Shown in pieces: positions 1 to 64,000 of a DNA stretch of 64,000 nt. Each line of letters starts with the position of its first letter. The stretch's first letter is position 1. Source of the DNA: Candidatus Nomurabacteria bacterium GW2011_GWD2_36_14 (GTDB lineage: Bacteria > Patescibacteriota > Minisyncoccia > Phycocordibacterales > UBA9973). The notes beneath the pieces are model-generated. The model searched no databases, was not told where the DNA came from, and saw nothing but the letters and a program-made list of their open reading frames with translations. Made by a program: the position numbers and the translations under genes. Location of the stretch: positions 3,744 through 67,743 of the forward strand of contig LBRL01000001.1 of assembly GCA_000991405.1 (NCBI GenBank). The letters run 5' to 3'.

Positions 1-2
1 CT

Positions 3-173
3 ACAGTAACAACAGAGAATACTTCTACATCAGATAGTAGCACTACTATAGGAGGCACAACAACTACTACACCGTCAGATGTTGTAGCTCCAGATTCAAT
101 TACCAGTGAAGTAGTAACTCCTGCTGTAGAAGCACCAGCTGAAAGTACCTCGGTTGTAAGTAGTACGTTATAA
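3..173 (+). CDS. C-terminal fragment of a Thr/Ser-rich (probably secreted) protein; the gene starts upstream of the window
   Basis: The open frame runs from the window edge to TAA at 171-173. Translation is ..TVTTENTSTSDSSTTIGGTTTTTPSDVVAPDSITSEVVTPAVEAPAESTSVVSSTL, with low-complexity T/S/V composition like the surface proteins downstream. Confidence 0.3.
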   Translation, partial: TVTTENTSTSDSSTTIGGTTTTTPSDVVAPDSITSEVVTPAVEAPAESTSVVSSTL

Positions 174-180
174 GATAAAA

Positions 181-1209
181 ATGATACATTCTTTTCATCA
201 GAAAAATAAAACGAAAAACAATAGATTACATTATTTTTTTTATGTAGCGATTTTTTTTGTTGTTGTATTCTTACCTATTTCGTATCTTTACGCGGCCCTT
301 TCTTGCTCGATTACTACTTCAGTGGCTTGTGGTTCTGATACGGTAATACTTCGAATGTCGGGAAGTACGAATGCTCATGCCGAGCTTCCAAGTCAGTCCA
401 CGGGGGCTTATGATAGTAACGTTGTTTGTTGTACTGGAGTGACAGGATTAGACAATTCTTGTGCCTCCAGCAACAAGGCAATTATTGCTCGACTCTCAGG
501 AGTGACCAATGCACATGTCGAGAAGAATACTGAAGCCAATGCCAACTACACACAGAATGCTTGTATGTCTAGTGCTTATGCTGGAGATGAAATAACTATT
601 GGATACCAAGCGACAAATTGTACAGGGTACGACACTACACTTTTTTCTATGGAGAAGACCCCAACCAATTCTATGGTTGGAAGTCCCGCTACTTATACCA
701 ACAAAGTTTGCGCCAAGGTTTATTCGCAATCAATTTCTTTTAATTTATCTTCATCCTCAGCTGGTTTTGGTAACTTAAATTCTTCTGGTTTACGCTATGC
801 GACTGCTGATGGGGTAGGAAGCTCGACAGAAGCTGAGTCTTATTCTTTGAGTGCCAGTACTAATGCTCCATCGGGTTATGTTCTTATGGTTAAAGGGTCC
901 GCTCCCTCCAAAGGGGCTATTGTTATTGATCCTATAGGTGGTACACCTACAACTCCCACACCAGGCTCGAAAGCTTTTGGTATTAGAGCTGTTGCGACGG
1001 GAGGGGCTGGTACTGTTGTTTCTCCTTATAACGGGTCAGGTTTTGCTTATGATGCCAGTGACACTAGCTTTACAACACTAGCTCAAGCTTCATCGGGGGA
1101 TGGGAATAGTACTTCTTATTCTGTCCGTTCAGTTGCCACTATAGATTCACTTTTAGATCCGGGTATTTATTCTACAAATTTGACATACATTGTTGTTGCC
1201 AACTTTTAA
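181..1209 (+). CDS. Secreted Cys-containing surface protein (paralog 1 of 3). Its C-terminal ~170 aa are homologous to the next two genes
   Basis: It has an N-terminal hydrophobic segment and internal repeats RMSGSTNAHAE / RLSGVTNAHVE. The C-terminal region shares the blocks FGNL.SSG, STNAP.GY, FGIRA.A.GG.G.V, YSVR..A.I and a ..NF end with ORFs 1309-2364 and 2382-3458. Confidence 0.55.
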   Translation: MIHSFHQKNKTKNNRLHYFFYVAIFFVVVFLPISYLYAALSCSITTSVACGSDTVILRMSGSTNAHAELPSQSTGAYDSNVVCCTGVTGLDNSCASSNKAIIARLSGVTNAHVEKNTEANANYTQNACMSSAYAGDEITIGYQATNCTGYDTTLFSMEKTPTNSMVGSPATYTNKVCAKVYSQSISFNLSSSSAGFGNLNSSGLRYATADGVGSSTEAESYSLSASTNAPSGYVLMVKGSAPSKGAIVIDPIGGTPTTPTPGSKAFGIRAVATGGAGTVVSPYNGSGFAYDASDTSFTTLAQASSGDGNSTSYSVRSVATIDSLLDPGIYSTNLTYIVVANF

Positions 1210-1308
1210 GCAAAACAGTGTATAACTTTTTGCTATATATGGTTATATTGTTGTATAATAGACATGTAACATAATTTATCTTTTATTATAACTGTCAATT
1301 ATTTTTTT

Positions 1309-2364
1309 ATGATTAAGAAACTCACGAGTTCCGTTTTAATTCTCGGGATTATAATAATAAATTTTAGTTTTATAACACCACCCATTGCGATGGCGGCCAG
1401 TTTAACCTCTCTATCAGACACCGTATCCAATTTGACAGCCAGCACTGTAGCCAACCACGTTATCAGATTCACTACTCCGACCGGTGTTCCTGCAAGTGGA
1501 ACGATTATTCTTACTTTCGATAATGGTACCAATACAGGATCTGTTGATTATACAGATGTGGACATTCAAGATGATGGTGTTGATGTTGCTGTTGCAGCAA
1601 CTCCTGTAACTACAACGTGGGGAGTAGCCAGGACATCATCCACTGTTATTACTCTTACCAATGGTTCTGCTGCTGTTGCAGGCGGAAGTGTCATTACTAT
1701 AGATATAGGTACCAATGCAACTTATGGAGTTACAGGTACCCATCAGATTACCAACGGTACTGCGGGTACGACAGTTCTTCGTGTTAGTGGAAGTTTCGGA
1801 GATACAGGGGCCATGTCTACTGCCATTGTTTCCAATGGTGTTGTTTCTTTGTCAGCTGAAGTTCTAGCTTCTCTTACTTTTACTGTTTCTGATAACACCA
1901 TTTACTTTGGTAACTTGAAATCATCTGGTAGTTCATGTTGGGCACAAGGTACTGATCCTGGATATGTCACTTGTCCTACTGTCGCTGAGGCTGAGGCCTT
2001 CAATATGACCGCTGCCACAAATGCACCAACTGGTTATACTATAAGTGTCCAAGGGCCTACTCTAACCTCAGGTTCCAACACTATTACAGCTCTAGCTTCA
2101 GCCACTGCTCCTTCTATTGGTAGTGAACAATTTGGTATACGAGCCAATGCATCAGGTGGAAGTGGAGCCGTAAATGCAACTTATGGCACAGCAGGACAAT
2201 ATGCTTTCACTGCCAATGCTACGACAGCAGTAGCTGTGGCGACAGCCTCAGCTCCTTCGGCTACGACTACATACTCCGTTCGTTATATCGCCAACATTTC
2301 TCCCACAACAGAAGCAGGTAGTTATACCGCGGCACATACTTACATTGCAACGGGTAACTTTTGA
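1309..2364 (+). CDS. Secreted surface protein (paralog 2 of 3), function unknown
   Basis: It has a Sec-type signal peptide (MIKKLTSSVLILGIIIINFSFITPPIAMAA). It is ~65% identical along its whole length to the next ORF and ends in the shared ..TGNF tail. It is T/S/G/A-rich. Confidence 0.6.
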   Translation: MIKKLTSSVLILGIIIINFSFITPPIAMAASLTSLSDTVSNLTASTVANHVIRFTTPTGVPASGTIILTFDNGTNTGSVDYTDVDIQDDGVDVAVAATPVTTTWGVARTSSTVITLTNGSAAVAGGSVITIDIGTNATYGVTGTHQITNGTAGTTVLRVSGSFGDTGAMSTAIVSNGVVSLSAEVLASLTFTVSDNTIYFGNLKSSGSSCWAQGTDPGYVTCPTVAEAEAFNMTAATNAPTGYTISVQGPTLTSGSNTITALASATAPSIGSEQFGIRANASGGSGAVNATYGTAGQYAFTANATTAVAVATASAPSATTTYSVRYIANISPTTEAGSYTAAHTYIATGNF

Positions 2365-2405
2365 TTATTATTAGTTAATTATTGTTATTATTAATTTTAT
2401 TTTTT

Positions 2406-3458
2406 ATGATTAAAAAAATTTTGAGTTTTGTGTTAACGGTCGGAATGGTTGTTATAAATTTTGGATTTATAACACCACAGGTGGTTTCTGCTGCTAATTT
2501 GACTTCTATGTCAGACGTAGTGTCAAATCTAACAGCAAGTGCAGTTGCCAACCATACCATAACCTTTACAACACCTACAGGTCTTGCTTCTGGGGCAACT
2601 CTTATCCTTACCTTTGATAACAGTACCAGTATTGATGCTGCATTAACTTATGCAGACGTTGACTTTAGATATGCTTCCACCGATGTTACTTTGGCGGCGG
2701 CTCCATCTGGAGCAACTATGGGAGTAGTTCGTACTTCAGCAACGGTTCTTACATTTACCAATGGAACTACTGTGATTGCTGGAGGTTCAGTAATAGTGAT
2801 TAAGATAGGTACCAATACAACTATAGGTGGTACTGGAACTCACCAAATAACCAACGGTACTGCTGGCACTACACTCCTTCGTGTTAGTGGCACATTTGGA
2901 GATACAGGAGCTATGTCAATGTCAATAATTTCAAATAGTATCGTAGCTGTCTCAGCTGAAGTTCTCTCCAGTCTTTCCTTTACTGTTTCCAGTAATGCTA
3001 TTTACTTTGGTAACTTAAGAACGGCTGGTGCTTGTTTTGCTCAAAATACAAATCCAGGCTATGTAACTTGTCCGACTACAACAGAAACTGAAGCTTTCAA
3101 TATGACAGCTGGAACAAATGCTACAGCTGGTTATACTATAAGTGTCCAAGGTGACACTCTGACCTCAGGAGCCAATACTATTACAGCCCTAGCTTCAAAC
3201 ACGGCTTCTTCTCCTGGTAGTGAACAATTTGGATTGAGAGCAACAGCTACAGGTGGAGGAGGTGCAGTTCAGGCTCCATATGCAGCCGCTGGTTATGCTT
3301 ATACAGGCACAACATCAACTCCAGCCACAGTGGCTACTGCTTCAGCTCCATCCGCTACGACTACATATTCCGTTCGTTATTTAGCCAACATTTCAGCTGT
3401 AACAGAAGCAGGAAGTTATTCTACCTCTCATACTTATGTAGCAACAGGTAACTTCTAA
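2406..3458 (+). CDS. Secreted surface protein (paralog 3 of 3), function unknown
   Basis: The start was moved to the Met of MIKKILSFVL at 2406, which matches the paralog 2 N-terminus. It is collinear with paralog 2: SNLTAS.VANH.I.FTTPTG, LRVSG.FGDTGAMS, YFGNL, GYVTCPT, GSEQFG(I/L)RA, TTTYSVRY.ANIS, ATGNF. Confidence 0.6.
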   Translation: MIKKILSFVLTVGMVVINFGFITPQVVSAANLTSMSDVVSNLTASAVANHTITFTTPTGLASGATLILTFDNSTSIDAALTYADVDFRYASTDVTLAAAPSGATMGVVRTSATVLTFTNGTTVIAGGSVIVIKIGTNTTIGGTGTHQITNGTAGTTLLRVSGTFGDTGAMSMSIISNSIVAVSAEVLSSLSFTVSSNAIYFGNLRTAGACFAQNTNPGYVTCPTTTETEAFNMTAGTNATAGYTISVQGDTLTSGANTITALASNTASSPGSEQFGLRATATGGGGAVQAPYAAAGYAYTGTTSTPATVATASAPSATTTYSVRYLANISAVTEAGSYSTSHTYVATGNF

Positions 3459-3483
3459 TTATTATATATTTCTTGGTAATTAA

Positions 3484-4509
3484 ATGAAAATTAAAAAAAC
3501 AAAATTCAGTTTAATATTTATCGCGGTAATCATCATATCTTTTGTTTATTGCAATAATAGTGCTCAAGCTTTGACTATTTCACCAGCACGTATAGAAGTG
3601 AGTGGAGACCCTGGGACAGTTATCAGTAAAGAGATCACTTTATTGAACGATAGTAAGGCAGGAGAAGAAACTTACTATGTTTCTTATTCCAACTTTGAAG
3701 CTCAAGGCGAGACAGGAAGTCCTTTATTTGTAGAACCTAAGGGCGATCTTGGTACATGGATGAACGCAGGTCAGTCAGTAACTCTTAGGGCCAATGAATC
3801 CAAAAAGATTCTCCTAACTATAACAATACCTCAGGATGCATATTCTGGTGGACACTTTGCTGTTGTTTTCTTTGGCAACAATCCCGACAACGGTGGACAA
3901 GTTTCAGTTGGGGCAAAGACGGGAACCCTCGTTCTTTTAACTGTCAACGGTGATGTTTTAGAAGCCGGAGGTCTTTCCTCTTTTAATACCAAGAATCATA
4001 AATTGTTTTACAATACCTTACCTGTTTCCTTGGAGTATCGATGGAAGAATGATGGAAACGATCGTGTAAAGCCGGATGGGAAAGTTACTATTAGAAATAT
4101 ATTCTATATTCCAGTAGCTCATATAGACGCGAATGCTGTCTCAGGTAATATCTTGCCTCATAGTACTCGTCTTTTTAATGTTGAATGGTTGAAATATAAA
4201 TCTCCTAAAGACGAAGTTGTCAGTCGTTCGTTTCTTGGTTCATTTTTTGAGCGCGTAGATTATCAATGGAAGAACTTTGCTGTCGGACCTTATCTTGCGC
4301 ATCTAGATCTTAATTATGGCAAAGACAATCTTCACAGTAGTAAAACCTTATTATTTTTTGTCTTTCCTTGGCAATTGTTGATTATTATTTTGGTGGTTCT
4401 AATTATTGTATTTTATATTGGAAGGAAACTATTGAAATCATACAATCAACGTATTATCGAGAAAGCTCGCTTGGATATCAATACTCCCAAGCAAGCTAAT
4501 CATGCTTAG
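3484..4509 (+). CDS. Secreted beta-sandwich-like protein with a C-terminal transmembrane anchor. It resembles DUF916-type cell-surface proteins from Firmicutes WxL/Csc surface loci
   Basis: It has a signal peptide. ISPARIEVSGDPG...TLLNDS...SGGHFAVVFFG matches the DUF916-like pattern (V.V.P...L.N.S ... GG..f). The C-terminal hydrophobic stretch LLFFVFPWQLLIIILVVLIIVFYIGRK is followed by basic residues. Confidence 0.4.
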   Translation: MKIKKTKFSLIFIAVIIISFVYCNNSAQALTISPARIEVSGDPGTVISKEITLLNDSKAGEETYYVSYSNFEAQGETGSPLFVEPKGDLGTWMNAGQSVTLRANESKKILLTITIPQDAYSGGHFAVVFFGNNPDNGGQVSVGAKTGTLVLLTVNGDVLEAGGLSSFNTKNHKLFYNTLPVSLEYRWKNDGNDRVKPDGKVTIRNIFYIPVAHIDANAVSGNILPHSTRLFNVEWLKYKSPKDEVVSRSFLGSFFERVDYQWKNFAVGPYLAHLDLNYGKDNLHSSKTLLFFVFPWQLLIIILVVLIIVFYIGRKLLKSYNQRIIEKARLDINTPKQANHA

Positions 4510-5302
4510 AATTCTATTAAAAAATATTCTCATATGTTTTTCATTATTTGTGTTTTTGATTCCACAAGTACTTTTTGCTGATGGGTCAGCAACTGTCACT
4601 ATCTCAGCTATGGTTGGAGTATCTGCTCCAGTATCTCCAGATGAAGGTGGTGGAAGCGGAAGTGGCGTGGGTGGCGTATTGGTAACCATACCAGATAGCC
4701 CAACGGTTATAAATTTTTCTGGTTTTGCGTACCTTTTCTCCAGTGTTTATATTTTAATAGATGGCCAAGCTATCATGGCAACAACCCCCGATAAAACGGC
4801 TCATTTTTCAGCATCAATTTCAGGACTACAAGCTGGGACTTACAATTTCTCCATTTATGGAGAGGATGATAATGGGAAGAAATCTTCTGTTTTATCATTT
4901 CCGATAATTGTGACCAAGTCTAATATTATCAATATTAGTAACATATTTTTATCTAGAACTCTTGATTTAGATAATAATGAAATTAAAACGGATACTAATC
5001 TAGTAGATATCCTTCCCAAGAATGATTCTCTAAAGACAAAACCTCCTCTGGAAGGGAAAACAACGGAAGACCAAGCCCTCGACCCTCTTTTAAATAGAGA
5101 CACAACTATACCTAACAATGGAGTTAATTATTACGTATCAAGGGTGGATTTCAATAGCGATAATCATATTGATTTAAAGGACTTCTCTGTGCTTGTTAGT
5201 TGGTATACGAAACCAAAACCTCCAAGGGGTATTGATCTAAATGATGACGGCAAGATTACCTTAGCAGACTTTAGTATTATGGCATCTCATTGGACTGATT
5301 AA
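4502..5302 (+). CDS. Secreted protein with a C-terminal dockerin domain (two Ca-binding repeats)
   Basis: It has a signal peptide. The C-terminus has two EF-hand-like dockerin repeats: DFNSDNHIDLKDFSVLVSWY and DLNDDGKITLADFSIMASHW. Both fit DxNxDGxxxxxD followed by an aromatic residue. Confidence 0.7.
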   Translation: MLRILLKNILICFSLFVFLIPQVLFADGSATVTISAMVGVSAPVSPDEGGGSGSGVGGVLVTIPDSPTVINFSGFAYLFSSVYILIDGQAIMATTPDKTAHFSASISGLQAGTYNFSIYGEDDNGKKSSVLSFPIIVTKSNIINISNIFLSRTLDLDNNEIKTDTNLVDILPKNDSLKTKPPLEGKTTEDQALDPLLNRDTTIPNNGVNYYVSRVDFNSDNHIDLKDFSVLVSWYTKPKPPRGIDLNDDGKITLADFSIMASHWTD

Positions 5303-5308
5303 ATATTT

Positions 5309-6199
5309 ATGAGAAAAATTATAATATTTACAATCTTTTTTATCTTAAATTTATTTATAACAAATAAGATATTTGCTGCCACTTTGACATTAGTTTCTTC
5401 AAAGGAATCTCTTGGTGTTGGTGAACAATTTTACATGGATCTCATGTTAGACCCAGAAGGAAAATCATTAAATGCCATAGAGGGAAATATTTCATTCTCG
5501 AGCGATTATGTTTCTTTCGTTCGAGCTGAGGAAGGTAAATCCATTGTCAGTCTGTGGGTAGAGAAACCAAAACTAAATAATATTAACGATAATTCTATTA
5601 ATTTCTCTGGGATTATACCCAATGGATTTAGTGGTGTTATTGATCCATTTAATCCTAAATATAAATTATCAGTCTTAGTACTTCGTTTTGTTTTTGAAGC
5701 TAAAAAGCCAGGAATAGCCAACTTTTCTTCCTTGCCTTTTTCTTTATATCTAAACGATGGATTAGGTACCGAGATAAAAGCGCTCCCCGTTAATATGTCA
5801 CTCAATATTGATAATTTTGTTTTTCATTACACATATGAGAATAAGAATGAAAGCATTCCAACCTTAGAAGCACATGTCGTACGTACTCCAAATATTTTTA
5901 ACAACAAGTATACTATCATTTTTGATGCTAGAGATAAGGAAGTAGGAATAAAAAGTGTATTTATAAAAGAAGGTAACAGCGAATGGAAAGAAATAGAAAG
6001 TCCATATAAACTTGAAGATCAATCTCGTCATAGTGACATCACCTTACAAGCTATCAACTTTTCTGAAGCTAGTATTATTATGAAGATTGATAAAGTACCA
6101 TATAGTATAAAGTTTTATATTCAAATAATTATTATTATTCTTATTGTTACTATTTCTTCTATTATTTTAATTCGAAAGAGATATCTTAAAGATAAATAA
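5309..6199 (+). CDS. Cohesin-like domain protein with a C-terminal transmembrane anchor (putative membrane-bound scaffoldin)
   Basis: It has a signal peptide. LTLVSSKESLGVGEQFYMDLMLDPEGKSLNAIEGNISFSSDYVSFV..GKSI fits the cohesin N-terminal strand pattern (V.V....V..G..F.V.V......gi.a..f.l.yd...L). The C-terminal segment FYIQIIIIILIVTISSIILIRKRY is a membrane anchor. Confidence 0.5.
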   Translation: MRKIIIFTIFFILNLFITNKIFAATLTLVSSKESLGVGEQFYMDLMLDPEGKSLNAIEGNISFSSDYVSFVRAEEGKSIVSLWVEKPKLNNINDNSINFSGIIPNGFSGVIDPFNPKYKLSVLVLRFVFEAKKPGIANFSSLPFSLYLNDGLGTEIKALPVNMSLNIDNFVFHYTYENKNESIPTLEAHVVRTPNIFNNKYTIIFDARDKEVGIKSVFIKEGNSEWKEIESPYKLEDQSRHSDITLQAINFSEASIIMKIDKVPYSIKFYIQIIIIILIVTISSIILIRKRYLKDK

Positions 6200-6314
6200 A
6201 GTCTTTGTTTATAAGGATAAAATCATCATTTTAGTACTAGCTTTTAAGGTGATTTTTTGCTATAATATACACGTAAGTTATCCATTTTAGTGGATATTTT
6301 AAATTTATATTTAC

Positions 6315-8444
6315 ATGAAAAAAGAAGAAAAAAAGGTTAAAAAAGAGGGAAGTTATGGAGCAGATCAGATATCGGTTTTGGAGGGTCTAGAGCCTGTCAG
6401 ACGCCGTCCGGGTATGTATATCGGATCTACTGGCGTAGATGGTCTTCATCATTTGGTATGGGAAATTTTCGACAACTCACGCGACGAAGCGATGGGAGGA
6501 TTTTGTGACCATATTGAAGTTACAATGCTTCCCGACAATTCTGTCCGAGTCGTGGACAACGGCCGAGGTATTCCAGTAGATATTCATTCCAAGACGAAAG
6601 TTTCAGCCTTAGAAACTGTTATGACGACTCTTCATGCCGGAGGCAAATTCGGAGGTGATGATAGTGGCTACAAAGTTTCAGGCGGTCTTCACGGAGTAGG
6701 TGCTTCTGTTGTGAACGCACTTTCTATTTACACTAAGGCCGAAGTTCACAAAGATGGAGGCAAATATGTCCAAGAATATTCGAAAGGGTTAAAGAAAGCT
6801 TCTGTCAAGAAAGTTGGAAGTACAAAGAATCATGGTACCATTATTGCTTTTCAACCAGATGAAGAAATTTTCAAACAAGTTAAGTTTGACTGGGATACAG
6901 TAGTTGCTCATCTACGTCAGCAAGCTTACTTGGTGAAGGGCTTACGTATAGATATTATAGATGCACGAGAGTGGGACCCTATAACAGGAGGCAAGGGTAA
7001 GAGTAACGACTACGAGAATGCTTTCTGGTTTAGAGAGTTAGAGCTCGAAGTCCCTTCCACCACTTTTTATTTTGAAGGAGGACTTGTGTCCCTTGTGAAG
7101 TTTTACAACAAAGTCGAGAAGCCAATTCACTCGACTGTATTTTATGTCGAGAAAGAAGCTGATGGTGTAGGAGTAGAAGTTGCATTGCAGTATGTAGATA
7201 ATTTTAGTTCAACCATTATCCCTTTTGCGAACAATATTCACAATCCTGAGGGAGGTACACATGTTACAGGATTCAAGACTGCCTTAACCCGCGTTATCAA
7301 TACCTATGGCAAGAAGAATAATCTTATCAAAGAAGCCGATGGTGGATTCACTGGGGACGATGTCTTAGAAGGTCTTATGGCTGTTGTATCTGTGAAGCTT
7401 CGAGAAATCCAATTCGAAGGTCAGACGAAAGCCAAGCTTGGCTCGACAGAGGCTCAAGGTGCTGTAGCTACAGTCTTTGGTGAAGCTTTTGCATCATTCT
7501 TAGAAGAGAACCCAGATGAAGCAAAATCTATGATTAGTAAGTCTTTGCTTGCTTTGCGTGCTCGTAAGGCCGCTAAAGCAGCCAAGGATTCAATATTGAG
7601 AAAGGGTGCTCTTGAAGGCATGACTCTTCCGGGCAAGCTAGCCGATTGTCAGGTCAAAGATGCTGAAAGTGGAGAACTCTTCATTGTGGAGGGAGATTCC
7701 GCTGGTGGTACAGCCAAGATGGGACGAGATAGAAAGACTCAAGCTATCCTTCCTCTAAGAGGTAAAATTTTAAATGTTGAACGTGCTCGATTGGATAGAA
7801 TGCTCGGAAGTGAACAGATTAAGAATCTAGTTATAGCTATGGGGACATCCATTGGGGATACTTTTGATTTAGAAAAAATGCGTTATCACAAGATAATCCT
7901 TGCAACCGATGCCGACGTGGACGGAGCTCACATTCGTACACTTATACTTACTCTCATGTATCGTTACTTCCGTCCAGTCTTAGATGCTGGGTATGTCTAT
8001 ATTGCTCAGCCACCACTATTCAAGATCAAGATTGGTAAAGAAATTTCATATGCATATACCGATGAAGAACGCGATAAGATTCTCGGCAAAGATGCTCCTT
8101 CTTTAGAAGATTTATTAACTGAATCAGCCAACGAAGAGGGAAGTGAAGAAGTTGAAGAAGAAGAGGAAGTCGCCTCGAGGGCGGCAGTCCGAGAAGGCGG
8201 GAAGGAAGACGTTAAAAAACAGTCTAGTAAGATTCACATTCAGCGATATAAAGGTCTCGGAGAAATGAATTCCGATGAACTCTGGGAAACGACCATGGAC
8301 CCTGCTCGTCGAATTCTCAAGCAAGTCTCTGTAGTAGATGCCGAAGATGCCAACAAGGTCTTCGATATGCTCATGGGCTCTGAAGTTCCTCCTCGCAAAT
8401 CCTTCATCACTTCCCACGCCAAAATGGCCAATCTAGACATATAA
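6315..8444 (+). CDS. gyrB: DNA gyrase subunit B
   Basis: Motifs present are the GHKL ATPase LHHLVWEIFDNSRDEAMGG, the Toprim block EL(F)IVEGDSAGG, and PLRGKILNVE. There is an acidic insertion EEGSEEVEEEEEV near the C-terminus. Confidence 0.95.
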   Translation: MKKEEKKVKKEGSYGADQISVLEGLEPVRRRPGMYIGSTGVDGLHHLVWEIFDNSRDEAMGGFCDHIEVTMLPDNSVRVVDNGRGIPVDIHSKTKVSALETVMTTLHAGGKFGGDDSGYKVSGGLHGVGASVVNALSIYTKAEVHKDGGKYVQEYSKGLKKASVKKVGSTKNHGTIIAFQPDEEIFKQVKFDWDTVVAHLRQQAYLVKGLRIDIIDAREWDPITGGKGKSNDYENAFWFRELELEVPSTTFYFEGGLVSLVKFYNKVEKPIHSTVFYVEKEADGVGVEVALQYVDNFSSTIIPFANNIHNPEGGTHVTGFKTALTRVINTYGKKNNLIKEADGGFTGDDVLEGLMAVVSVKLREIQFEGQTKAKLGSTEAQGAVATVFGEAFASFLEENPDEAKSMISKSLLALRARKAAKAAKDSILRKGALEGMTLPGKLADCQVKDAESGELFIVEGDSAGGTAKMGRDRKTQAILPLRGKILNVERARLDRMLGSEQIKNLVIAMGTSIGDTFDLEKMRYHKIILATDADVDGAHIRTLILTLMYRYFRPVLDAGYVYIAQPPLFKIKIGKEISYAYTDEERDKILGKDAPSLEDLLTESANEEGSEEVEEEEEVASRAAVREGGKEDVKKQSSKIHIQRYKGLGEMNSDELWETTMDPARRILKQVSVVDAEDANKVFDMLMGSEVPPRKSFITSHAKMANLDI

Positions 8445-8510
8445 AAAGTAGTAGAAAGTTGTAAAGTTGTAAAGTTTATAAAGTAGAAAATATAAATTTT
8501 AATTTATAAA

Positions 8511-8948
8511 ATGATTTATAATGAACAGCCAAATAATTTTATCCCAGACATAGAAGTCGTTGGTTGTTTAGTTGAGTGTGATGGCAAGATACTTTTACTT
8601 CATCGACATGAGTACAAGTCAGAAGGCGGTAAGTGGGGTATTCCAGCTGGCAAAATAGACAAAGAAGATACAAGCAAAGAATCTGCTTTAACAAGAGAAA
8701 TATTTGAAGAAACAGGATTAAGAATAAAAGAAGAAGATCTTAATTTTCACAGGACTTTCTTTGTAGAATATCCTAATAAAAAATATTTTTATCATTACCA
8801 TAAAACAACACTTAGAGGAGAGGCAGAAATTACTATTGAGAAGAATGAACATCAAGACTTTATTTGGGTCACCCCACAAGAAGCCTTAACCATGCCCCTT
8901 ATTACCCACGAAGACCACTGTTTAAAAGATTATTTTAGAATTAAGTAA
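8511..8948 (+). CDS. NUDIX hydrolase
   Basis: The Nudix box is GKWGIPAGKIDKEDTSKESALTREIFEETGL (Gx5Ex7REUxEExGU). Confidence 0.8.
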   Translation: MIYNEQPNNFIPDIEVVGCLVECDGKILLLHRHEYKSEGGKWGIPAGKIDKEDTSKESALTREIFEETGLRIKEEDLNFHRTFFVEYPNKKYFYHYHKTTLRGEAEITIEKNEHQDFIWVTPQEALTMPLITHEDHCLKDYFRIK

Positions 8949-8951
8949 AAA

Positions 8952-8985
8952 TTACAATTAAGAAACGGCCGTTTCTTAATTGTAA
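8952..8985. repeat. 34-bp perfect palindrome ttacaattaagaaacgg|ccgtttcttaattgtaa; member 1 of a two-copy family flanking the PaaX-like gene
   Basis: Read directly from the sequence. It has a 17-bp perfect stem and lies 4 nt after the NUDIX stop. Confidence 0.8.
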
Positions 8986-9014
8986 AATGATAATATTAGG
9001 GTTATAATATTATC

Positions 9015-9560
9015 ATGAAATATAAAGGTTATAGAGTAGGTTCAGTTGAAAGAGAATTATTGAAAGTAATTCTTAGTGTTAAAGATAGGGAATTATCTAA
9101 TAAATACGATGAATCTTTTTCTGATATTTTTAAAACTGCTCGTCAGAAATATCAATATTCTGAGACAGTAAATAGAATGGAGAAAAAAGGTCTAATTCAA
9201 TTTGTTAATAAATATGGTGAATTAAAGATCACCATAAGCCCAAAAGGGCACAAAATAATAAAAAGTCTTATGTTGTCTGATTATAAGCAGATTAAAAAGC
9301 CTGTAAAATGGGACGGTAAATGGAGGATGGTTATGTTTGATATTCCTGAAGATAAGACTAAGTTACGTAATATAATTAGATTTCATTTAAAAAAGATTGG
9401 TTTCCTTCAGGTTCAGGGGAGTGTTTGGGTATATCCTTATCCATGCGAAGAAATTGTAACGATTATAAAAACTAACTTCAATTTTGATGATGAAATTATT
9501 TATGTAACTATTAATTCATTTGATAAAGATTTAAAATTTAAAAAATTATTCAAATTATAG
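9015..9560 (+). CDS. PaaX-C / Cas2-fold domain protein (N-terminal wHTH-like region plus C-terminal Cas2/VapD-like domain); no CRISPR array nearby
   Basis: The C-terminal WRMVMFDIPEDKTKLRNIIRFHLKKIGFLQVQGSVWVYP matches the Cas2/PaaX_C pattern (hhhh.YDI....R..h.k.L...G...Q.SVa). Confidence 0.45.
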   Translation: MKYKGYRVGSVERELLKVILSVKDRELSNKYDESFSDIFKTARQKYQYSETVNRMEKKGLIQFVNKYGELKITISPKGHKIIKSLMLSDYKQIKKPVKWDGKWRMVMFDIPEDKTKLRNIIRFHLKKIGFLQVQGSVWVYPYPCEEIVTIIKTNFNFDDEIIYVTINSFDKDLKFKKLFKL

Positions 9561-9562
9561 TA

Positions 9563-9600
9563 TTTTACATTTAAGAAACGGCCGTTCGTTAAATGTAAAA
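9563..9600. repeat. 38-bp near-perfect palindrome ttttacatttaagaaacgg|ccgttcgttaaatgtaaaa; member 2 of the family
   Basis: It shares the core ttaagaaacggccgtt with 8952-8985. It has 19-bp arms with two mismatches and sits between the convergent PaaX-like and thrS genes. Confidence 0.75.
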
Positions 9601-9654
9601 TTTTAGATATTAAAAATCCAGAAGTTTTACTTCTGGATTTTTTTTACATCTCAT

Positions 9655-11409
9655 TTAATTTAATGTTCTCTCTTCGATTTCTTTCTGAAGGTTTTCTATA
9701 AATACTTCAGTTGTTATATTTTCGAGTTTTTCGGTTCTACCTTCAACTGTTATTACTTTTGCTTCTTTTTCTTTGTCACCTATGACTATTACATAAGGCA
9801 CTTTGCTCATTTTTGCGTTACGGATTCTTTTACCGAGTGATTCATTTGAGTCATCAAGCTCTACTCGGATATCTGCATCTTTCAATGCTTGGAATACAGA
9901 GTCCGCGTATTCCTTTTGATGTTCGGATATTGGCAAGACTATAACTTGAACAGGGGAAAGCCATACTGGGAAATTACCTGCCGTATGTTCTATTAATATA
10001 GACATGAATCTTTCTATTGAGCCCATGATGGCAGCGTGAAGCATTACAATTCTTTCCTTTTCTCCTTTTTCATTTGAGCAAGTTAGGTCAAATCTTTCTG
10101 GCATATTCATATCAAGCTGAATTGTTGCAACTTGCCATTGTCTTCCAAGTGAATCTTTTGCCATAAAATCAAGCTTAGGTCCATAAAAAGCTGCTTCTCC
10201 TACACCATCTAAAGCAACAACATTTTTTTCTTTTATTATTTCTCTAAGAACACTTTCTGCTTGTTTCCATTTTTCATCACCACCCAAATATTTTTCCATA
10301 TGTTCTGGATCGTGGGTTGACAATCTGACTTCTAGATTAAATCCAAAAGAAGGATAAAAACTATGAATTACATCCCAAATTTTTAAGAATTCTTCTTTAA
10401 CTTGATTCATTCTACAAAATACATGAGCATCGTCCTGAGCAAAAGAACGTACTCTCGAGAGTCCCGATAGTTCTCCTGATTGTTCATCTCTATAACATGC
10501 TGTTGTGTTGGCATATCTTTGTGGAAGCTCACGATAACTCCATGCTTTTCTTGCATAAATTTGTGTGTGGTGAGGGCAATTCATTGGCTTCATTGCAAAT
10601 TCATGACCTTCACGTGTTGTAATACGGAAAAGTTCATCTTTAAACTTATCCCAGTGTCCACTTGTCTCATATAAATCCTTTTTTGTTATATGTGGAATTT
10701 CAACCTTACTGTATCCAAAATTTTTTCTAAGCTCCCAGACATACTCATCAAGGAGATTTCTCATTAAAGTTCCCCTAGGTGTCCAAAGGGGTAGTCCAGA
10801 TCCAACTAATTCTGAAAAAGTAAATAAATCTAATTCTTTCCCTAATTTTTTATGATCCCTTTTCTTGGCTTCTTCTTGCATTAATATATATGCATCTAGT
10901 TCTTCTTTGGTATTGAAGGCTAGGCCGTATATACGAGTCAGCATTTTGTTCTTTTCATCCCCACGCCAGTAGGCTCCAGCTATACGATCAAGTTTCCATG
11001 AGCCTTCCTTAATATTTTTCATATTATCAATATGTCCACCACGACAAAGGTCTGCAAAATTTCCTGATTTGTATATTGTGATTTCTTCTCCTTTTTCCAC
11101 TATGCCATTTATAAGTTCTTCTTTGTATACATTACCTGCGAACATTTTCAAAGCTTCCTCTTTGGATAGAACCTTCTTTTCAAAAGTAGACCATGTTTTT
11201 AAGAGTTCTTTCATTTTAGCCTCAACTTTTTCTAAGTCAGTATCAGTAATTTTGCCTTTAATATCTACATCATAGTAGAAACCATTGTCTACGGCTGGGC
11301 CAAGAGTAATCTGTGATCCTGGGTAAAGTTCCATGATAGATGCCCCTAGTAAATGAGCCAGAGAGTGGCGCTTGTGTTCTAGTTCGTTTATATTTTCCAT
11401 ACCATACAT
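9655..11409 (-). CDS. thrS: Threonyl-tRNA synthetase (short form lacking the N-terminal TGS domain)
   Basis: Class II core CPHHTQIYARKAWSYRELPQRYANTTACYRDEQSGELSGLSRVRSFAQDDAHVFC, and a C-terminal anticodon-binding domain. Confidence 0.9.
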   Translation of the reverse strand: MYGMENINELEHKRHSLAHLLGASIMELYPGSQITLGPAVDNGFYYDVDIKGKITDTDLEKVEAKMKELLKTWSTFEKKVLSKEEALKMFAGNVYKEELINGIVEKGEEITIYKSGNFADLCRGGHIDNMKNIKEGSWKLDRIAGAYWRGDEKNKMLTRIYGLAFNTKEELDAYILMQEEAKKRDHKKLGKELDLFTFSELVGSGLPLWTPRGTLMRNLLDEYVWELRKNFGYSKVEIPHITKKDLYETSGHWDKFKDELFRITTREGHEFAMKPMNCPHHTQIYARKAWSYRELPQRYANTTACYRDEQSGELSGLSRVRSFAQDDAHVFCRMNQVKEEFLKIWDVIHSFYPSFGFNLEVRLSTHDPEHMEKYLGGDEKWKQAESVLREIIKEKNVVALDGVGEAAFYGPKLDFMAKDSLGRQWQVATIQLDMNMPERFDLTCSNEKGEKERIVMLHAAIMGSIERFMSILIEHTAGNFPVWLSPVQVIVLPISEHQKEYADSVFQALKDADIRVELDDSNESLGKRIRNAKMSKVPYVIVIGDKEKEAKVITVEGRTEKLENITTEVFIENLQKEIEERTLN

Positions 11410-11453
11410 AATAGCATATTTGCATTTTAAGTAAAAATCAGTATACTATTTAT

Positions 11454-11669
11454 ATGGTAATACGAATGCGACATACACGAGCCCATACAGGGAATCGTCG
11501 ATCACATCACGCTTTAAAAGCAAAGACTTTTGCTGTCTGTACTAATTGCGAACAGCCTAAGGAAACTCACATTGTTTGCAAGAACTGTGGCTTTTATCGT
11601 GGCCGTAAGGTAGTAGATGTGGTTAAGAAAATGGAGAAAAAACAAGCTAAGAAAAAGAGTAGTAAGTAG
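11454..11669 (+). CDS. rpmF: 50S ribosomal protein L32
   Basis: RHTRAHTGNRRSHHALK...CxxC...CKNCG is the bL32 zinc-ribbon pattern. The true start may be the Met at 11466. Confidence 0.7.
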   Translation: MVIRMRHTRAHTGNRRSHHALKAKTFAVCTNCEQPKETHIVCKNCGFYRGRKVVDVVKKMEKKQAKKKSSK

Positions 11670-11746
11670 TGAGCAGTAGGTAGTAAGGTCTGTGTATCTT
11701 GCTACTTGCTACATTCTACATACTTCGAAATTTATATTATATAAAT

Positions 11747-12652
11747 ATGGCAAACAGGCACCTTTCACGTTCAATTGTTCTTCAGACACTCTTCGAGTGG
11801 GATTTTGCTGTTGAGAAGGATACCACCCCCGAGGAGATGCTCGAGCGTAATATACAAGAATTTGGCCCAGGTCTTGATGACTCTCACTTTATGGGTGAGA
11901 TATTTCAGGGTATCATAAAGAAAAAGGTAATTATAGATGAGATTCTTGAGAAGGCTGCTCCTGACTGGCCTATCGACAAGATTTCTATCATAGATAGGAA
12001 TATTCTTCGCCTAGGTTTATATGAACTTCTTTTTGGTGATAGAGAGCAAGTGCCTCCCAAGGTTGCTATCAATGAAGCTATCGAGCTTGGAAAAAGTTTC
12101 GGTGGAGAGAATTCTAGTCGTTTTATAAATGGAGTTCTAGGTGGTGTTTATAAGGAACTCGGCGAACCTGGTAAGGATGATGTAGGTACCAAGAAGAAGC
12201 ACAAGCACTTTGAAACCGACCCTGCCAAGTTCCCTATAGAGAAGAAGGCCGGCGCTGTGGTATATGCTATTAAGGATGGCCACATTTATTTTGCTTTCGT
12301 TCACGATGTCTTTGGATATTGGACTTTATCTAAGTGTGGAGTTAAAGAAAATGAGAGTGAAGAAGATGCAGCAATAAGAGCGATTAAAGTAGAGATGGGA
12401 GTAGATATAAAAATCAAAGAACTTCTTGGAAGAAGTGAATATATTGCAACTCATCCTGAGCAAGGCAAGATTCGCAAGCAAGTCTCATTTTTCTTAGGAG
12501 AAGGAGAATATAAAGAGTTGGTACTAGAGAAAGAAAATGGTGGGCTCGATGGTACAGAGTGGTTCCCAATGGAAGAAGTTGCCAATTTGAAAATTTACGA
12601 CAACATGATTCCACTTCTGACAAAGGCTGTAGAAATATTAACAAAAGAATAA
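11747..12652 (+). CDS. nusB: Transcription antitermination factor NusB with a ~150-aa C-terminal Nudix-like extension
   Basis: The N-terminal LSRSIVLQTLFEWDF...ILRLGLYELLF...INEAIELGKSFGGENSSRFINGVLG is NusB. The C-terminal GVKENESEEDAAIRAIKVEMGV is a degenerate Nudix box. The start was moved to the ATG at 11747. Confidence 0.8.
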   Translation: MANRHLSRSIVLQTLFEWDFAVEKDTTPEEMLERNIQEFGPGLDDSHFMGEIFQGIIKKKVIIDEILEKAAPDWPIDKISIIDRNILRLGLYELLFGDREQVPPKVAINEAIELGKSFGGENSSRFINGVLGGVYKELGEPGKDDVGTKKKHKHFETDPAKFPIEKKAGAVVYAIKDGHIYFAFVHDVFGYWTLSKCGVKENESEEDAAIRAIKVEMGVDIKIKELLGRSEYIATHPEQGKIRKQVSFFLGEGEYKELVLEKENGGLDGTEWFPMEEVANLKIYDNMIPLLTKAVEILTKE

Positions 12653-12660
12653 TTAATTTT

Positions 12661-13356
12661 ATGATTGATTTTTCCCAATTTGAAAAAAAGACAAAAATAG
12701 TTTTTAAAGACAAAAAGCTTCTCGAGCAAGCGTTTATTCACCGTTCCTATATCAATGAGAATAGTGGAGGAAAACTTTGCCACAATGAACGTCTAGAATT
12801 CCTAGGTGATGCCGTCTTAGAGCTTATCGTAACTGACTATTTATACAATAAATATCCCGATAGGGATGAAGGCGAGCTGACTGCTTATCGCTCTGCTCTT
12901 GTAAATGCAATCATCATAGGTGAGATTGCATTATCTCTAGGTATGAATGATTACCTTCTTTTGTCGAAAGGTGAAGCCAAGGACATCGGCAAGGCTCGCA
13001 GTTATATACTAGCCAATACTTATGAAGCATACGTAGGAGCCGTATATCTGGATCAAGGATACGATATAGCTCGTGATTTTATTGCAAGTACTTTATTTGG
13101 TAAGATCGACGACATTGTTGCACAGAAGCTATGGCGTGATGCCAAGAGTCTTGTTCAAGAGAAAGCCCAAGAATATATCAACGTTACTCCCTCATATAAA
13201 GTTATAAATGAAGTTGGTCCTGATCATGACAAGCATTTCACTGTCGGTATTTTCTTTGGAGAGGATAAAATAGCAGAAGGTAAAGGTCACTCCAAGCAAG
13301 AAGCTGAGCAATCGTCTGCCAGAGCAGCATTAGAAGCTAAGAATTGGCTTGATTAA
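12661..13356 (+). CDS. rnc: Ribonuclease III
   Basis: The signature is ERLEFLGDAVLELIVTDYLY, followed by a C-terminal dsRBD. The start was set at the ATG at 12661, after the nusB stop. Confidence 0.9.
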   Translation: MIDFSQFEKKTKIVFKDKKLLEQAFIHRSYINENSGGKLCHNERLEFLGDAVLELIVTDYLYNKYPDRDEGELTAYRSALVNAIIIGEIALSLGMNDYLLLSKGEAKDIGKARSYILANTYEAYVGAVYLDQGYDIARDFIASTLFGKIDDIVAQKLWRDAKSLVQEKAQEYINVTPSYKVINEVGPDHDKHFTVGIFFGEDKIAEGKGHSKQEAEQSSARAALEAKNWLD

Positions 13357-15640
13357 AATGACACTAAAGTCTATCGAATTATTTGGTTTTAAATCATTCG
13401 GGAAGAAAAGTTCTCTGTCCTTTACGAATCCTATTACTTGCGTCGTCGGTCCCAATGGATCAGGTAAGTCCAACATCGTAGAAGCAATGCGTTTCGTATT
13501 AGGAGAGCAGTCTATGAAGTCTCTTCGTGGTAAAGGGGGCGTAGATCTTATATTCAAAGGTTCCAAAATGATTGCCTCTTCCAACAGAGCAGGAGTCAAT
13601 ATAACTTTTGATAATAGTCAGAAGATTTTTTCATTTACGAACAGTGGCATAGGAGTCTCGCTCGATTACGATGAAGTCACCATTGGCCGTGAAGTTTTCG
13701 CCGATGGTGCCAACAAATACAGCATCAATGGCACAGAAGTTAGACTCAAGGATGTTATTGACTTGCTTGCATCAGTCAATATTGGTTCATCAGGCCACCA
13801 CATCATTTCTCAAGGTGAAGCGGATAGAGTCCTCAATGCTTCGAACAAAGACCGCCGAAGTATGATCGAAGATGCTCTAGGATTAAAGATTTATCAATAC
13901 AGAATAAAAGAATCCGAGAGAAAGCTCGACAAGACCATTATAAACATGAAAGAAGTCACAGCACTTCGTCGCGAGATTGCTCCGCATTTAAATTTTCTAA
14001 AGAAGCAAGTTGAGAAAGTAGAGAAGGCCCGTGCCATGCGGGAGGACTTGCGTAGTCTGTACAAGGATTACTTTTCTTCCGAGTATACATATATTAGTAA
14101 CGAGGGAGCTCGTATATCAAGTAAGCGTCAGGAGCTAGACCAGAAAGCTTTAGTCTTAGATGAGAAGATAAGTGAACTCGAGAAGTTGAAGGAAGGCAAC
14201 GTTACTGAAAGTGAACTTTCTAAAATTATAAAAGAAAAGGAGTTCACTTTACATGAAGTAAGAAGCAAGAAGGACGAAATATCTCGTTCCTTAGGGCGTA
14301 TAGAGGGTATTATAGAAGGTATCGAGCATCAGTTTGCAAAGGTTCCCGAAGTCACAGAACGTATTATCAAAGAGTCTGAATGGAAGTCTTTGGTAGAAGA
14401 GCTCGAAGTGAAGATTGATGAAGCTATGCGTCTAGAAGATCTTCCTTTGGTTATAGACATCCTTCGCAACATAAAATCCAAGTTAGGAGAGTTCACACAT
14501 AGTGCCAGGGAAGCTAGCGCCGATATGCCAGCATTAGAAGATAGTGCTGAGTACAAGGAAATGCAAAAAGCCAAAGAAGAGATACTTGCCCAAGTTTCCA
14601 AGAGTAGGGAAGAAGAGTTAAGTATTATTAATGAGATAAATGATCTTAAAGAAAAAGAGCGGGAGTCAGAATCTTCCTTACGTGACAATGAACGTGCCCT
14701 TTATGATGTGCTTCGCGACAAGAACGAAGTTGTATCTGCTATTCATGGGCTCAGTTTTGAAGAAGAGCGACTTTCAGCTATCAAGAATGCTTTTGAAATG
14801 GAGCTCGCAGAAGGTGGAGTCCTTATCGGTAGAGAAGTTGTAGACTTCGCTAGGATAAAGGTAGAAGGGGAGATAATCCGTAGTACCCAAGAAGACATGC
14901 GTCGCAAGATAGAACGCATCAAGATCAAGCTCGAAGATTCTGGTAGTGGTAACGCCAGTGATATTATGAAAGAGTACGATGATACGGCCGAGCGGGATGT
15001 ATTCTTAGGTAGAGAATTAGAAGATTTGAATAAAAGTATAGATTCTCTTCGTGTTTTAATACAAGAATTAAAAGAGACTTTAGATAAAGAATTTAAGGGA
15101 GGTGTAGAGAAGATCAACAAGCAATTCCAAGACTTCTTTGCGCTTATGTTCGGAGGTGGTTCTGCGTTTCTGTCTATTACAATGGAACACAAGAAGGTAA
15201 GGAAGAGTGATGAGAAAGTTACAGAAGAAGATGAAGGCGACGAAGAAAGTGAAGACGAAGAAGATGGCAATGACTTAGGTTTTGAGCGGGGGATAGAGAT
15301 CAACGTAACTCTTCCTCAGAAGAAAGTGAAGGACTTGCATATGCTCTCCGGAGGAGAGAGATCACTGACTTCTATTGCACTTCTATTTGCAGTCTCACAA
15401 GTGAATCCTCCACCATTCTTGGTTCTCGATGAGACGGACGCAGCGCTAGATGAAGCGAACTCTCGCAAGTATGGAAATATGCTTGAGAACTTGTCCAAGT
15501 ATTCACAGCTCATAGTGGTAACTCATAATAGAGAGACTATGTCTCGAGCCCAAGTCCTCTACGGAGTGACCATGAGTGCCGAAGGCGCCTCCAAGCTCCT
15601 CTCCATCCGTCTCGAAGACGCCACAAGTTACGCAAAATAA
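13349..15640 (+). CDS. smc: SMC-family chromosome segregation ATPase (shortened, 763 aa)
   Basis: It has Walker A GPNGSGKSN, long coiled-coil regions, and the C-terminal signature LSGGERSLTSIALLFA with Walker B/D-loop LVLDETDAALD. Confidence 0.75.
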   Translation: MIKMTLKSIELFGFKSFGKKSSLSFTNPITCVVGPNGSGKSNIVEAMRFVLGEQSMKSLRGKGGVDLIFKGSKMIASSNRAGVNITFDNSQKIFSFTNSGIGVSLDYDEVTIGREVFADGANKYSINGTEVRLKDVIDLLASVNIGSSGHHIISQGEADRVLNASNKDRRSMIEDALGLKIYQYRIKESERKLDKTIINMKEVTALRREIAPHLNFLKKQVEKVEKARAMREDLRSLYKDYFSSEYTYISNEGARISSKRQELDQKALVLDEKISELEKLKEGNVTESELSKIIKEKEFTLHEVRSKKDEISRSLGRIEGIIEGIEHQFAKVPEVTERIIKESEWKSLVEELEVKIDEAMRLEDLPLVIDILRNIKSKLGEFTHSAREASADMPALEDSAEYKEMQKAKEEILAQVSKSREEELSIINEINDLKEKERESESSLRDNERALYDVLRDKNEVVSAIHGLSFEEERLSAIKNAFEMELAEGGVLIGREVVDFARIKVEGEIIRSTQEDMRRKIERIKIKLEDSGSGNASDIMKEYDDTAERDVFLGRELEDLNKSIDSLRVLIQELKETLDKEFKGGVEKINKQFQDFFALMFGGGSAFLSITMEHKKVRKSDEKVTEEDEGDEESEDEEDGNDLGFERGIEINVTLPQKKVKDLHMLSGGERSLTSIALLFAVSQVNPPPFLVLDETDAALDEANSRKYGNMLENLSKYSQLIVVTHNRETMSRAQVLYGVTMSAEGASKLLSIRLEDATSYAK

Positions 15641-15658
15641 ACCCTTGAAATAAGGGTT
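15638..15658 (+). terminator. Rho-independent terminator after smc
   Basis: The hairpin aaaccctt-gaaat-aagggttt is followed by a T-run. Confidence 0.6.
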
Positions 15659-15749
15659 TATTTTTATTGACTTTATCATATTTTCATGATATAATATACG
15701 AGAAAATTTGAAATAAATATAATAAAATATAAACCTAAAATTTTAGCTC

Positions 15750-16484
15750 ATGAAAAAATTTTTGTTACTTATCGTCATTTTTGTGCTTGCGGGCATAGCT
15801 TATTTTTTTGTTTATCTTGATGTAAACAAAAAAGAAATTAGAAAAGTTCCTCATGATCATTCTGCTGACCTAGCCAACGAGATGGGTCGTAAAAAAACAA
15901 ACATGGAAAGAGATATCTATGTAGAACTTGATCCTCCCTCTTACAAAATTAGCAATAAGGAGATCGCTAATTTTATTTATGCCGCATGGAAACTTAGTCC
16001 TTGGATTAAAAATCCAAATAGAATTTTTTACAACAAGGATTCTATAAAGTGGAATTATATCCTCTTTGGACTCGACACTAAAAATCCTACTTTTAAAGTG
16101 GCTTATGGTCACTCAATGTGGGTAACCGCGGAAGAAATTCTGAGATATAATAATTACTCGGGATATTCATCTGTGGCAACAGGAAAAATAGAAAAAAATA
16201 AAAAACCCATTTTTTTTAAGCCAAAACCAGACATGATAAGAGATCGTGGGCGAACTGATTCGAGTGGAAAATATAGACCATTTCGAACTAAAGACCAGAA
16301 GGATCAAGATTTGATTGTCTTAGCTGAACAACAAAGATTGGCAGATATACAAGCTAAAAACTTGTATGCCGATGAGTATAATAAAAAGGTACTCAAAGTA
16401 CTGATACCATTGATTTTTTTTGTTCCAATGTTGGCTGCTCTATTTTTTAAATTTCTATTTTTATGGTTTGGTAATAAAAAATAA
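15750..16484 (+). CDS. Hypothetical membrane protein with N- and C-terminal transmembrane segments
   Basis: It has hydrophobic N- and C-termini and no recognisable motif. Confidence 0.4.
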   Translation: MKKFLLLIVIFVLAGIAYFFVYLDVNKKEIRKVPHDHSADLANEMGRKKTNMERDIYVELDPPSYKISNKEIANFIYAAWKLSPWIKNPNRIFYNKDSIKWNYILFGLDTKNPTFKVAYGHSMWVTAEEILRYNNYSGYSSVATGKIEKNKKPIFFKPKPDMIRDRGRTDSSGKYRPFRTKDQKDQDLIVLAEQQRLADIQAKNLYADEYNKKVLKVLIPLIFFVPMLAALFFKFLFLWFGNKK

Positions 16485-16516
16485 TAAAAAAGAAATTTAG
16501 ATTTATAAAAAAGATT

Positions 16517-16548
16517 CAGACCGTTGCGATTTATTGCAACGGTCTTTT
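16517..16548 (+). terminator. Terminator hairpin agaccgttgc-gatttatt-gcaacggtct plus T-run
   Basis: Read directly. A related hairpin occurs at 16794-16826. Confidence 0.6.
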
Positions 16549-16586
16549 CTATTGACTATAATATACTTTCCTGATATAATACAATT

Positions 16587-16769
16587 ATGAAAAATTTTTT
16601 AATCATATTTGCAGTTGTTTTTGTTACTTTTTTTTCTAGTAGTATAGCTATGGGGAAAGAACAAGCTTCTACCAGTAGTATCAGTAATAAGTATTGTTTT
16701 GATATTTATGTGGATTTGGAGGGTAACCCTATTTTAGTTGAAATTCCTTGTCCTATCGGTAGTAGATGA
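16587..16769 (+). CDS. Small putative secreted peptide (60 aa, signal peptide, 3 Cys)
   Basis: It has a signal-like N-terminus MKNFLIIFAVVFVTFFSSSIAMG. It is bracketed by two terminator hairpins of the same sequence family. Confidence 0.25.
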   Translation: MKNFLIIFAVVFVTFFSSSIAMGKEQASTSSISNKYCFDIYVDLEGNPILVEIPCPIGSR

Positions 16770-16793
16770 TAGTTTTTAAATTGATTATAAAAA

Positions 16794-16826
16794 GGCCGTT
16801 GCGATTTGCAACGGTCATTTTATTCA
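16794..16826. terminator. Bidirectional terminator hairpin ggccgttgcgatttgcaacggtc with A-run upstream and T-run downstream
   Basis: It lies between the convergent small ORF and capA, and shares ccgttgcgattt..gcaacgg with 16517-16548. Confidence 0.55.
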
Positions 16827-16864
16827 ACTTTTTCTTTTTGAGTTAAATCCTCTTCTGCAAAGAT

Positions 16865-17872
16865 TCATTCGGGTTGGAATTTCTTATTTAAAGTTATTAT
16901 TTTACTTTCTGTATTTTTTAAAATTTTATCTTCATATTTTATTTCGAAAAGCATCCCACGCATTGTATTAGTTGAAAAATATTGATCGAAGATAAAGTTA
17001 CCAAGTGAGTAGACTATAGGCTTGCCTTTATATTCTCCTATATCTTGTATTACGTGAGGATGGTGTCCTATGACTATATCTGCGCCATTGTCTATTATTA
17101 TTTTCGCTAGACTTTCCTGTCTTCTATTATGTATGGTTTTATATTCATCACCCCAATGTATTGAAACGATAAGTATATCAGACTCTGACTTTGCATTTTT
17201 TATTATTTCAGGTAAATGAGGATTTGTTGCTAGTAGAATTCCAGCTTTATCATCTCCTGCTTCCATCCATGCCGGCCCAACATCTGATAATCCTAGGAAA
17301 CCAAACTTAATACCATTCTTTTCTATTATAGTTGGTGTTTGCACCTCGGTATTATTTATACCGGCACCAGTTTTCAGAATTTCATTATTATAAAGTCTTG
17401 CAAGTGTATCTTTAAATGCATTTACATTCCAATCTCCTACGTGATTATTGGCAAAAGACACAATATCAAATCCTGCATTTTTCATTGCAAGAAGTATCTC
17501 TGGATCCATACGGAATGAATATTTACTTCCGACATTATTTCCGACGTCTGATACTGGCCCCTCAAGATTTCCAAAAAGGATATCAGCATCCTTAAGCTCC
17601 TGTACATTTTCAAAAAGTTTATTATAGTCTCCGTCCCAGTTCTTCTTCACAGAGGCCCCGACTCCTCTAGTAAGCATCATGTCTCCAACGAAAAACAGGG
17701 TAGTTTCTTTAGGAATTATTTCGGGTACTTTTTCTTCCGCTGTAGCTATTACTTGTGCTTTTTGTCTGTCGGCTTTAATCTCCGATATTTTATCGCTAAT
17801 CACAAAACCACACCAGAATCCAATAATCGAGATCGTGAGTATTCCTAGCCCATATGATATTTTCTTAGTCAT
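16865..17872 (-). CDS. CapA/PgsA-family metallophosphoesterase (poly-gamma-glutamate capsule synthesis-like)
   Basis: Metallophosphatase motifs FFVGDMML, GNLEGP, ANNHVGDW, IVSIHWGDEY and VIGHHPHV. Confidence 0.8.
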   Translation of the reverse strand: MTKKISYGLGILTISIIGFWCGFVISDKISEIKADRQKAQVIATAEEKVPEIIPKETTLFFVGDMMLTRGVGASVKKNWDGDYNKLFENVQELKDADILFGNLEGPVSDVGNNVGSKYSFRMDPEILLAMKNAGFDIVSFANNHVGDWNVNAFKDTLARLYNNEILKTGAGINNTEVQTPTIIEKNGIKFGFLGLSDVGPAWMEAGDDKAGILLATNPHLPEIIKNAKSESDILIVSIHWGDEYKTIHNRRQESLAKIIIDNGADIVIGHHPHVIQDIGEYKGKPIVYSLGNFIFDQYFSTNTMRGMLFEIKYEDKILKNTESKIITLNKKFQPE

Positions 17873-17873
17873 T

Positions 17874-18686
17874 TTATTCTATTATATCCTTCGGGTCGAC
17901 GTAAGTATATCCTTTTGATTCTATATCAATCAGCAGTGCATCTAGGTTCGCTACGGACCAAGGATGCTCGTGGATGAGGATTATAGATCCATTGTGTATA
18001 TTCCTCATAACGTTCCCCACAAATACATCCTTCTCTATAGTAGACTTTTCCCAGTCGAGAGCTGTCCCTGACCAGTCCATGAATATCATTCCGGCATCTT
18101 TCACAAGCTTCCTTACATGAGGATTACTATCTCCATAAGGTGCACGGAAGAATCGAGGCTTACTACCTGTAAGTTTAGTTATCAGATCTGTGTTTTTATT
18201 TATTTCTTGTTCAATAATTTTTTCATCTGTTGCCTTTCTAAGGTTAAGATGATCCCAAGTGTGGTTACCGACGGCAAATCCTTCTTTGTAAGTATCTTCT
18301 ATAATACTCGGATAGTCCTTCGCATGCATACCATTTATAAAGAATATTGCTTTGGCATTGTGCTTATTTAGTATTTCTATCATTTCTTTTGTATGAGAGC
18401 TAGGTCCATCGTCTATGGTTAAGAGGATGGCTTTTGTTTTGTTTTTTATATCCTCTGGCACTACAACACTTCTGCTGACAATTTTATATTTTAATTCCGG
18501 AGAGAGACTAGGTGACCCAATTTTATTTTCTTCAAGAGCTGTGCTAATTACGTTCTTTACTTCCTCTACATTTTTTACTACAGGTGCCTCTATCTTTCTG
18601 AAAGGGAAAGCGTATACGACTATAGTTATCAATACAAAAGCCAGTATTATTATGTATAATTTTTTATTTTTATTAGTTGTTTTCAT
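17874..18686 (-). CDS. Polysaccharide deacetylase (NodB homology domain)
   Basis: Motifs LTIDDGPS and AVGNHTWDH, plus an N-terminal transmembrane segment. Confidence 0.8.
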   Translation of the reverse strand: MKTTNKNKKLYIIILAFVLITIVVYAFPFRKIEAPVVKNVEEVKNVISTALEENKIGSPSLSPELKYKIVSRSVVVPEDIKNKTKAILLTIDDGPSSHTKEMIEILNKHNAKAIFFINGMHAKDYPSIIEDTYKEGFAVGNHTWDHLNLRKATDEKIIEQEINKNTDLITKLTGSKPRFFRAPYGDSNPHVRKLVKDAGMIFMDWSGTALDWEKSTIEKDVFVGNVMRNIHNGSIILIHEHPWSVANLDALLIDIESKGYTYVDPKDIIE

Positions 18687-18694
18687 TTTCTTTT

Positions 18695-20671
18695 TTATAT
18701 CAACGTATAATCTATCGTCTTCTTATTCATATCTGCTCCCACAACTTTAAATTTTGCTTTATCACCCAAGGTATATTTCTTGTGAGTCTTCTGACCTCTG
18801 ATACTCATGAACTTTTTATCGAAAATATAATAATCATCTTTGAGATCTCTCATCCTTATCATACCTTCGCATTTAGTTTCTTTTTCTTCTACGTATAGAC
18901 CCCATTCTGTCACTCCAGTAATGATACCTTCGTAAGTCTGACCTACTCGCTTAGACATATACTCAACTTGTTTGTATTTGATCGATGAGCGTTCTGCTTC
19001 AGCTGCCTCCTTCTCTTGGCTTGAAGCCTCCTCGCTCATGTGTTCATACTCGTACCACTTCTCTTTGGGTATAGCCTTATTAGCTAGGAAGTCTTTTAGT
19101 AGTCGGTGCACTATCACATCAGGGTAGCGTCTAATAGGTGAAGTGAAGTGAGTATAGAATTTAAATCCGAGGCCATAGTGGCCAATATTTTTAGTGGAGT
19201 AGATAGCCTTGGCCATCGTACGGATTATAGCTGTGTGAACTGTATCGCGGAGAGGGTTATGTTCTAGTTTACCTATTAGTATATTTATTTCTTCCGAGGG
19301 AATTATGCCATCCTTAAGCTTCATGTGGTAGCCAAGCCTTTTTAGGAAGGTAGCCAGGTCACCCATTTTATCTTTGTTGGGTAAGTCGTGGATTCTATAA
19401 AGGAAGACGCTTTGTTTGCCAATTTTTTTGCCAGACATATACTCAGCTACACGACGATTAGCAAGAAGCATAAATTCTTCCACAAGCTTATTTGTATCTC
19501 CTCGTTCTTTTGTATAGACAGATATAGGTACACCATGCTCGTCCAATTTAAATTTAACTTCTTCTTGTTCTAGCATTATTGCTCCTTCGTCGAATCTTTT
19601 TTTATTAAGTTTTTTAGCAATCAGATTCAATATATTTAATTCATCGTAGAATTCACCTTTTTTGTTATCTAGAATTTTTTGAGCATTTTCATATGTAAAT
19701 CTTTTGTCAGAGTGAATAATTGTTTCTCCGAACCACTCACTGTATATTTTGCCATTCATATCAAGCTCAAATACAGCCGAGAAGGTGAGTCGGTCGACAT
19801 TTGGATTTAGACTACAGAGTCCATTTGAAAGCTCCTCAGGTAGCATAGGTATTGTCCGATCTACAAGGTAGACAGAAGTGCCTCTACTTTGAGCTTCATC
19901 ATCGAGAGCTGTGTTTAATTTTACATAATGAGTTACATCAGCAATATGAATACCAATTTCAAGATGTCCATTTAGGAGTCTTTCAAGAGAGATGGCGTCA
20001 TCGAAATCTTTTGCATCGACAGGGTCTATAGTGAATGTTGTCACAGAACGCATATCTCTACGATCTTTTAAATCTTTTTCTGTGATTCCACGTTTAGATA
20101 TTTCAATTGCCTCTTTTTTTACTACAGAAGGGAAGTCAGCCGAGAATCCTTTCTCCAGAGCAATCGCTTCCATTTCGGCATTATGCTCCATGGGCATTCC
20201 TAGGATTTTATTTACTTCTCCTATTGGGGCTTTTTTTGCATCTTTCCATTCTGTAATAATTACGAAAACTTTTTGTCCGATTTTAGCCCCGGCTAGTTTG
20301 TTCTCGGGGATTATAATGTCAGCATACATTCTAAGGTCACTAGGTATCAGGAAGTAGGTATCGTTTTCTTTTTCAAGTACCCCGGAATATCCCTTCTTAG
20401 AACGACGGAGAATTTCTACCACTTCGCCAGTCTGGGTTAATCCTGATCTTTTAGGATGAAGCAGAACTTTGACGGTATCGCCATGGCAAGCTGTATGTAG
20501 GAAGCTATGCTCTATTTCTATAGTGTCGTCTTTACCCTTTATTCGCACTACCCCCATACCTTTATGAGATATAGTGATTATCCCTTCTGCATGCCTATCT
20601 ATCTTTTGTTTTTGCCTCGAATCCATTTTATGTTGTTTTATCTTGTTTTTCACAATGTCAGTATAGCACAA
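18695..20671 (-). CDS. rnr: Ribonuclease R (RNB family 3'-5' exoribonuclease)
   Basis: The RNB motif is TIDPVDAKDFDDAIS, with a C-terminal S1 domain. The start may be the Met at 20626. Confidence 0.9.
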   Translation of the reverse strand: MCYTDIVKNKIKQHKMDSRQKQKIDRHAEGIITISHKGMGVVRIKGKDDTIEIEHSFLHTACHGDTVKVLLHPKRSGLTQTGEVVEILRRSKKGYSGVLEKENDTYFLIPSDLRMYADIIIPENKLAGAKIGQKVFVIITEWKDAKKAPIGEVNKILGMPMEHNAEMEAIALEKGFSADFPSVVKKEAIEISKRGITEKDLKDRRDMRSVTTFTIDPVDAKDFDDAISLERLLNGHLEIGIHIADVTHYVKLNTALDDEAQSRGTSVYLVDRTIPMLPEELSNGLCSLNPNVDRLTFSAVFELDMNGKIYSEWFGETIIHSDKRFTYENAQKILDNKKGEFYDELNILNLIAKKLNKKRFDEGAIMLEQEEVKFKLDEHGVPISVYTKERGDTNKLVEEFMLLANRRVAEYMSGKKIGKQSVFLYRIHDLPNKDKMGDLATFLKRLGYHMKLKDGIIPSEEINILIGKLEHNPLRDTVHTAIIRTMAKAIYSTKNIGHYGLGFKFYTHFTSPIRRYPDVIVHRLLKDFLANKAIPKEKWYEYEHMSEEASSQEKEAAEAERSSIKYKQVEYMSKRVGQTYEGIITGVTEWGLYVEEKETKCEGMIRMRDLKDDYYIFDKKFMSIRGQKTHKKYTLGDKAKFKVVGADMNKKTIDYTLI

Positions 20672-20735
20672 AAATGACAGTCTTTATTTGTTTATTCAAC
20701 CTAGATCTTAGAACTTAATGTGATATAATTTTATT

Positions 20736-21596
20736 ATGGAAGAACATAAAAAAATTCTAAAATTACTAGATATTTGGGAAAATGATATTAGTATTAAATC
20801 TATAGATGGAGGGATGACAAATAATAATTATTTTGTCAGTGATGGTAATAAAAAATATATTGCCCGTTTTGCTCCCCACAACACAAAAATCCTTGGTCTT
20901 AATCGTCAAAAAGAAATACAAAATACAAAAATTGCATCAGAAAACAACATAGGGCCAGATGTAAAAAAATATTACAAAAATTATGACTTACTTATTCTTG
21001 AATTTATAGAAGGAAATATTCTTTCTGTGGGTGTAGCACAACAAATTGATACCATTAAAAAAATAGCAGAATTGTTTTTGAAATTGCATTCCCTTGCTGG
21101 TTTTAGTGGAAATAGGTTACCTTTGCAAAGAGCAGAGAGCTACTTTAATGAAGTTAAGTCAAGAAATGGGTGGATACCAGATAATCTTGAAGAAAGTTTT
21201 ATTAAAACAAAAGAAATAATTTCGCAACTGAAACCTTGTGTTTCGTGTTCATGTCATCTTGATGTTATGTTAGAAAATGTGATTGTTTGTAGTGATGGTA
21301 ATTTAAAATTAATTGATTGGGAGTATTCTGAAAATGCAGACCCTAGATATGATTTGGCAATGTATATTATTAAAGCTAAATTAAACAGAGAACAAGAAGA
21401 ACATCTCTTTTTGTGTTATGGCATAAACAAAGAAGAAGATAAACAAGATATAAGAAAGATGAAAACCTTAGTTGCACTAGCTGAGGCAACTTATGGTGTT
21501 TTGCAGAATGTTATTTCTGACAGAATATCTGTAGGTTATAGGGAATATGCTGAATCTGAACTTAAGGAACTAGAAAGTCTTTTGACTGATGTTTAG
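20736..21596 (+). CDS. Phosphotransferase of the APH / choline-ethanolamine kinase family
   Basis: It has the catalytic loop HLDVMLENVIV (HxDxxxxN) and IDWEYS (the DFG-equivalent). Confidence 0.7.
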   Translation: MEEHKKILKLLDIWENDISIKSIDGGMTNNNYFVSDGNKKYIARFAPHNTKILGLNRQKEIQNTKIASENNIGPDVKKYYKNYDLLILEFIEGNILSVGVAQQIDTIKKIAELFLKLHSLAGFSGNRLPLQRAESYFNEVKSRNGWIPDNLEESFIKTKEIISQLKPCVSCSCHLDVMLENVIVCSDGNLKLIDWEYSENADPRYDLAMYIIKAKLNREQEEHLFLCYGINKEEDKQDIRKMKTLVALAEATYGVLQNVISDRISVGYREYAESELKELESLLTDV

Positions 21597-21656
21597 TTTT
21601 TACCATAATCTCTGTTTGGGGATACTTCCAAGTTCGGAACTAATAAAATACCATAC

Positions 21657-21683
21657 AAATACTTGCTCGTTTTGTGTCTTTAT
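21657..21683 (+). repeat. 26-bp direct repeat aatacttgctcgttttgtgtctttat (copy 1), upstream of fic
   Basis: It matches 23064-23090 exactly. Confidence 0.85.
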
Positions 21684-21833
21684 TTGTTATATAAAGATTT
21701 GTATTTTATTAACTAATACTCATAGAGTTAAATAGTCTTATTAATCCTTGTTAAATCTTAATAATATATATTATTGAAAAAAGTCTACAAATGAAGTATA
21801 ATTTGATGGTATTGTTAAATCATATAAATAATA

Positions 21834-23009
21834 TTGTTAAATCATATGGAAGAAAATAATCAAATAAATAAGGTACAAATTCCAACTTTCCCTTTTGAGA
21901 GTAAATTGGCTGATTTAATCATTAGTTTAGACCATTTGAGAAGTGGTCAAATACAAGGAACAACGCCAGTAAATATTTTTATGGACTTAAAAAAATTATT
22001 TCATTTATTGGAAAGTGTTCAGTCTACAAGAATAGAAGGGAATAGAACAACAATATTAGAAGCTATAGAAAAAAAGATTGAGAATGAAAAAATCAATAAT
22101 GATGAAGGGTGGAAGGAAATTGAAAATATAGAAAAAGCATTACAGTTTATTGAGACACATGTTGAGAACGGAAAAATTGATAGAATATTTATTTCTGAGT
22201 TACACAGAATAGTCGTATTTGATTTAGTCAGAGAAGGAAGCAAAAACCCTGGTAATTTTCGAATTGAACCTGTTAAAATAACCAACTCAAAACATATACC
22301 CCCCTCAGGAACTATCGTGGAAAGTTACATGAATGAATTATTAGATTTTATAAACGAAAAACATGGTAATAAATATGATTTAATAAAAGTTGCAGTAGCA
22401 CATCATAGATTTACATGGATACACCCATTTGATAATGGTAACGGAAGAATGTCTCGTCTTCTTACTTATGCGATGCTTATGAAATATGGTTTTAGAGTAC
22501 AAAATGCCAAAAGAGTTTTAAACCCTACTGGATTATTCTGTGTAGATAGAAACAAATATTATGATATGCTCCAAGAAGCAGATTTAAATGGTAATAATGG
22601 GCTAATTAAATGGTGTGAGTATGTTTTGGGTGGACTTGTTGGAGAAATAGAAAAGATAGATAAACTTACAGATTATGAATATCTTAAAAAAGAAATAATT
22701 TATCCTTCCATTACATATGCCAATAAAATGGGAACAATAACAAAGGAGGAGATGTTTATTTTATCCCTTGCTCTAGACAAAGAGGTTCTTGTTGCTGGTG
22801 ATATAAAAGAAGTATTTCCAGATTATTATTCAGTTAAAGTTTCAAGGATGATAAAAGAGTTAAGAGATAAAAATTACTTAAAGCCATTCCCTAATGAAAA
22901 TAGCAAAAGTTACGTTATTAATTTTTCAGATAATTTATTATTAAAATATTTAGCAAAAGAACTATACAATAAAGGTTTTATATTAAGTGATACGAAAGAA
23001 GATTTTTAA
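21834..23009 (+). CDS. fic: Fic-family AMP transferase (class II, with an N-terminal inhibitory helix motif)
   Basis: The Fic motif HPFDNGNGRMSRLL (HPFx[DE]GNGRxxR) and the inhibitory STRIEGN ([ST]xxxE[GN]) motif near the N-terminus. Confidence 0.85.
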   Translation: MLNHMEENNQINKVQIPTFPFESKLADLIISLDHLRSGQIQGTTPVNIFMDLKKLFHLLESVQSTRIEGNRTTILEAIEKKIENEKINNDEGWKEIENIEKALQFIETHVENGKIDRIFISELHRIVVFDLVREGSKNPGNFRIEPVKITNSKHIPPSGTIVESYMNELLDFINEKHGNKYDLIKVAVAHHRFTWIHPFDNGNGRMSRLLTYAMLMKYGFRVQNAKRVLNPTGLFCVDRNKYYDMLQEADLNGNNGLIKWCEYVLGGLVGEIEKIDKLTDYEYLKKEIIYPSITYANKMGTITKEEMFILSLALDKEVLVAGDIKEVFPDYYSVKVSRMIKELRDKNYLKPFPNENSKSYVINFSDNLLLKYLAKELYNKGFILSDTKEDF

Positions 23010-23063
23010 TATTTATTATTGTATAATCTCTTTTTGAATATCATATTAAGTTCTGATTCACAT

Positions 23064-23090
23064 TAATACTTGCTCGTTTTGTGTCTTTAT
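23064..23090 (+). repeat. 26-bp direct repeat aatacttgctcgttttgtgtctttat (copy 2), overlapping the rpsP promoter region
   Basis: It matches copy 1 exactly. It is followed by taggat (a -10-like hexamer) 10 nt before the rpsP ATG. Confidence 0.85.
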
Positions 23091-23108
23091 GGTAGGATAC
23101 TTTTACAT

Positions 23109-23414
23109 ATGTTAAAGATAAGATTACAAAGAATAGGGCGCAAGAATGATCCAGCTTTTAGAGTACTTTTGACAGATTCTAAGAACTCAGCTAAGAGTGG
23201 TAAATTTAAAGAAATCTTGGGTTCATACAATCTAAAGAAAGGCGAAGTTATATTCAAGGCAGACCGCATCAAGCATTGGATAAGTGTTGGAGCTCAGACT
23301 TCAGATACAGTTCACAATTTCCTAGTTAGCCAGAAATTAATAGAAGGCAAGAAGAGAAACGTACTTTCGAAAAAGTCTCCAACTAAAGCTAAAAAAGAAC
23401 TTAAAAAAGCATAA
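23109..23414 (+). CDS. rpsP: 30S ribosomal protein S16
   Basis: MLKIRLQRIGRKNDPAFRV... is the bS16 N-terminus. The start was set at the ATG at 23109. Confidence 0.9.
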   Translation: MLKIRLQRIGRKNDPAFRVLLTDSKNSAKSGKFKEILGSYNLKKGEVIFKADRIKHWISVGAQTSDTVHNFLVSQKLIEGKKRNVLSKKSPTKAKKELKKA

Positions 23415-23417
23415 TTA

Positions 23418-23447
23418 AAATCCCCCAAGCCTTGCTTGGGGGATTTT
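23418..23447 (+). terminator. Terminator hairpin aaaatcccccaagc-cttg-cttgggggatttt
   Basis: A perfect 13-bp stem plus a T-run immediately after the rpsP stop. Confidence 0.7.
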
Positions 23448-23541
23448 ATGTTGCATAAGAAAAGCTCTATATGGTATGATTATAGTCAGCAGGAGTAGTC
23501 GGTACACTGCAGAAATTATGAATAATTACTAAATACATTAT

Positions 23542-23916
23542 ATGATGGCAGATGATAAAGCATTTCTAGAATATATCGTTAAGGCTCTAGTTGATAATCC
23601 AAACGATGTGAAGATTGATCGAACCGTAGACGAAATGGGCGTTCTTATTACAATGACAGTAAATAGTGCTGATATGGGCAAGATTATTGGTCGCCAAGGC
23701 AATACAGCCAAGGCTATCCGCACACTATTGCGCGTTATCGGTATGAAGAACAATGCTCGTGTGAACTTGAAGATTAATGAACCAGAAGGAGGTAGAGTTG
23801 TGTCTGAACATGCGGAGCATACAGAGGCACCAACAGTTGCTCAAGCTCCTACAATGACAGCTAGCGAAGCTTCTAAGTCAGTTGATGCTGCTCTTGATGA
23901 TCTTAAGGGTATTTAA
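23542..23916 (+). CDS. KH-domain RNA-binding protein (UPF0109/KhpA-like, typical of the rpsP-rimM-trmD neighbourhood)
   Basis: The KH GxxG loop is MGKIIGRQGNTAKAIRTLL. There is a C-terminal low-complexity tail. Confidence 0.75.
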   Translation: MMADDKAFLEYIVKALVDNPNDVKIDRTVDEMGVLITMTVNSADMGKIIGRQGNTAKAIRTLLRVIGMKNNARVNLKINEPEGGRVVSEHAEHTEAPTVAQAPTMTASEASKSVDAALDDLKGI

Positions 23917-23944
23917 GATAAAATAAATAAAACGACCTCATTTG

Positions 23945-24020
23945 CTTTGTTGCAGGTTCCGGGTGCTCGGTCAATGTAGAATTACTACATATCCCTCGCA
24001 TCCTCACCTGCGCCTCGCAT
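23945..24020 (+). repeat. GC-rich ~75-nt element (copy A) between the KH gene and trmD; candidate structured RNA
   Basis: It matches the reverse complement of 58141-58214 at ~85% identity. The outer stem gcaggt...acctgc and the inner hairpin atgtag-aatta-ctacat are visible. It stands out by GC content in an AT-rich spacer. Confidence 0.5.
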
Positions 24021-24067
24021 CTGGGGTCGTTTTCTGTATTTTATTGAATTCGTGGTATATTGATTTT

Positions 24068-24805
24068 ATGCGATTCCATGTAGTAACACTTTTCCCTGAA
24101 ATGTTTGACTCTTATCTAGGAGGGTCTATTTTAGGGCGGGCAATAAAGGAGAAGAAGATTTCTGTTTCTTTTGTGAACCCTCGTAAATTTGTAACAGGCA
24201 AATATAGAAAAGTTTGGCCAGATGGCAATGTATCCCTCCAAGTAGACGAGCGTCCTTATGCCGGAGGTCCAGGGATGGTCATGATGGCAGAGCCGGTTAT
24301 CAAAGCGGTGGAATCAGTGTTGAAAAAAATTAAGAATTACGAATTAAGAATTAAGAATGGAAAAGTTAAAACTAAACAGCAAACACCAAAAAGCAAGGCA
24401 TTGATTATAAATTTTATTCCTTCCGCCGAGAAGTTTACGACAGCAGTTGCCAAAAGTATTTCCAAGAAATACACAGACGTTATTTTAATTTGTGGACGTT
24501 ATGAAGGTATTGATGCTCGAGTTGATAAAATTCTTAAAACTAAGAAGTATTCCATAGGGGACTATGTGCTGACAGGAGGCGAAATTCCCGCTATGGTTTT
24601 GATTGATTCTGTCTCCCGACAAATAGACGGAGTCTTAGGTAACTTTGATTCTCGCGAAGAGGAAAGAGTCTCTACCAGCGAGATATATACTCGTCCTGAA
24701 GTACTGATTTATAAAAACAAAAAGTATAAAGTTCCCAAGGTTTTATTATCTGGAAATCACAAAGACATAGAAGATTGGAAAAGTTTGACAAAAAGTGTTA
24801 AATAG
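24068..24805 (+). CDS. trmD: tRNA (guanine37-N1)-methyltransferase
   Basis: MRFHVVTLFPEMFDSYLGGSILGRA and LICGRYEGIDARV. The start was set at the ATG at 24068. It carries a lysine-rich internal insertion. Confidence 0.9.
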   Translation: MRFHVVTLFPEMFDSYLGGSILGRAIKEKKISVSFVNPRKFVTGKYRKVWPDGNVSLQVDERPYAGGPGMVMMAEPVIKAVESVLKKIKNYELRIKNGKVKTKQQTPKSKALIINFIPSAEKFTTAVAKSISKKYTDVILICGRYEGIDARVDKILKTKKYSIGDYVLTGGEIPAMVLIDSVSRQIDGVLGNFDSREEERVSTSEIYTRPEVLIYKNKKYKVPKVLLSGNHKDIEDWKSLTKSVK

Positions 24806-25106
24806 GATAGGATGAAATCCAGATTGAATAGATTGAGTTATGGCAAATCAATCCTCGTTTATTAAGGTTTTAGCATACAAAAGTGTTAAACAATATCATT
24901 GCCAGTAATTATAAATAAAAAATCTAAATAAGGTTTGGTCACCTTGTTGTTTTTTGCGTTTTAACTTTATTAATAGATTAAAACGAAGGCATATATTTAA
25001 AATTTATGAGTAGGTGTGGGCGCGCCGAAGCGTAACGAAGTGGAGCGGAGAGGGCTAAGCGAATAAATTTTAAATATACGCCGAAGTTGTAATCCAAATT
25101 ATTCAT

Positions 25107-28100
25107 ATGAAAAAAACAGCCGTAGTAAAGAAGTATTTTTCGCGTTACAAGAAACCCCTAGCCCCGTTTCCTAATCTTATTGAAGATCAATTAAATTCTT
25201 TTAATTGGTTAGTAGAAAAGGGAATCAAGGAAGTCTTCAAAGAATTCTCACCAATCAACGATTACTCAGACAAGAAGTTTCAGCTCGACTTTACTTCTTT
25301 TACTCTCGGAGAACCGAAATTTGATGAAGAGTATTCAAAAGTAAATAAATTAACTTACGAAGGACCACTCAAAGCTCGTGTTCGTCTTTTGAATAAAAGT
25401 ATTGGAACTTCAAAAGAACAAGAAATTTTCATGGCTGATGTACCCCTCATGACCAAGCATGGTACATTCATCATCAATGGCGTTGAACGTGTTATTGTGG
25501 CTCAGCTCACTCGATCCTTCGGAGTATTTTTCACTGAGTCAGAATCAAAAGGTAAACGATATTTTGGAGCTAAAATTATTCCTGCTCGCGGTGTTTGGAT
25601 TGAAGTTGAATCTGATTCTGATGGAGCTGTCTATGTTCGTATTGACAAGAAACGCAAATTCTCAGTCGCTTCGCTTCTTCGTGTTTTAGGATTAAATACA
25701 GATGAAGCAATACTTAAGGCTTTTGGAGATAATGAGGAAATTTTGAAAGTTATAAAAGTTTGTCTTGAAAAAGATCCAGCCAAAACTCTTTCTGAGTCTT
25801 ATATAGAGATATATAAGCGTCTTCGTGATGGAGATCTCGCTACTCCAGATAATGCTCGCGAATTTATGAGCATTCTTCTTTCAAACGAACGCTATGATAT
25901 ATCTCCTGTTGGACGTTTTCGATTTAATAAGCGTTTTGAGAAAAATATGGACGAAAAGGAAATGGAGCGTCGCACCATATCATCCGATGATGTGGTCACT
26001 ATTGTCAAGAATATTATTGATTTAAATAATGACATTCATGCAAAAGGAGACGATATCGATCACCTAGGTCAGCGCCGTGTTCGTTATGTTGGAGAAATGT
26101 TCCAACAAAAAATCCGTACTGGTATGGCTCAGATAAAGAGAAATGTTCAAGACCGTATGTCGACAATCGATGTAGGGACTACAATGCCTATACAGATAAT
26201 CAATCAGCGTCCCTTACAAGCACGTATCAAGGAATTCTTCACAGCTAACCAGCTTTCCCAATTCATGAACCAAGAAAATGTTATGGCTGAAGTCGAGCAC
26301 TTGCGCATTCTCTCAGCCTTAGGTCCAGGGGGATTAACTCGTGAACGTGCAGGTCTTGAAGTTCGTGATGTGCACACTTCTCACTATGGACGTGTCTGTC
26401 CTATCCATACTCCAGAAGGTCCAAACATTGGTCTTATATTACACTTATCTACTTATGCGAAGATAAACGAATTTGGTATTATTGAAACTCCATATGTCAA
26501 AGTCAAGAACGGCAAGATAACTTCTGAGGTTGTTTACTTAAATGCGCTTGAAGAAGAAAAGTACAATATTGCTCATGCAGGTATCGACTACGATGATAAA
26601 GGAAATATATTAGAAGACAAAGTAGAGGCTCGTCTTAAGACAAAGCCAGGTATGATTTCAAAAATGGAAATCGACTTTATCGACGTAGCTACCAACCAAG
26701 CTTTCTCTGTTGCTACGAGTATGATTCCATTCCTCGAACACGATAATGCTCACCGTACACTCATGGGAAGTAACATGCAGAAACAGGCTCTTCCTTGTAT
26801 TATTCCTGAGGTTCCTTTAGTTGCTACAGGTATCGAAGAGTTGGCAAGTCGTGATTCTGGACGTTTGGTAATTTCAGAAGTAACGGGTGTTATATCTTAT
26901 GTAGATGCCAAGAAAATAATAGTTAAAGATGATAAAGGTAAAGATCATGCTTACCCTTTGATTACTTTCTCACGTACAAACAATTTCTCAATATTCCATC
27001 AGCGCCCTTCTGTTTCTATGGGGGATAAGATAAAGAAAGGGGATGTTCTTGCTGATACAAGCACTACAGATCACGGACAGATTGCTATTGGACAGAATGC
27101 CCTTATCGCCTTTATGTCGTGGGGTGGAGCAAACTACGAAGATGCTATTATTCTTTCAGAAAGACTAGTTAAAGAAAGTAAGTTTACAAGTATTTATGTT
27201 ACAGAATTCGTTTGTAATGTTCGTGATACAAAGCTTGGACCTGAAATCACAACTCGTGATATTCCAAACGTTGGAGAAAATAAACTAAAAGATTTAGATG
27301 AAGACGGCATCATTGTCGTTGGGGCGGAAGTTGTTGAAAATGATATTCTTGTTGGTAAAATTACTCCAAAAGGGGAGACAGAACTTACTCCCGAAGAAAG
27401 ACTTCTACGTTCTATCTTCACCGAAAAAGCTCGCGATGTGAAAGATACATCACTACGTCTTGAACATGGCAAGAAAGGTAGAGTTACTGGAGTTAAGATA
27501 TTCTCACGCGACCAGGGTCACAATCTTGAATCAGGAATTATCAAGAGAATTGTTGTTGAAATTGCACAGATCAGAAACATTTCAGTTGGAGATAAACTTT
27601 CAGGACGTCATGGTAACAAAGGTGTTATTTCAGTTATATTACCTGAAGAAGAAATGCCATTCATGGCCGACGGTACACCTGTCGACGTTATTTTGACCCC
27701 ACTTGGAGTTCCATCTCGTATGAACTTAGGGCAGGTACTCGAAATGCATCTTGGTTATGCCGCTCATACACTTGGATACCAAGCTATAGTTCCTCCTTTC
27801 TCTTCAGCCACAGTTACAGAAATCAAGGAAGAACTTGTGAAGGCTGGAATGCCAGAGAGTGGAAGAGTTACTCTATATGATGGACGTACAGGAGATGCTT
27901 TCGAGCAAGATGTTGCTATTGGATATATGTATATGTTGAAGCTTCACCACATGGTTGAAGACAAACTTCATATGCGTTCTATCGGTCCTTACTCTCTCAT
28001 TACACAGCAACCTCTCGGTGGTAAGGCTCAAGGCGGAGGTCAGCGTTTCGGAGAAATGGAGGTCTGGGCTTTGGAAGGACACGGTGCTGCTTACTCCTTG

Positions 28101-28274
28101 CGAGAAATGCTTACAATCAAGTCTGATGATATTATGGGTCGCTCTCAGACATTCGACGCTATTATCAAGGGTCTACCTATCGGAGAACCAAATATTCCTG
28201 CCTCATTCAATGTTCTATTGAACTACCTACGCGGACTTTCTCTTGATGTAGAATTAAAAAAGTCGAACGAATAA
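25107..28274 (+). CDS. rpoB: DNA-directed RNA polymerase subunit beta
   Basis: Conserved RpoB blocks are present throughout, for example GRFRFNKRF, HYGRVCPIHTPEGPNIGL, NMQKQALP and GGQRFGEMEVWALE. Confidence 0.97.
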   Translation: MKKTAVVKKYFSRYKKPLAPFPNLIEDQLNSFNWLVEKGIKEVFKEFSPINDYSDKKFQLDFTSFTLGEPKFDEEYSKVNKLTYEGPLKARVRLLNKSIGTSKEQEIFMADVPLMTKHGTFIINGVERVIVAQLTRSFGVFFTESESKGKRYFGAKIIPARGVWIEVESDSDGAVYVRIDKKRKFSVASLLRVLGLNTDEAILKAFGDNEEILKVIKVCLEKDPAKTLSESYIEIYKRLRDGDLATPDNAREFMSILLSNERYDISPVGRFRFNKRFEKNMDEKEMERRTISSDDVVTIVKNIIDLNNDIHAKGDDIDHLGQRRVRYVGEMFQQKIRTGMAQIKRNVQDRMSTIDVGTTMPIQIINQRPLQARIKEFFTANQLSQFMNQENVMAEVEHLRILSALGPGGLTRERAGLEVRDVHTSHYGRVCPIHTPEGPNIGLILHLSTYAKINEFGIIETPYVKVKNGKITSEVVYLNALEEEKYNIAHAGIDYDDKGNILEDKVEARLKTKPGMISKMEIDFIDVATNQAFSVATSMIPFLEHDNAHRTLMGSNMQKQALPCIIPEVPLVATGIEELASRDSGRLVISEVTGVISYVDAKKIIVKDDKGKDHAYPLITFSRTNNFSIFHQRPSVSMGDKIKKGDVLADTSTTDHGQIAIGQNALIAFMSWGGANYEDAIILSERLVKESKFTSIYVTEFVCNVRDTKLGPEITTRDIPNVGENKLKDLDEDGIIVVGAEVVENDILVGKITPKGETELTPEERLLRSIFTEKARDVKDTSLRLEHGKKGRVTGVKIFSRDQGHNLESGIIKRIVVEIAQIRNISVGDKLSGRHGNKGVISVILPEEEMPFMADGTPVDVILTPLGVPSRMNLGQVLEMHLGYAAHTLGYQAIVPPFSSATVTEIKEELVKAGMPESGRVTLYDGRTGDAFEQDVAIGYMYMLKLHHMVEDKLHMRSIGPYSLITQQPLGGKAQGGGQRFGEMEVWALEGHGAAYSLREMLTIKSDDIMGRSQTFDAIIKGLPIGEPNIPASFNVLLNYLRGLSLDVELKKSNE

Positions 28275-28298
28275 TTAGTAACCATAATATTAAAATAT

Positions 28299-31200
28299 AT
28301 GAAAATAATTGATACAACAAATTTCGACTCTATTACTTTGAAACTTGCCTCACCCGAGAGGATCAAGGAGTGGTCTTATGGTGAAGTTACAAAACCAGAA
28401 ACTATAAATTACAGAACAGGCCGTTCAGAAAGAAGTGGCTTATTCGACGAGAGAATTTTCGGACCAGAGAAGGATTATGAATGTTACTGTGGTAAATACC
28501 GAAGAATTCGTTACAAGGATATTATTTGTGAGAAATGTGGAGTGGAAGTTACTCGCTCTATAGTTCGTCGTGATCGTATGGGTCACATTGAGCTTGCAAG
28601 TCCTGTCTCACACATCTGGTTCCTACGTGGCGTGCCTTCTCGTATGTCTACTTTGCTCAACATTACAGTCTCAGACCTTGAGAAAGTTATTTACTTTGCT
28701 GGATACATTGTTATCAAAGTTTCAGCTGAAGAAAAGGAAACTATTTCCAAGAACCTAGAAAGTGAATTCAAATCCAAGATTAAAAGTGCCAACAACGAAG
28801 AAGAGAAGGAGAAGCTAAAGGAGTTGCTCTTAAATACCAAACGTGAAATAGCCGAGATAGTCCCCGGTAAAGTTTTGAATGAAATAGCGTATCATCACTT
28901 CGGTCTCAAGTATGGAAGTTGTTTTGAAGCAAGTATTGGAGCTGAAGCTATCTTTACTATTTTCAAGAATCTTGATTTAGAGAAGCTTAAGGCTGAGACT
29001 CTAGCCATGATTCCAAAAGCTTCAAGTATCGACAAGGAGAAGCTTGAGAAGAGAATGTCTCTTATCCGTTCAATGCTTCACTCTGGTATTCGTCCTGAAT
29101 GGATGTTCTTGACAGTCATTCCAGTTATTCCTCCAGCACTTCGCCCTATGGTTGCTCTAGATGGTGGACGTCACGCAACTTCAGATCTAAACGACCTATA
29201 TCGTCGTGTTATAAATAGAAACAATCGTCTAAAGAAATTAAAGGAAATTGGTGCCCCAGATGTAATCCTCCGAAATGAAAAAAGAATTCTACAAGAAGCA
29301 GTAGATGCCCTTATCGACAATTCCATTGCCAAACAAAATGATTCTCAGGCTGTCTCTGCTTCACAGAAGCGTGCACTTAAATCTTTGTCCGACAATCTTA
29401 AATCAAAGCAAGGTTTGTTCCGTCAGAATTTGCTTGGTAAGCGTGTAGACTACTCAGGACGTTCTGTTATCGTTGTGGGTCCTGGACTCAAGCTTAATCA
29501 ATGTGGACTTCCTAAGCATATGGCTCTTGAACTTTTCAAACCATTTGTAATTTCCAAAATTCTTGAGACAGAACTTGCCTTCAATATTCGTGGGGCAAAC
29601 CGCTTAATAGAAGAAGGTATCCCTGAAGTTTGGGCAATACTTGAAGAAGTGATTCGTGGTAAGTACGTACTCCTAAACCGTGCGCCTACGCTTCACAGAC
29701 TAGGTATTCAAGCTTTCAACCCTATTCTTATTGAAGGCCATGCTATCCAAGTGCATCCACTCGTTTGTGCTGGATTCAACGCTGACTTCGACGGAGACCA
29801 GATGGCTGTCTATGTACCTCTTTCCGATATGGCTCAAATGGAAGCACGTGAATACATGGCTTCCAATAAAAACTTATTAAAGCCTCAAGATGGTTCTCCT
29901 ATTATCTTACCGAAGATGGATATCGTTCTTGGTTGTTACTGGATGACGAAAACAGTTGATGGAGAAAAGGGTGAAGGCATGTATTTTGCAAGCCCCAACC
30001 AAGCTATTACAGCTTTCGATCTTGGTATTATTACTTTCCGTGCGAAAATTAAAGTTCTAGGTACAGATACTGCTAGATACGATAAATTTGAAGGAAAAGT
30101 TTTCGAAACAACAGTTGGAAGATTATTCTTCAATAGTATTTTCCCAAATGATTTTCCTTATCTAAATGAAGAAATTACAATTAAGAGAATGTCATTACTA
30201 GTTGACGAACTTATTGTTCACTATGGTATTGATGCAACTCCAAAAGTTCTAGATAAAATTAAAGATTTTGGATATCATTATGCGACCTACTCAGGGGTCA
30301 CTTGGGGTATTGATTCGGTGACTGTTCCTCCAAGCAAAAAAGAAATTGTGGCTAAATTCCACAAAGAAGAAGAAATTGTTCGCGAACAATTTGCAGAAGG
30401 TCTCCTTTCTGAAGATGAACAATACCAAAAAGTTATTGAAATATGGGAACACGCTAAAAAAGAAATTGAAAAATTAATTCCAACTATGCTTGATCCTAAT
30501 GGTTCGACTTATGACCTGATCACTTCCGGAGCTCGAGGAAGTATGGGATCAATGGTGCAGATGTGTGGAATGGTAGGGTTGATTGTAAATACTTCAGGAG
30601 CAACTCTCGACTTCCCAATTATTCCATCATATATCGAGGGTCTTTCACCGCTTGAATACTTCATTACGACTCATGGTTCTCGTAAGGGTGCTGCCGACAC
30701 CGCTTTGAACACAGCCAAGGCTGGTTATCTTACACGTCGTCTAGTAGACGTCGCTCAGGACGTTGTGGTGACTGAGGAAGACTGTGGTACAAAGAATGGC
30801 AAGAAGATCGTAGCGATTGGCAATGACTTTGCCAAGTACATTCATGGACGCGTATTGCTTGCAGATATAAAGGGTGCTGACGGAGCTGTCATATTTAAGA
30901 AGGGAACTCTCATTATGAAAGAAGATGCAAGACTCTTAGAGAAGATGGGTATAAAGGAAGCTCTAGTTCGTACACCGCTTTCTTGTGAGACGACTCACGG
31001 CATCTGTCGTATTTGTTATGGTCTAGATCTAGGGCGTAACATCATGGTAGAGCTTGGACAAGCAGTAGGTATTATCGCCGCTCAAGCTATTGGTGAGCCT
31101 GGAACACAGCTTACTCTTCGTACTTTCCACGCTGGAGGAGTTGCGACTGTCGATATTACTACAGGTCTTCCTCGTGTTGAAGAAATTTTTGAAAGACGTA

Positions 31201-31922
31201 TTCCGAAGAATCCAGCAATTATTTCTCAGACAGATGGAGAAGTGCTAGAAATTACAGACAACGGTAAGGAGAAGACTATTAAAGTTCTATCAGATACCAA
31301 GGCCGATGGTAAAAAGAATGAAATGGAGTATACAGTTGCCTTCCGTCGTCAGCCGTTAGTCAAAGCAGGTGCTCACATCAAGAAAGGTGAGTTACTTACA
31401 GACGGATCTGCCGATATCAATGAAATAGTGAAGTATGGAGGCAAGGAAGTTGCCGAAGAGTACATCGTAGATGAGATAAACAAAGTTTATGATCTGCAGA
31501 GTGCTTCTATTTCCAGAAAGCATATTGAGATCATCATTCGCCAAATGTTCTCACGTAAGAAGATTAAAGATGCAGGTGATACTACCTTCTCACCAGGAGA
31601 GATAGTTGAAACTATTGAACTTATAGAAGAGAATAACCGTCTAGAAGAAGAGGGTGGAGGCACTCCAGCTACTGCCGGAACTATCGTTCTAGGTATTACT
31701 GAAGTTTCTCTTACTACCAAGAGTTGGCTCTCAGCTGCTTCATTCCAAAATACAAACAGAGTCCTTATCAACAATGCCATCCGTGGCGGAGTAGACAATC
31801 TACGTGGGCTTAAGGAGAACGTCATCATCGGTAATCTTATCCCAGCAGGTACAGGCTTCGGTGTAAAACGTGCAAGTAAAGCCGAAAAAGAAGAAGTGAA
31901 TGAAGAAGAAAGTGTTGCTTAA
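28299..31922 (+). CDS. rpoC: DNA-directed RNA polymerase subunit beta'
   Basis: The zinc motif CYCGKY..C..CGVE, the catalytic [11 protein letters not shown], and the trigger loop and bridge helix blocks. Confidence 0.97.
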
Positions 31923-31930
31923 TAAATAAT

Positions 31931-31959
31931 GCCAGTCCGAAGCTTCGCTTCGGACTGGC
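31931..31959 (+). terminator. Terminator hairpin gccagtccgaagc-ttcg-cttcggactggc
   Basis: A GC-rich perfect stem plus T-rich tail after rpoC. Confidence 0.65.
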
Positions 31960-31984
31960 TGGGCTCTAATTTTTACAAGCAAAT

Positions 31985-33745
31985 ATGTCATCATCTGTTG
32001 AGAAAATCAAAGAAAGGCTTTCCATTGTTGATGTTATTTCTTCGTACATGCAAGTAGAACAGTCTGGTAAGAATTTTAAAGCGAAGTGCCCATTTCACAA
32101 TGAGAAGACACCTTCCTTTTTCATATCTGCCGACAGGGGGACTTACTATTGTTTTGGTTGCGGAGAGAAGGGCGACATATTCTCTTTTGTTCAGAAGTTT
32201 GAAGGTACTGACTTTATGGGAGCGCTCAAGCTCTTGGCGGAACGTGCCGGAGTGACTCTTGAGGCAAGGCCTAAAGATTCTAATGACAAAGAGAAGAAAG
32301 AACTTTATTATGAAATTCTAGAAGAAGCTACCAAGTTCTTCGAAAGTAATTTTGATAAAGAGCCAAAAGCTCGTGCATATCTTGTAAGTAGAGGTCTGAC
32401 AGATAATAGTATTAAAGATTTCAGAATTGGATATGTGAAAGATGAATGGAGATCTCTTTCTGACTATTTAATAGTCAAGGGTTATAAAATACAAGATTTG
32501 GAAATTGTTGGCTTAGTGAAGAAGTCTGAGAAAGGCACATATGACAGATTTCGTTCACGCATAATGTTTCCTATAAGTGATTCAAGCGGTAGAGTTATAG
32601 CTTTCTCTGGAAGAATTTTTAATAAAGATGATAAGGAAGAGGCCAAGTATTTAAATAGTCCTGATACTCCACTTTTCAATAAATCCAATGTATTATTCGG
32701 TATAGATAAGGCCAAGCTAGCCATAAGGAAGAGGGGTTATAGTATCGTAGTTGAAGGGCAGATGGATCTAATACTTTCTCATCAAGCAGACTTTACCAAT
32801 ACTGTGGCTGTGTCAGGCACGGCCTTTACAGACAGCACTGTAGATCAAGAATCCAAGATAAATAATCTAGGACTCATTCGTAGACTCTCTCCCAATATTA
32901 TTTTTGCTTATGACGGGGACTCTGCTGGTATCAGGGCCGCTAGTCGTTCAGCTATGATAGCCCTATCACTCGATATGCAAGTAAAAATAGCCAAATTGCC
33001 AGAGGGCAAGGATCCAGCAGATATTATAAAAGAGAACCCCGATGAATGGAAAGAAATTATTAAGAATTCTACAGATATTATTACTTTCCATGTAGATAGA
33101 ATTTGCAAGAATACCAACGACATAAGGCAAAGAGGTAAGCTTATCCGAGATGTTATATTTCCATTTTTAGTTATAATTAAGAGCTCTATAGACAAGTCTT
33201 CTTATATTTCTATTATCAATTCCAAGACGGGGATTCCTATAGACGCAATCATGGATGATTTCAAGTCTTATGAGAAGAATCATATAGTAGAGAGTAATAC
33301 AAAATTAGAGAAGAATATGCCAACCGGTAAGGATGAGTTTATTCCAAGGAGAGATAGCTTAGAGAAAAGGTTGTTTGGAATTATTTTCCTTCAAGATAAG
33401 AATGATATCGGAGTAGATAAGGAAAAGACCTTTTTATTACTCAAGGAAAAGATTGGAGAAGAAGAATTTAATAAAATATATGAAGCTCATTTGCCATTTG
33501 GAGACCTTCTTGCACAAGATATCGAAAGGTTGTATGGTAGTAATATTGAAGATATGAGTCGTCATTTAGATGAGTTGATTCTCAATCTAGAAGGGGAAAT
33601 ACTAGGAGAACGTTTGTATTTATTAAGAGACAAGATTAATCAACAGTCAAGTTCAAATGAAGACTTTGACCCAGGGCCTATACTTAAGGATATTCAAAAG
33701 ATAGGTGAACGTTTAGAAATAATTAAAAGTAATAGATCACAATAA
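31985..33745 (+). CDS. dnaG: DNA primase
   Basis: The CHC2 zinc finger is [14 protein letters not shown]...[11 protein letters not shown]. The Toprim block is VVEGQMDLI...DGDSAG. Confidence 0.9.
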
Positions 33746-33749
33746 CATT

Positions 33750-35114
33750 ATGGCAAAAAAGATAAAACAGAAAAATAAAAAGATAGTTCCTAAAAAAAAG
33801 ATCCTAGCTAAAAAAGTCATAAAGAAAGCTCCTACTAAAAAGTCTTCCAAGACAAAGAAAGTTACAAAAAAAGTAGCAAAGAAAACAGCTAAAAAAACTG
33901 TTGTCAAAAAAGTCGTCAAGAAAGCCTCCTCTGCTAAAGCTAAGGCGAGCCGAAGTAAAAAGGCTATAAAAAAAGTTTCCAAGGGAAGTAAGCCTAAGGT
34001 AAAAGTTATTTCTGCTTCTAAGAAGGAGCAACTAGAAAACAAGCAAAAGGATCATGAAAAGAGGTCTTTAGAAATGATAGAGAAAGGCAAGAAGAGAGGC
34101 TTCGTCACTTACGATGAGATTATCAAGGAATTCCCCGATATAGAGACCGATATTCTTTTCTTAGATGAACTTTATGAGCGTTTTGCCGTAGCAGGGATTG
34201 ATGTACTTGAGGGAGGCAATTTACTTGATACAACGGGTGATGTAGAGAAGCTAGCTCTCAAGTATAGTAAAGATGCCAAGACTTACGACTCTATACAGAT
34301 GTATTTGAAAGAGATAGGCCAGTATCCTTTGATAGCAGCCAACGAAGAAAGAGAGCTTGCTAAAAGGATAGAGAAAGGGGACATAGAAGCCAAGAATCTA
34401 CTCGCTCGTGCGAACCTTCGTCTTGTTGTGTCTATTGCCAAGAAGTATGTGGGCAGAAGCTCTGACCTTACCTTGCTTGATTTGATTCAAGAGGGTAATC
34501 TTGGACTCTTTAAGGCTGTTGAGAAGTTTGACTGGACAAAGGGCTACAAATTCTCCACTTATGCTACATGGTGGATTCGTCAGTCTATTACTCGTGCACT
34601 TGCTGATCAGTCGCGTACTATCCGTATTCCGGTTCACATGGTAGAGACTATTTCGAAGTATAAGCAGGTTGTCAGACGCTTGTCTCAAGATCTTGGACGC
34701 GAGCCTTTAGTTGAAGAGATAGCAACCGAAATGAACTTAGAAGTAGAGAAGATTCATATTATAGAACAGATCAATCAAGAGACAGTTTCTTTAGAACAAC
34801 CAATAGGGGATGATGATGAGAAGTCCACACGTGGTGAGTTCATTCCAGACGACAAGATTCTTCGCCCCGACCAAGATTCTTCCAGAAGAATTCTCTCCGA
34901 TCAGATAAGAGAAGTACTTGAGACTTTGAGTCCCAAAGAGAGGAAGATCCTTGAACTTCGTTATGGCCTTATGGATGGGGTACAGCACACCCTAGAAGAA
35001 GTAGGCCAAGAGTTCGGTGTTACTCGTGAGCGTATTCGTCAGATTGAAGCCAAGGTCCACGAGAAGCTTCGCAACAATGAAAAGATTGCAAGACTAAAAA
35101 ATTATTTTGATTAA
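33750..35114 (+). CDS. rpoD: RNA polymerase sigma-70 factor RpoD with an N-terminal Lys/Ala-rich histone-H1-like tail
   Basis: Regions 2-4 are present ([24 protein letters not shown], and a C-terminal HTH). The first ~95 residues are KKxxKK repeats: [34 protein letters not shown]. Confidence 0.9.
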
Positions 35115-35120
35115 TTAAAA

Positions 35121-35156
35121 CAAAACAATCTCCCCTAGGCAAGGCCCAGGGGAGAT
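35121..35156. terminator. Bidirectional terminator acaatctcccct-aggcaaggccc-aggggagattgt
   Basis: A 12-bp perfect stem with an A-run before and a T-run after. It lies between the convergent rpoD and dsbA-like genes. Confidence 0.65.
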
Positions 35157-35193
35157 TGTTTTTGATGTATTAAATTCTTAATTCCTAACTGTC

Positions 35194-35937
35194 TTATAGA
35201 TTATCTGTTGCTGTTGTATCTTCTTCTGTCTTCATTAATCCAAATACAAGATCAACATATTTCCAGAAAGCATCATTGCCCTTAAGCTTAGCTACACATT
35301 CAGCAGCTCCGGCCTTTGGCAGTGCTCCAGGATGTACTACCCAGTGACGATAAACCCAAGCAATTTCTCCATTTGAGTTAGCCACAAGTTCTTTCATTGT
35401 TCCACTGAATCTTTTACAGTAAGGACATTCGAGATCTGAATATTCTACTATGACGATAGGAGCATCTGGGTTACCTATGATATGATCTTCTGCTGTTACA
35501 GGTGCTAGGTCTCCCGTATATGGTGTTGTTACTTTGCCAGCCTTAACCTCGTCTATTAATTTTTGAACATCGGCTATTGGGTAGGCTCCACGTATTTCAG
35601 CTTTTGATCCATTTTTCCCAACGATGACACTGTATGGAGTTCCTCTTTGATCTGCCGGAATTCCTTTCATAGAATTTTCTGCTACAGTATTTGTCGCTAG
35701 TCTCAATGCATTTAGATCTGTATCTTTCATACACTGTGTGAACTTTGCCTTGTTTACTCCTACTTGTTCTGATAAGGTTTTTTCTTTACTTGAACCGCCC
35801 AATTTACCCCCTCCATTAGTTATTAAAATTGCTATCATTATAAGTACTCCTGCAACTATAATCGCTGTAGGTGTATTAATTTGTCTCCCTTCGGAAGATT
35901 TTTCGGAAGGAATGTTTTTTGTTTCTTCATTTTCCAT
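35194..35937 (-). CDS. DsbA-family thiol:disulfide oxidoreductase (membrane-anchored thioredoxin fold)
   Basis: It has an N-terminal transmembrane helix and the CxxC active site in VIVEYSDLECPYCKRF. An alternative start is the Met at 35985. Confidence 0.75.
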   Translation of the reverse strand: MENEETKNIPSEKSSEGRQINTPTAIIVAGVLIMIAILITNGGGKLGGSSKEKTLSEQVGVNKAKFTQCMKDTDLNALRLATNTVAENSMKGIPADQRGTPYSVIVGKNGSKAEIRGAYPIADVQKLIDEVKAGKVTTPYTGDLAPVTAEDHIIGNPDAPIVIVEYSDLECPYCKRFSGTMKELVANSNGEIAWVYRHWVVHPGALPKAGAAECVAKLKGNDAFWKYVDLVFGLMKTEEDTTATDNL

Positions 35938-36024
35938 GTCATGATTATAGCATAAATTTATATAAAACAACTGAAATTTAGACATTGAAAAAGAGGTTGA
36001 ATTATGATATAATGCTCATTAGTT

Positions 36025-37296
36025 ATGGAGGGGATATATACTATCATTTTCTATGTTTTTTCATTCATTTCTGTATATGTACAGATCTTTTTTTTGGTAA
36101 CATTTTTAGACAAACGCCGTAATATAGCTTGGAGTCCTAAAAATATAGAACTATCTCATTATCCCACAGTAACTATCGCTGTACCTTGTTACAACGAGCA
36201 ATCCACAATTCATAAAACCATAGAATCACTTCTTGCCCTTGATTACCCAAAAGATAAATTAACTATATTGATAGTTGATGATGGCAGTAAAGATGACACT
36301 TGGAAAATTATTCAAGGTTTTGATAATGGAACTAGCGTTAGGGCTTTTCATAAAGAAAATGGTGGTAAGCACACAGCCGTTAATTTTGCCTTAGAAAAAA
36401 GTACAGGAGAATTCTTTGGATGTCTTGATGCAGATTCTTTTGTTCATAATCAGGCTCTGAAGAGAATAATGAGATATTTTGAAAATGATCCAAGAAATAT
36501 GGCAGTAATTCCTTCTGTTCTTAGTCACAATCCAAAGAACATAATTCAAAATGCTCAAAAGGTTGAATATGACATGGGTGTTTATATTAAAAAAATGTTA
36601 GGACTAATTGGAGGTATTCAGGTTACACCAGGACCTCTCTCAACTTTTAGAAAAAAAGTTTTTGATGAATTAGGTCCATATAGAAAAGCTCACAATACTG
36701 AAGATCAAGAGATCGCTTTAAGAATGCAGGAACATGGATATAAAATAGATTATTGTCCAGATGCCTATGTTTATACAAATACTCCTGATTCAGTAATGAA
36801 GCTTTATAGGCAACGTTTACGCTGGATTTACGGGTTCATAAAGAACCTAGTAGATTACCGTCATTTATTGTTTAGGAAGAAATATGGGACTGTTGCCTTG
36901 TTTACACTACCTACGGGTATGGTATCTGTTTTTGGAATTATCTTTGTTTTCTTTACTGTTGTTTATAACGTTATAAATCTAATTTATAATAAAATTGTAC
37001 AAATTCACGTTATAGGATTTCATAACTTTTTCCAGATAGGTTACAAGTTTGACTGGTTCTTTATTAATACAAAAGCCATGTTGTTTTTATCAATCTTTTT
37101 GTATATACTTGTCATTGTATCTGTATTGATAGGGAGAAAAATGTCCACGGGAAAGGCTAATTTTTCTGTTTCAATAATTTATTTTAGTATTATTTATAGC
37201 ATGATAGCGCCGTTTTGGATGTTGAGAGCAATCTATAACTCAATTTTCTCAAAGGAGTCAAGTTGGACATTTGAGCGTCGCGTCACAAACAATTAA
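36025..37296 (+). CDS. Family-2 glycosyltransferase, processive membrane beta-glycan synthase type
   Basis: Motifs VPCYNE, IVDDGSKDDT, DADS and QRLRW (QxxRW), with multiple C-terminal transmembrane helices. Confidence 0.8.
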   Translation: MEGIYTIIFYVFSFISVYVQIFFLVTFLDKRRNIAWSPKNIELSHYPTVTIAVPCYNEQSTIHKTIESLLALDYPKDKLTILIVDDGSKDDTWKIIQGFDNGTSVRAFHKENGGKHTAVNFALEKSTGEFFGCLDADSFVHNQALKRIMRYFENDPRNMAVIPSVLSHNPKNIIQNAQKVEYDMGVYIKKMLGLIGGIQVTPGPLSTFRKKVFDELGPYRKAHNTEDQEIALRMQEHGYKIDYCPDAYVYTNTPDSVMKLYRQRLRWIYGFIKNLVDYRHLLFRKKYGTVALFTLPTGMVSVFGIIFVFFTVVYNVINLIYNKIVQIHVIGFHNFFQIGYKFDWFFINTKAMLFLSIFLYILVIVSVLIGRKMSTGKANFSVSIIYFSIIYSMIAPFWMLRAIYNSIFSKESSWTFERRVTNN

Positions 37297-37298
37297 TT

Positions 37299-38048
37299 AT
37301 GCATCAACACGAACCAAATGATTGGAAGAAATATGTGATAGTTTTGTTTATAACAACAACTATATTTATCACAGGACTATGGCTTTCGAATTATTTTAAT
37401 AACAAAAAAATAGATCAGCTTAAAAGCATAGAAGATAAAATTTCTTTAGATTTAATGTCCTCTGAAACACAATTTTCTCTCCTTCAAGAATTGTCTTGCA
37501 AAGATGTTTCAACAACAGTCTTGTCTTCTGAATTAAATTCTTTAGCTGAAAAAATTTCTTATAGTGAAAGTAATATGGGGAGTACTGACGATAATGTTAT
37601 TTCTTTGAAAAAATATTACTCTCTACTTGAGATAAAAGATTATTTATTAATGAAGAAGATTACTGAACGTTGTGGTCAGAAATCAATATTTGTCTTATAT
37701 TTCTACAAAAATGAAAAGTGTGATGATTGTACCAAGCAGGGCTATGTACTAACTTCACTTCGTGAAAAATATCCAAATCTTCGTGTTTATTCATTTGACT
37801 ATAATTTGGATCTTTCGGCTATCAGAGCCATGACTTCTATTTATAAAGTTCCAGATGATTTACCAGCTGTCGTCATAAATGGTAAGGTATATAGTGGTTT
37901 TAAAACGGTGGAAGAGATAGAGAAAACTTTTCCAGAGCTTGAGAGTATCAAGAAGTCAGAGGAAGTGGTTAAGCCTAAAACCTCAACAAAAGCAAAGGTT
38001 ACTGCTCCTATAACAACTTCAACAGTTGAGACAGTTAAGACGAATTAG
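37299..38048 (+). CDS. Membrane-anchored protein with a C-terminal glutaredoxin/thioredoxin-like domain
   Basis: It has an N-terminal transmembrane segment. The CDDC (CxxC) motif and LPAVVINGKVYSGF resemble the glutaredoxin vP.vfi.G motif. Confidence 0.45.
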   Translation: MHQHEPNDWKKYVIVLFITTTIFITGLWLSNYFNNKKIDQLKSIEDKISLDLMSSETQFSLLQELSCKDVSTTVLSSELNSLAEKISYSESNMGSTDDNVISLKKYYSLLEIKDYLLMKKITERCGQKSIFVLYFYKNEKCDDCTKQGYVLTSLREKYPNLRVYSFDYNLDLSAIRAMTSIYKVPDDLPAVVINGKVYSGFKTVEEIEKTFPELESIKKSEEVVKPKTSTKAKVTAPITTSTVETVKTN

Positions 38049-38055
38049 TACTGAA

Positions 38056-38140
38056 CCGGCATACGAGGAATCGTCACACATAATTTCTTGCAAACATAAT
38101 AGGGCCGGCAGACGAGGAATCGTCAGGCATAATTTTCTGG
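38056..38140 (+). repeat. Two ~34-bp direct repeats (ccggcatacgaggaatcgtcacacataatttct / ccggcagacgaggaatcgtcaggcataattttct) resembling the 3' end of the adjacent tRNA-Thr
   Basis: Read directly, at 38056-38090 and 38105-38140. Compare the tRNA 3' end on the + strand, gccggcacgaggattcgaa. Confidence 0.55.
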
Positions 38141-38283
38141 TGAAAATTTGCACGACCCTCATTCAGTAGAATGACTTACGTGTGCCTCCCGCCTTGTCTC
38201 ACGACACGATTTACTAATCGGTGGTCCGGCTTTCGAATCCTCGTGCCTAATAAAAAAATACCCAAAAGGGTATTTTTTTCTAG

Positions 38284-38356
38284 AGCCGGCACGAGGATTC
38301 GAACCCCGGACATCCACTTTACAAAAGTGGCGCTCTACCAACTGAGCTATGCCGGC
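38284..38356 (-). tRNA. tRNA-Thr (anticodon UGU)
   Basis: The reverse complement GCCGGCATAGCTCAGTTGGTAGAGCGCCACTTTTGTAAAGTGGATGTCCGGGGTTCGAATCCTCGTGCCGGCT folds as a cloverleaf. The anticodon loop is TTTGTAA and the T-loop is TTCGAAT. Confidence 0.85.
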
Positions 38357-38403
38357 TAAACATTTTAATAAAAACAAATTTCTTACTCAACTATACTAGC
38401 ATA

Positions 38404-38868
38404 TTATAGGATTTTATCAACTTCATTTGTTTCTTCACTGACTGGGGTTTCTACTGGTGTTTCTATTTTGTCTTCATGCTCCTTTTTAATCTTATCCTTA
38501 ACTTTCTTTATTTTTATTTTTGATTCAATCACGGCTCTTTGTATAAAGGAAATTTTCCTAGAGTCGGTTCCGTTTGTTTCTTTCCTAAAGAAGTTGTGTA
38601 TTTTAGGAAGTTTATTCTGGAACCAGATTTTTGTTTTTGTAGCAATCAGGTACCATACTTTCACAATAAACAAGACTACAGACTGAATTACATGCTTAGC
38701 CAAGAATAGGAATATCTTTTCAAAATATTTAAAGGATAGTTGTGGTTTAAATATTTCTGTATTCTCGTCAATTACCACTCTCTTTGTTCGAAGTTTCCAA
38801 TCACGAACTAGTAGCATTCCAAATGCGCTAATTATTGCTATGAAGAAAATGATAATAGTTAAAATCAT
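38404..38868 (-). CDS. Hypothetical membrane protein (N-terminal transmembrane segment, Lys/Glu-rich C-terminus)
   Basis: It is co-oriented with and directly upstream of tsf, and has a hydrophobic N-terminus. Confidence 0.35.
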   Translation of the reverse strand: MILTIIIFFIAIISAFGMLLVRDWKLRTKRVVIDENTEIFKPQLSFKYFEKIFLFLAKHVIQSVVLFIVKVWYLIATKTKIWFQNKLPKIHNFFRKETNGTDSRKISFIQRAVIESKIKIKKVKDKIKKEHEDKIETPVETPVSEETNEVDKIL

Positions 38869-38870
38869 AA

Positions 38871-39653
38871 TTAACCAATAGATTCATGAATGAAGCTTAC
38901 GAAAGTCGCACCCTTCTCTTTGAGTAGGTTGTCGATAGTTAGGTCAGGATTTTTAATAAATGGTTGATCCATCAAAGTTTGTTCTTTGAAGTATGTAGAT
39001 ATTTTACCATCGAGCATTTTCTTTTTTATCTCTTCGGGTTTGTCTGATTCTGATACTTCTTTTTCGAAGACTTCTATAACCTTCGCTTTATCTTCTTCTG
39101 TTATGTCATCTGCTTTTACAAAGGCAGGCTTCATAGCTGCTATGTGCATAGCTATATCTTTTGCAAGTTCTGTTGTTCCTCCTGTAAGTGTTACTATGAC
39201 AGCTCTTTTACTTCCGTGTACGTAGCTACCTAGAGTAGAACCAGTTATTAGCTCTACCTTTCCAAGTTCAATCTTTTCTCCAACTTTCTGAACCACAGGA
39301 TTTATGATATCTAGAGATTTTGCTTGTATAGCTTCTACTCCATCCTTCCAAGCTAGTTGTGCCAATTCGTTGGCGAGAGCTATAAAGTCAGCATTTCTAG
39401 CCACAAAGTCAGTCTCAGAATGAAGAGTAAGAAGTAAAGCTTTTCCTGTACCTTCAACTACCACAATGATACCATCGTGGGCTGTGCGGTCAGACTTCTT
39501 CATAGCGATACTGCTTGATTTCTTTTTAAGGATAATCAAGGCTTTCTCCATATCTCCTTCTGCTTCTTCAAGTGCATTTTTACATTGCATGACAGAGACA
39601 CCAGTTGCATCTCTTAATTCTTTGACTAATTCTGCGGTTATTTTTATAGACAT
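38871..39653 (-). CDS. tsf: Elongation factor Ts
   Basis: The N-terminal UBA-like ITAELVKELRDATGVSVMQCKNALEEAEGDMEKAL. Confidence 0.9.
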   Translation of the reverse strand: MSIKITAELVKELRDATGVSVMQCKNALEEAEGDMEKALIILKKKSSSIAMKKSDRTAHDGIIVVVEGTGKALLLTLHSETDFVARNADFIALANELAQLAWKDGVEAIQAKSLDIINPVVQKVGEKIELGKVELITGSTLGSYVHGSKRAVIVTLTGGTTELAKDIAMHIAAMKPAFVKADDITEEDKAKVIEVFEKEVSESDKPEEIKKKMLDGKISTYFKEQTLMDQPFIKNPDLTIDNLLKEKGATFVSFIHESIG

Positions 39654-39702
39654 GATTTTATTATAGATTGGTTGTATGACCTTAACAAATAATTTTTTTT
39701 AA

Positions 39703-40401
39703 CTACTTCTTATCTCCAGATACTCCTTTATTGTAAGCATTTTTGATTTGAGTCAAGAAGAAACTGATACTAGATACAGAGGCATCGTTGGCGATAATAG
39801 GGAATTCGGATTGCTTTATATTACAGTCTGTATTCATAACGGAAATAACAGGTAGATTCATTTTGTGAGCTTCTGTTACCGCGATGTGTTCTTTCTTAGG
39901 GTCAATTACGAACATTGCATCTGGAGTTTTGGTTATACCTGTAAGACCTTGGAAGTTCTTTGTCATGTCATCCATTTCTCGGTCTATTAGTAGTCTTTCT
40001 TTCTTAGTATATTTATCAAGGCCACCTTTTTCTTTTTGATCACGTAGGTCTAGAAGTTTGGTAATACGTTTTTTAATTTCAGGGAAGTTTGTAAGAGCAC
40101 CTCCAACCCAACGCTCAGATACATAAGGCATGTTTAAAGATAAAGCAGTCTCTATTATTTGCTGGCGAGCTTCTGCCTTAGTTCCAACGAAAAGGATAGT
40201 CTTACCAGCTTGGGCAAGCTCTGTAACTTTTTCTATTGCTTTATTGAAGAGTTCATTAGTCTTCTCAATATTTATAATATCTACTCCGTTCTTCGTTGCG
40301 AAGATATAAGGGGTAGTAGATGGGTGGCGACGACTCTTGGAGTACCCGTAGTGAGTACCATTTGCAAACATTTCTTCTATAACACTATTTTGTGTAGTCA
40401 T
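39703..40401 (-). CDS. rpsB: 30S ribosomal protein S2
   Basis: MFANGTHYGYSKSRRHPSTTPYIF... and the usual rpsB-tsf order. Confidence 0.9.
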   Translation of the reverse strand: MTTQNSVIEEMFANGTHYGYSKSRRHPSTTPYIFATKNGVDIINIEKTNELFNKAIEKVTELAQAGKTILFVGTKAEARQQIIETALSLNMPYVSERWVGGALTNFPEIKKRITKLLDLRDQKEKGGLDKYTKKERLLIDREMDDMTKNFQGLTGITKTPDAMFVIDPKKEHIAVTEAHKMNLPVISVMNTDCNIKQSEFPIIANDASVSSISFFLTQIKNAYNKGVSGDKK

Positions 40402-40596
40402 ATTGTTTTTTGTCTAAGGCGAACCTATAGACTTTATGGTTAATTAATTATAATACTAACCGTTTTTAAGCATTCCAGCTCGCCCGACCATAGGTCTAGG
40501 GCTTATTTACAAAGGTCTTTTAAACAAAAAAGTCCTTCACGGAAAGTACCCACATAATACCAGAAAAAGCATTATTTTGCAAATAGAATTTTCACT

Positions 40597-40623
40597 AATT
40601 CTACTAGACAGGACCTAGTCGAT
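40597..40623 (+). repeat. Degenerate copy (22/27) of the REP-like hairpin ccgactagg-caaga-cctagtcgg
   Basis: tctactagacaggacctagtcgatttt, compared with the canonical copies at 42031 and 42737. Confidence 0.5.
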
Positions 40624-40661
40624 TTTTGGTTTTTTATATTTAAAAGTGCTAATATATTGGA

Positions 40662-42041
40662 ATGGAAGGATTAAATAAAAATACTCCAAAAGAAACAATC
40701 TCAGAAAATAACAGTAATCTTAAAAAGAAAGAAAAACAAATTTCAATTATTGAAATTGATGGTATTAAAATTGAGGCTCAAAAAGAATATTTTGAATATC
40801 CTGAATATATACAAAAAGAAAGTGGTGTTATTGGATATGATAGAACTATAATTGATGACAAATCATTATTTAATATTATAAACAATATATGTAAAAATAA
40901 GGGCATTGATCTTTTAAATGAGGGAGCTTTTGATTTCCATTCTTTGAAAGAAAAGATTATAAATCAATTTTCTACTTTTGTCTTAGACGAAGATCATCGT
41001 CTCAATGCAACTCCTGAATTGATTGAAATGTTTGGTGGAATGAAAAAAGAAGTACCTTCTATTTTTAGAAAAGTAGAAGAAATAATGAGAGAGTTACTCA
41101 AAGGTTTACTTTTAACATTTTCTAATGGAGAATATCCAAATAAGTGCTTTACTCACCAAATGGGTGCAGATTATAATAGAAATCGACGAGATGAATTTAA
41201 ACAAGATCTTGTGGAGAATAAATTTTTTGTTCATAAAATTTATGATATTGATTATGTAAAAGAACAAACCGACAAAAAAGGATTTGATCATACACTATTT
41301 AATGCTACTGGAGGTCTTGAATCATGGAATACTATAAAATCAGATTTGGTAATTTATGACAATACAGGGGAAGAAGTTGAGGCTGGAATGATTGCTAAGC
41401 TTGGTTCCCCTAAATATTTTGAAGGCATAAAAAATGGAAGTTTGTTTGCGTGTACTCCTAAATCAGGCTTTAATGTTGATACTGGAAAATTTTTCTATTC
41501 GCATGAAGGTGGGTTAACAGATCCAGTACCATCTTTTGGATTTTCAATGAAAAATAATATTTTTTTTCAAGAATATTTAAATAAATCATTAGATATATAC
41601 ACAAAAGAAATTAAAGGAATAGATTGGAAAGAATTAGAAGGTGGGGGTATTAACTCTATCGTTCAAGAATTAGTTTTGAGTGATTCTACGGTGCAAGAAA
41701 TAATTTATAAAAAACAAGGAGATAAAGAATATATTAAGGTTGAAAAATATGATGATTCTATTATAAGAGCAGTTAAAAACGTAGTAGAAAAAATAGAAGA
41801 AGATCACGGTATAAAATTGAATGATTACTTAATAAGTTCAGATGTTGTGGGGGATATAATTAGTTCCATGAATTCTAGAAGTGATCGTGAGAAACGCCTT
41901 CCTGTTTTTATAGGTAAAGATGATATTCCACAACTTTGTTGGGGGCACGCTTCTTTCTGTCATTTTATGAGTTCTAAAGGGTTCAATTTTATTAGATTCA
42001 AACATGCAGATCATTTGCCAAATAAAGATAAAACCGACTAG
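40662..42041 (+). CDS. Hypothetical protein (459 aa, no recognisable domain). Its stop codon lies inside a REP-like hairpin
   Basis: It is a long ORF with balanced composition. No motif is recognised. It ends with the TAG embedded in the hairpin at 42031-42060. Confidence 0.5.
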   Translation: MEGLNKNTPKETISENNSNLKKKEKQISIIEIDGIKIEAQKEYFEYPEYIQKESGVIGYDRTIIDDKSLFNIINNICKNKGIDLLNEGAFDFHSLKEKIINQFSTFVLDEDHRLNATPELIEMFGGMKKEVPSIFRKVEEIMRELLKGLLLTFSNGEYPNKCFTHQMGADYNRNRRDEFKQDLVENKFFVHKIYDIDYVKEQTDKKGFDHTLFNATGGLESWNTIKSDLVIYDNTGEEVEAGMIAKLGSPKYFEGIKNGSLFACTPKSGFNVDTGKFFYSHEGGLTDPVPSFGFSMKNNIFFQEYLNKSLDIYTKEIKGIDWKELEGGGINSIVQELVLSDSTVQEIIYKKQGDKEYIKVEKYDDSIIRAVKNVVEKIEEDHGIKLNDYLISSDVVGDIISSMNSRSDREKRLPVFIGKDDIPQLCWGHASFCHFMSSKGFNFIRFKHADHLPNKDKTD

Positions 42042-42060
42042 GCAAGACCTAGTCGGTTTT
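42031..42060. repeat. REP-like hairpin aaaaccgactagg-caaga-cctagtcggtttt (copy 1)
   Basis: A 9-bp perfect stem with a 5-nt loop, and A/T runs on both sides. It is identical to 42737-42768. Confidence 0.85.
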
Positions 42061-42061
42061 G

Positions 42062-42718
42062 TTATTTATTATAATTAAGCCATTCAAAAATTTCTTTTGT
42101 GAATGATTTTTTGTTTGGAAAATATTTTGGAAAGGTTTCTTTATTTAAAATATTGTTTTGAATTCTTTCTATCCCCAAATAATCAAGATAACTACTATAT
42201 TGGTAATTGTATAAATATTCTAAGGTTTCTTTTTTATTTTTAACCCCGACTTCTTTCCAATCTTTTTGTATAAGTTTTATTGGATTTAAGTGAATATATG
42301 AAAATAAGTATTTTAAATAACGCTCTTCACTTACATGCTCTGATTTAAATTTACCTTCAAAAAGTCCACCAGTATGTTTGTATTTTTTATTATAATACAT
42401 TACATATGCAGTAGTTAATTTTTGCATAAATTTGCTTATACTGCCATCTTCTATCTGTGTTATAAGAATATGAAAATGATTAGGCATAATACAAAAAGAT
42501 CCTATTGATACTAACTGCTTGCCCCTTTCAAAATCATATGGGCTTTCTTTTACACCAAGACCAAACATTCTGAAATTATTTTCAGAATTACAAGCAAACA
42601 TAAGACCCATAAAATGAAAACAATCCTCATTGTCATGAAAGATTTTTTGTTTACTATTACCACGATTAAATACATGATAATACTCATTATTAACTAGGTT
42701 TACCTTTCTAATAGACAT
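42062..42718 (-). CDS. IS200/IS605-family Y1 (HuH) transposase of the REP-associated tyrosine transposase (RAYT) type
   Basis: YHVFNRG, the HuH motif MPNHFHILI, and the catalytic Tyr region YLFSYIHLNPIK. The gene is bracketed by identical hairpins. Confidence 0.7.
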   Translation of the reverse strand: MSIRKVNLVNNEYYHVFNRGNSKQKIFHDNEDCFHFMGLMFACNSENNFRMFGLGVKESPYDFERGKQLVSIGSFCIMPNHFHILITQIEDGSISKFMQKLTTAYVMYYNKKYKHTGGLFEGKFKSEHVSEERYLKYLFSYIHLNPIKLIQKDWKEVGVKNKKETLEYLYNYQYSSYLDYLGIERIQNNILNKETFPKYFPNKKSFTKEIFEWLNYNK

Positions 42719-42736
42719 AATTATATTATATACTTA

Positions 42737-42768
42737 AAAACCGACTAGGCAAGACCTAGTCGGTTTTT
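42737..42768. repeat. REP-like hairpin aaaaccgactagg-caaga-cctagtcgg-tttttt (copy 2)
   Basis: It is identical to copy 1 and lies directly upstream of proS. Confidence 0.85.
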
Positions 42769-42801
42769 TGTTTTGACCCAAAGTGATTTTTAGGGTAGTA
42801 T

Positions 42802-44067
42802 GTGGGTATGAAGCAATCACAACTATTTACTAGAACAAAGAAGGAAAGTCCAGCGGATGAAGTATCTCTAAATGCTGAACTCCTTATAAGAGCAGGTTTT
42901 ATAAACAAAGAAATGGCAGGGGTATATTCTTATCTACCTCTTGGTCTTCGTGTTTTGAAGAAGATAGAAAGCATTATTAGAGAAGAAATGGACAATATTG
43001 GTGGTACAGAGATGAGGACAAGTGTCATTCAAAATAAAGAAGTTTGGGAGAAATCAAACAGATGGGATGATGAAGTGGTAGATAATTGGTTTAAAACAAA
43101 ATTAAAAAATGGAACAGAGGTTGGGTTATCTTTTACAAACGAAGAAGCTTATTCAAATATTTTGAAACATTACATAAATTCTTATAAAGATTTACCTATA
43201 TATCCTTATGATTTTAAAAATATCTTTAGAAACGAAGCTCGAAGTAAGTCTGGAATTCTAAGAGGAAGAGAGTTTTATTGGAAAGCGTTATATTCTTTCT
43301 CTAAGGATGAGAAGGAACACAATGAATTTTATGAGAAGGCTAAGGAAGCTTATAAGAACATCTTTAAAAGAGCAGGAATAGGTCATCTTACTTATCTTAC
43401 TTTTGCTTCTGGTGGAAGCTTCTCAAAATTCTCTCATGAATTCCAGACTATAACTTCTGCAGGTGAAGACACTATTTATGTCGATGAAAACAAGGGAATA
43501 GCTATCAATAAAGAAGTTTATAATGATGAGGTTCTTGAAAGTCTTGGTGTTAAAAAAGATGATTTAGTTGAAAATAAGGCTGTAGAAGTAGGAAATATAT
43601 TTTCACTTGGAACAAAATTTTCAGCACCTTTTGATTTGAAATACAAAGATGAAAATGGAGAGGAGAAGCTAGTCATAATGGGTAGTTATGGTATTGGATT
43701 GGGTAGACTAATGGGTACTGTAGTAGAAGTCCTATCTGACGACAAGGGTATCATCTGGCCAGAAAGCATTGCTCCTTTTAAGGTTCATTTATTGTTACTT
43801 GGTGGAGATGAAAATGTTAAGAATGAAGCAGGGGGTCTTTACAATAAACTCAAAGAAAAAAATATTGAAGTTCTATTTGACGATCGTAGCGATATAAGTG
43901 CTGGAGAGAAATTTGCTGATTCTGATCTTATTGGTATCCCTTATAGAATAGTTATTTCAAAACGAAGTCTAGCTGATGGAGGATACGAAGTTAAGAAGCG
44001 CACAGAGTCCAGTGGTAAAATAATAAATATTGATGAACTAATTAGTTTACTAGAAACTAAAAACTAG
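42802..44067 (+). CDS. proS: Prolyl-tRNA synthetase (short form without an editing domain)
   Basis: The N-terminal KQSQLFTRTKKESPADEVSLNAELLIRAGFI...GVYSYLPLGLRVLKKIESIIREEM matches the ProRS N-terminus, and the class II core follows. Confidence 0.7.
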   Translation: MGMKQSQLFTRTKKESPADEVSLNAELLIRAGFINKEMAGVYSYLPLGLRVLKKIESIIREEMDNIGGTEMRTSVIQNKEVWEKSNRWDDEVVDNWFKTKLKNGTEVGLSFTNEEAYSNILKHYINSYKDLPIYPYDFKNIFRNEARSKSGILRGREFYWKALYSFSKDEKEHNEFYEKAKEAYKNIFKRAGIGHLTYLTFASGGSFSKFSHEFQTITSAGEDTIYVDENKGIAINKEVYNDEVLESLGVKKDDLVENKAVEVGNIFSLGTKFSAPFDLKYKDENGEEKLVIMGSYGIGLGRLMGTVVEVLSDDKGIIWPESIAPFKVHLLLLGGDENVKNEAGGLYNKLKEKNIEVLFDDRSDISAGEKFADSDLIGIPYRIVISKRSLADGGYEVKKRTESSGKIINIDELISLLETKN

Positions 44068-44088
44068 TCACTAGAACCTAATTTATAT

Positions 44089-45135
44089 ATGTTTAAAAAA
44101 TTTTATCAAATGTTTTCTAATGATATCGGTATCGACCTAGGGACTGCCAACACCTTGGTGTATTTGAAGGGGCACGGTATCGTCATCAACGAACCTTCCG
44201 TGGTAGTTGTGAATCAGAAGACAGGTCAGATTGTAGCTGTCGGTGCCGAAGCCAAGCAGATGCTTGGACGTACCCCAGGACACGTGCGAGCTATTCGACC
44301 GATTATTGATGGAGTTATTTCCGACTTTGAAGTTACAGAAGAAATGCTTTCCTATCTTATAGGCAAGGCAGAAAAGATTTCCAAGAAGTTCATTCGTCCT
44401 CGCGTTGTTCTAGGTGTGCCAACTGGTATCACCAACGTAGAGATACGTGCCGTAGAGGACGCCGCTCTCTCAGCTGGTGCCCGCGAAGTTTATATTATCG
44501 AAGAGCCAATGTCTGCCGCTATAGGTATACGTCTACCAGTCAAGGAAGCCATGGGTTCGGTCATAGTTGATATCGGTGGAGGTACGACCGATGTGGCTGT
44601 CATATCTCTCTCGGGAGTTGTTCGCTCAAAGAATTTGAAAATTGCTGGAGATCTTCTCAATACCAATATTATAAATTACATGAAAGATGAATTTAAGTTA
44701 CTCATTGGAGAGAGAACTGCTGAAGGTGTGAAGATTGCCATAGGTTCCGCTATTGAAGGTGAACCCATGGAAGCTGAAGTTAGAGGCCGAGACCTAGTCA
44801 CTGGTCTACCTCGTCAAGTAATAGTTACAGACTCCGATATACGTGAAGCCATTCTACCTTCTATCATTAGCTTAGTAGATGGAGTGAAGGAAGTACTAGA
44901 GACTACTCCCCCAGAAATACTCTCCGACATAATGTACAGAGGTCTTGTTCTTTCGGGTGGTGGGGCTCTTATCAGAGGCTTGGATACTTTACTTCAGCAA
45001 ACCCTTAAGATTCCTATATATATAGCCGAAGATCCTCTCACCGCAGTAGCTCGTGGTACCGGTGTGGTACTTGATGACTTTGAAAATTACCAAGAAGTTT
45101 TATTAAACACAGATGATTCATCAGTTCCGAGATAA
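44089..45135 (+). CDS. mreB: Rod-shape determining actin homolog MreB
   Basis: DIGIDLGTANTLVY, VIVDIGGGTTDVAV, LSGGGALIRGLD. Confidence 0.95.
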   Translation: MFKKFYQMFSNDIGIDLGTANTLVYLKGHGIVINEPSVVVVNQKTGQIVAVGAEAKQMLGRTPGHVRAIRPIIDGVISDFEVTEEMLSYLIGKAEKISKKFIRPRVVLGVPTGITNVEIRAVEDAALSAGAREVYIIEEPMSAAIGIRLPVKEAMGSVIVDIGGGTTDVAVISLSGVVRSKNLKIAGDLLNTNIINYMKDEFKLLIGERTAEGVKIAIGSAIEGEPMEAEVRGRDLVTGLPRQVIVTDSDIREAILPSIISLVDGVKEVLETTPPEILSDIMYRGLVLSGGGALIRGLDTLLQQTLKIPIYIAEDPLTAVARGTGVVLDDFENYQEVLLNTDDSSVPR

Positions 45136-45910
45136 AAAGCAAATAGCGAAAAAGAGAAAGTTAGTCAAGAATATTATCTTCTTGATAGGCTTTTTATTAT
45201 TATCAGTTGGAGGAGTTTTTGCTTATACAAGCGGAGCTTTGCACTTTATTGGTAGACCTATCTGGAAAGCTAAGACTGCTGTTGTGGACAACATAGAGAG
45301 CAAGGGTTACATTTTCCGTTCAAAGGCTTCCGTATACAAGGACAATGCAAATCTTTTGAATGAAAATGCTCAACTCAAAATTTCCATGATTGATTACAAT
45401 ATTTTGAAAGATGAGAATCTGAAGCTCAAGGAATTATTTGGTCGCACAACTCCCACCAAGGATCTTGTCCTTTCCAGTATTTTAACGAAGCCAAACTTTT
45501 CACCTTATGATACGATCATTATCGATATCGGAACCAACTTGGGTGTAGCAGTAGGGGATAAGGTTTACTCTGACGTCGTTACTCCCTTAGGAGAAGTAAG
45601 TGCCGTCTACTCTGATACATCCTTAGTAACTCTTTATTCCAATCCAGGCCAAGTCACCGAGGCTATGATGGATGGTACCAATACTAGCGTAGAGTTAGTT
45701 GGTCGTGGAGGTGGCAACTTTGAAATGACGATTCCCATAGACTTACCTTATACCAATGGCACCTTCGTTTATCTTCCAAATTTTAAACCGGAGGTAGTAG
45801 CTACGATAGAAGAAGTAATATCCTCTCCCAACGACCCAGTGAAGAAGGTTCTCTTGCGATCTCCCGTCAATGTCCAGAGTCTCAAATGGGTTTTCGTCAG
45901 TCGAGAATAA
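45113..45910 (+). CDS. mreC: Rod-shape determining protein MreC
   Basis: It directly follows mreB. It has an N-terminal transmembrane segment and a coiled coil, then a beta-rich domain. Confidence 0.6.
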   Translation: MIHQFRDKKQIAKKRKLVKNIIFLIGFLLLSVGGVFAYTSGALHFIGRPIWKAKTAVVDNIESKGYIFRSKASVYKDNANLLNENAQLKISMIDYNILKDENLKLKELFGRTTPTKDLVLSSILTKPNFSPYDTIIIDIGTNLGVAVGDKVYSDVVTPLGEVSAVYSDTSLVTLYSNPGQVTEAMMDGTNTSVELVGRGGGNFEMTIPIDLPYTNGTFVYLPNFKPEVVATIEEVISSPNDPVKKVLLRSPVNVQSLKWVFVSRE

Positions 45911-45917
45911 AGCCTGT

Positions 45918-47216
45918 ATGAAGAAAGCTATTGATTTTAAAATTGAAAAAAGGTTAGAGGGATTTCTAGGTAGAGCAGGGACTCTGACTACACCGCATGG
46001 AGTTATTGAGACTCCGTCTTTTGTCGTTGTAGGTACAAAAGGTACAGTCAAGGCCATGACTCCCGAACAACTCAAGGAGATAGGTGTGCAAGTTACACTT
46101 GCCAATACTTATCATCTTTATCTACAACCAGGAAATGAGCTTATACGTGAGGCAGGAGGTTTGCACAAGTTCATGAATTGGCAGGGGCCCATGATGACAG
46201 ACTCTGGTGGATTCCAAGTATTTTCTCTTGGTGTGGCTTACGGCAAAGAGCTTTCCAAAGTTGTTTCTGTAACTGATCCTAGCTTGCTTATTCCGGAAAG
46301 GTCCACGGCAGAAGATGGAGTACCAAGACTTGCAACCATAGGGAACGATGGAGTTTCTTTCCGATCACACTTAGATGGATCGCTTCATTATATAACTCCA
46401 GAAAAGTCTATCGAGATTCAGCACAACTTAGGAGCCGATATTATATTTGCTTTTGATGAATGTACTTCTCCGACTGAGACTGCTCGATACCAAGAAGAAG
46501 CTCTTTCTCGTACTCACTCTTGGGCCAAGAGGAGTTTGGAGGAGCATAAGAAACGGGAGGAAGCAAAGCAAGAATATGCGAATTCTTCACGCTTTACCCT
46601 AAAGGGCTCCGACGCGACTCAGAATTCTCATATTCTTGCTTCACTTCCTCAGGCTCTCTTTGGTATTGTTCAAGGTGGACGTAGTGAAGAACTTAGGAAG
46701 AAGTCTGCTAAAGTTATAGGAGAAATGGACTTCGATGGTTTTGGTATTGGTGGTTCTTTTGCAAAAGAGGATATGTCTACTGCTGTAAAGTGGGTCAATG
46801 AAGTGCTCCCAGAAGACAAGCCTCGCCATTTACTAGGTATCGGTGAACCGGAAGACTTATTTTCTGGAGTAGAAAACGGAGTAGATCTCTTTGACTGCGT
46901 CGGCCCTACTCGCATTGCTCGCAACGGGACAATGTTTACAAAGAACGGCAAGATAAATATTCTCAATGCAAAGTTTGTAAAAGATTTTGGTTCAGTAGAT
47001 GAAGGGTGCGGTTGTAATACTTGCCAGAATTATACTCGAGCTTATCTTTCACATTTATTCCGTGCCAAGGAAATGCTAGGAGCAACCCTTGCTTCTATTC
47101 ATAATGTCTACTTCATCACAAATCTTGTAAAGCAAATGCGCAATGCTATACTAAATGATACATTCCATGAATTTAAAAATGAATTTTTAAAAAATTATGC
47201 CAAACAAAGTATTTAA
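45918..47216 (+). CDS. tgt: Queuine tRNA-ribosyltransferase, carrying an in-frame ~24-aa insertion
   Basis: TPHGVIETPSFV..., LGIGEPEDL and the zinc site CGCNTCQNYTRAYLSHL. The start is the ATG at 45918. The insertion QEYANSSRFTLKGSDATQNSHILA lies between WAKRS and ALFGIVQGG. Confidence 0.9.
   Translation: MKKAIDFKIEKRLEGFLGRAGTLTTPHGVIETPSFVVVGTKGTVKAMTPEQLKEIGVQVTLANTYHLYLQPGNELIREAGGLHKFMNWQGPMMTDSGGFQVFSLGVAYGKELSKVVSVTDPSLLIPERSTAEDGVPRLATIGNDGVSFRSHLDGSLHYITPEKSIEIQHNLGADIIFAFDECTSPTETARYQEEALSRTHSWAKRSLEEHKKREEAKQEYANSSRFTLKGSDATQNSHILASLPQALFGIVQGGRSEELRKKSAKVIGEMDFDGFGIGGSFAKEDMSTAVKWVNEVLPEDKPRHLLGIGEPEDLFSGVENGVDLFDCVGPTRIARNGTMFTKNGKINILNAKFVKDFGSVDEGCGCNTCQNYTRAYLSHLFRAKEMLGATLASIHNVYFITNLVKQMRNAILNDTFHEFKNEFLKNYAKQSI
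46569..46638 (+). repeat. In-frame palindromic miniature element (copy in tgt)
   Basis: caagaatatgcgaattct-tcacgctttaccctaaagggctccgacgcgactc-agaattctcatattcttg. It has 18-bp inverted arms and a conserved 30-bp core that is nearly identical in uvrA and uvrC. Confidence 0.85.
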
Positions 47217-49356
47217 ATTAAAGAGTGAATATAAACCCGATGGTGATCAGCCCAAGGCTATAAAAGATCTTCTAGAGGGTCTTAAGAAGGGTTTCCGTAA
47301 GCAAACACTTCTGGGTGCTACTGGTACAGGCAAGACTTTTACTATAGCCAATGTTATCGAAGAATGGGGGAAGCCGACCTTAGTCATAGCTCACAATAAA
47401 ACTCTCGCAGCTCAACTTGCTCAAGAATTTAGGGAGTTTTTCCCTGATGCCGCTGTTCACTATTTCGTGTCTTATTATGACTATTATCAGCCAGAAGCTT
47501 ATATGCCAGTGACTGATACTTATATAGAGAAGGACGCTCAGATAAACAAAGAGATAGACAGGCTTCGTCATGCTACGACGCAGTCTCTACTTACTCGTCC
47601 AGACGTCATTATTGTAGCTTCGGTCTCTTGTATTTATGGTCTAGGAAGTCCAGAAGAATATGAGAAGGTAAATTTAAAACTTGAAATTGGTTCTAAAATT
47701 AGCCGAACCGATATTATGAGAAAATTACTTGGAGTTCATTTTGAAAGAACGAATTCAGACCTTACTCCAGGAACTTTCCGTTCTATTGGAGATAGAGTAG
47801 AAGTCATGCCTATATCGGAGACTTTTATTTATCAGATAGAATTTGCAGGAGGTGCTATTTCTAAAATTTTAAAAGTAGACCCTGTGTCTGCTCATGTTTT
47901 GAAAGAAGAGCAAGGAATATTCCTTTTCCCTGCCAAGCATTTTATTACCGAGACAGAGAAAGTAAAAGTGGCGCTTAAGAATATTAAATTAGAATTGACA
48001 CAGCAATTAAAAAAGTTTGAGAAGGAAGGCAAGCTTCTTGAGGCAGAGAGAATTAAAAGACGAACCAATTATGATTTAGCTATGATAAAGGAAGTTGGCT
48101 ATTGTAGTGGTATCGAGAATTACAGTAGACAGCTTTCTGGAAAGAAGGAAGGGGAAGCCCCAGATACACTCCTCTCATATTTCAAGAGTGATTTCTTAAC
48201 TATTATCGATGAGTCTCATGTGACCCTGCCTCAGCTAGGTGGTATGTACGCTGGTGATGCCTCTCGCAAGAAGACTCTTGTAGACTTCGGCTTCCGTCTG
48301 CCTTCTGCCAAGGACAATAGGCCTCTTAAATACAATGAATTTGAAGAAAGAATTGGAGATGTCATATACGTATCAGCTACTCCAAGTGAGACAGAAAGGA
48401 CTACAAGTGCTCAGGTAGTCGAACAGATTATTCGCCCTACAGGGCTTATAGATCCAGAAATATTGGTAAGGCCAGTCTCTGTAATGGGTTCCCTTAGGTC
48501 GGACCTAGGGGCAAATAGTAAAGAATTAAAGACCCTAGGTCCGACCTATGGTCCATACCCTGGACAAATAGAAGACTTTGTACAAGAAGCCGATAGAGTT
48601 ATCAAGAAAGGTTTTCGTGCTATTGCTACGACTCTTACTAAGAAGATGGCAGAGGATCTAACTTTGTTCTTAAAAGAAAAGGGATTCAAAGCAGAGTACT
48701 TACATAGTGATATTAAAACCATAGAGAGAATTCAAATACTTTCTTCTTTTAGAAGAGGGGACTTCGACATTCTTATCGGAGTCAATTTGCTTCGCGAAGG
48801 ATTAGACTTGCCAGAGTTAGCCCTCATAGGAATCTTGGATGCAGACAAAGAAGGCTTCCTTCGCTCAGAAACTTCGCTTATTCAGATTATAGGGCGTGCT
48901 GCTCGTAACGTAGAAGGTAGAGTAGTACTATATGCTGATCATATGACCAAGGCGCTAGAGAGTGCCATAGGCGAGACGAACAGACGAAGAGATATACAGA
49001 TAGCTTACAACAAGAAGCACGGTATCACCCCCAAGACTATTATAAAAAATATTAAAGACATTACAGAAGAGCTCGAGAACAAACACGAGAAGGCTGTGAA
49101 TGTAGAGCTAGACTTGGATGTAGAATTGTTCAAGAAGACTTTTGTAACTAGCAAGAGCAATAAGGGTAAGGGAGAAAGAGAGTCTATCAAGAATTTGCTT
49201 CTTTCAGATGAAGACAGGAATAAAAGTATTTACGAGAAGATAATAAAGATAAAAGAGAAGGAGATGAATAAGGCAGTGAAAGAATTAGACTTCGAAACAG
49301 CTGCAATACTTCGAGATGAGATAATTGTTTTGAATGATAAATTTTTAGGCAAATAA
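47197..49356 (+). CDS. uvrB: Excinuclease ABC subunit B
   Basis: Walker A GATGTGKT, the helicase motifs, and the C-terminal UVR domain ETAAILRDEI. Confidence 0.95.
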   Translation: MPNKVFKLKSEYKPDGDQPKAIKDLLEGLKKGFRKQTLLGATGTGKTFTIANVIEEWGKPTLVIAHNKTLAAQLAQEFREFFPDAAVHYFVSYYDYYQPEAYMPVTDTYIEKDAQINKEIDRLRHATTQSLLTRPDVIIVASVSCIYGLGSPEEYEKVNLKLEIGSKISRTDIMRKLLGVHFERTNSDLTPGTFRSIGDRVEVMPISETFIYQIEFAGGAISKILKVDPVSAHVLKEEQGIFLFPAKHFITETEKVKVALKNIKLELTQQLKKFEKEGKLLEAERIKRRTNYDLAMIKEVGYCSGIENYSRQLSGKKEGEAPDTLLSYFKSDFLTIIDESHVTLPQLGGMYAGDASRKKTLVDFGFRLPSAKDNRPLKYNEFEERIGDVIYVSATPSETERTTSAQVVEQIIRPTGLIDPEILVRPVSVMGSLRSDLGANSKELKTLGPTYGPYPGQIEDFVQEADRVIKKGFRAIATTLTKKMAEDLTLFLKEKGFKAEYLHSDIKTIERIQILSSFRRGDFDILIGVNLLREGLDLPELALIGILDADKEGFLRSETSLIQIIGRAARNVEGRVVLYADHMTKALESAIGETNRRRDIQIAYNKKHGITPKTIIKNIKDITEELENKHEKAVNVELDLDVELFKKTFVTSKSNKGKGERESIKNLLLSDEDRNKSIYEKIIKIKEKEMNKAVKELDFETAAILRDEIIVLNDKFLGK

Positions 49357-49460
49357 AAAGGCTGTCGAGAGTATGAATTCCGACAGCCAGTTTGTGTTGA
49401 GGGGAATGGCTTAAACCCTCAACGATATATAAAATTAGAGAAAAAATGAACAAAATTAAG

Positions 49461-49534
49461 TCGGGGTAGCCAGACTCGAACTGACGACCCCCTGGGCCCA
49501 AACCAAGTGCGCTACCAAGCTGCGCTATACCCCG
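49461..49534 (-). tRNA. tRNA-Pro (anticodon UGG)
   Basis: The reverse complement CGGGGTATAGCGCAGCTTGGTAGCGCACTTGGTTTGGGCCCAGGGGGTCGTCAGTTCGAGTCTGGCTACCCCGA folds as a cloverleaf. The anticodon loop is TTTGGGC. Confidence 0.8.
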
Positions 49535-49549
49535 AACTTTAAAGAAACG

Positions 49550-49623
49550 GGCCCTTACTCGGATTCGAACCGAGGACCCTCAGATTACAGATCTGATGCT
49601 CTGGCCAACTGAGCTATAAGGGC
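49550..49623 (-). tRNA. tRNA, anticodon read as UGU (Thr) with an atypical C at position 33; identity uncertain
   Basis: The reverse complement GCCCTTATAGCTCAGTTGGCCAGAGCATCAGATCTGTAATCTGAGGGTCCTCGGTTCGAATCCGAGTAAGGGCC folds as a cloverleaf. The anticodon stem is TCAGA/TCTGA and the loop is TCTGTAA. Confidence 0.6.
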
Positions 49624-49724
49624 AATGATTTAATTTCATTCTTATATTACTTATTTCAAAATCTTTGTCAAGCTTATGGTTTTGTGTTATTATGTGACTA
49701 GTTAAATATTGATTCACCCCCACA

Positions 49725-49784
49725 CCCATATTTTTATTGCAGGTAATCCTGCGTTGAAAACTATAAAAATATAGGTGTGGGGGT
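49725..49784. promoter_or_regulatory. GC-rich inverted repeat cacccccacacccatatttttat ... ataaaaatataggtgtgggggt, with G5/C5 tracts, upstream of uvrA
   Basis: It has 21-bp arms with one mismatch and a ~15-nt spacer containing the mini-hairpin gcagg-taatc-ctgc. A further tract gggggtatacaccccc follows. Confidence 0.4.
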
Positions 49785-49922
49785 ATACACCCCCTATGAC
49801 AAATAGGAGGAATGTTTAAGTTTATAAATATATGAAAGAAATGAAGAAGCAACCCCGAATGAATTTTCTAAATATAATTTAATGTTTAACGAGGCTTAAT
49901 AGTATAAATAATTTTAAAATAT

Positions 49923-52598
49923 ATGATAAAAAAAAGTGAAAATTCTGACGGGGCAAGAATAATAATAAAAGGAGCTCGTACTCACAATCTGAAGAATATT
50001 AGTGTTGAGATGCCTAGGAATAAAATGATAGTTATTACTGGTATGTCAGGCTCTGGGAAGTCTTCTTTGGCGTTTGATACTATCTTTGCTGAAGGTCAGC
50101 GTCGCTATGTGGAGAGTCTTTCGGCTTATGCCCGCCAATTCTTGAATCAAATGCCGAAGCCCGATGTCGATGAGATTACTGGTCTTTCTCCTGCTATTTC
50201 TATAGACCAGAAGTCTCGGTCGAACAATCCTCGTTCGACAGTTGCGACCATCACTGAAATATATGACTATCTTCGTGTTCTTTATGCACGTATCGGGCAC
50301 CCTCATTGTCCAGAATGTGGCAATGAGATCAAGAAGCTTTCAAATGATGAAATACTTCACTTTGCCATAGATAAGATAAAGAATTTTCAAAAGGATAACA
50401 AGAAAAAGAAAGTAATGGGTGTCGAATGGAACGAAGCACCTATCTCCATTCTTGCTCCTGTTGTTCGAGGTAGGAAAGGTGAGTATTATCAACTTCTTTA
50501 TGATTTACTCAATAAAGGATTTGCCGAGGTTCGTCTCGATGGACAGATCAAGAAACTAAGAGAGAGAATCGATATTACGAAGACAAAGAAACACGACATA
50601 GAAGTTATCGTAGATACTTTCGCTATTCATGAATTTAAAGACAATGAGAAGGATTCTTACTCAAGATTAGCTGAGAGTGTTGAGAGGGCTCTATTAGAGT
50701 CAGACGGACTTGTAATTATTAAAATAGATGAAGATGAATACCTTATGTCTTCCAAGTTCTCTTGTGCTATTGACGGCTTCGCTTTTCCTGAAATAGAGCC
50801 TAGGCTCTTCTCTTTCAATTCTCCGTACGGAGCCTGTCCTACTTGTAATGGGCTTGGTACCAAGTATTTTGGTGGCACAGAGCCCTGCGATGATTGTAAG
50901 GGCTTGCGATTACGACCTGAAGCACTTCATGTATATTTAGGCCAATCCGCTTCGCAGAAACATAAAAATTCTTCCCGCTTTACCCTAAAGGGCTCCGACG
51001 CGGATAAGAATTTTCATGTTTCTGCTTCGCTTAACATTGTAGATGTTACGAAGTTATCAATCGCTGATGTTGCTGACTTTTTTATTGAACTACAGTTGAA
51101 TGATCAAGAAAAGGAAATTTCGAAGGTTGTCATAAAAGAGATTGAAGCTCGAATACAATTCTTACTGAACGTAGGGCTTGATTATTTATCACTCGATAGA
51201 AAAGCCAATACTCTCTCAGGAGGAGAAGCACAGAGGATACGCTTGGCTTCACAGTTAGGTTCACGACTTGTCGGAGCTTTGTATGTACTCGATGAACCGA
51301 CGATAGGTTTACACCAGAGAGATAATGATAAACTCATCAAGACACTAGAAAATCTTCGTGACCTAGGGAATACTATCATAGTAGTTGAACACGACGAAGA
51401 TACTATATATGCATCGGATTATATTGTAGATATAGGCCCGAAAGCTGGAGTACATGGAGGGCAAGTTATCGTGTCGGATTATTTACAAGATTTACTAGAT
51501 GCACCAAAGAACGTTTCTAATTCTAGAACTTTGGCATATCTTAGAAATGAAGTCAGAATAGAAATTCCAGAGAAAAGAAGGAATAGTGATAAGGGTGCTA
51601 TTAAAATAATTGGAGGTAAAATTTTCAATATTGAAAATTTAAATGCGGAAGTTCCACTAGGAAAGCTTGTAACTATTACTGGAGTATCAGGAAGTGGGAA
51701 GAGTTCCTTTGTGTATGAGATTATTCACAAGAATCTTCAGGCCAGATACGAAAGGAAGTTTAGAACAGCAAAGATTTTCAACTGTGCATCTTTCACTGGG
51801 ACGGAATATGCTTCTCGCGTCGTTCTTATCGATCAGTCTCCGATAGGCCGTACTCCTCGCTCCAACTTGGCTACTTATACAGGCGCCTTTACTCATATCC
51901 GTGACATGTTTGCCTTAAGTGAAGAAGCAAGGCTCAAAGGTTGGAAGGCCAATAGATTCTCTTTCAATGTGAAAGGTGGGCGTTGTGAAGCTTGTGAAGG
52001 TAATGGCGAGGTAGCGGTAGAGATGCACTTCCTTCCTACTGTGTATGTCACTTGTGACGTATGTAATGGCAAGAGATTCGATAAGGAGACCCTGACTGTG
52101 AAGTACAAGAAGAAGAATATTTATGAAGTTCTTCAAATGACAGTTGAAGAAGCGATTGTGTTTTGGGAAGATATTCCGGCTGTTTATGATCGTATGAAGA
52201 CTCTTATGGAAGTCGGTCTTGGCTATGTGAAACTTGGTCAGTCTGCTACAACTCTCTCAGGAGGAGAAGCACAACGTGTGAAAATTTCTTCAGAACTTTT
52301 TAGACCATATGAAGAGAAAACAATATATCTATTAGACGAGCCAACAGTTGGACTTCATTACGATGATGTAGCTAAGTTGCTTGAAGTTTTGAATAGACTT
52401 GTAAATAAAGGCAATAGTGTAGTGGTAATAGAGCACAATATGGATATTATAAAGTCTTCAGACCATATCATAGATATTGGTCCTGAAGGAGGGTTAGGTG
52501 GTGGCAAGATTGTAGCTAAGGGAACTCCTGAAGAAGTTGCTAATACAATAGGAAGTCATACGGGTAAATATCTTAAAAAAGTTTTGAAGAGGAAATAA
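49923..52598 (+). CDS. uvrA: Excinuclease ABC subunit A (short, 891 aa), carrying an in-frame insertion
   Basis: It has two ABC modules (GMSGSGKSSL, GVSGSGKSS, LSGGEAQR twice) and zinc fingers. The insertion QKHKNSSRFTLKGSDADKNFHVSA follows PEALHVYLG. Confidence 0.95.
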   Translation: MIKKSENSDGARIIIKGARTHNLKNISVEMPRNKMIVITGMSGSGKSSLAFDTIFAEGQRRYVESLSAYARQFLNQMPKPDVDEITGLSPAISIDQKSRSNNPRSTVATITEIYDYLRVLYARIGHPHCPECGNEIKKLSNDEILHFAIDKIKNFQKDNKKKKVMGVEWNEAPISILAPVVRGRKGEYYQLLYDLLNKGFAEVRLDGQIKKLRERIDITKTKKHDIEVIVDTFAIHEFKDNEKDSYSRLAESVERALLESDGLVIIKIDEDEYLMSSKFSCAIDGFAFPEIEPRLFSFNSPYGACPTCNGLGTKYFGGTEPCDDCKGLRLRPEALHVYLGQSASQKHKNSSRFTLKGSDADKNFHVSASLNIVDVTKLSIADVADFFIELQLNDQEKEISKVVIKEIEARIQFLLNVGLDYLSLDRKANTLSGGEAQRIRLASQLGSRLVGALYVLDEPTIGLHQRDNDKLIKTLENLRDLGNTIIVVEHDEDTIYASDYIVDIGPKAGVHGGQVIVSDYLQDLLDAPKNVSNSRTLAYLRNEVRIEIPEKRRNSDKGAIKIIGGKIFNIENLNAEVPLGKLVTITGVSGSGKSSFVYEIIHKNLQARYERKFRTAKIFNCASFTGTEYASRVVLIDQSPIGRTPRSNLATYTGAFTHIRDMFALSEEARLKGWKANRFSFNVKGGRCEACEGNGEVAVEMHFLPTVYVTCDVCNGKRFDKETLTVKYKKKNIYEVLQMTVEEAIVFWEDIPAVYDRMKTLMEVGLGYVKLGQSATTLSGGEAQRVKISSELFRPYEEKTIYLLDEPTVGLHYDDVAKLLEVLNRLVNKGNSVVVIEHNMDIIKSSDHIIDIGPEGGLGGGKIVAKGTPEEVANTIGSHTGKYLKKVLKRK
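50955..51024 (+). repeat. In-frame palindromic miniature element (copy in uvrA)
   Basis: cagaaacataaaaattctt-cccgctttaccctaaagggctccgacgcggat-aagaattttcatgtttctg. The arms are complementary to each other but differ from those of the tgt and uvrC copies. Confidence 0.85.
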
Positions 52599-52601
52599 AA
52601 A

Positions 52602-52628
52602 AAGAAGCGCGTATTATTGGCGCTTCTT
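52602..52628. terminator. Bidirectional terminator aagaagcgc-gtattattg-gcgcttctt
   Basis: A 9-bp stem between convergent genes. Confidence 0.55.
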
Positions 52629-52647
52629 GAGTAAATATACAGAGAAT

Positions 52648-52941
52648 CTAATTTAATAAAGTAACTTCACATTCTCTATACACAACAGTCTTAACAATAT
52701 ATTTACCTTCTTCTTTTGAAGGTTCTATTGATCGTACTGTGTTGGTGACACCAAAACCTACTCCTGAGTCATCAGAAAATTCTTTTATGGAACTTCCTGG
52801 TGTGATCGGTTCAGCTAATTTTATATTTCCATGATCACGGAAAATTTCTCTTTTTGGATTGGTGTTGAATACTACTAAATTTATCACTGAACCACGTTTC
52901 CCAATTTCTTGAATTTTGTCTGGCATGATTTTCTCCTCCAT
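52648..52941 (-). CDS. Hypothetical small protein (97 aa)
   Basis: Supported by the ORF only; no motif recognised. Confidence 0.3.
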   Translation of the reverse strand: MEEKIMPDKIQEIGKRGSVINLVVFNTNPKREIFRDHGNIKLAEPITPGSSIKEFSDDSGVGFGVTNTVRSIEPSKEEGKYIVKTVVYRECEVTLLN

Positions 52942-52992
52942 TTTTTAGTTTAACATTTGTACAATATCTATTTTTAATCTAATATAATCTAT

Positions 52993-54258
52993 ATGAATAG
53001 TCAACAGGTCAAAAAAATAGGTTTGCCAGATAAATCAGGGGTTTATTTTTTCAAGGTGGGGGATAAGATTCTCTATATAGGCAAGGCCACTTCTTTGCGG
53101 GATAGGGTAAAGAGCTATTTTTCTAAGGATATCATCGTTACCAGAGGGTCACATATCTTAGATATGACGGTAAAAGCGGATAGGGTAGAATGGCAGGAAA
53201 CTGGTAGTGTGCTGGAAGCCTTAATACTTGAGGCGAACTTAATAAAGAAATATAAGCCGAAATACAATACCAAAGAGAAAGACAATAAGAGTTTCAACTA
53301 TGTCTGCATTACCAAAGATAAATTACCCAAGGTTTTAATTGTTCGTGGTAGAGGAATGGATAAAAAGTTGTATAGCAAAGTTTATGGTCCATTCCCCAAT
53401 GGTCAGCAATTAAAAGAAGCGATGAAAATCATTCGTAGAATTTTCCCGTATTTTGATAATGATTCGTTAAAGAAAAATAATAGAGAATTTTACAAACAAA
53501 TAGGATTAGTACCTATAGTTGAATATAAAAACAATATAAAGAATCTTAAATTATTTTTCGAAGGGAAAAAGAAAAGCATAATAATAAATTTGAAGAAGGA
53601 AATGCTAGCTTTTGCAAAAAAGAAAGAATTCGAGAAAGCTGGTGAAGTTAAGAATAGAATTTTTGCTTTGAATCATATAAATGATGTTGCTCTTATAAAA
53701 GAAGATTTAATTGCTCCACAGAAAAACGCTTCACAGGAATATGCGAATTTTTCGCGCTTTACCCTAAAGGGCTCCGACGCGACTCAAAATTCGCATATTC
53801 CTGTTTCGCTTTTTCGTATCGAAGCTTATGATGTGGCTCACATGGGAGGCAAGGATATGGTGGGAGTTATGACTGTCGTTGAGAATGGTGAAGTCAATAA
53901 AAGTGAATACAAGAAGTTCATTATCAGAACTCAAAGTGATGCGAATGACACAGGAGCACTCGAGGAAGTACTTTCTCGTAGATTGCGTCATACAGAGTGG
54001 GGACTACCTAGTTTGGTTGTTGTCGACGGTAGTACCGCTCAAGTAAATGTGGCCAAGAGAATTCTTGCCAGATATCAGTTTAAGGTACCTATAGTCGGAG
54101 TTGTGAAAGATGACAAACATAGACCGAAAGCACTTATAGGGAGTGAAGAAATAATTAAAATATACAAAAAGCAGATCCTACTTGCCAATAGTGAGTCGCA
54201 TAGGTTTGCAATTACTTTCCATAAACAAAAGAGAAATAAAAGTTTCTTAAATAAGTAA
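52993..54258 (+). CDS. uvrC: UvrC-like excinuclease (GIY-YIG N-terminus; short, lacks the C-terminal HhH/RNaseH-like region), carrying an in-frame insertion
   Basis: The GIY-YIG motif is GVYFFKVGDKILYIGKATSLRDRVKSYF. A UvrBC-interaction-like region is present. The insertion is QEYANFSRFTLKGSDATQNSHIPV. Confidence 0.75.
   Translation: MNSQQVKKIGLPDKSGVYFFKVGDKILYIGKATSLRDRVKSYFSKDIIVTRGSHILDMTVKADRVEWQETGSVLEALILEANLIKKYKPKYNTKEKDNKSFNYVCITKDKLPKVLIVRGRGMDKKLYSKVYGPFPNGQQLKEAMKIIRRIFPYFDNDSLKKNNREFYKQIGLVPIVEYKNNIKNLKLFFEGKKKSIIINLKKEMLAFAKKKEFEKAGEVKNRIFALNHINDVALIKEDLIAPQKNASQEYANFSRFTLKGSDATQNSHIPVSLFRIEAYDVAHMGGKDMVGVMTVVENGEVNKSEYKKFIIRTQSDANDTGALEEVLSRRLRHTEWGLPSLVVVDGSTAQVNVAKRILARYQFKVPIVGVVKDDKHRPKALIGSEEIIKIYKKQILLANSESHRFAITFHKQKRNKSFLNK
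53734..53803 (+). repeat. In-frame palindromic miniature element (copy in uvrC)
   Basis: caggaatatgcgaatttt-tcgcgctttaccctaaagggctccgacgcgactc-aaaattcgcatattcctg. It has perfect 18-bp arms. Confidence 0.85.
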
Positions 54259-54277
54259 TTCTTGATATAATACTTCT

Positions 54278-55276
54278 ATGATAAAAGTTGGGGTTATACG
54301 TGGGGGTATAAGTGGTGAGTACGAAGTATCTCTTAAGACGGGAAGTAATGTCCTTTCTCATTTGAGAGGAGATAAGTTAAATCAAACATATAAAGCCATC
54401 GACATTCTTATCGACAAGGAAGGTGTTTGGCATATAAATGGCAAGCCTGTATCGACAGCAGATGTATTCCATTCTGTGGATGTTGTTTTCAATGCCCTAC
54501 ATGGTGACTTTGGCGAAGATGGCAAGGTTCAGCAAATGCTAGACCAATGGAAGATTCCTTATACTGGTTCAGGAGCCTTCGCTTCTGCTTTAGGATATAA
54601 CAAAGTTTTAGCCAAAGAACAATTTAGTAGACTTGGAGTGAAGACCCCAAATCATTTTGTGGTGCCTCGGTATCACGAAGAAGATGGTGATTTTGAAACT
54701 TATGCTGTTAATGTTGCAAAGCAAATTCACGACAAGTTAGTACCTCCTTGGATAGTGAAGCCTCTCTCTGGTGGTTCTTCTGTGGGCATGAAGATGTGTA
54801 GGACTTATCCAGAATTAATATCTGCTTTTATGGAAGGTGTAAACATGGAGACCGATGTTCTAGTAGAAGAACTTATAGAAGGCAAGGAAGCGACAGTCGG
54901 CGTTGTTAATAATTTTCGTAATAAGGCTGTTTATGTGCTTCCTCCTATTGAGATACGAATTCCTACTAGTAAAACATTTTTTGACTATGAAGCCAAGTAC
55001 ACTGGAGTGTCGGAAGAAGTTTGCCCCGGCAATTTCTCCAATAGTGAAAAGGAGGAACTCCTAAGGCTGGCCGAGGTTATTCACACAGGGCTTAATCTGG
55101 ACCATTATTCACGAAGTGATTTTATCATACATCCGAAGAAGGGTATTTATGCGCTTGAAGTGAATACTTTACCAGGACTTACCGATGAATCATTGGTTCC
55201 TAAAATGCTTAATGCAGTGGGGGCAACAGCCCCTGAGTTTATAGACCACATTATTAAACTTGCTTTAAAGAGATAA
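54278..55276 (+). CDS. ddl: D-alanine--D-alanine ligase
   Basis: KVGVIRGGISGEYEVSLKTG and ALHGDFGEDGKVQQMLD..IPYTGSG, with an ATP-grasp fold. Confidence 0.85.
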   Translation: MIKVGVIRGGISGEYEVSLKTGSNVLSHLRGDKLNQTYKAIDILIDKEGVWHINGKPVSTADVFHSVDVVFNALHGDFGEDGKVQQMLDQWKIPYTGSGAFASALGYNKVLAKEQFSRLGVKTPNHFVVPRYHEEDGDFETYAVNVAKQIHDKLVPPWIVKPLSGGSSVGMKMCRTYPELISAFMEGVNMETDVLVEELIEGKEATVGVVNNFRNKAVYVLPPIEIRIPTSKTFFDYEAKYTGVSEEVCPGNFSNSEKEELLRLAEVIHTGLNLDHYSRSDFIIHPKKGIYALEVNTLPGLTDESLVPKMLNAVGATAPEFIDHIIKLALKR

Positions 55277-55287
55277 TATACTTGTGT

Positions 55288-56115
55288 ATGAAAATTTCTA
55301 TTTTAGGTTATGGAACTTTTGGTCAAGCTATTGCAACTCGTTTGATAATAAACGGGCATGAAATTTTAATAAATGAAGTAAAAGGGAGCGACATGATACT
55401 TGTCGCAACTCCTTCATACAGGGTGAAAGAGGCTCTCTTAGAGCACAAGGAGTTTATTATAAATCAGAAAATAATAATTTGTTCTAAAGGTTTTAATGAA
55501 GATGGGGATCTTATATCAACTGTATTAGGAAAGGAATTCCCTCATAATTCAATTTATTTCTTATACGGTCCAACTTTAGCCGAAGGATTAATAAATGGAG
55601 ATCTTTCAGCTATGGTTTTAGCTGGTGGATCTAGTAAAGAAGAAGTAAAGAAACAGATTGAATCACAGAATTTAAAAATTGAGCTAAGTGACGATGTAGT
55701 TGGAGTTCAGATAGGTGCTGCTATGAAGAATGTAGTAACTATTTTTGTGGGTATTGCCGAAGGAGCATCGTATGGTCAGAATACTCAAGCTTATATTTTT
55801 ACTAAAGGATTACAAGAAATACAGAAGCTAGGGGTTTCCTTAGGGGCAGAACCCAATACTTTTATAGGGTTAACATGTTCAGGTGATTTATCTTTACGTT
55901 CTAGGAATCGTCTACTTGGAATTGAGATTGGCAAAGGTAGAAAGATAGAGAATATTGTTGCTAAGAAAAAATACATGTTAGAAGGATTGGCAACAATTAA
56001 AAATCACAAAAACATCAGTAGTAAACTCGGAGTCGAGTTACCATTTGTTGATATTTTGTTTTCTATAATTTTTGAAGGATATTCAGTCGAAGAAGGAATA
56101 AGGAGAATTGTATAA
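55288..56115 (+). CDS. gpsA: NAD(P)H-dependent glycerol-3-phosphate dehydrogenase-like (short)
   Basis: The N-terminal Rossmann motif ISILGYGTFGQAIA, and GLTCSGDLSLRSRNRLLGIEIGKG, which matches the GpsA substrate-binding block. Confidence 0.6.
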   Translation: MKISILGYGTFGQAIATRLIINGHEILINEVKGSDMILVATPSYRVKEALLEHKEFIINQKIIICSKGFNEDGDLISTVLGKEFPHNSIYFLYGPTLAEGLINGDLSAMVLAGGSSKEEVKKQIESQNLKIELSDDVVGVQIGAAMKNVVTIFVGIAEGASYGQNTQAYIFTKGLQEIQKLGVSLGAEPNTFIGLTCSGDLSLRSRNRLLGIEIGKGRKIENIVAKKKYMLEGLATIKNHKNISSKLGVELPFVDILFSIIFEGYSVEEGIRRIV

Positions 56116-56127
56116 TTTTTATATTGA

Positions 56128-56754
56128 TTAATTTTTTCTGAATAAATCTATAATAAAGAACGTTACCTTAATACCATTACCAGAAAGGTTGAAGAGTATT
56201 GCTACGGTGAAGAGCGATAGTGCCAAGCTGTTACTAAAGAAGGACACAGCTATAGCCATAATCGCCGAACCGACAGGGAAGAGGATATGCATGTTGGCAT
56301 GTTCGTTTTCTTTTTTAGTGAAAGGAACGTTTTCTATTGTTCCAGACTTTATCACATAGTTACGCATTTTAAATAAAGTTGTACCTATAAGGATAATGTT
56401 TAATGCGAAGAATATTATTGCCGTTTCAGAATTAGCATATTGTCCTAAGAAACGAGAAGAGAATGGTACAAGAGCCACAAAGAACAGGAAGATCCCATTT
56501 AAGTTAGAGAATTTTGTATCAATATTTTTAGCAAGAACTGATGCTATGAGGTGGTGGCTTCTCCAATAAGTGAAAAGTAAAGAAAAACTAAGTAAATAGC
56601 TTAAGAAGAGGGGTGCCATTTCTACAAGTGTATTTAAGAGATGTTGTTCTGTGACTAATCCTGTAAAATTAGGAACACGTAATTCAAACACTAATATTGT
56701 CATAACGATAGCAAATATGCCATCGGAAAGCTGGTCTAATCTTGATTGTTTCAT
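56128..56754 (-). CDS. DUF1211/TMEM175-like membrane protein (putative K+ channel family)
   Basis: The N-terminal RLDQLSDGIFAIVMTILVFEL signature and multiple transmembrane helices. Confidence 0.6.
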   Translation of the reverse strand: MKQSRLDQLSDGIFAIVMTILVFELRVPNFTGLVTEQHLLNTLVEMAPLFLSYLLSFSLLFTYWRSHHLIASVLAKNIDTKFSNLNGIFLFFVALVPFSSRFLGQYANSETAIIFFALNIILIGTTLFKMRNYVIKSGTIENVPFTKKENEHANMHILFPVGSAIMAIAVSFFSNSLALSLFTVAILFNLSGNGIKVTFFIIDLFRKN

Positions 56755-56782
56755 ATACTTTTATTATACCATATGAATAATT

Positions 56783-57349
56783 TTATTTAAATATCTCATC
56801 TACAAGAGTTAGAACCCCTTTTCTTGTTTTATTCGAGAAGGGGATGATAGGGTGGTCGCCAACCACTTTTTTGATTTCAGCCATTTTCTTATGATAGTCG
56901 GATTGCTTTAGTTTATCTGTTTTGTTTGCAACTATTATAAAGTCTTTATGATGATTTCTAAGCTCGTTTAGCATGAGTATATCTTTGTCTGTCATGCCGA
57001 CACCAGCATCTATAATCATTACAACTTTCTTTTGAGTATAAATAGAATTGAAGAGGTAAGAGTCTATAAGTTCGCCTATCTTCTCGCGTCCTAGTCCCGA
57101 TGCTCGAGCGAAGCCGTATCCAGGCAAGTCTACCAAGTAGAAGGCATTATTTATCAGGAATATATTTATCTCTTGAGTTCTTCCTGGGAAGGAACTAGTA
57201 CGGGAAGCCTTACTGTTGGTTATAACATTTATAAGGCTTGATTTACCAACGTTCGAGCGCCCTATAAAGGCTATCTGGGGTATACCATCAGCCAAGATCT
57301 CATCATCTCCGACGATACCCTTCATGAATTTTGTAGTTGTTATTAACAT
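56783..57349 (-). CDS. engB: Ribosome biogenesis GTPase EngB/YihA
   Basis: G1 is IAFIGRSNVGKSSLIN, with G3 and G4 (NKTDK) present. Confidence 0.85.
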   Translation of the reverse strand: MLITTTKFMKGIVGDDEILADGIPQIAFIGRSNVGKSSLINVITNSKASRTSSFPGRTQEINIFLINNAFYLVDLPGYGFARASGLGREKIGELIDSYLFNSIYTQKKVVMIIDAGVGMTDKDILMLNELRNHHKDFIIVANKTDKLKQSDYHKKMAEIKKVVGDHPIIPFSNKTRKGVLTLVDEIFK

Positions 57350-57963
57350 ATTTATATCTTAGCAGAAAAAGGACTTTGAAGCGAAGGTAAATAAAAAAAC
57401 GAATAAATCTGATATTAACAAAATTTAATCGTTTTAGTTAAAAGGGAACCCCCTAAATATTATGAAGTATGGTTGGTCATAACATACTTCAGAATTTTCA
57501 TAAGGCTTTTCGTTTAGCATAACAGTAGGATAATTATCCCACGATTCCAAATAAAATGTTTCTTTTTTCATGGAATAAATATTATTTATCATTTATATAC
57601 TTTTTTAACACCCAACTTGTTAGTCTGAGCATTAAAATAAAATATATAATAAGAAAAAATAAGGTAAAATATGCCCAAAAATAATTTTGCCCCATAATAT
57701 ATTATTTTTTAATTTTACAAATATAACTGTCAATATAATGATACAGGGGATTAAACATGTATGCAAATAATTTTGTGTATCACAAGTTACTACATGACCG
57801 CGAGTACGCTTCTCGACTCTTACAGAGTCAGTACACCTTTTCCATTCGTGAGTACACTCATATGGAAAAGGTTTTCTCGTCCTGTACGGAAAGCATACAA
57901 ATGCTTTCCTAGGGTCCACCCAAGAAAAAAGGCACGCTTTCGCGTGTCTCTTTTTTCTACGGG

Positions 57964-58037
57964 TGGACCCTACAGGACTCGAACCTGCCACCTCCTCATT
58001 GCAAATGAGGCGCTCTAGCCAGATGAGCTAAGGGCCC
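57964..58037 (-). tRNA. tRNA-Ala (anticodon UGC)
   Basis: The reverse complement GGGCCCTTAGCTCATCTGGCTAGAGCGCCTCATTTGCAATGAGGAGGTGGCAGGTTCGAGTCCTGTAGGGTCCA has the G3:U70 identity pair and the anticodon loop TTTGCAA. Confidence 0.85.
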
Positions 58038-58140
58038 TTAAATAATTAATAATTAAGAATTAATAATTAAGATACACATATATTACCTTATTTTATAATT
58101 TTTGCAAGACTTTTTATAAAACAACAGAAAAGTATTAGGT

Positions 58141-58214
58141 ACGAGGCGCAGGCGAGGATTGCGACCAAGATGTAGTAATTCTACATTGCGGGAGCAACCG
58201 GAGCCTGCAACAAA
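58141..58214 (-). repeat. GC-rich ~75-nt element (copy B, reverse orientation) between mntH and tRNA-Ala; candidate structured RNA
   Basis: Its reverse complement aligns with 23945-24020. It shares the identical inner hairpin atgtag-aatta-ctacat. The outer stem is gcaggc...gcctgc, compared with gcaggt...acctgc in copy A. Confidence 0.5.
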
Positions 58215-58242
58215 GTAGATGATATTTTTATGTTGTTTTATT

Positions 58243-59565
58243 CTAGAACAGTGATATTATCGCCGCTATAGCCGTAACACTCATAAGTATAGTTGCTATC
58301 CATCCCAGTGCTTTTGTGATTGGCTTGTTGTGGAATTCTCCCATTATTTTTTTACTACTACTTATTTTCACTATGAATACTAGCATCACAGGAGCGACTA
58401 TTCCGTTGGCAATAGCAGAGTAGAGTAAGGCCTTGATAGGATCAATACCAATAAAGTTTAGAAGTATCCCTACGATGATAGACACAGCGATAACTCCATA
58501 GAAAGCATGAGCAGTTTTCCATTTACGATAAAGTCCTTCCTTCCATCCAAAGCTTTCTGTTATAGCGTAAGCAGTTGAGCCAGCTAGTACTGGTATAGCT
58601 AGAAGTCCCGTCCCTATAATTCCAATTGCAAAGAGTAGATATGCTAGAGATCCAGCGAGAGGACGTAGTGCCAAGGCTGCATCCGAGGCAGTATTTATAT
58701 TTGTGATTCCGTTTATAAAGAGTGTATTGGCACATACAGCAATTATGAAGAACATCACAATATTAGAAAGGAACATCCCAACCCAGATATCTAGTCGCAT
58801 TTCTTTGACTTCCTTGTGAGTCGTACCTTTACGTGATGCGACTGTCTTCTTGCCATCTCTTATTTCTTCTTCAATTTCTTCAGATGTTTGCCAGAAGAAT
58901 AAGTAAGGAGAGATTGTTGTTCCCAAGATACCTGTTATCAGAAGAATTTGAGATTTCGAGAAGGTTATGTGTGGTATAAGTCCATCGCGAAGTAAAACTG
59001 ACCAGTCCATATGGATTATAAGCCCTGTCACAATATATGCGAACACAGCTATGACAAGCCACTTTAGATACTTTGTATAAATTCGATAAGGGACGATTAT
59101 TTCTAAGAGTAGCCCAGAGATACCAGTGAATATGACTAGAAATACGAACGACATCTTTGGGGCTAGTAGTTGCACTGCCTTGGCCATAGCTCCCAAGTCT
59201 GCTCCGATATTTAATGTATTAGCAAAGAAAAGTAAAATAGTACAAATATAAAGAATTTTCTTTGGGAAATTTCTTTTGATATTTGAAGCAAGTCCTCGTC
59301 CTGTGACCATGGCTATGCGGGCACACATTTCTTGGATAGTGGAAACGAGTGGATAAACCCATAGAGCTAGCCACACCAAGCTTGTCCCAAATTGAGCCCC
59401 AGCTTGAGAATAAGTAGCAATACCAGAAGGATCGTCGTCTGCTGCTCCGGTAATAATTCCAGGGCCAATTTTCTTCATGTATTCCTCACTCTCTTCTAGG
59501 ATTGTTTCCTTTTTTTCTATTAGAATTACTTCTTCATCTTTTGGTGCTTCTTTTTCATTCTTCAT
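58243..59565 (-). CDS. mntH: NRAMP-family divalent metal (Mn2+/Fe2+) transporter
   Basis: GPGIITGAADDDPSGIATYSQAGAQFG and ~11 transmembrane helices. Confidence 0.85.
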   Translation of the reverse strand: MKNEKEAPKDEEVILIEKKETILEESEEYMKKIGPGIITGAADDDPSGIATYSQAGAQFGTSLVWLALWVYPLVSTIQEMCARIAMVTGRGLASNIKRNFPKKILYICTILLFFANTLNIGADLGAMAKAVQLLAPKMSFVFLVIFTGISGLLLEIIVPYRIYTKYLKWLVIAVFAYIVTGLIIHMDWSVLLRDGLIPHITFSKSQILLITGILGTTISPYLFFWQTSEEIEEEIRDGKKTVASRKGTTHKEVKEMRLDIWVGMFLSNIVMFFIIAVCANTLFINGITNINTASDAALALRPLAGSLAYLLFAIGIIGTGLLAIPVLAGSTAYAITESFGWKEGLYRKWKTAHAFYGVIAVSIIVGILLNFIGIDPIKALLYSAIANGIVAPVMLVFIVKISSSKKIMGEFHNKPITKALGWIATILMSVTAIAAIISLF

Positions 59566-59621
59566 ATATTACATAATATACTATTTTAAAAGAATTTGGT
59601 ACAATATAGTCACTACTCAAT

Positions 59622-61121
59622 ATGGCGCTAAACAAACCAAACAAAATCCAGATTATCAAGTATGCTCCACCACCTCCAGATCTACCAACTTTAGGCAGAG
59701 TTGATCCCAGTGATGTTGTATTTATCGGTCGTACCAACTACGTAGCTTCTTTAGAAGAAAAGAAGTTTGTTTTTGGCTTCAAGCGAATTGATCGCCGTCG
59801 CCATTTGTATATTATAGGGAAGTCTGGTGTCGGTAAGTCCAAGCTCCAAGAGCTAATGATTCGTCAGGACATAGCTTATGGTCATGGTGTTTGTATTATC
59901 GATCCACACGGAGAACTTATTGAGGATATTCTGAACTTTGTTCCCGAGGAAAGAATCGAAGATGTCTGTATTATTGATCCAGGCGACATAGACTATCCTT
60001 CATCTTTCAATCCACTTTCCAACATCGATCCAACTTTCAAGCATCAACTTACCCAAGGCTTGATTGAAGTTTTGCGTAAGCAGTTCGGTGCTAACTGGAC
60101 GCCTCGTCTCGAGCACGTTTTTCGCTTTACCGTTCTGGCTTTGCTCGACTATCCTTATGCGACAATGCGTGGCATGATTAGTATGCTGACCGATCGTAAT
60201 TACCGTCAGAAAGTTGTGGAGTATATCGAAGACGACATGGTCAAACGCTTCTGGGCTATTGAATTCGCCGACTGGTCTGAGAAGTTCGATACAGACGCCA
60301 TCATTCCTTTGGTCAACAAGTTAGGGCAATTCCTTTCCGATCCAATGCTTCGCAATATTTTCGGACAAAAGGAGAACAAAATAGACCTCGAGCAAATCAT
60401 GAACGAACAGAAGATTCTCTTAATCAATCTTTCCAAAGGTAAGATTGGAGAGGAGAACTCTTCATTCTTCGGATCAATGTTCCTCACGAAGATCAAGCAG
60501 GCTGGTATGGCTCGTGCCAAGCTTGAGCCGAAGGATCGTGCCGACTTTTATGTATACGTCGACGAGTTCCAGAACATTGTGACGGATACTTTCGAGAACA
60601 TTCTTTCAGAGGCTCGTAAGTATGGGCTGAATCTCATCGTCGCTCACCAGTATGTTGCTCAGCTTCTACCGAAGGTTCAGCAAGCTGTCCTAGGTAACGT
60701 TGGATCCATTATTACTTTCCGTGTGGGAGGGGATGATGCTACCAAGTTGAAGCCCGAGTTCGCTCCAATCTTTGATGTGAAGGACATGATCAACTTAGGA
60801 GTTGGAGAATTCTATATCAAAATGACTATTGACGGAGAGAGTTACGACCCATTCTCAGGGGAAACGTTGCAAGTATTACCAGCCACTCATCCATCTTATA
60901 GACAAAGAATTATAGAAGCATCTCGTCGCAAGTATTCTATCCCAGCTGGCGATGCTCAGCGTCTAATCGCTGAAGAGGAAGCCACTATCATCCGTAGCGC
61001 CCAAGAGAAAGCCGCAATTACAGGGAAAAAGGAAGAGAAAGAGGAAACCACCGAAAACGTCAATGACAATAAAAAAGAAGAAGTAAAAAAGGAAGAGAAA
61101 GGTGGTGAACCGTTAATTTAA
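59622..61121 (+). CDS. P-loop ATPase of the VirD4/TraG/TraD (DUF87-like) type IV-secretion coupling-protein superfamily
   Basis: Walker A is HLYIIGKSGVGKSKL, followed by IIDPHGEL. Walker B is FYVYVDEFQN. The C-terminus is acidic/lysine-rich. Confidence 0.55.
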   Translation: MALNKPNKIQIIKYAPPPPDLPTLGRVDPSDVVFIGRTNYVASLEEKKFVFGFKRIDRRRHLYIIGKSGVGKSKLQELMIRQDIAYGHGVCIIDPHGELIEDILNFVPEERIEDVCIIDPGDIDYPSSFNPLSNIDPTFKHQLTQGLIEVLRKQFGANWTPRLEHVFRFTVLALLDYPYATMRGMISMLTDRNYRQKVVEYIEDDMVKRFWAIEFADWSEKFDTDAIIPLVNKLGQFLSDPMLRNIFGQKENKIDLEQIMNEQKILLINLSKGKIGEENSSFFGSMFLTKIKQAGMARAKLEPKDRADFYVYVDEFQNIVTDTFENILSEARKYGLNLIVAHQYVAQLLPKVQQAVLGNVGSIITFRVGGDDATKLKPEFAPIFDVKDMINLGVGEFYIKMTIDGESYDPFSGETLQVLPATHPSYRQRIIEASRRKYSIPAGDAQRLIAEEEATIIRSAQEKAAITGKKEEKEETTENVNDNKKEEVKKEEKGGEPLI

Positions 61122-61137
61122 TTAAGAATTAAGAATT

Positions 61138-62781
61138 ATGAAAAAGATTTGCGAACATTGCGGTAAAGAATTCATAATAACAGAGACAGAACAATCTCTC
61201 AGTGAAAAGATTGGCTTAGAATTATCTACTGTATGTTCAAGGTGTTTACTGAAACAACATTTGTCTTTTTGGATGTTTGGTAAATTTAGAAAAGGGAAGT
61301 CTGATTTATCGGGAGAGAGTATGATTACAGTATTACCAGAAAGTCGCTACCCACTTTATTTACTAAAAGAATGGCATAGTGACGCTTGGGATGCTATGGA
61401 TTATGGTGTGGATTATAATCCAAGTGAATCATTTTTCAAACAATTACAGTCTTTACAAGAGAAAGTTCCTCATCCTCATCAAAATGGCTCAAACAATACA
61501 GGGTGTGATTATTGTGATGATGTCTGGAATTCAAAAAATTGTTATTTAGCTCGCTCTATGGAATTTTGTGAAGATTTGCTTTATTCATACAGAAATTTAA
61601 AAGTAAAGAATTCTATGGATACAGTTATTTGTTATGCATCAGAAAGATTGTTCTCATCTCTCAATTGTATAAATTGTTATAAGCTTTTTTATTCTAGAAA
61701 TTCAAAAGATTGCATAGATTCATCTTTTCTTTTTGATTGTCGCAATTGTCAGGATTGTTTTATGTGTTGGAATCTAAGAGGAAAAAGTTATTGTATAGAA
61801 AATATTCAATATACGAGAGAAGAATATAAAGAAAAGCTACAATCTTTTAATTTAGGTTCTTATTCTGCTATTGAATCTTTTAAAGAACACTTTGAAGATA
61901 TTCTTAAAAATGAAGCAATTCACAAGCTGAATTTTAATATTAAGGCATATAATTCTACTGGTGATAATCTTTTGAATGTAAATAATTGTCAAAATTGTAA
62001 TACAATATCTGATTCAGAAGATGCTGTGAATGCAATAAGAGGAATGAAACACAGTAATACCTTAAATGCCAATGGTTGTTGGTATATAGAACTATCTGGT
62101 AATTGTGGCGAGTGCCTTAATTCTTATGGGCTTAAATATTCTACTTGGTCTTCGTCAAGATTTTCAGAATATTTAGATTTATGCACAGAATGTGAATATT
62201 GTTTTGGTTGTGTGGGGCTTAAGAAGAAAAAGTATTGCATTTTGAACAAACAATATACCAAAGAAGAATATGAAAAATTAAAAGATGAAATTATAAATAA
62301 AATGAAAGAAGATGGAGAATATGGGAAATTCTTGCCATATTCTATGAGTGCTGGGCCATTTAATTTTTCTACTAGCTATTTATACTTTCCAAAGACAACT
62401 AAAGAAGAAATTTTAGGGCTGGGTGGTTATTGGCAAGATATAGATGAAAGTAATATAGAGGGAATGCCTACAAGTGAATTACCAGATTCTATAAATGATG
62501 TAGATGAAAGTATTTGTACTCAAGCCTTAATATGTCCAGAAACTGGATGGAGGTTCAATATTTCAAACAATGAACTAGAATTTTATAAACAATACAATAT
62601 TCCACTTCCTCGCAAGCATTTTGATGTAAGAATAAAAGATTTAGTAAAGTATTCCATGGTATTAGATACTTCAACTTATAATTGTTTTTATTGTAAACAA
62701 AAAATACAAGCTTTTTATCCCAAAGAATGGGGTTACCAGAATATTGCTTGTGAGAATTGCTATCAGCAGAATTTAAACTAG
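61138..62781 (+). CDS. Cysteine-rich repeat protein (547 aa), function unknown
   Basis: It has dozens of Cys in recurring ~20-aa units (NC..C....S..S, for example NCINCYKLFYSRNSKDC, CRNCQDCFMC, NCGECLNSYG, CTECEYCFGC). It has no signal peptide. Confidence 0.5.
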   Translation: MKKICEHCGKEFIITETEQSLSEKIGLELSTVCSRCLLKQHLSFWMFGKFRKGKSDLSGESMITVLPESRYPLYLLKEWHSDAWDAMDYGVDYNPSESFFKQLQSLQEKVPHPHQNGSNNTGCDYCDDVWNSKNCYLARSMEFCEDLLYSYRNLKVKNSMDTVICYASERLFSSLNCINCYKLFYSRNSKDCIDSSFLFDCRNCQDCFMCWNLRGKSYCIENIQYTREEYKEKLQSFNLGSYSAIESFKEHFEDILKNEAIHKLNFNIKAYNSTGDNLLNVNNCQNCNTISDSEDAVNAIRGMKHSNTLNANGCWYIELSGNCGECLNSYGLKYSTWSSSRFSEYLDLCTECEYCFGCVGLKKKKYCILNKQYTKEEYEKLKDEIINKMKEDGEYGKFLPYSMSAGPFNFSTSYLYFPKTTKEEILGLGGYWQDIDESNIEGMPTSELPDSINDVDESICTQALICPETGWRFNISNNELEFYKQYNIPLPRKHFDVRIKDLVKYSMVLDTSTYNCFYCKQKIQAFYPKEWGYQNIACENCYQQNLN

Positions 62782-62853
62782 TTTGTTTACAAATCTGGGG
62801 AGAGTGTTACAATTATATTGTAAAGGTCGTGCAGTTAATCGTCTATATATTTT

Positions 62854-63159
62854 ATGGTATTTATATATACAACATGCGAAAATATGGATGAGGCAAAGAA
62901 GCTCGGAAGCTTAATTATAGACAAGAAGATCGCAGCTTGTGTGGATTTCTGGTCTATATCATCCTGTTATAACTGGGAGGGGGAGTCAAAGTGCGTAGAG
63001 CACGCCATGCTCCTTATTACTACTTTTGAAGCCAAGCTAGATGCTGTGACTCAGATTATTTCTGAGAATCATACCTATAGTGTTCCTCTTATAGCTGGAG
63101 TGGATGTCAGACGTATAAATCACCCATACAAAGAATGGATGATGAAGGAGATAGTATAA
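62854..63159 (+). CDS. cutA: Divalent-cation tolerance protein CutA
   Basis: IAACV...YNWEGE...E..LLITT...HTYSVPLIAGV...Y..WM matches the CutA1 signature. Confidence 0.75.
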   Translation: MVFIYTTCENMDEAKKLGSLIIDKKIAACVDFWSISSCYNWEGESKCVEHAMLLITTFEAKLDAVTQIISENHTYSVPLIAGVDVRRINHPYKEWMMKEIV

Positions 63160-63161
63160 TA

Positions 63162-63590
63162 ATGCCTCAAATTATAAACTCCAAGAAAATATTAATATTT
63201 GGCGTTTTCGATGGTGTCCACGATGGGCATCTTTCTTTTATAAATGAAGCCAAAGAGCAAGGAGGTCATCTTATAGCGATTGTCGCACGCGACAGTATGG
63301 TAGAAAAGTTGAAAGGCAAGAAGCCTATGAATAATGAAGTAGAAAGGATTAGAAATCTTTTAGAAATTCACGAAGTCGACAGAGTGCTCTTGGGTGACTT
63401 AGATATAGGCACATATAATATTCTCAAAGAAGTTGCTCCTGACGTCGTATTCTTAGGTTATGATCAGGAAGCTTTATATGAGAATTTAAATGAATTTATA
63501 AAAAGGGGAACTTTGGGCGATATTAAAATATTAAAAGGTAAACCCCACAAACCCGACACCCACCACTCGTCGATTTTGAATAAAAAGTAG
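63162..63590 (+). CDS. Cytidylyltransferase-superfamily nucleotidyltransferase (HxGH; RibL/TagD-like)
   Basis: ILIFGVFDGVHDGHLSFINEA contains the (T/H)xGH motif. The start was set at the Met at 63162. Confidence 0.55.
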   Translation: MPQIINSKKILIFGVFDGVHDGHLSFINEAKEQGGHLIAIVARDSMVEKLKGKKPMNNEVERIRNLLEIHEVDRVLLGDLDIGTYNILKEVAPDVVFLGYDQEALYENLNEFIKRGTLGDIKILKGKPHKPDTHHSSILNKK

Positions 63591-63664
63591 AAGACCGGAG
63601 ACAACAAATGTTGTTCCGGTCTTTTCCTCAATAATAATTAACCTTTTCTCAAAACCACAAATAA

Positions 63665-63985
63665 TTAAACCACCGGAATAAGTGATTCAGCACCAGGATA
63701 AGATAAAGCCATAATCATCGATACGTCGTTTACATTGTTAGATGAATTAAAACTTATCTGAAAGAAACCTACATCGCTTGGCAACATTTTTCCGATCATA
63801 GTTCCATTTGTAACGGCAACTGATTCTGTAGTAGAAGTAAATGATGTAATTTGCCCAATGTCGGTAGCAGCCATCAAATCACCTTCACTTTTAACCTTTG
63901 TAGTATTTGCAACTTCACTTTCAGTAGATTTAGATACACTTGCTAACTTTACATCCTGGCCGGTATCATTCATCATCTTTTGCAT
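63665..63985 (-). CDS. Hypothetical T/S-rich protein, partial (the ORF probably continues beyond the window end)
   Basis: The open frame reaches the window edge. It has low-complexity S/T/V composition. Confidence 0.3.
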   Translation of the reverse strand: MQKMMNDTGQDVKLASVSKSTESEVANTTKVKSEGDLMAATDIGQITSFTSTTESVAVTNGTMIGKMLPSDVGFFQISFNSSNNVNDVSMIMALSYPGAESLIPVV

Positions 63986-64000
63986 CCAAGTAGCAGTCGA

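Follow-up and report, generated by a model that had tools for sequence, protein, structure and literature searches.

An in-frame palindromic insert in the uvrC gene of a Candidatus Nomurabacteria bacterium, and an apparently undescribed family of hairpin repeats in Paceibacteria

The uvrC gene of Candidatus Nomurabacteria, a groundwater bacterium, raises the questions of what a long palindrome is doing inside its reading frame and of whether the short protein that it encodes still has the means to make both incisions. The gene (52,993–54,258, forward strand; 421 aa according to the ORF list and the Pfam and NCBIfam scans) lies downstream of uvrB (47,197–49,356) and uvrA (49,923–52,598) on the same strand, within the stretch of 64,000 nucleotides analysed here as a whole and called the window. 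The original prediction regarded the palindrome as one of several in-frame repeats and the protein as a UvrC without its usual C-terminal half, whose 3′-incision function may be missing or supplied by another protein.

In UvrC, the 3′-cut is made by the GIY-YIG domain and the 5′-cut by the C-terminal RNase H-like domain. Both are detected here: the GIY-YIG nuclease domain at residues 16–92 (53,038–53,268, +; PF01541, E 8e-7, 29.7 bits, cut-off 22.6), and the catalytic RNase H-like endonuclease domain (UvrC_RNaseH_dom) at residues 269–402 (53,797–54,198, +; PF08459, E 1.2e-32), with the UVR, or UvrB-binding, motif between them at residues 195–226 (53,575–53,670, +; PF02151, E 7e-6, 26.1 bits against 21.5). 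The GIY-YIG domain matches the structures 1yd6 and 1ycz in the PDB (E 1e-12 to 1e-13), residues 14–231 align with residues 17–241 of E. coli UvrC, and residues 274–419 align with the solved C-terminal nuclease domains 3c65 and 2nrt. The catalytic D/D/H residues are kept, since FRIEAYD, VVVDGS and SESHRFA correspond to RIEGIDISH, LFVDGG and DETHRFA, the active-site motifs of the T. maritima protein in 2nrt, and AlphaFold assigns the nuclease domain a pLDDT of ~90. The prediction of a missing 3′-incision was thus mistaken twice, because the C-terminal nuclease is present and because the 3′-cut belongs to GIY-YIG.

The protein is nevertheless short, and in this the prediction was right. The Pfam scan of UvrC gives no match to the HHH family and none, at E up to 1, to PF22920, the non-catalytic RNase H-like middle domain. 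Residues 242–393 of E. coli UvrC have no counterpart in the alignment, and the protein ends 2 residues past the nuclease-domain alignment, hence without (HhH)2. Compared with the canonical enzymes of E. coli and T. maritima, it therefore has the GIY-YIG, UVR and catalytic RNase H-like parts with their active-site residues and the uvrA and uvrB neighbours, but neither PF22920 (about 251–368 in E. coli) nor (HhH)2 (557–608). Of the five domains of E. coli UvrC, the scan accordingly finds three within the 421 aa, while two are truly absent, so that neither a full architecture in compressed form nor the loss of the whole C-terminal half describes it: (HhH)2 and PF22920 are gone, whereas the nuclease remains. 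The resemblance to Cho is slight (E 2e-13, with a cut-off of 367 bits), and Cho differs in keeping the N-terminal half only. Loss of the C-terminal nuclease, with one incision missing or supplied separately, draws some support from the length (421 aa, compared with 610 for the E. coli protein), from the missing HhH match and from a full-length equivalog score below cut-off (TIGR00194, 243.2 bits against 285.45, in two separate stretches). The detected nuclease, whose D, D and H line up with those of solved structures, together with GIY-YIG and UVR, makes this account highly improbable. A phmmer search of the 64-kb window with the E. coli segments found no separate HhH or PF22920 fragment below E 0.15, and a helper protein carrying the missing domains thus did not turn up there. 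The best 120 homologues, moreover, share the architecture without exception (391–486 aa, PF01541, PF02151 and PF08459 only, (HhH)2 in 0 of 120), with uvrA and uvrB as neighbours, and 31 contigs, four independent assemblies included, encode the identical protein. Judged by its sequence, this UvrC keeps both incision nuclease domains, and what its lineage has lost is non-catalytic PF22920 and the tail, (HhH)2, that binds DNA; the short form is natural to the lineage and not peculiar to one gene.

The palindrome lies in the linker between the UVR helix and the catalytic RNase H-like domain. The whole insert, delimited by the gap in an insert-free orthologue, occupies 53,728–53,811 (+; 84 nt, 28 codons, residues 246–273) and reads ASQEYANFSRFTLKGSDATQNSHIPVSL. 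This orthologue (P0008/L118; 393 aa, 80% identity, same uvrA-uvrC-ddl order) is the closest UvrC without the insert. The outer stem consists of a 5′ arm at 53,734–53,751, CAGGAATATGCGAATTTT, and a 3′ arm at 53,786–53,803, which are exact reverse complements over 18 nt, as had been stated; on its 5′ side the 3′ arm is preceded by an inner stem, CGCGA, and a 3-nt bulge (CTC). Between them is a 27-nt centre at 53,755–53,781, CGCTTTACCCTAAAGGGCTCCGACGCG, with a CCC/GGG mini-hairpin and a widespread 20-mer, and a weaker palindrome continues beyond the arms to 53,723–53,814 (29 nt, 86%). In its surroundings the gene reads ...KNASQEYANFSRFTLKGSDATQNSHIPVSLFRIE... across the insert. For the 98-nt stretch the predicted folding energy is −43.6 kcal/mol as RNA (z −7.9; matched by 0 of 200 shuffles) and −29.3 kcal/mol as DNA (z −7.0). 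In the AlphaFold model, residues 230–272 have a pLDDT of ~30, a low confidence that is compatible with a disordered loop and is not proof of one.

Two sister copies stand in frame in neighbouring genes, one in tgt at 46,563–46,646 (+), reading AKQEYANSSRFTLKGSDATQNSHILASL, and the other in uvrA at 50,949–51,032 (+), reading ASQKHKNSSRFTLKGSDADKNFHVSASL; 72 and 67 of their 84 positions, respectively, are identical to the uvrC copy. This bears out the view of the uvrC palindrome as one of several in-frame elements. The core had been called identical to that of tgt, which holds for 33 of the 34 nucleotides between the arms (TCGCGC against TCACGC) and fully for the 27-nt centre, the same in all three copies. 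In the covariance model of the element, the uvrC, uvrA and tgt copies score 97, 89 and 85 bits, and a search of the 64-kb window with filters off yields no further copy, the next match (29 bits) being an unrelated hairpin. The 20-mer core occurs 3 times in the window against 0 expected in shuffles, and the three copies span 7.3 kb (p about 0.036 for clustering). The uvrA copy has orthologous copies in three other loci (L011, L031, L059). Within the species no insertion polymorphism was seen, all three copies being carried by 4 of 4 assemblies.

Beyond this genome, among the matches listed from species-representative genomes, the 20-nt core is found exactly in more than 113 stretches of at least 46 genomes, with up to at least 12 copies per genome. 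All the titles that name a group are Patescibacteria, and a few say just "uncultured bacterium" or "bacterium". The family alignment holds at least 114 copies from at least 46 genomes, 78–84 nt long. Since the search demanded an exact match, the near-invariance of the core is partly a product of how the copies were chosen and is to that extent overstated; orthologous copies with 1–2 core substitutions or with other loops exist. About 40% of the copies among the matches listed are intragenic, in housekeeping genes, and the others occupy short spacers between genes. At least 42 to 45 copies, according to how an ORF is defined, lie within long ORFs, all in the orientation of the gene and with the core read as F-T-L-K-G-S-D; the sole exception among the coding copies listed (L111) is read in a different frame, and its flanks differ as well. 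They represent at least 14 distinct coding sites: three in UvrA, two each in UvrC and DprA, and one each in Tgt, RNase HII, LigA, LeuRS, IleRS, a pseudouridine synthase, TsaD and WecG/TagA. In the fen_1328 genome the element occupies other sites of the same tgt-uvrB-uvrA-uvrC cluster (L034, L066). The spacers that harbour intergenic copies are flanked by co-directional genes; 40 of these copies stand in sense and 11 in antisense (p 6e-5), and many of them hold in-frame stops. An assembly or amplification artefact was considered and rejected, the same structure recurring in dozens of independent projects. No Rfam family corresponds to the element (in a scan up to E 10, the best hits are chance matches to microRNA-precursor and snoRNA models at E 0.15 or worse, far below gathering scores), and the searched literature contained no published description of it or of palindromic elements in CPR/Patescibacteria, and nothing either on RPEs in metagenome-assembled genomes or on UvrC and HhH in Parcubacteria. 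In Paceibacteria (Parcubacteria, candidate phyla radiation), these hairpin repeats apparently form an undescribed family.

What is shared among the copies is the loop rather than the stem. Arm sequences differ by 38–48% between copies, and the apical loop is far more conserved, while pairing persists: all 18 of the 18 outer pairs show two-sided changes, the paired fraction of cells is 86%, compared with 64% in shuffles, of which 0 of 500 come up to it, and the covariation score is 0.49 against 0.08–0.14 in slid controls. At orthologous sites arm identity tracks the identity of the host protein (Spearman 0.62, p 3e-7), and the differences between orthologous copies comprise 208 double changes, 9 wobble changes and 95 unpaired ones (9 of 312 wobble), with many transversion flips. 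On the sense strand, G.U pairs (26) are rarer than A.C mismatches (92), and a mid-stem A.C mismatch is conserved in one subfamily. Mostly double changes, transversion flips among them, and the near absence of wobble intermediates point to a DNA-level process, with one arm as template for the other, as what probably maintains the complementarity of the arms.

Occupancy changes from species to species. Among 61 unbiased uvrC orthologues, linker lengths fall into two groups, 9–17 aa in 37 loci and 27–41 aa in 24. The long forms are all strong hairpins (−15 to −48 kcal/mol), with at least five unrelated cores among them; some short linkers resemble arms-only remnants. Orthologues without insert exist also for UvrA sites 2 and 3. 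Direct repeats in the flanks reach 2.36 of 7 positions against 1.75 of 7 in controls and amount to no consistent target-site duplication. The signal comes from a subset with the heptamer GCTTCGC in either flank (without mismatch for the uvrA copy, at 5 of 7 positions for the uvrC copy), whereas in the remaining copies the palindrome continues outward (3.92 of 7 against 1.94 of 7). A GCTTCGC-like target is weakly enriched at empty sites (4.14 of 7 against 3.77 of 7), and in coding copies CAG...CTG and the GCTTCGC motif alone recur. A recent burst within genomes was rejected, since copies of one genome are nearly as diverged as those of different genomes (arm distance 0.38 against 0.48; nearest neighbour in the same genome for 18 of 92). 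The 20-mer is absent from the viral contigs of IMG/VR, which leaves a phage vector unsupported. With neither a consistent target-site duplication nor an insertion polymorphism in populations found, mobility is deduced from presence and absence between species.

The segment 53,728–53,811 is probably a copy of a dispersed, non-autonomous, selfish protein-coding palindrome similar to the Rickettsia palindromic elements (RPEs) and tolerated in a disordered linker of UvrC. As the loop is much more conserved than the stem, we infer that the element would spread, or would once have spread, by a mechanism that reads the folded single strand and its sequence-specific apical loop. Hairpin-recognising enzymes act in this way on REP sequences, the ends of IS200/IS605 elements and attC sites. 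The arms may stay complementary mainly by quasipalindrome template switching or by arm-to-arm conversion. The intact reading frame suggests that the insert is not removed but translated, in what would be the sole orientation and frame that is both stop-free and hydrophilic; as read from the sequence, stops interrupt the core in each of the three frames of the reverse strand, and a TAA does so in frame +1. In the structural model, read-through would add a disordered 28-residue loop that UvrC would tolerate. Intron-like removal from the mRNA and bypass by the ribosome were set aside: they have no positive evidence, and since the coding copies are all open and of a length divisible by three, simple read-through suffices as an explanation, if less firmly for the invariant centre. 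A broader reading, more tentative than that for the single copy, sees in Paceibacteria a whole superfamily of protein-coding hairpins, with a conserved loop, a free stem and DNA-templated complementarity, that would have colonised repeatedly the linkers encoded by housekeeping genes, the three uvr genes among them.

The same data can be read as a service to the host. The hairpin might be a functional cis-acting structure of the mRNA, a site for a protein or RNase in processing, stability or translation that is merely tolerated in codons. The strong covariation of the stem, the conserved apical loop, the sense bias of intergenic copies in short co-directional spacers (40 against 11) and a core fixed even at synonymous positions of coding copies all agree with it; indeed, the sense bias is not obviously predicted by a purely DNA-level selfish element. 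However, G.U pairs, the typical mark of selection on RNA, are outnumbered by A.C mismatches on the sense strand, only 9 of 312 orthologous differences are wobbles while transversion flips are many, any one site lacks the element in many close relatives, and cores unrelated to each other occupy the same place in UvrC. A related core also works reversed, as in the loop variant that lacks the TAA stop and lies inverted in UvrC (L144, L157), and Rfam has no matching family, so that the cis-acting RNA is unlikely. Still less probable is a DNA signal serving the host, in which a DNA-binding, segregation, uptake or repair protein would read the core in extruded hairpins. Low density (~3 copies per 64 kb), occupancy that differs among relatives, several unrelated cores at the same sites and a core that matched no recognised motif weigh more than its exact recurrence in many genomes, the mid-stem A.C mismatch of one subfamily, which recalls protein-recognised hairpins, and the clustering in DNA-repair genes noted above (three copies in 7.3 kb here, the cluster of fen_1328 elsewhere). 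It is hardly credible that the 28 inserted residues themselves are a selected protein module, for instance a binding peptide, in UvrC, UvrA and Tgt: SRFTLKGSDA does recur in the same frame in many proteins, but ~60% of copies are intergenic, many with in-frame stops, the synonymous positions of the core are invariant while arm-encoded residues vary freely, AlphaFold predicts no structure for the insert, and orthologues manage without it.

The selfish palindrome finds its closest counterpart in RPE-1 and the related families of Rickettsia (Ogata et al., 2000, 2002, as summarised in PMC10969869). Like these, it is a short palindrome dispersed in a small genome in several families, with copies in frame in unrelated housekeeping genes and others between genes, with one frame that gives a conserved hydrophilic peptide, and with orthologues that have the insert and others that lack it. 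It differs in its host, Patescibacteria instead of Alphaproteobacteria, in its length (~84 nt against ~150), and in a free, covarying stem around a conserved apical loop of 20–27 nt, with unrelated cores sharing host sites. RPE copies, in contrast, are as a rule alike over their entire length. The element, which is not known to share sequence with RPEs, is hence RPE-like in kind and is not called an RPE, a likeness drawn by analogy of features. With REP/BIME-RAYT systems, IS608 ends and attC sites it shares the hairpin as recognisable unit, a conserved mismatch or bulge in the stem and orientation-biased intergenic copies between co-directional genes, and with attC the conservation of structure above that of stem sequence. 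REPs, however, are extragenic, 20–40 nt long and marked by GTAG 5′ of the stem, whereas the element is ~84 nt long, ~40% intragenic and without GTAG; attC conserves the outer ends and the element its loop; and in-frame coding copies are no feature of these systems. Bacterial MITEs such as Correia, ERIC, RUP, BOX and those of cyanobacteria (reviewed in PMC10969869) are likewise small, non-autonomous and dispersed, with inverted repeats and some in-frame fusions within genes, but the element lacks a consistent target-site duplication, and its arms, variable as they are between copies, do not look like conserved terminal inverted repeats. The similarity of the arms to quasipalindromes concerns their upkeep alone: template switching would yield near-simultaneous double changes like those between orthologous copies, yet it is a mutational process and not an element, and it leaves the conserved loop and the dispersal unexplained. 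According to Ripley and to the Lovett laboratory, it reportedly perfects imperfect inverted repeats in E. coli by copying one arm from the other.

To our knowledge, in-frame palindromic repeats have so far been treated as a peculiarity of Rickettsia. A 2024 review lists no case from Patescibacteria (PMC10969869). If the account given here is true, protein-coding palindromes would not be unique to Rickettsia, and a hairpin-specific propagation system that reads the loop would have to be postulated; a factor that reads the hairpin loop of 20–27 nt may exist. Selfish or semi-selfish hairpins would be a general route to longer protein linkers in very small genomes, and hundreds of filled and empty orthologous sites would form a natural dataset on how long palindromes persist and stay perfect within genes. 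Gene callers and protein-family models would then systematically mis-score the proteins of these bacteria, as with UvrC below its NCBI equivalog cut-off. The lineage-wide UvrC without (HhH)2 and PF22920, as predicted from its domains, may in turn serve as a natural minimal excinuclease for probing the roles of the domains that it lacks.

The uvrC ORF (52993-54258, + strand) encodes a protein of 421 aa, in which Pfam recognizes GIY-YIG (residues 16-92), the UVR motif (195-226) and the UvrC RNase H endonuclease domain PF08459 (269-402; E 1.2e-32). Residues 274-419 align with UvrC C-terminal nuclease domains of known structure (3c65, 2nrt), and the active-site motifs FRIEAYDVAH, VVVDGS and SESHRFA are retained in this alignment. 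The original prediction was right in the length, but its description of a GIY-YIG domain plus a middle region, with the C-terminal endonuclease/HhH region unrecognizable, holds only for HhH. Of the five Pfam units in E. coli UvrC, namely GIY-YIG, UVR, PF22920 (251-368; a second, non-catalytic RNase H-like domain), PF08459 and HhH (557-608), the profile scan finds three in the window protein, PF22920 and HhH being absent. BLAST aligns window residues 14-231 and 275-359 with E. coli residues 17-241 and 394-480, respectively. Thus, the window UvrC lacks PF22920 and the (HhH)2 tail, but not the endonuclease, and neither HhH nor PF22920 is encoded as a separate fragment within the 64-kb window. The 3′ cut is the work of GIY-YIG and the 5′ cut that of the RNase H-like domain; the (HhH)2 tail aids the 5′ cut and DNA binding (Goosen, Sancar, Van Houten and Verdine groups). 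The 3′ incision, once suspected to be missing, therefore has its domain, and the issue is the 5′ cut without the (HhH)2 tail rather than an absent nuclease.

The protein scores 243 bits, below the TIGR00194 cut-off of 285. Its best 120 homologues are 391-486 aa long, contain only GIY-YIG, UVR and PF08459 as Pfam domains, and belong to Nomurabacteria or Paceibacterota where a group is given; judging from these homologues, a short UvrC below the cut-off is normal for the lineage. An identical UvrC occurs on 31 contigs, including four independent assemblies, with uvrB and uvrA adjoining. Inserts are also seen elsewhere in the homologues: 41 of the 120 have one of at least 10 aa after GLIP (between window residues 174 and 175), and further ones have inserts after RGR (around residue 120; 124-126), with up to three inserts in one uvrC to give 486 aa. 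At locus L119 of another genome, the insert after GLIP forms a hairpin belonging to a further family (...LEVQHQDGFGCCTSKA...; arms L119:1650-1664 and 1677-1691).

In this window, with a G+C content of about 36% and most genes on the + strand, the uvrC hairpin has the perfect 18-bp arms predicted for it, the 5′ arm at 53734-53751 (CAGGAATATGCGAATTTT, + strand) pairing with the 3′ arm at 53786-53803 (+ strand) across 34 nt, and weaker pairing reaches outward to 53723-53814. The predicted folding energy of the 98-nt single strand is -43.6 kcal/mol for RNA (z -7.9) and -29.3 kcal/mol for DNA (z -7.0), and none of 200 shuffles folds as well. The central 20-mer, TTTACCCTAAAGGGCTCCGA, has three occurrences in the window (0 expected), all on the + strand and within the ORFs of tgt, uvrA and uvrC, in agreement with an in-frame element in uvrC. 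Its core, said to be identical to that of the tgt copy, matches at 33 of 34 positions; a 27-nt block is identical in all three copies, whose overall identity is 66-72 of 84 positions. Each copy reads as a 28-residue peptide, A(S/K)Q..(A/K)N.SRFTLKGSDA..N.H...SL, and the three LKGSD copies fall inside 7.3 kb of the 64-kb window (p ~0.036). A different in-frame hairpin (48492-48551; 19-nt arms, 95% complementary, 22 nt apart) lies inside uvrB (47197-49356), where it reads ...VMGSLRSDLGANSKELKTLGPTYGPYPGQ... and resembles an insert ahead of the conserved GQIEDF; uvrA, uvrB, uvrC and tgt thus all have in-frame hairpins within 8 kb. In another species, Nomurabacteria fen_1328 (PMDZ01000011; L034, L066), a tgt-uvrB-uvrA-uvrC cluster also carries three LKGSD copies, those in uvrA and uvrC at sites differing from the window's. 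The palindromes seem to disturb assembly at tgt: a public assembly of the same species (GCA_000991335.1; L003) lacks 29 nt of tgt (cf. 46272-46300) and its gene call is split in two, and in another assembly (L004) a stretch of N falls on the 5′ arm of this gene's hairpin (cf. 46570-46585).

Other inverted repeats are present in the window. The spacer from tRNA-Thr/tRNA-Pro to uvrA contains a 22-bp stem, 95% complementary (49716-49784; ACCCCCACACCCATATTTTTAT...), whose 25-nt centre is unrelated to the LKGSD core; this repeat gives the best non-family covariance-model match (29 bits). A long intergenic repeat at 24976-25094 (32-nt arms, 84% complementary, 55 nt apart) takes up the spacer that separates ORF 23942-24805 from ORF 25107-28274 and may be another hairpin element family. 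The 24-nt inverted repeat at 38224-38311 (92%) is a duplicated tRNA fragment: tRNA-Thr (38283-38356, minus strand) supplies one arm from its 3′ part, and the other is a partial, inverted copy just upstream.

By comparison of orthologous sequences, the element in uvrC is an insertion. The nearest insert-free homologue, P0008 of Nomurabacteria GW2011_GWE2_34_25 (393 aa, 80% identical), has the gene order uvrA-uvrC-ddl-gpsA as in the window; its linker is ...HINDISLIKEEIYGSPTSIFRIEAYD..., and that of the window is ...HINDVALIKEDLIAPQKN[ASQEYANFSRFTLKGSDATQNSHIPVSL]FRIEAYD..., with the insert in brackets. In an unbiased metagenome sample of 80 uvrC orthologues, both anchor motifs were recognizable in 61, and the linker between them falls into two length classes, 9-17 aa (37 loci) and 27-41 aa (24 loci). 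Every one of the 24 long linkers contains a strong hairpin (-15 to -48 kcal/mol), with at least five unrelated centres among them: the LKGSD type of the window, including loop variants PEGPY and QSTGAY that keep the CCC/GGG mini-stem and alter its loop, the KVLGSPRDY.RPDH type, the FSVLRPSPNTGR type and several more. Some short linkers resemble arm-only leftovers (L160, L169), and GSPTS, the most frequent empty form, also constitutes a mini-palindrome of 6 bp, GGAAGTCCGACTTCC. UvrA shows the same filled/empty behaviour at three sites. The insert in UvrC triples a native linker of 10-15 residues at the exact place of PF22920 in other bacteria. In the AlphaFold model (73 homologues), pLDDT is about 30 at residues 230-272 and about 90 at the nuclease domain (273-412), and nothing in this model suggests that the insert disables UvrC.

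Among the matches listed, the exact 20-mer was found in more than 113 stretches of a species-representative genome collection; those named to a group are all Patescibacteria (Nomurabacteria, Nealsonbacteria, Vogelbacteria, Minisyncoccales and Paceibacterota), and a few are labelled only 'uncultured bacterium' or 'bacterium'. The matches include 'Saccharibacteria'-labelled MAGs, one with a UvrC 70% identical to the window's; this label looks unreliable for L048, L018, L105 and similar 'uncultured Candidatus Saccharibacteria' TPA MAGs, which have a short, Nomurabacteria-like UvrC. The 20-mer had no match among 2.9 million viral contigs. At least 121 distinct copies are known, of which 42-45, depending on the ORF criterion, lie inside long ORFs, at no fewer than 14 different sites: three in UvrA, two each in UvrC and DprA, and others in Tgt, RNase HII, LigA, LeuRS, IleRS, an RluA-type pseudouridine synthase, TsaD and WecG/TagA. 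Apart from their hairpin inserts, LeuRS of L050 and IleRS of L045, both from Paceibacteria, each contain a whole additional domain, NUDIX (residues 386-505) and histidine phosphatase (524-691), respectively.

All coding copies have the orientation of the gene and all but one the frame F-T-L-K-G-S-D. This single frame arises because every frame of the core's reverse strand is interrupted by a stop, frame +1 contains TAA, and frame +2, though open, is hydrophobic and cysteine-rich; a loop variant without the reverse-strand stop sits reversed in UvrC (L144, L157; WSRVGAPGERVKRDNF). That the inserted residues serve as a peptide module is hardly credible from these sequences, and a host DNA signal seems quite improbable. 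The approximately 75 remaining copies occupy short spacers, frequently from a stop codon to the next start. Between co-directional genes, intergenic copies are biased to the sense orientation (40 vs 11, p 6e-5). A cis-acting RNA is an unlikely reading, though less so than a peptide module or a host DNA signal; G.U intermediates are rare in the stem, and A-T to T-A flips are common.

In the alignment of 114 copies the centre is invariant; it is enclosed by an inner CGCG stem, whose 3′ side bears a 3-nt bulge, and by an outer stem of 18 bp with a sequence of its own in each copy. In many copies the palindrome runs on into copy-specific flanks. Both-sided changes occur in all 18 outer pairs, paired cells amount to 86% against 64% in shuffles, and the covariation score is 0.49 against 0.08-0.14 with partners slid. 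At orthologous sites, arm identity correlates with the identity of the host proteins (Spearman 0.62, p 3e-7); copies thus mostly evolve in place. RNA-level stepwise compensation is expected to go via G.U pairs and to favour transitions. Differences between orthologous copies comprise 208 double changes, only 9 wobbles and 95 unpaired. A.C mismatches (92) outnumber G.T pairs (26) on the sense strand and concentrate at one mid-stem position in one subfamily; this recurrent A.C, G.T on the other strand, is at alignment columns 25-28 paired with 79-83 and is common to the intergenic subfamily ...TCTAAAATTT.../...AAATTTCAGA.... From the few wobbles and the common flips, we infer that arms are matched by a DNA-level templated process, which may be quasipalindrome template switching or arm-to-arm conversion.

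No consistent target-site duplication was found across the copies, for which reason a classical MITE was rejected, as was a REP element because copies are intragenic and lack GTAG. No Rfam family matches the element, and no paper describing this hairpin family was found in the literature searched. Closest in behaviour are the Rickettsia palindromic elements, described in a 2024 MITE review as unusually frequent in in-frame insertion, with Patescibacteria unmentioned (PMC10969869). The present family differs from them in host phylum and size; moreover, its stem is free and its loop conserved, and its sites are shared with unrelated cores. Its centre changes much more slowly than its arms; in LKGSD-type copies of the unbiased uvrC set, the centre differs at 1-2 of 27 positions and the arms at up to a third. 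This contrast suggests that the loop is the part important for propagation or for some function.
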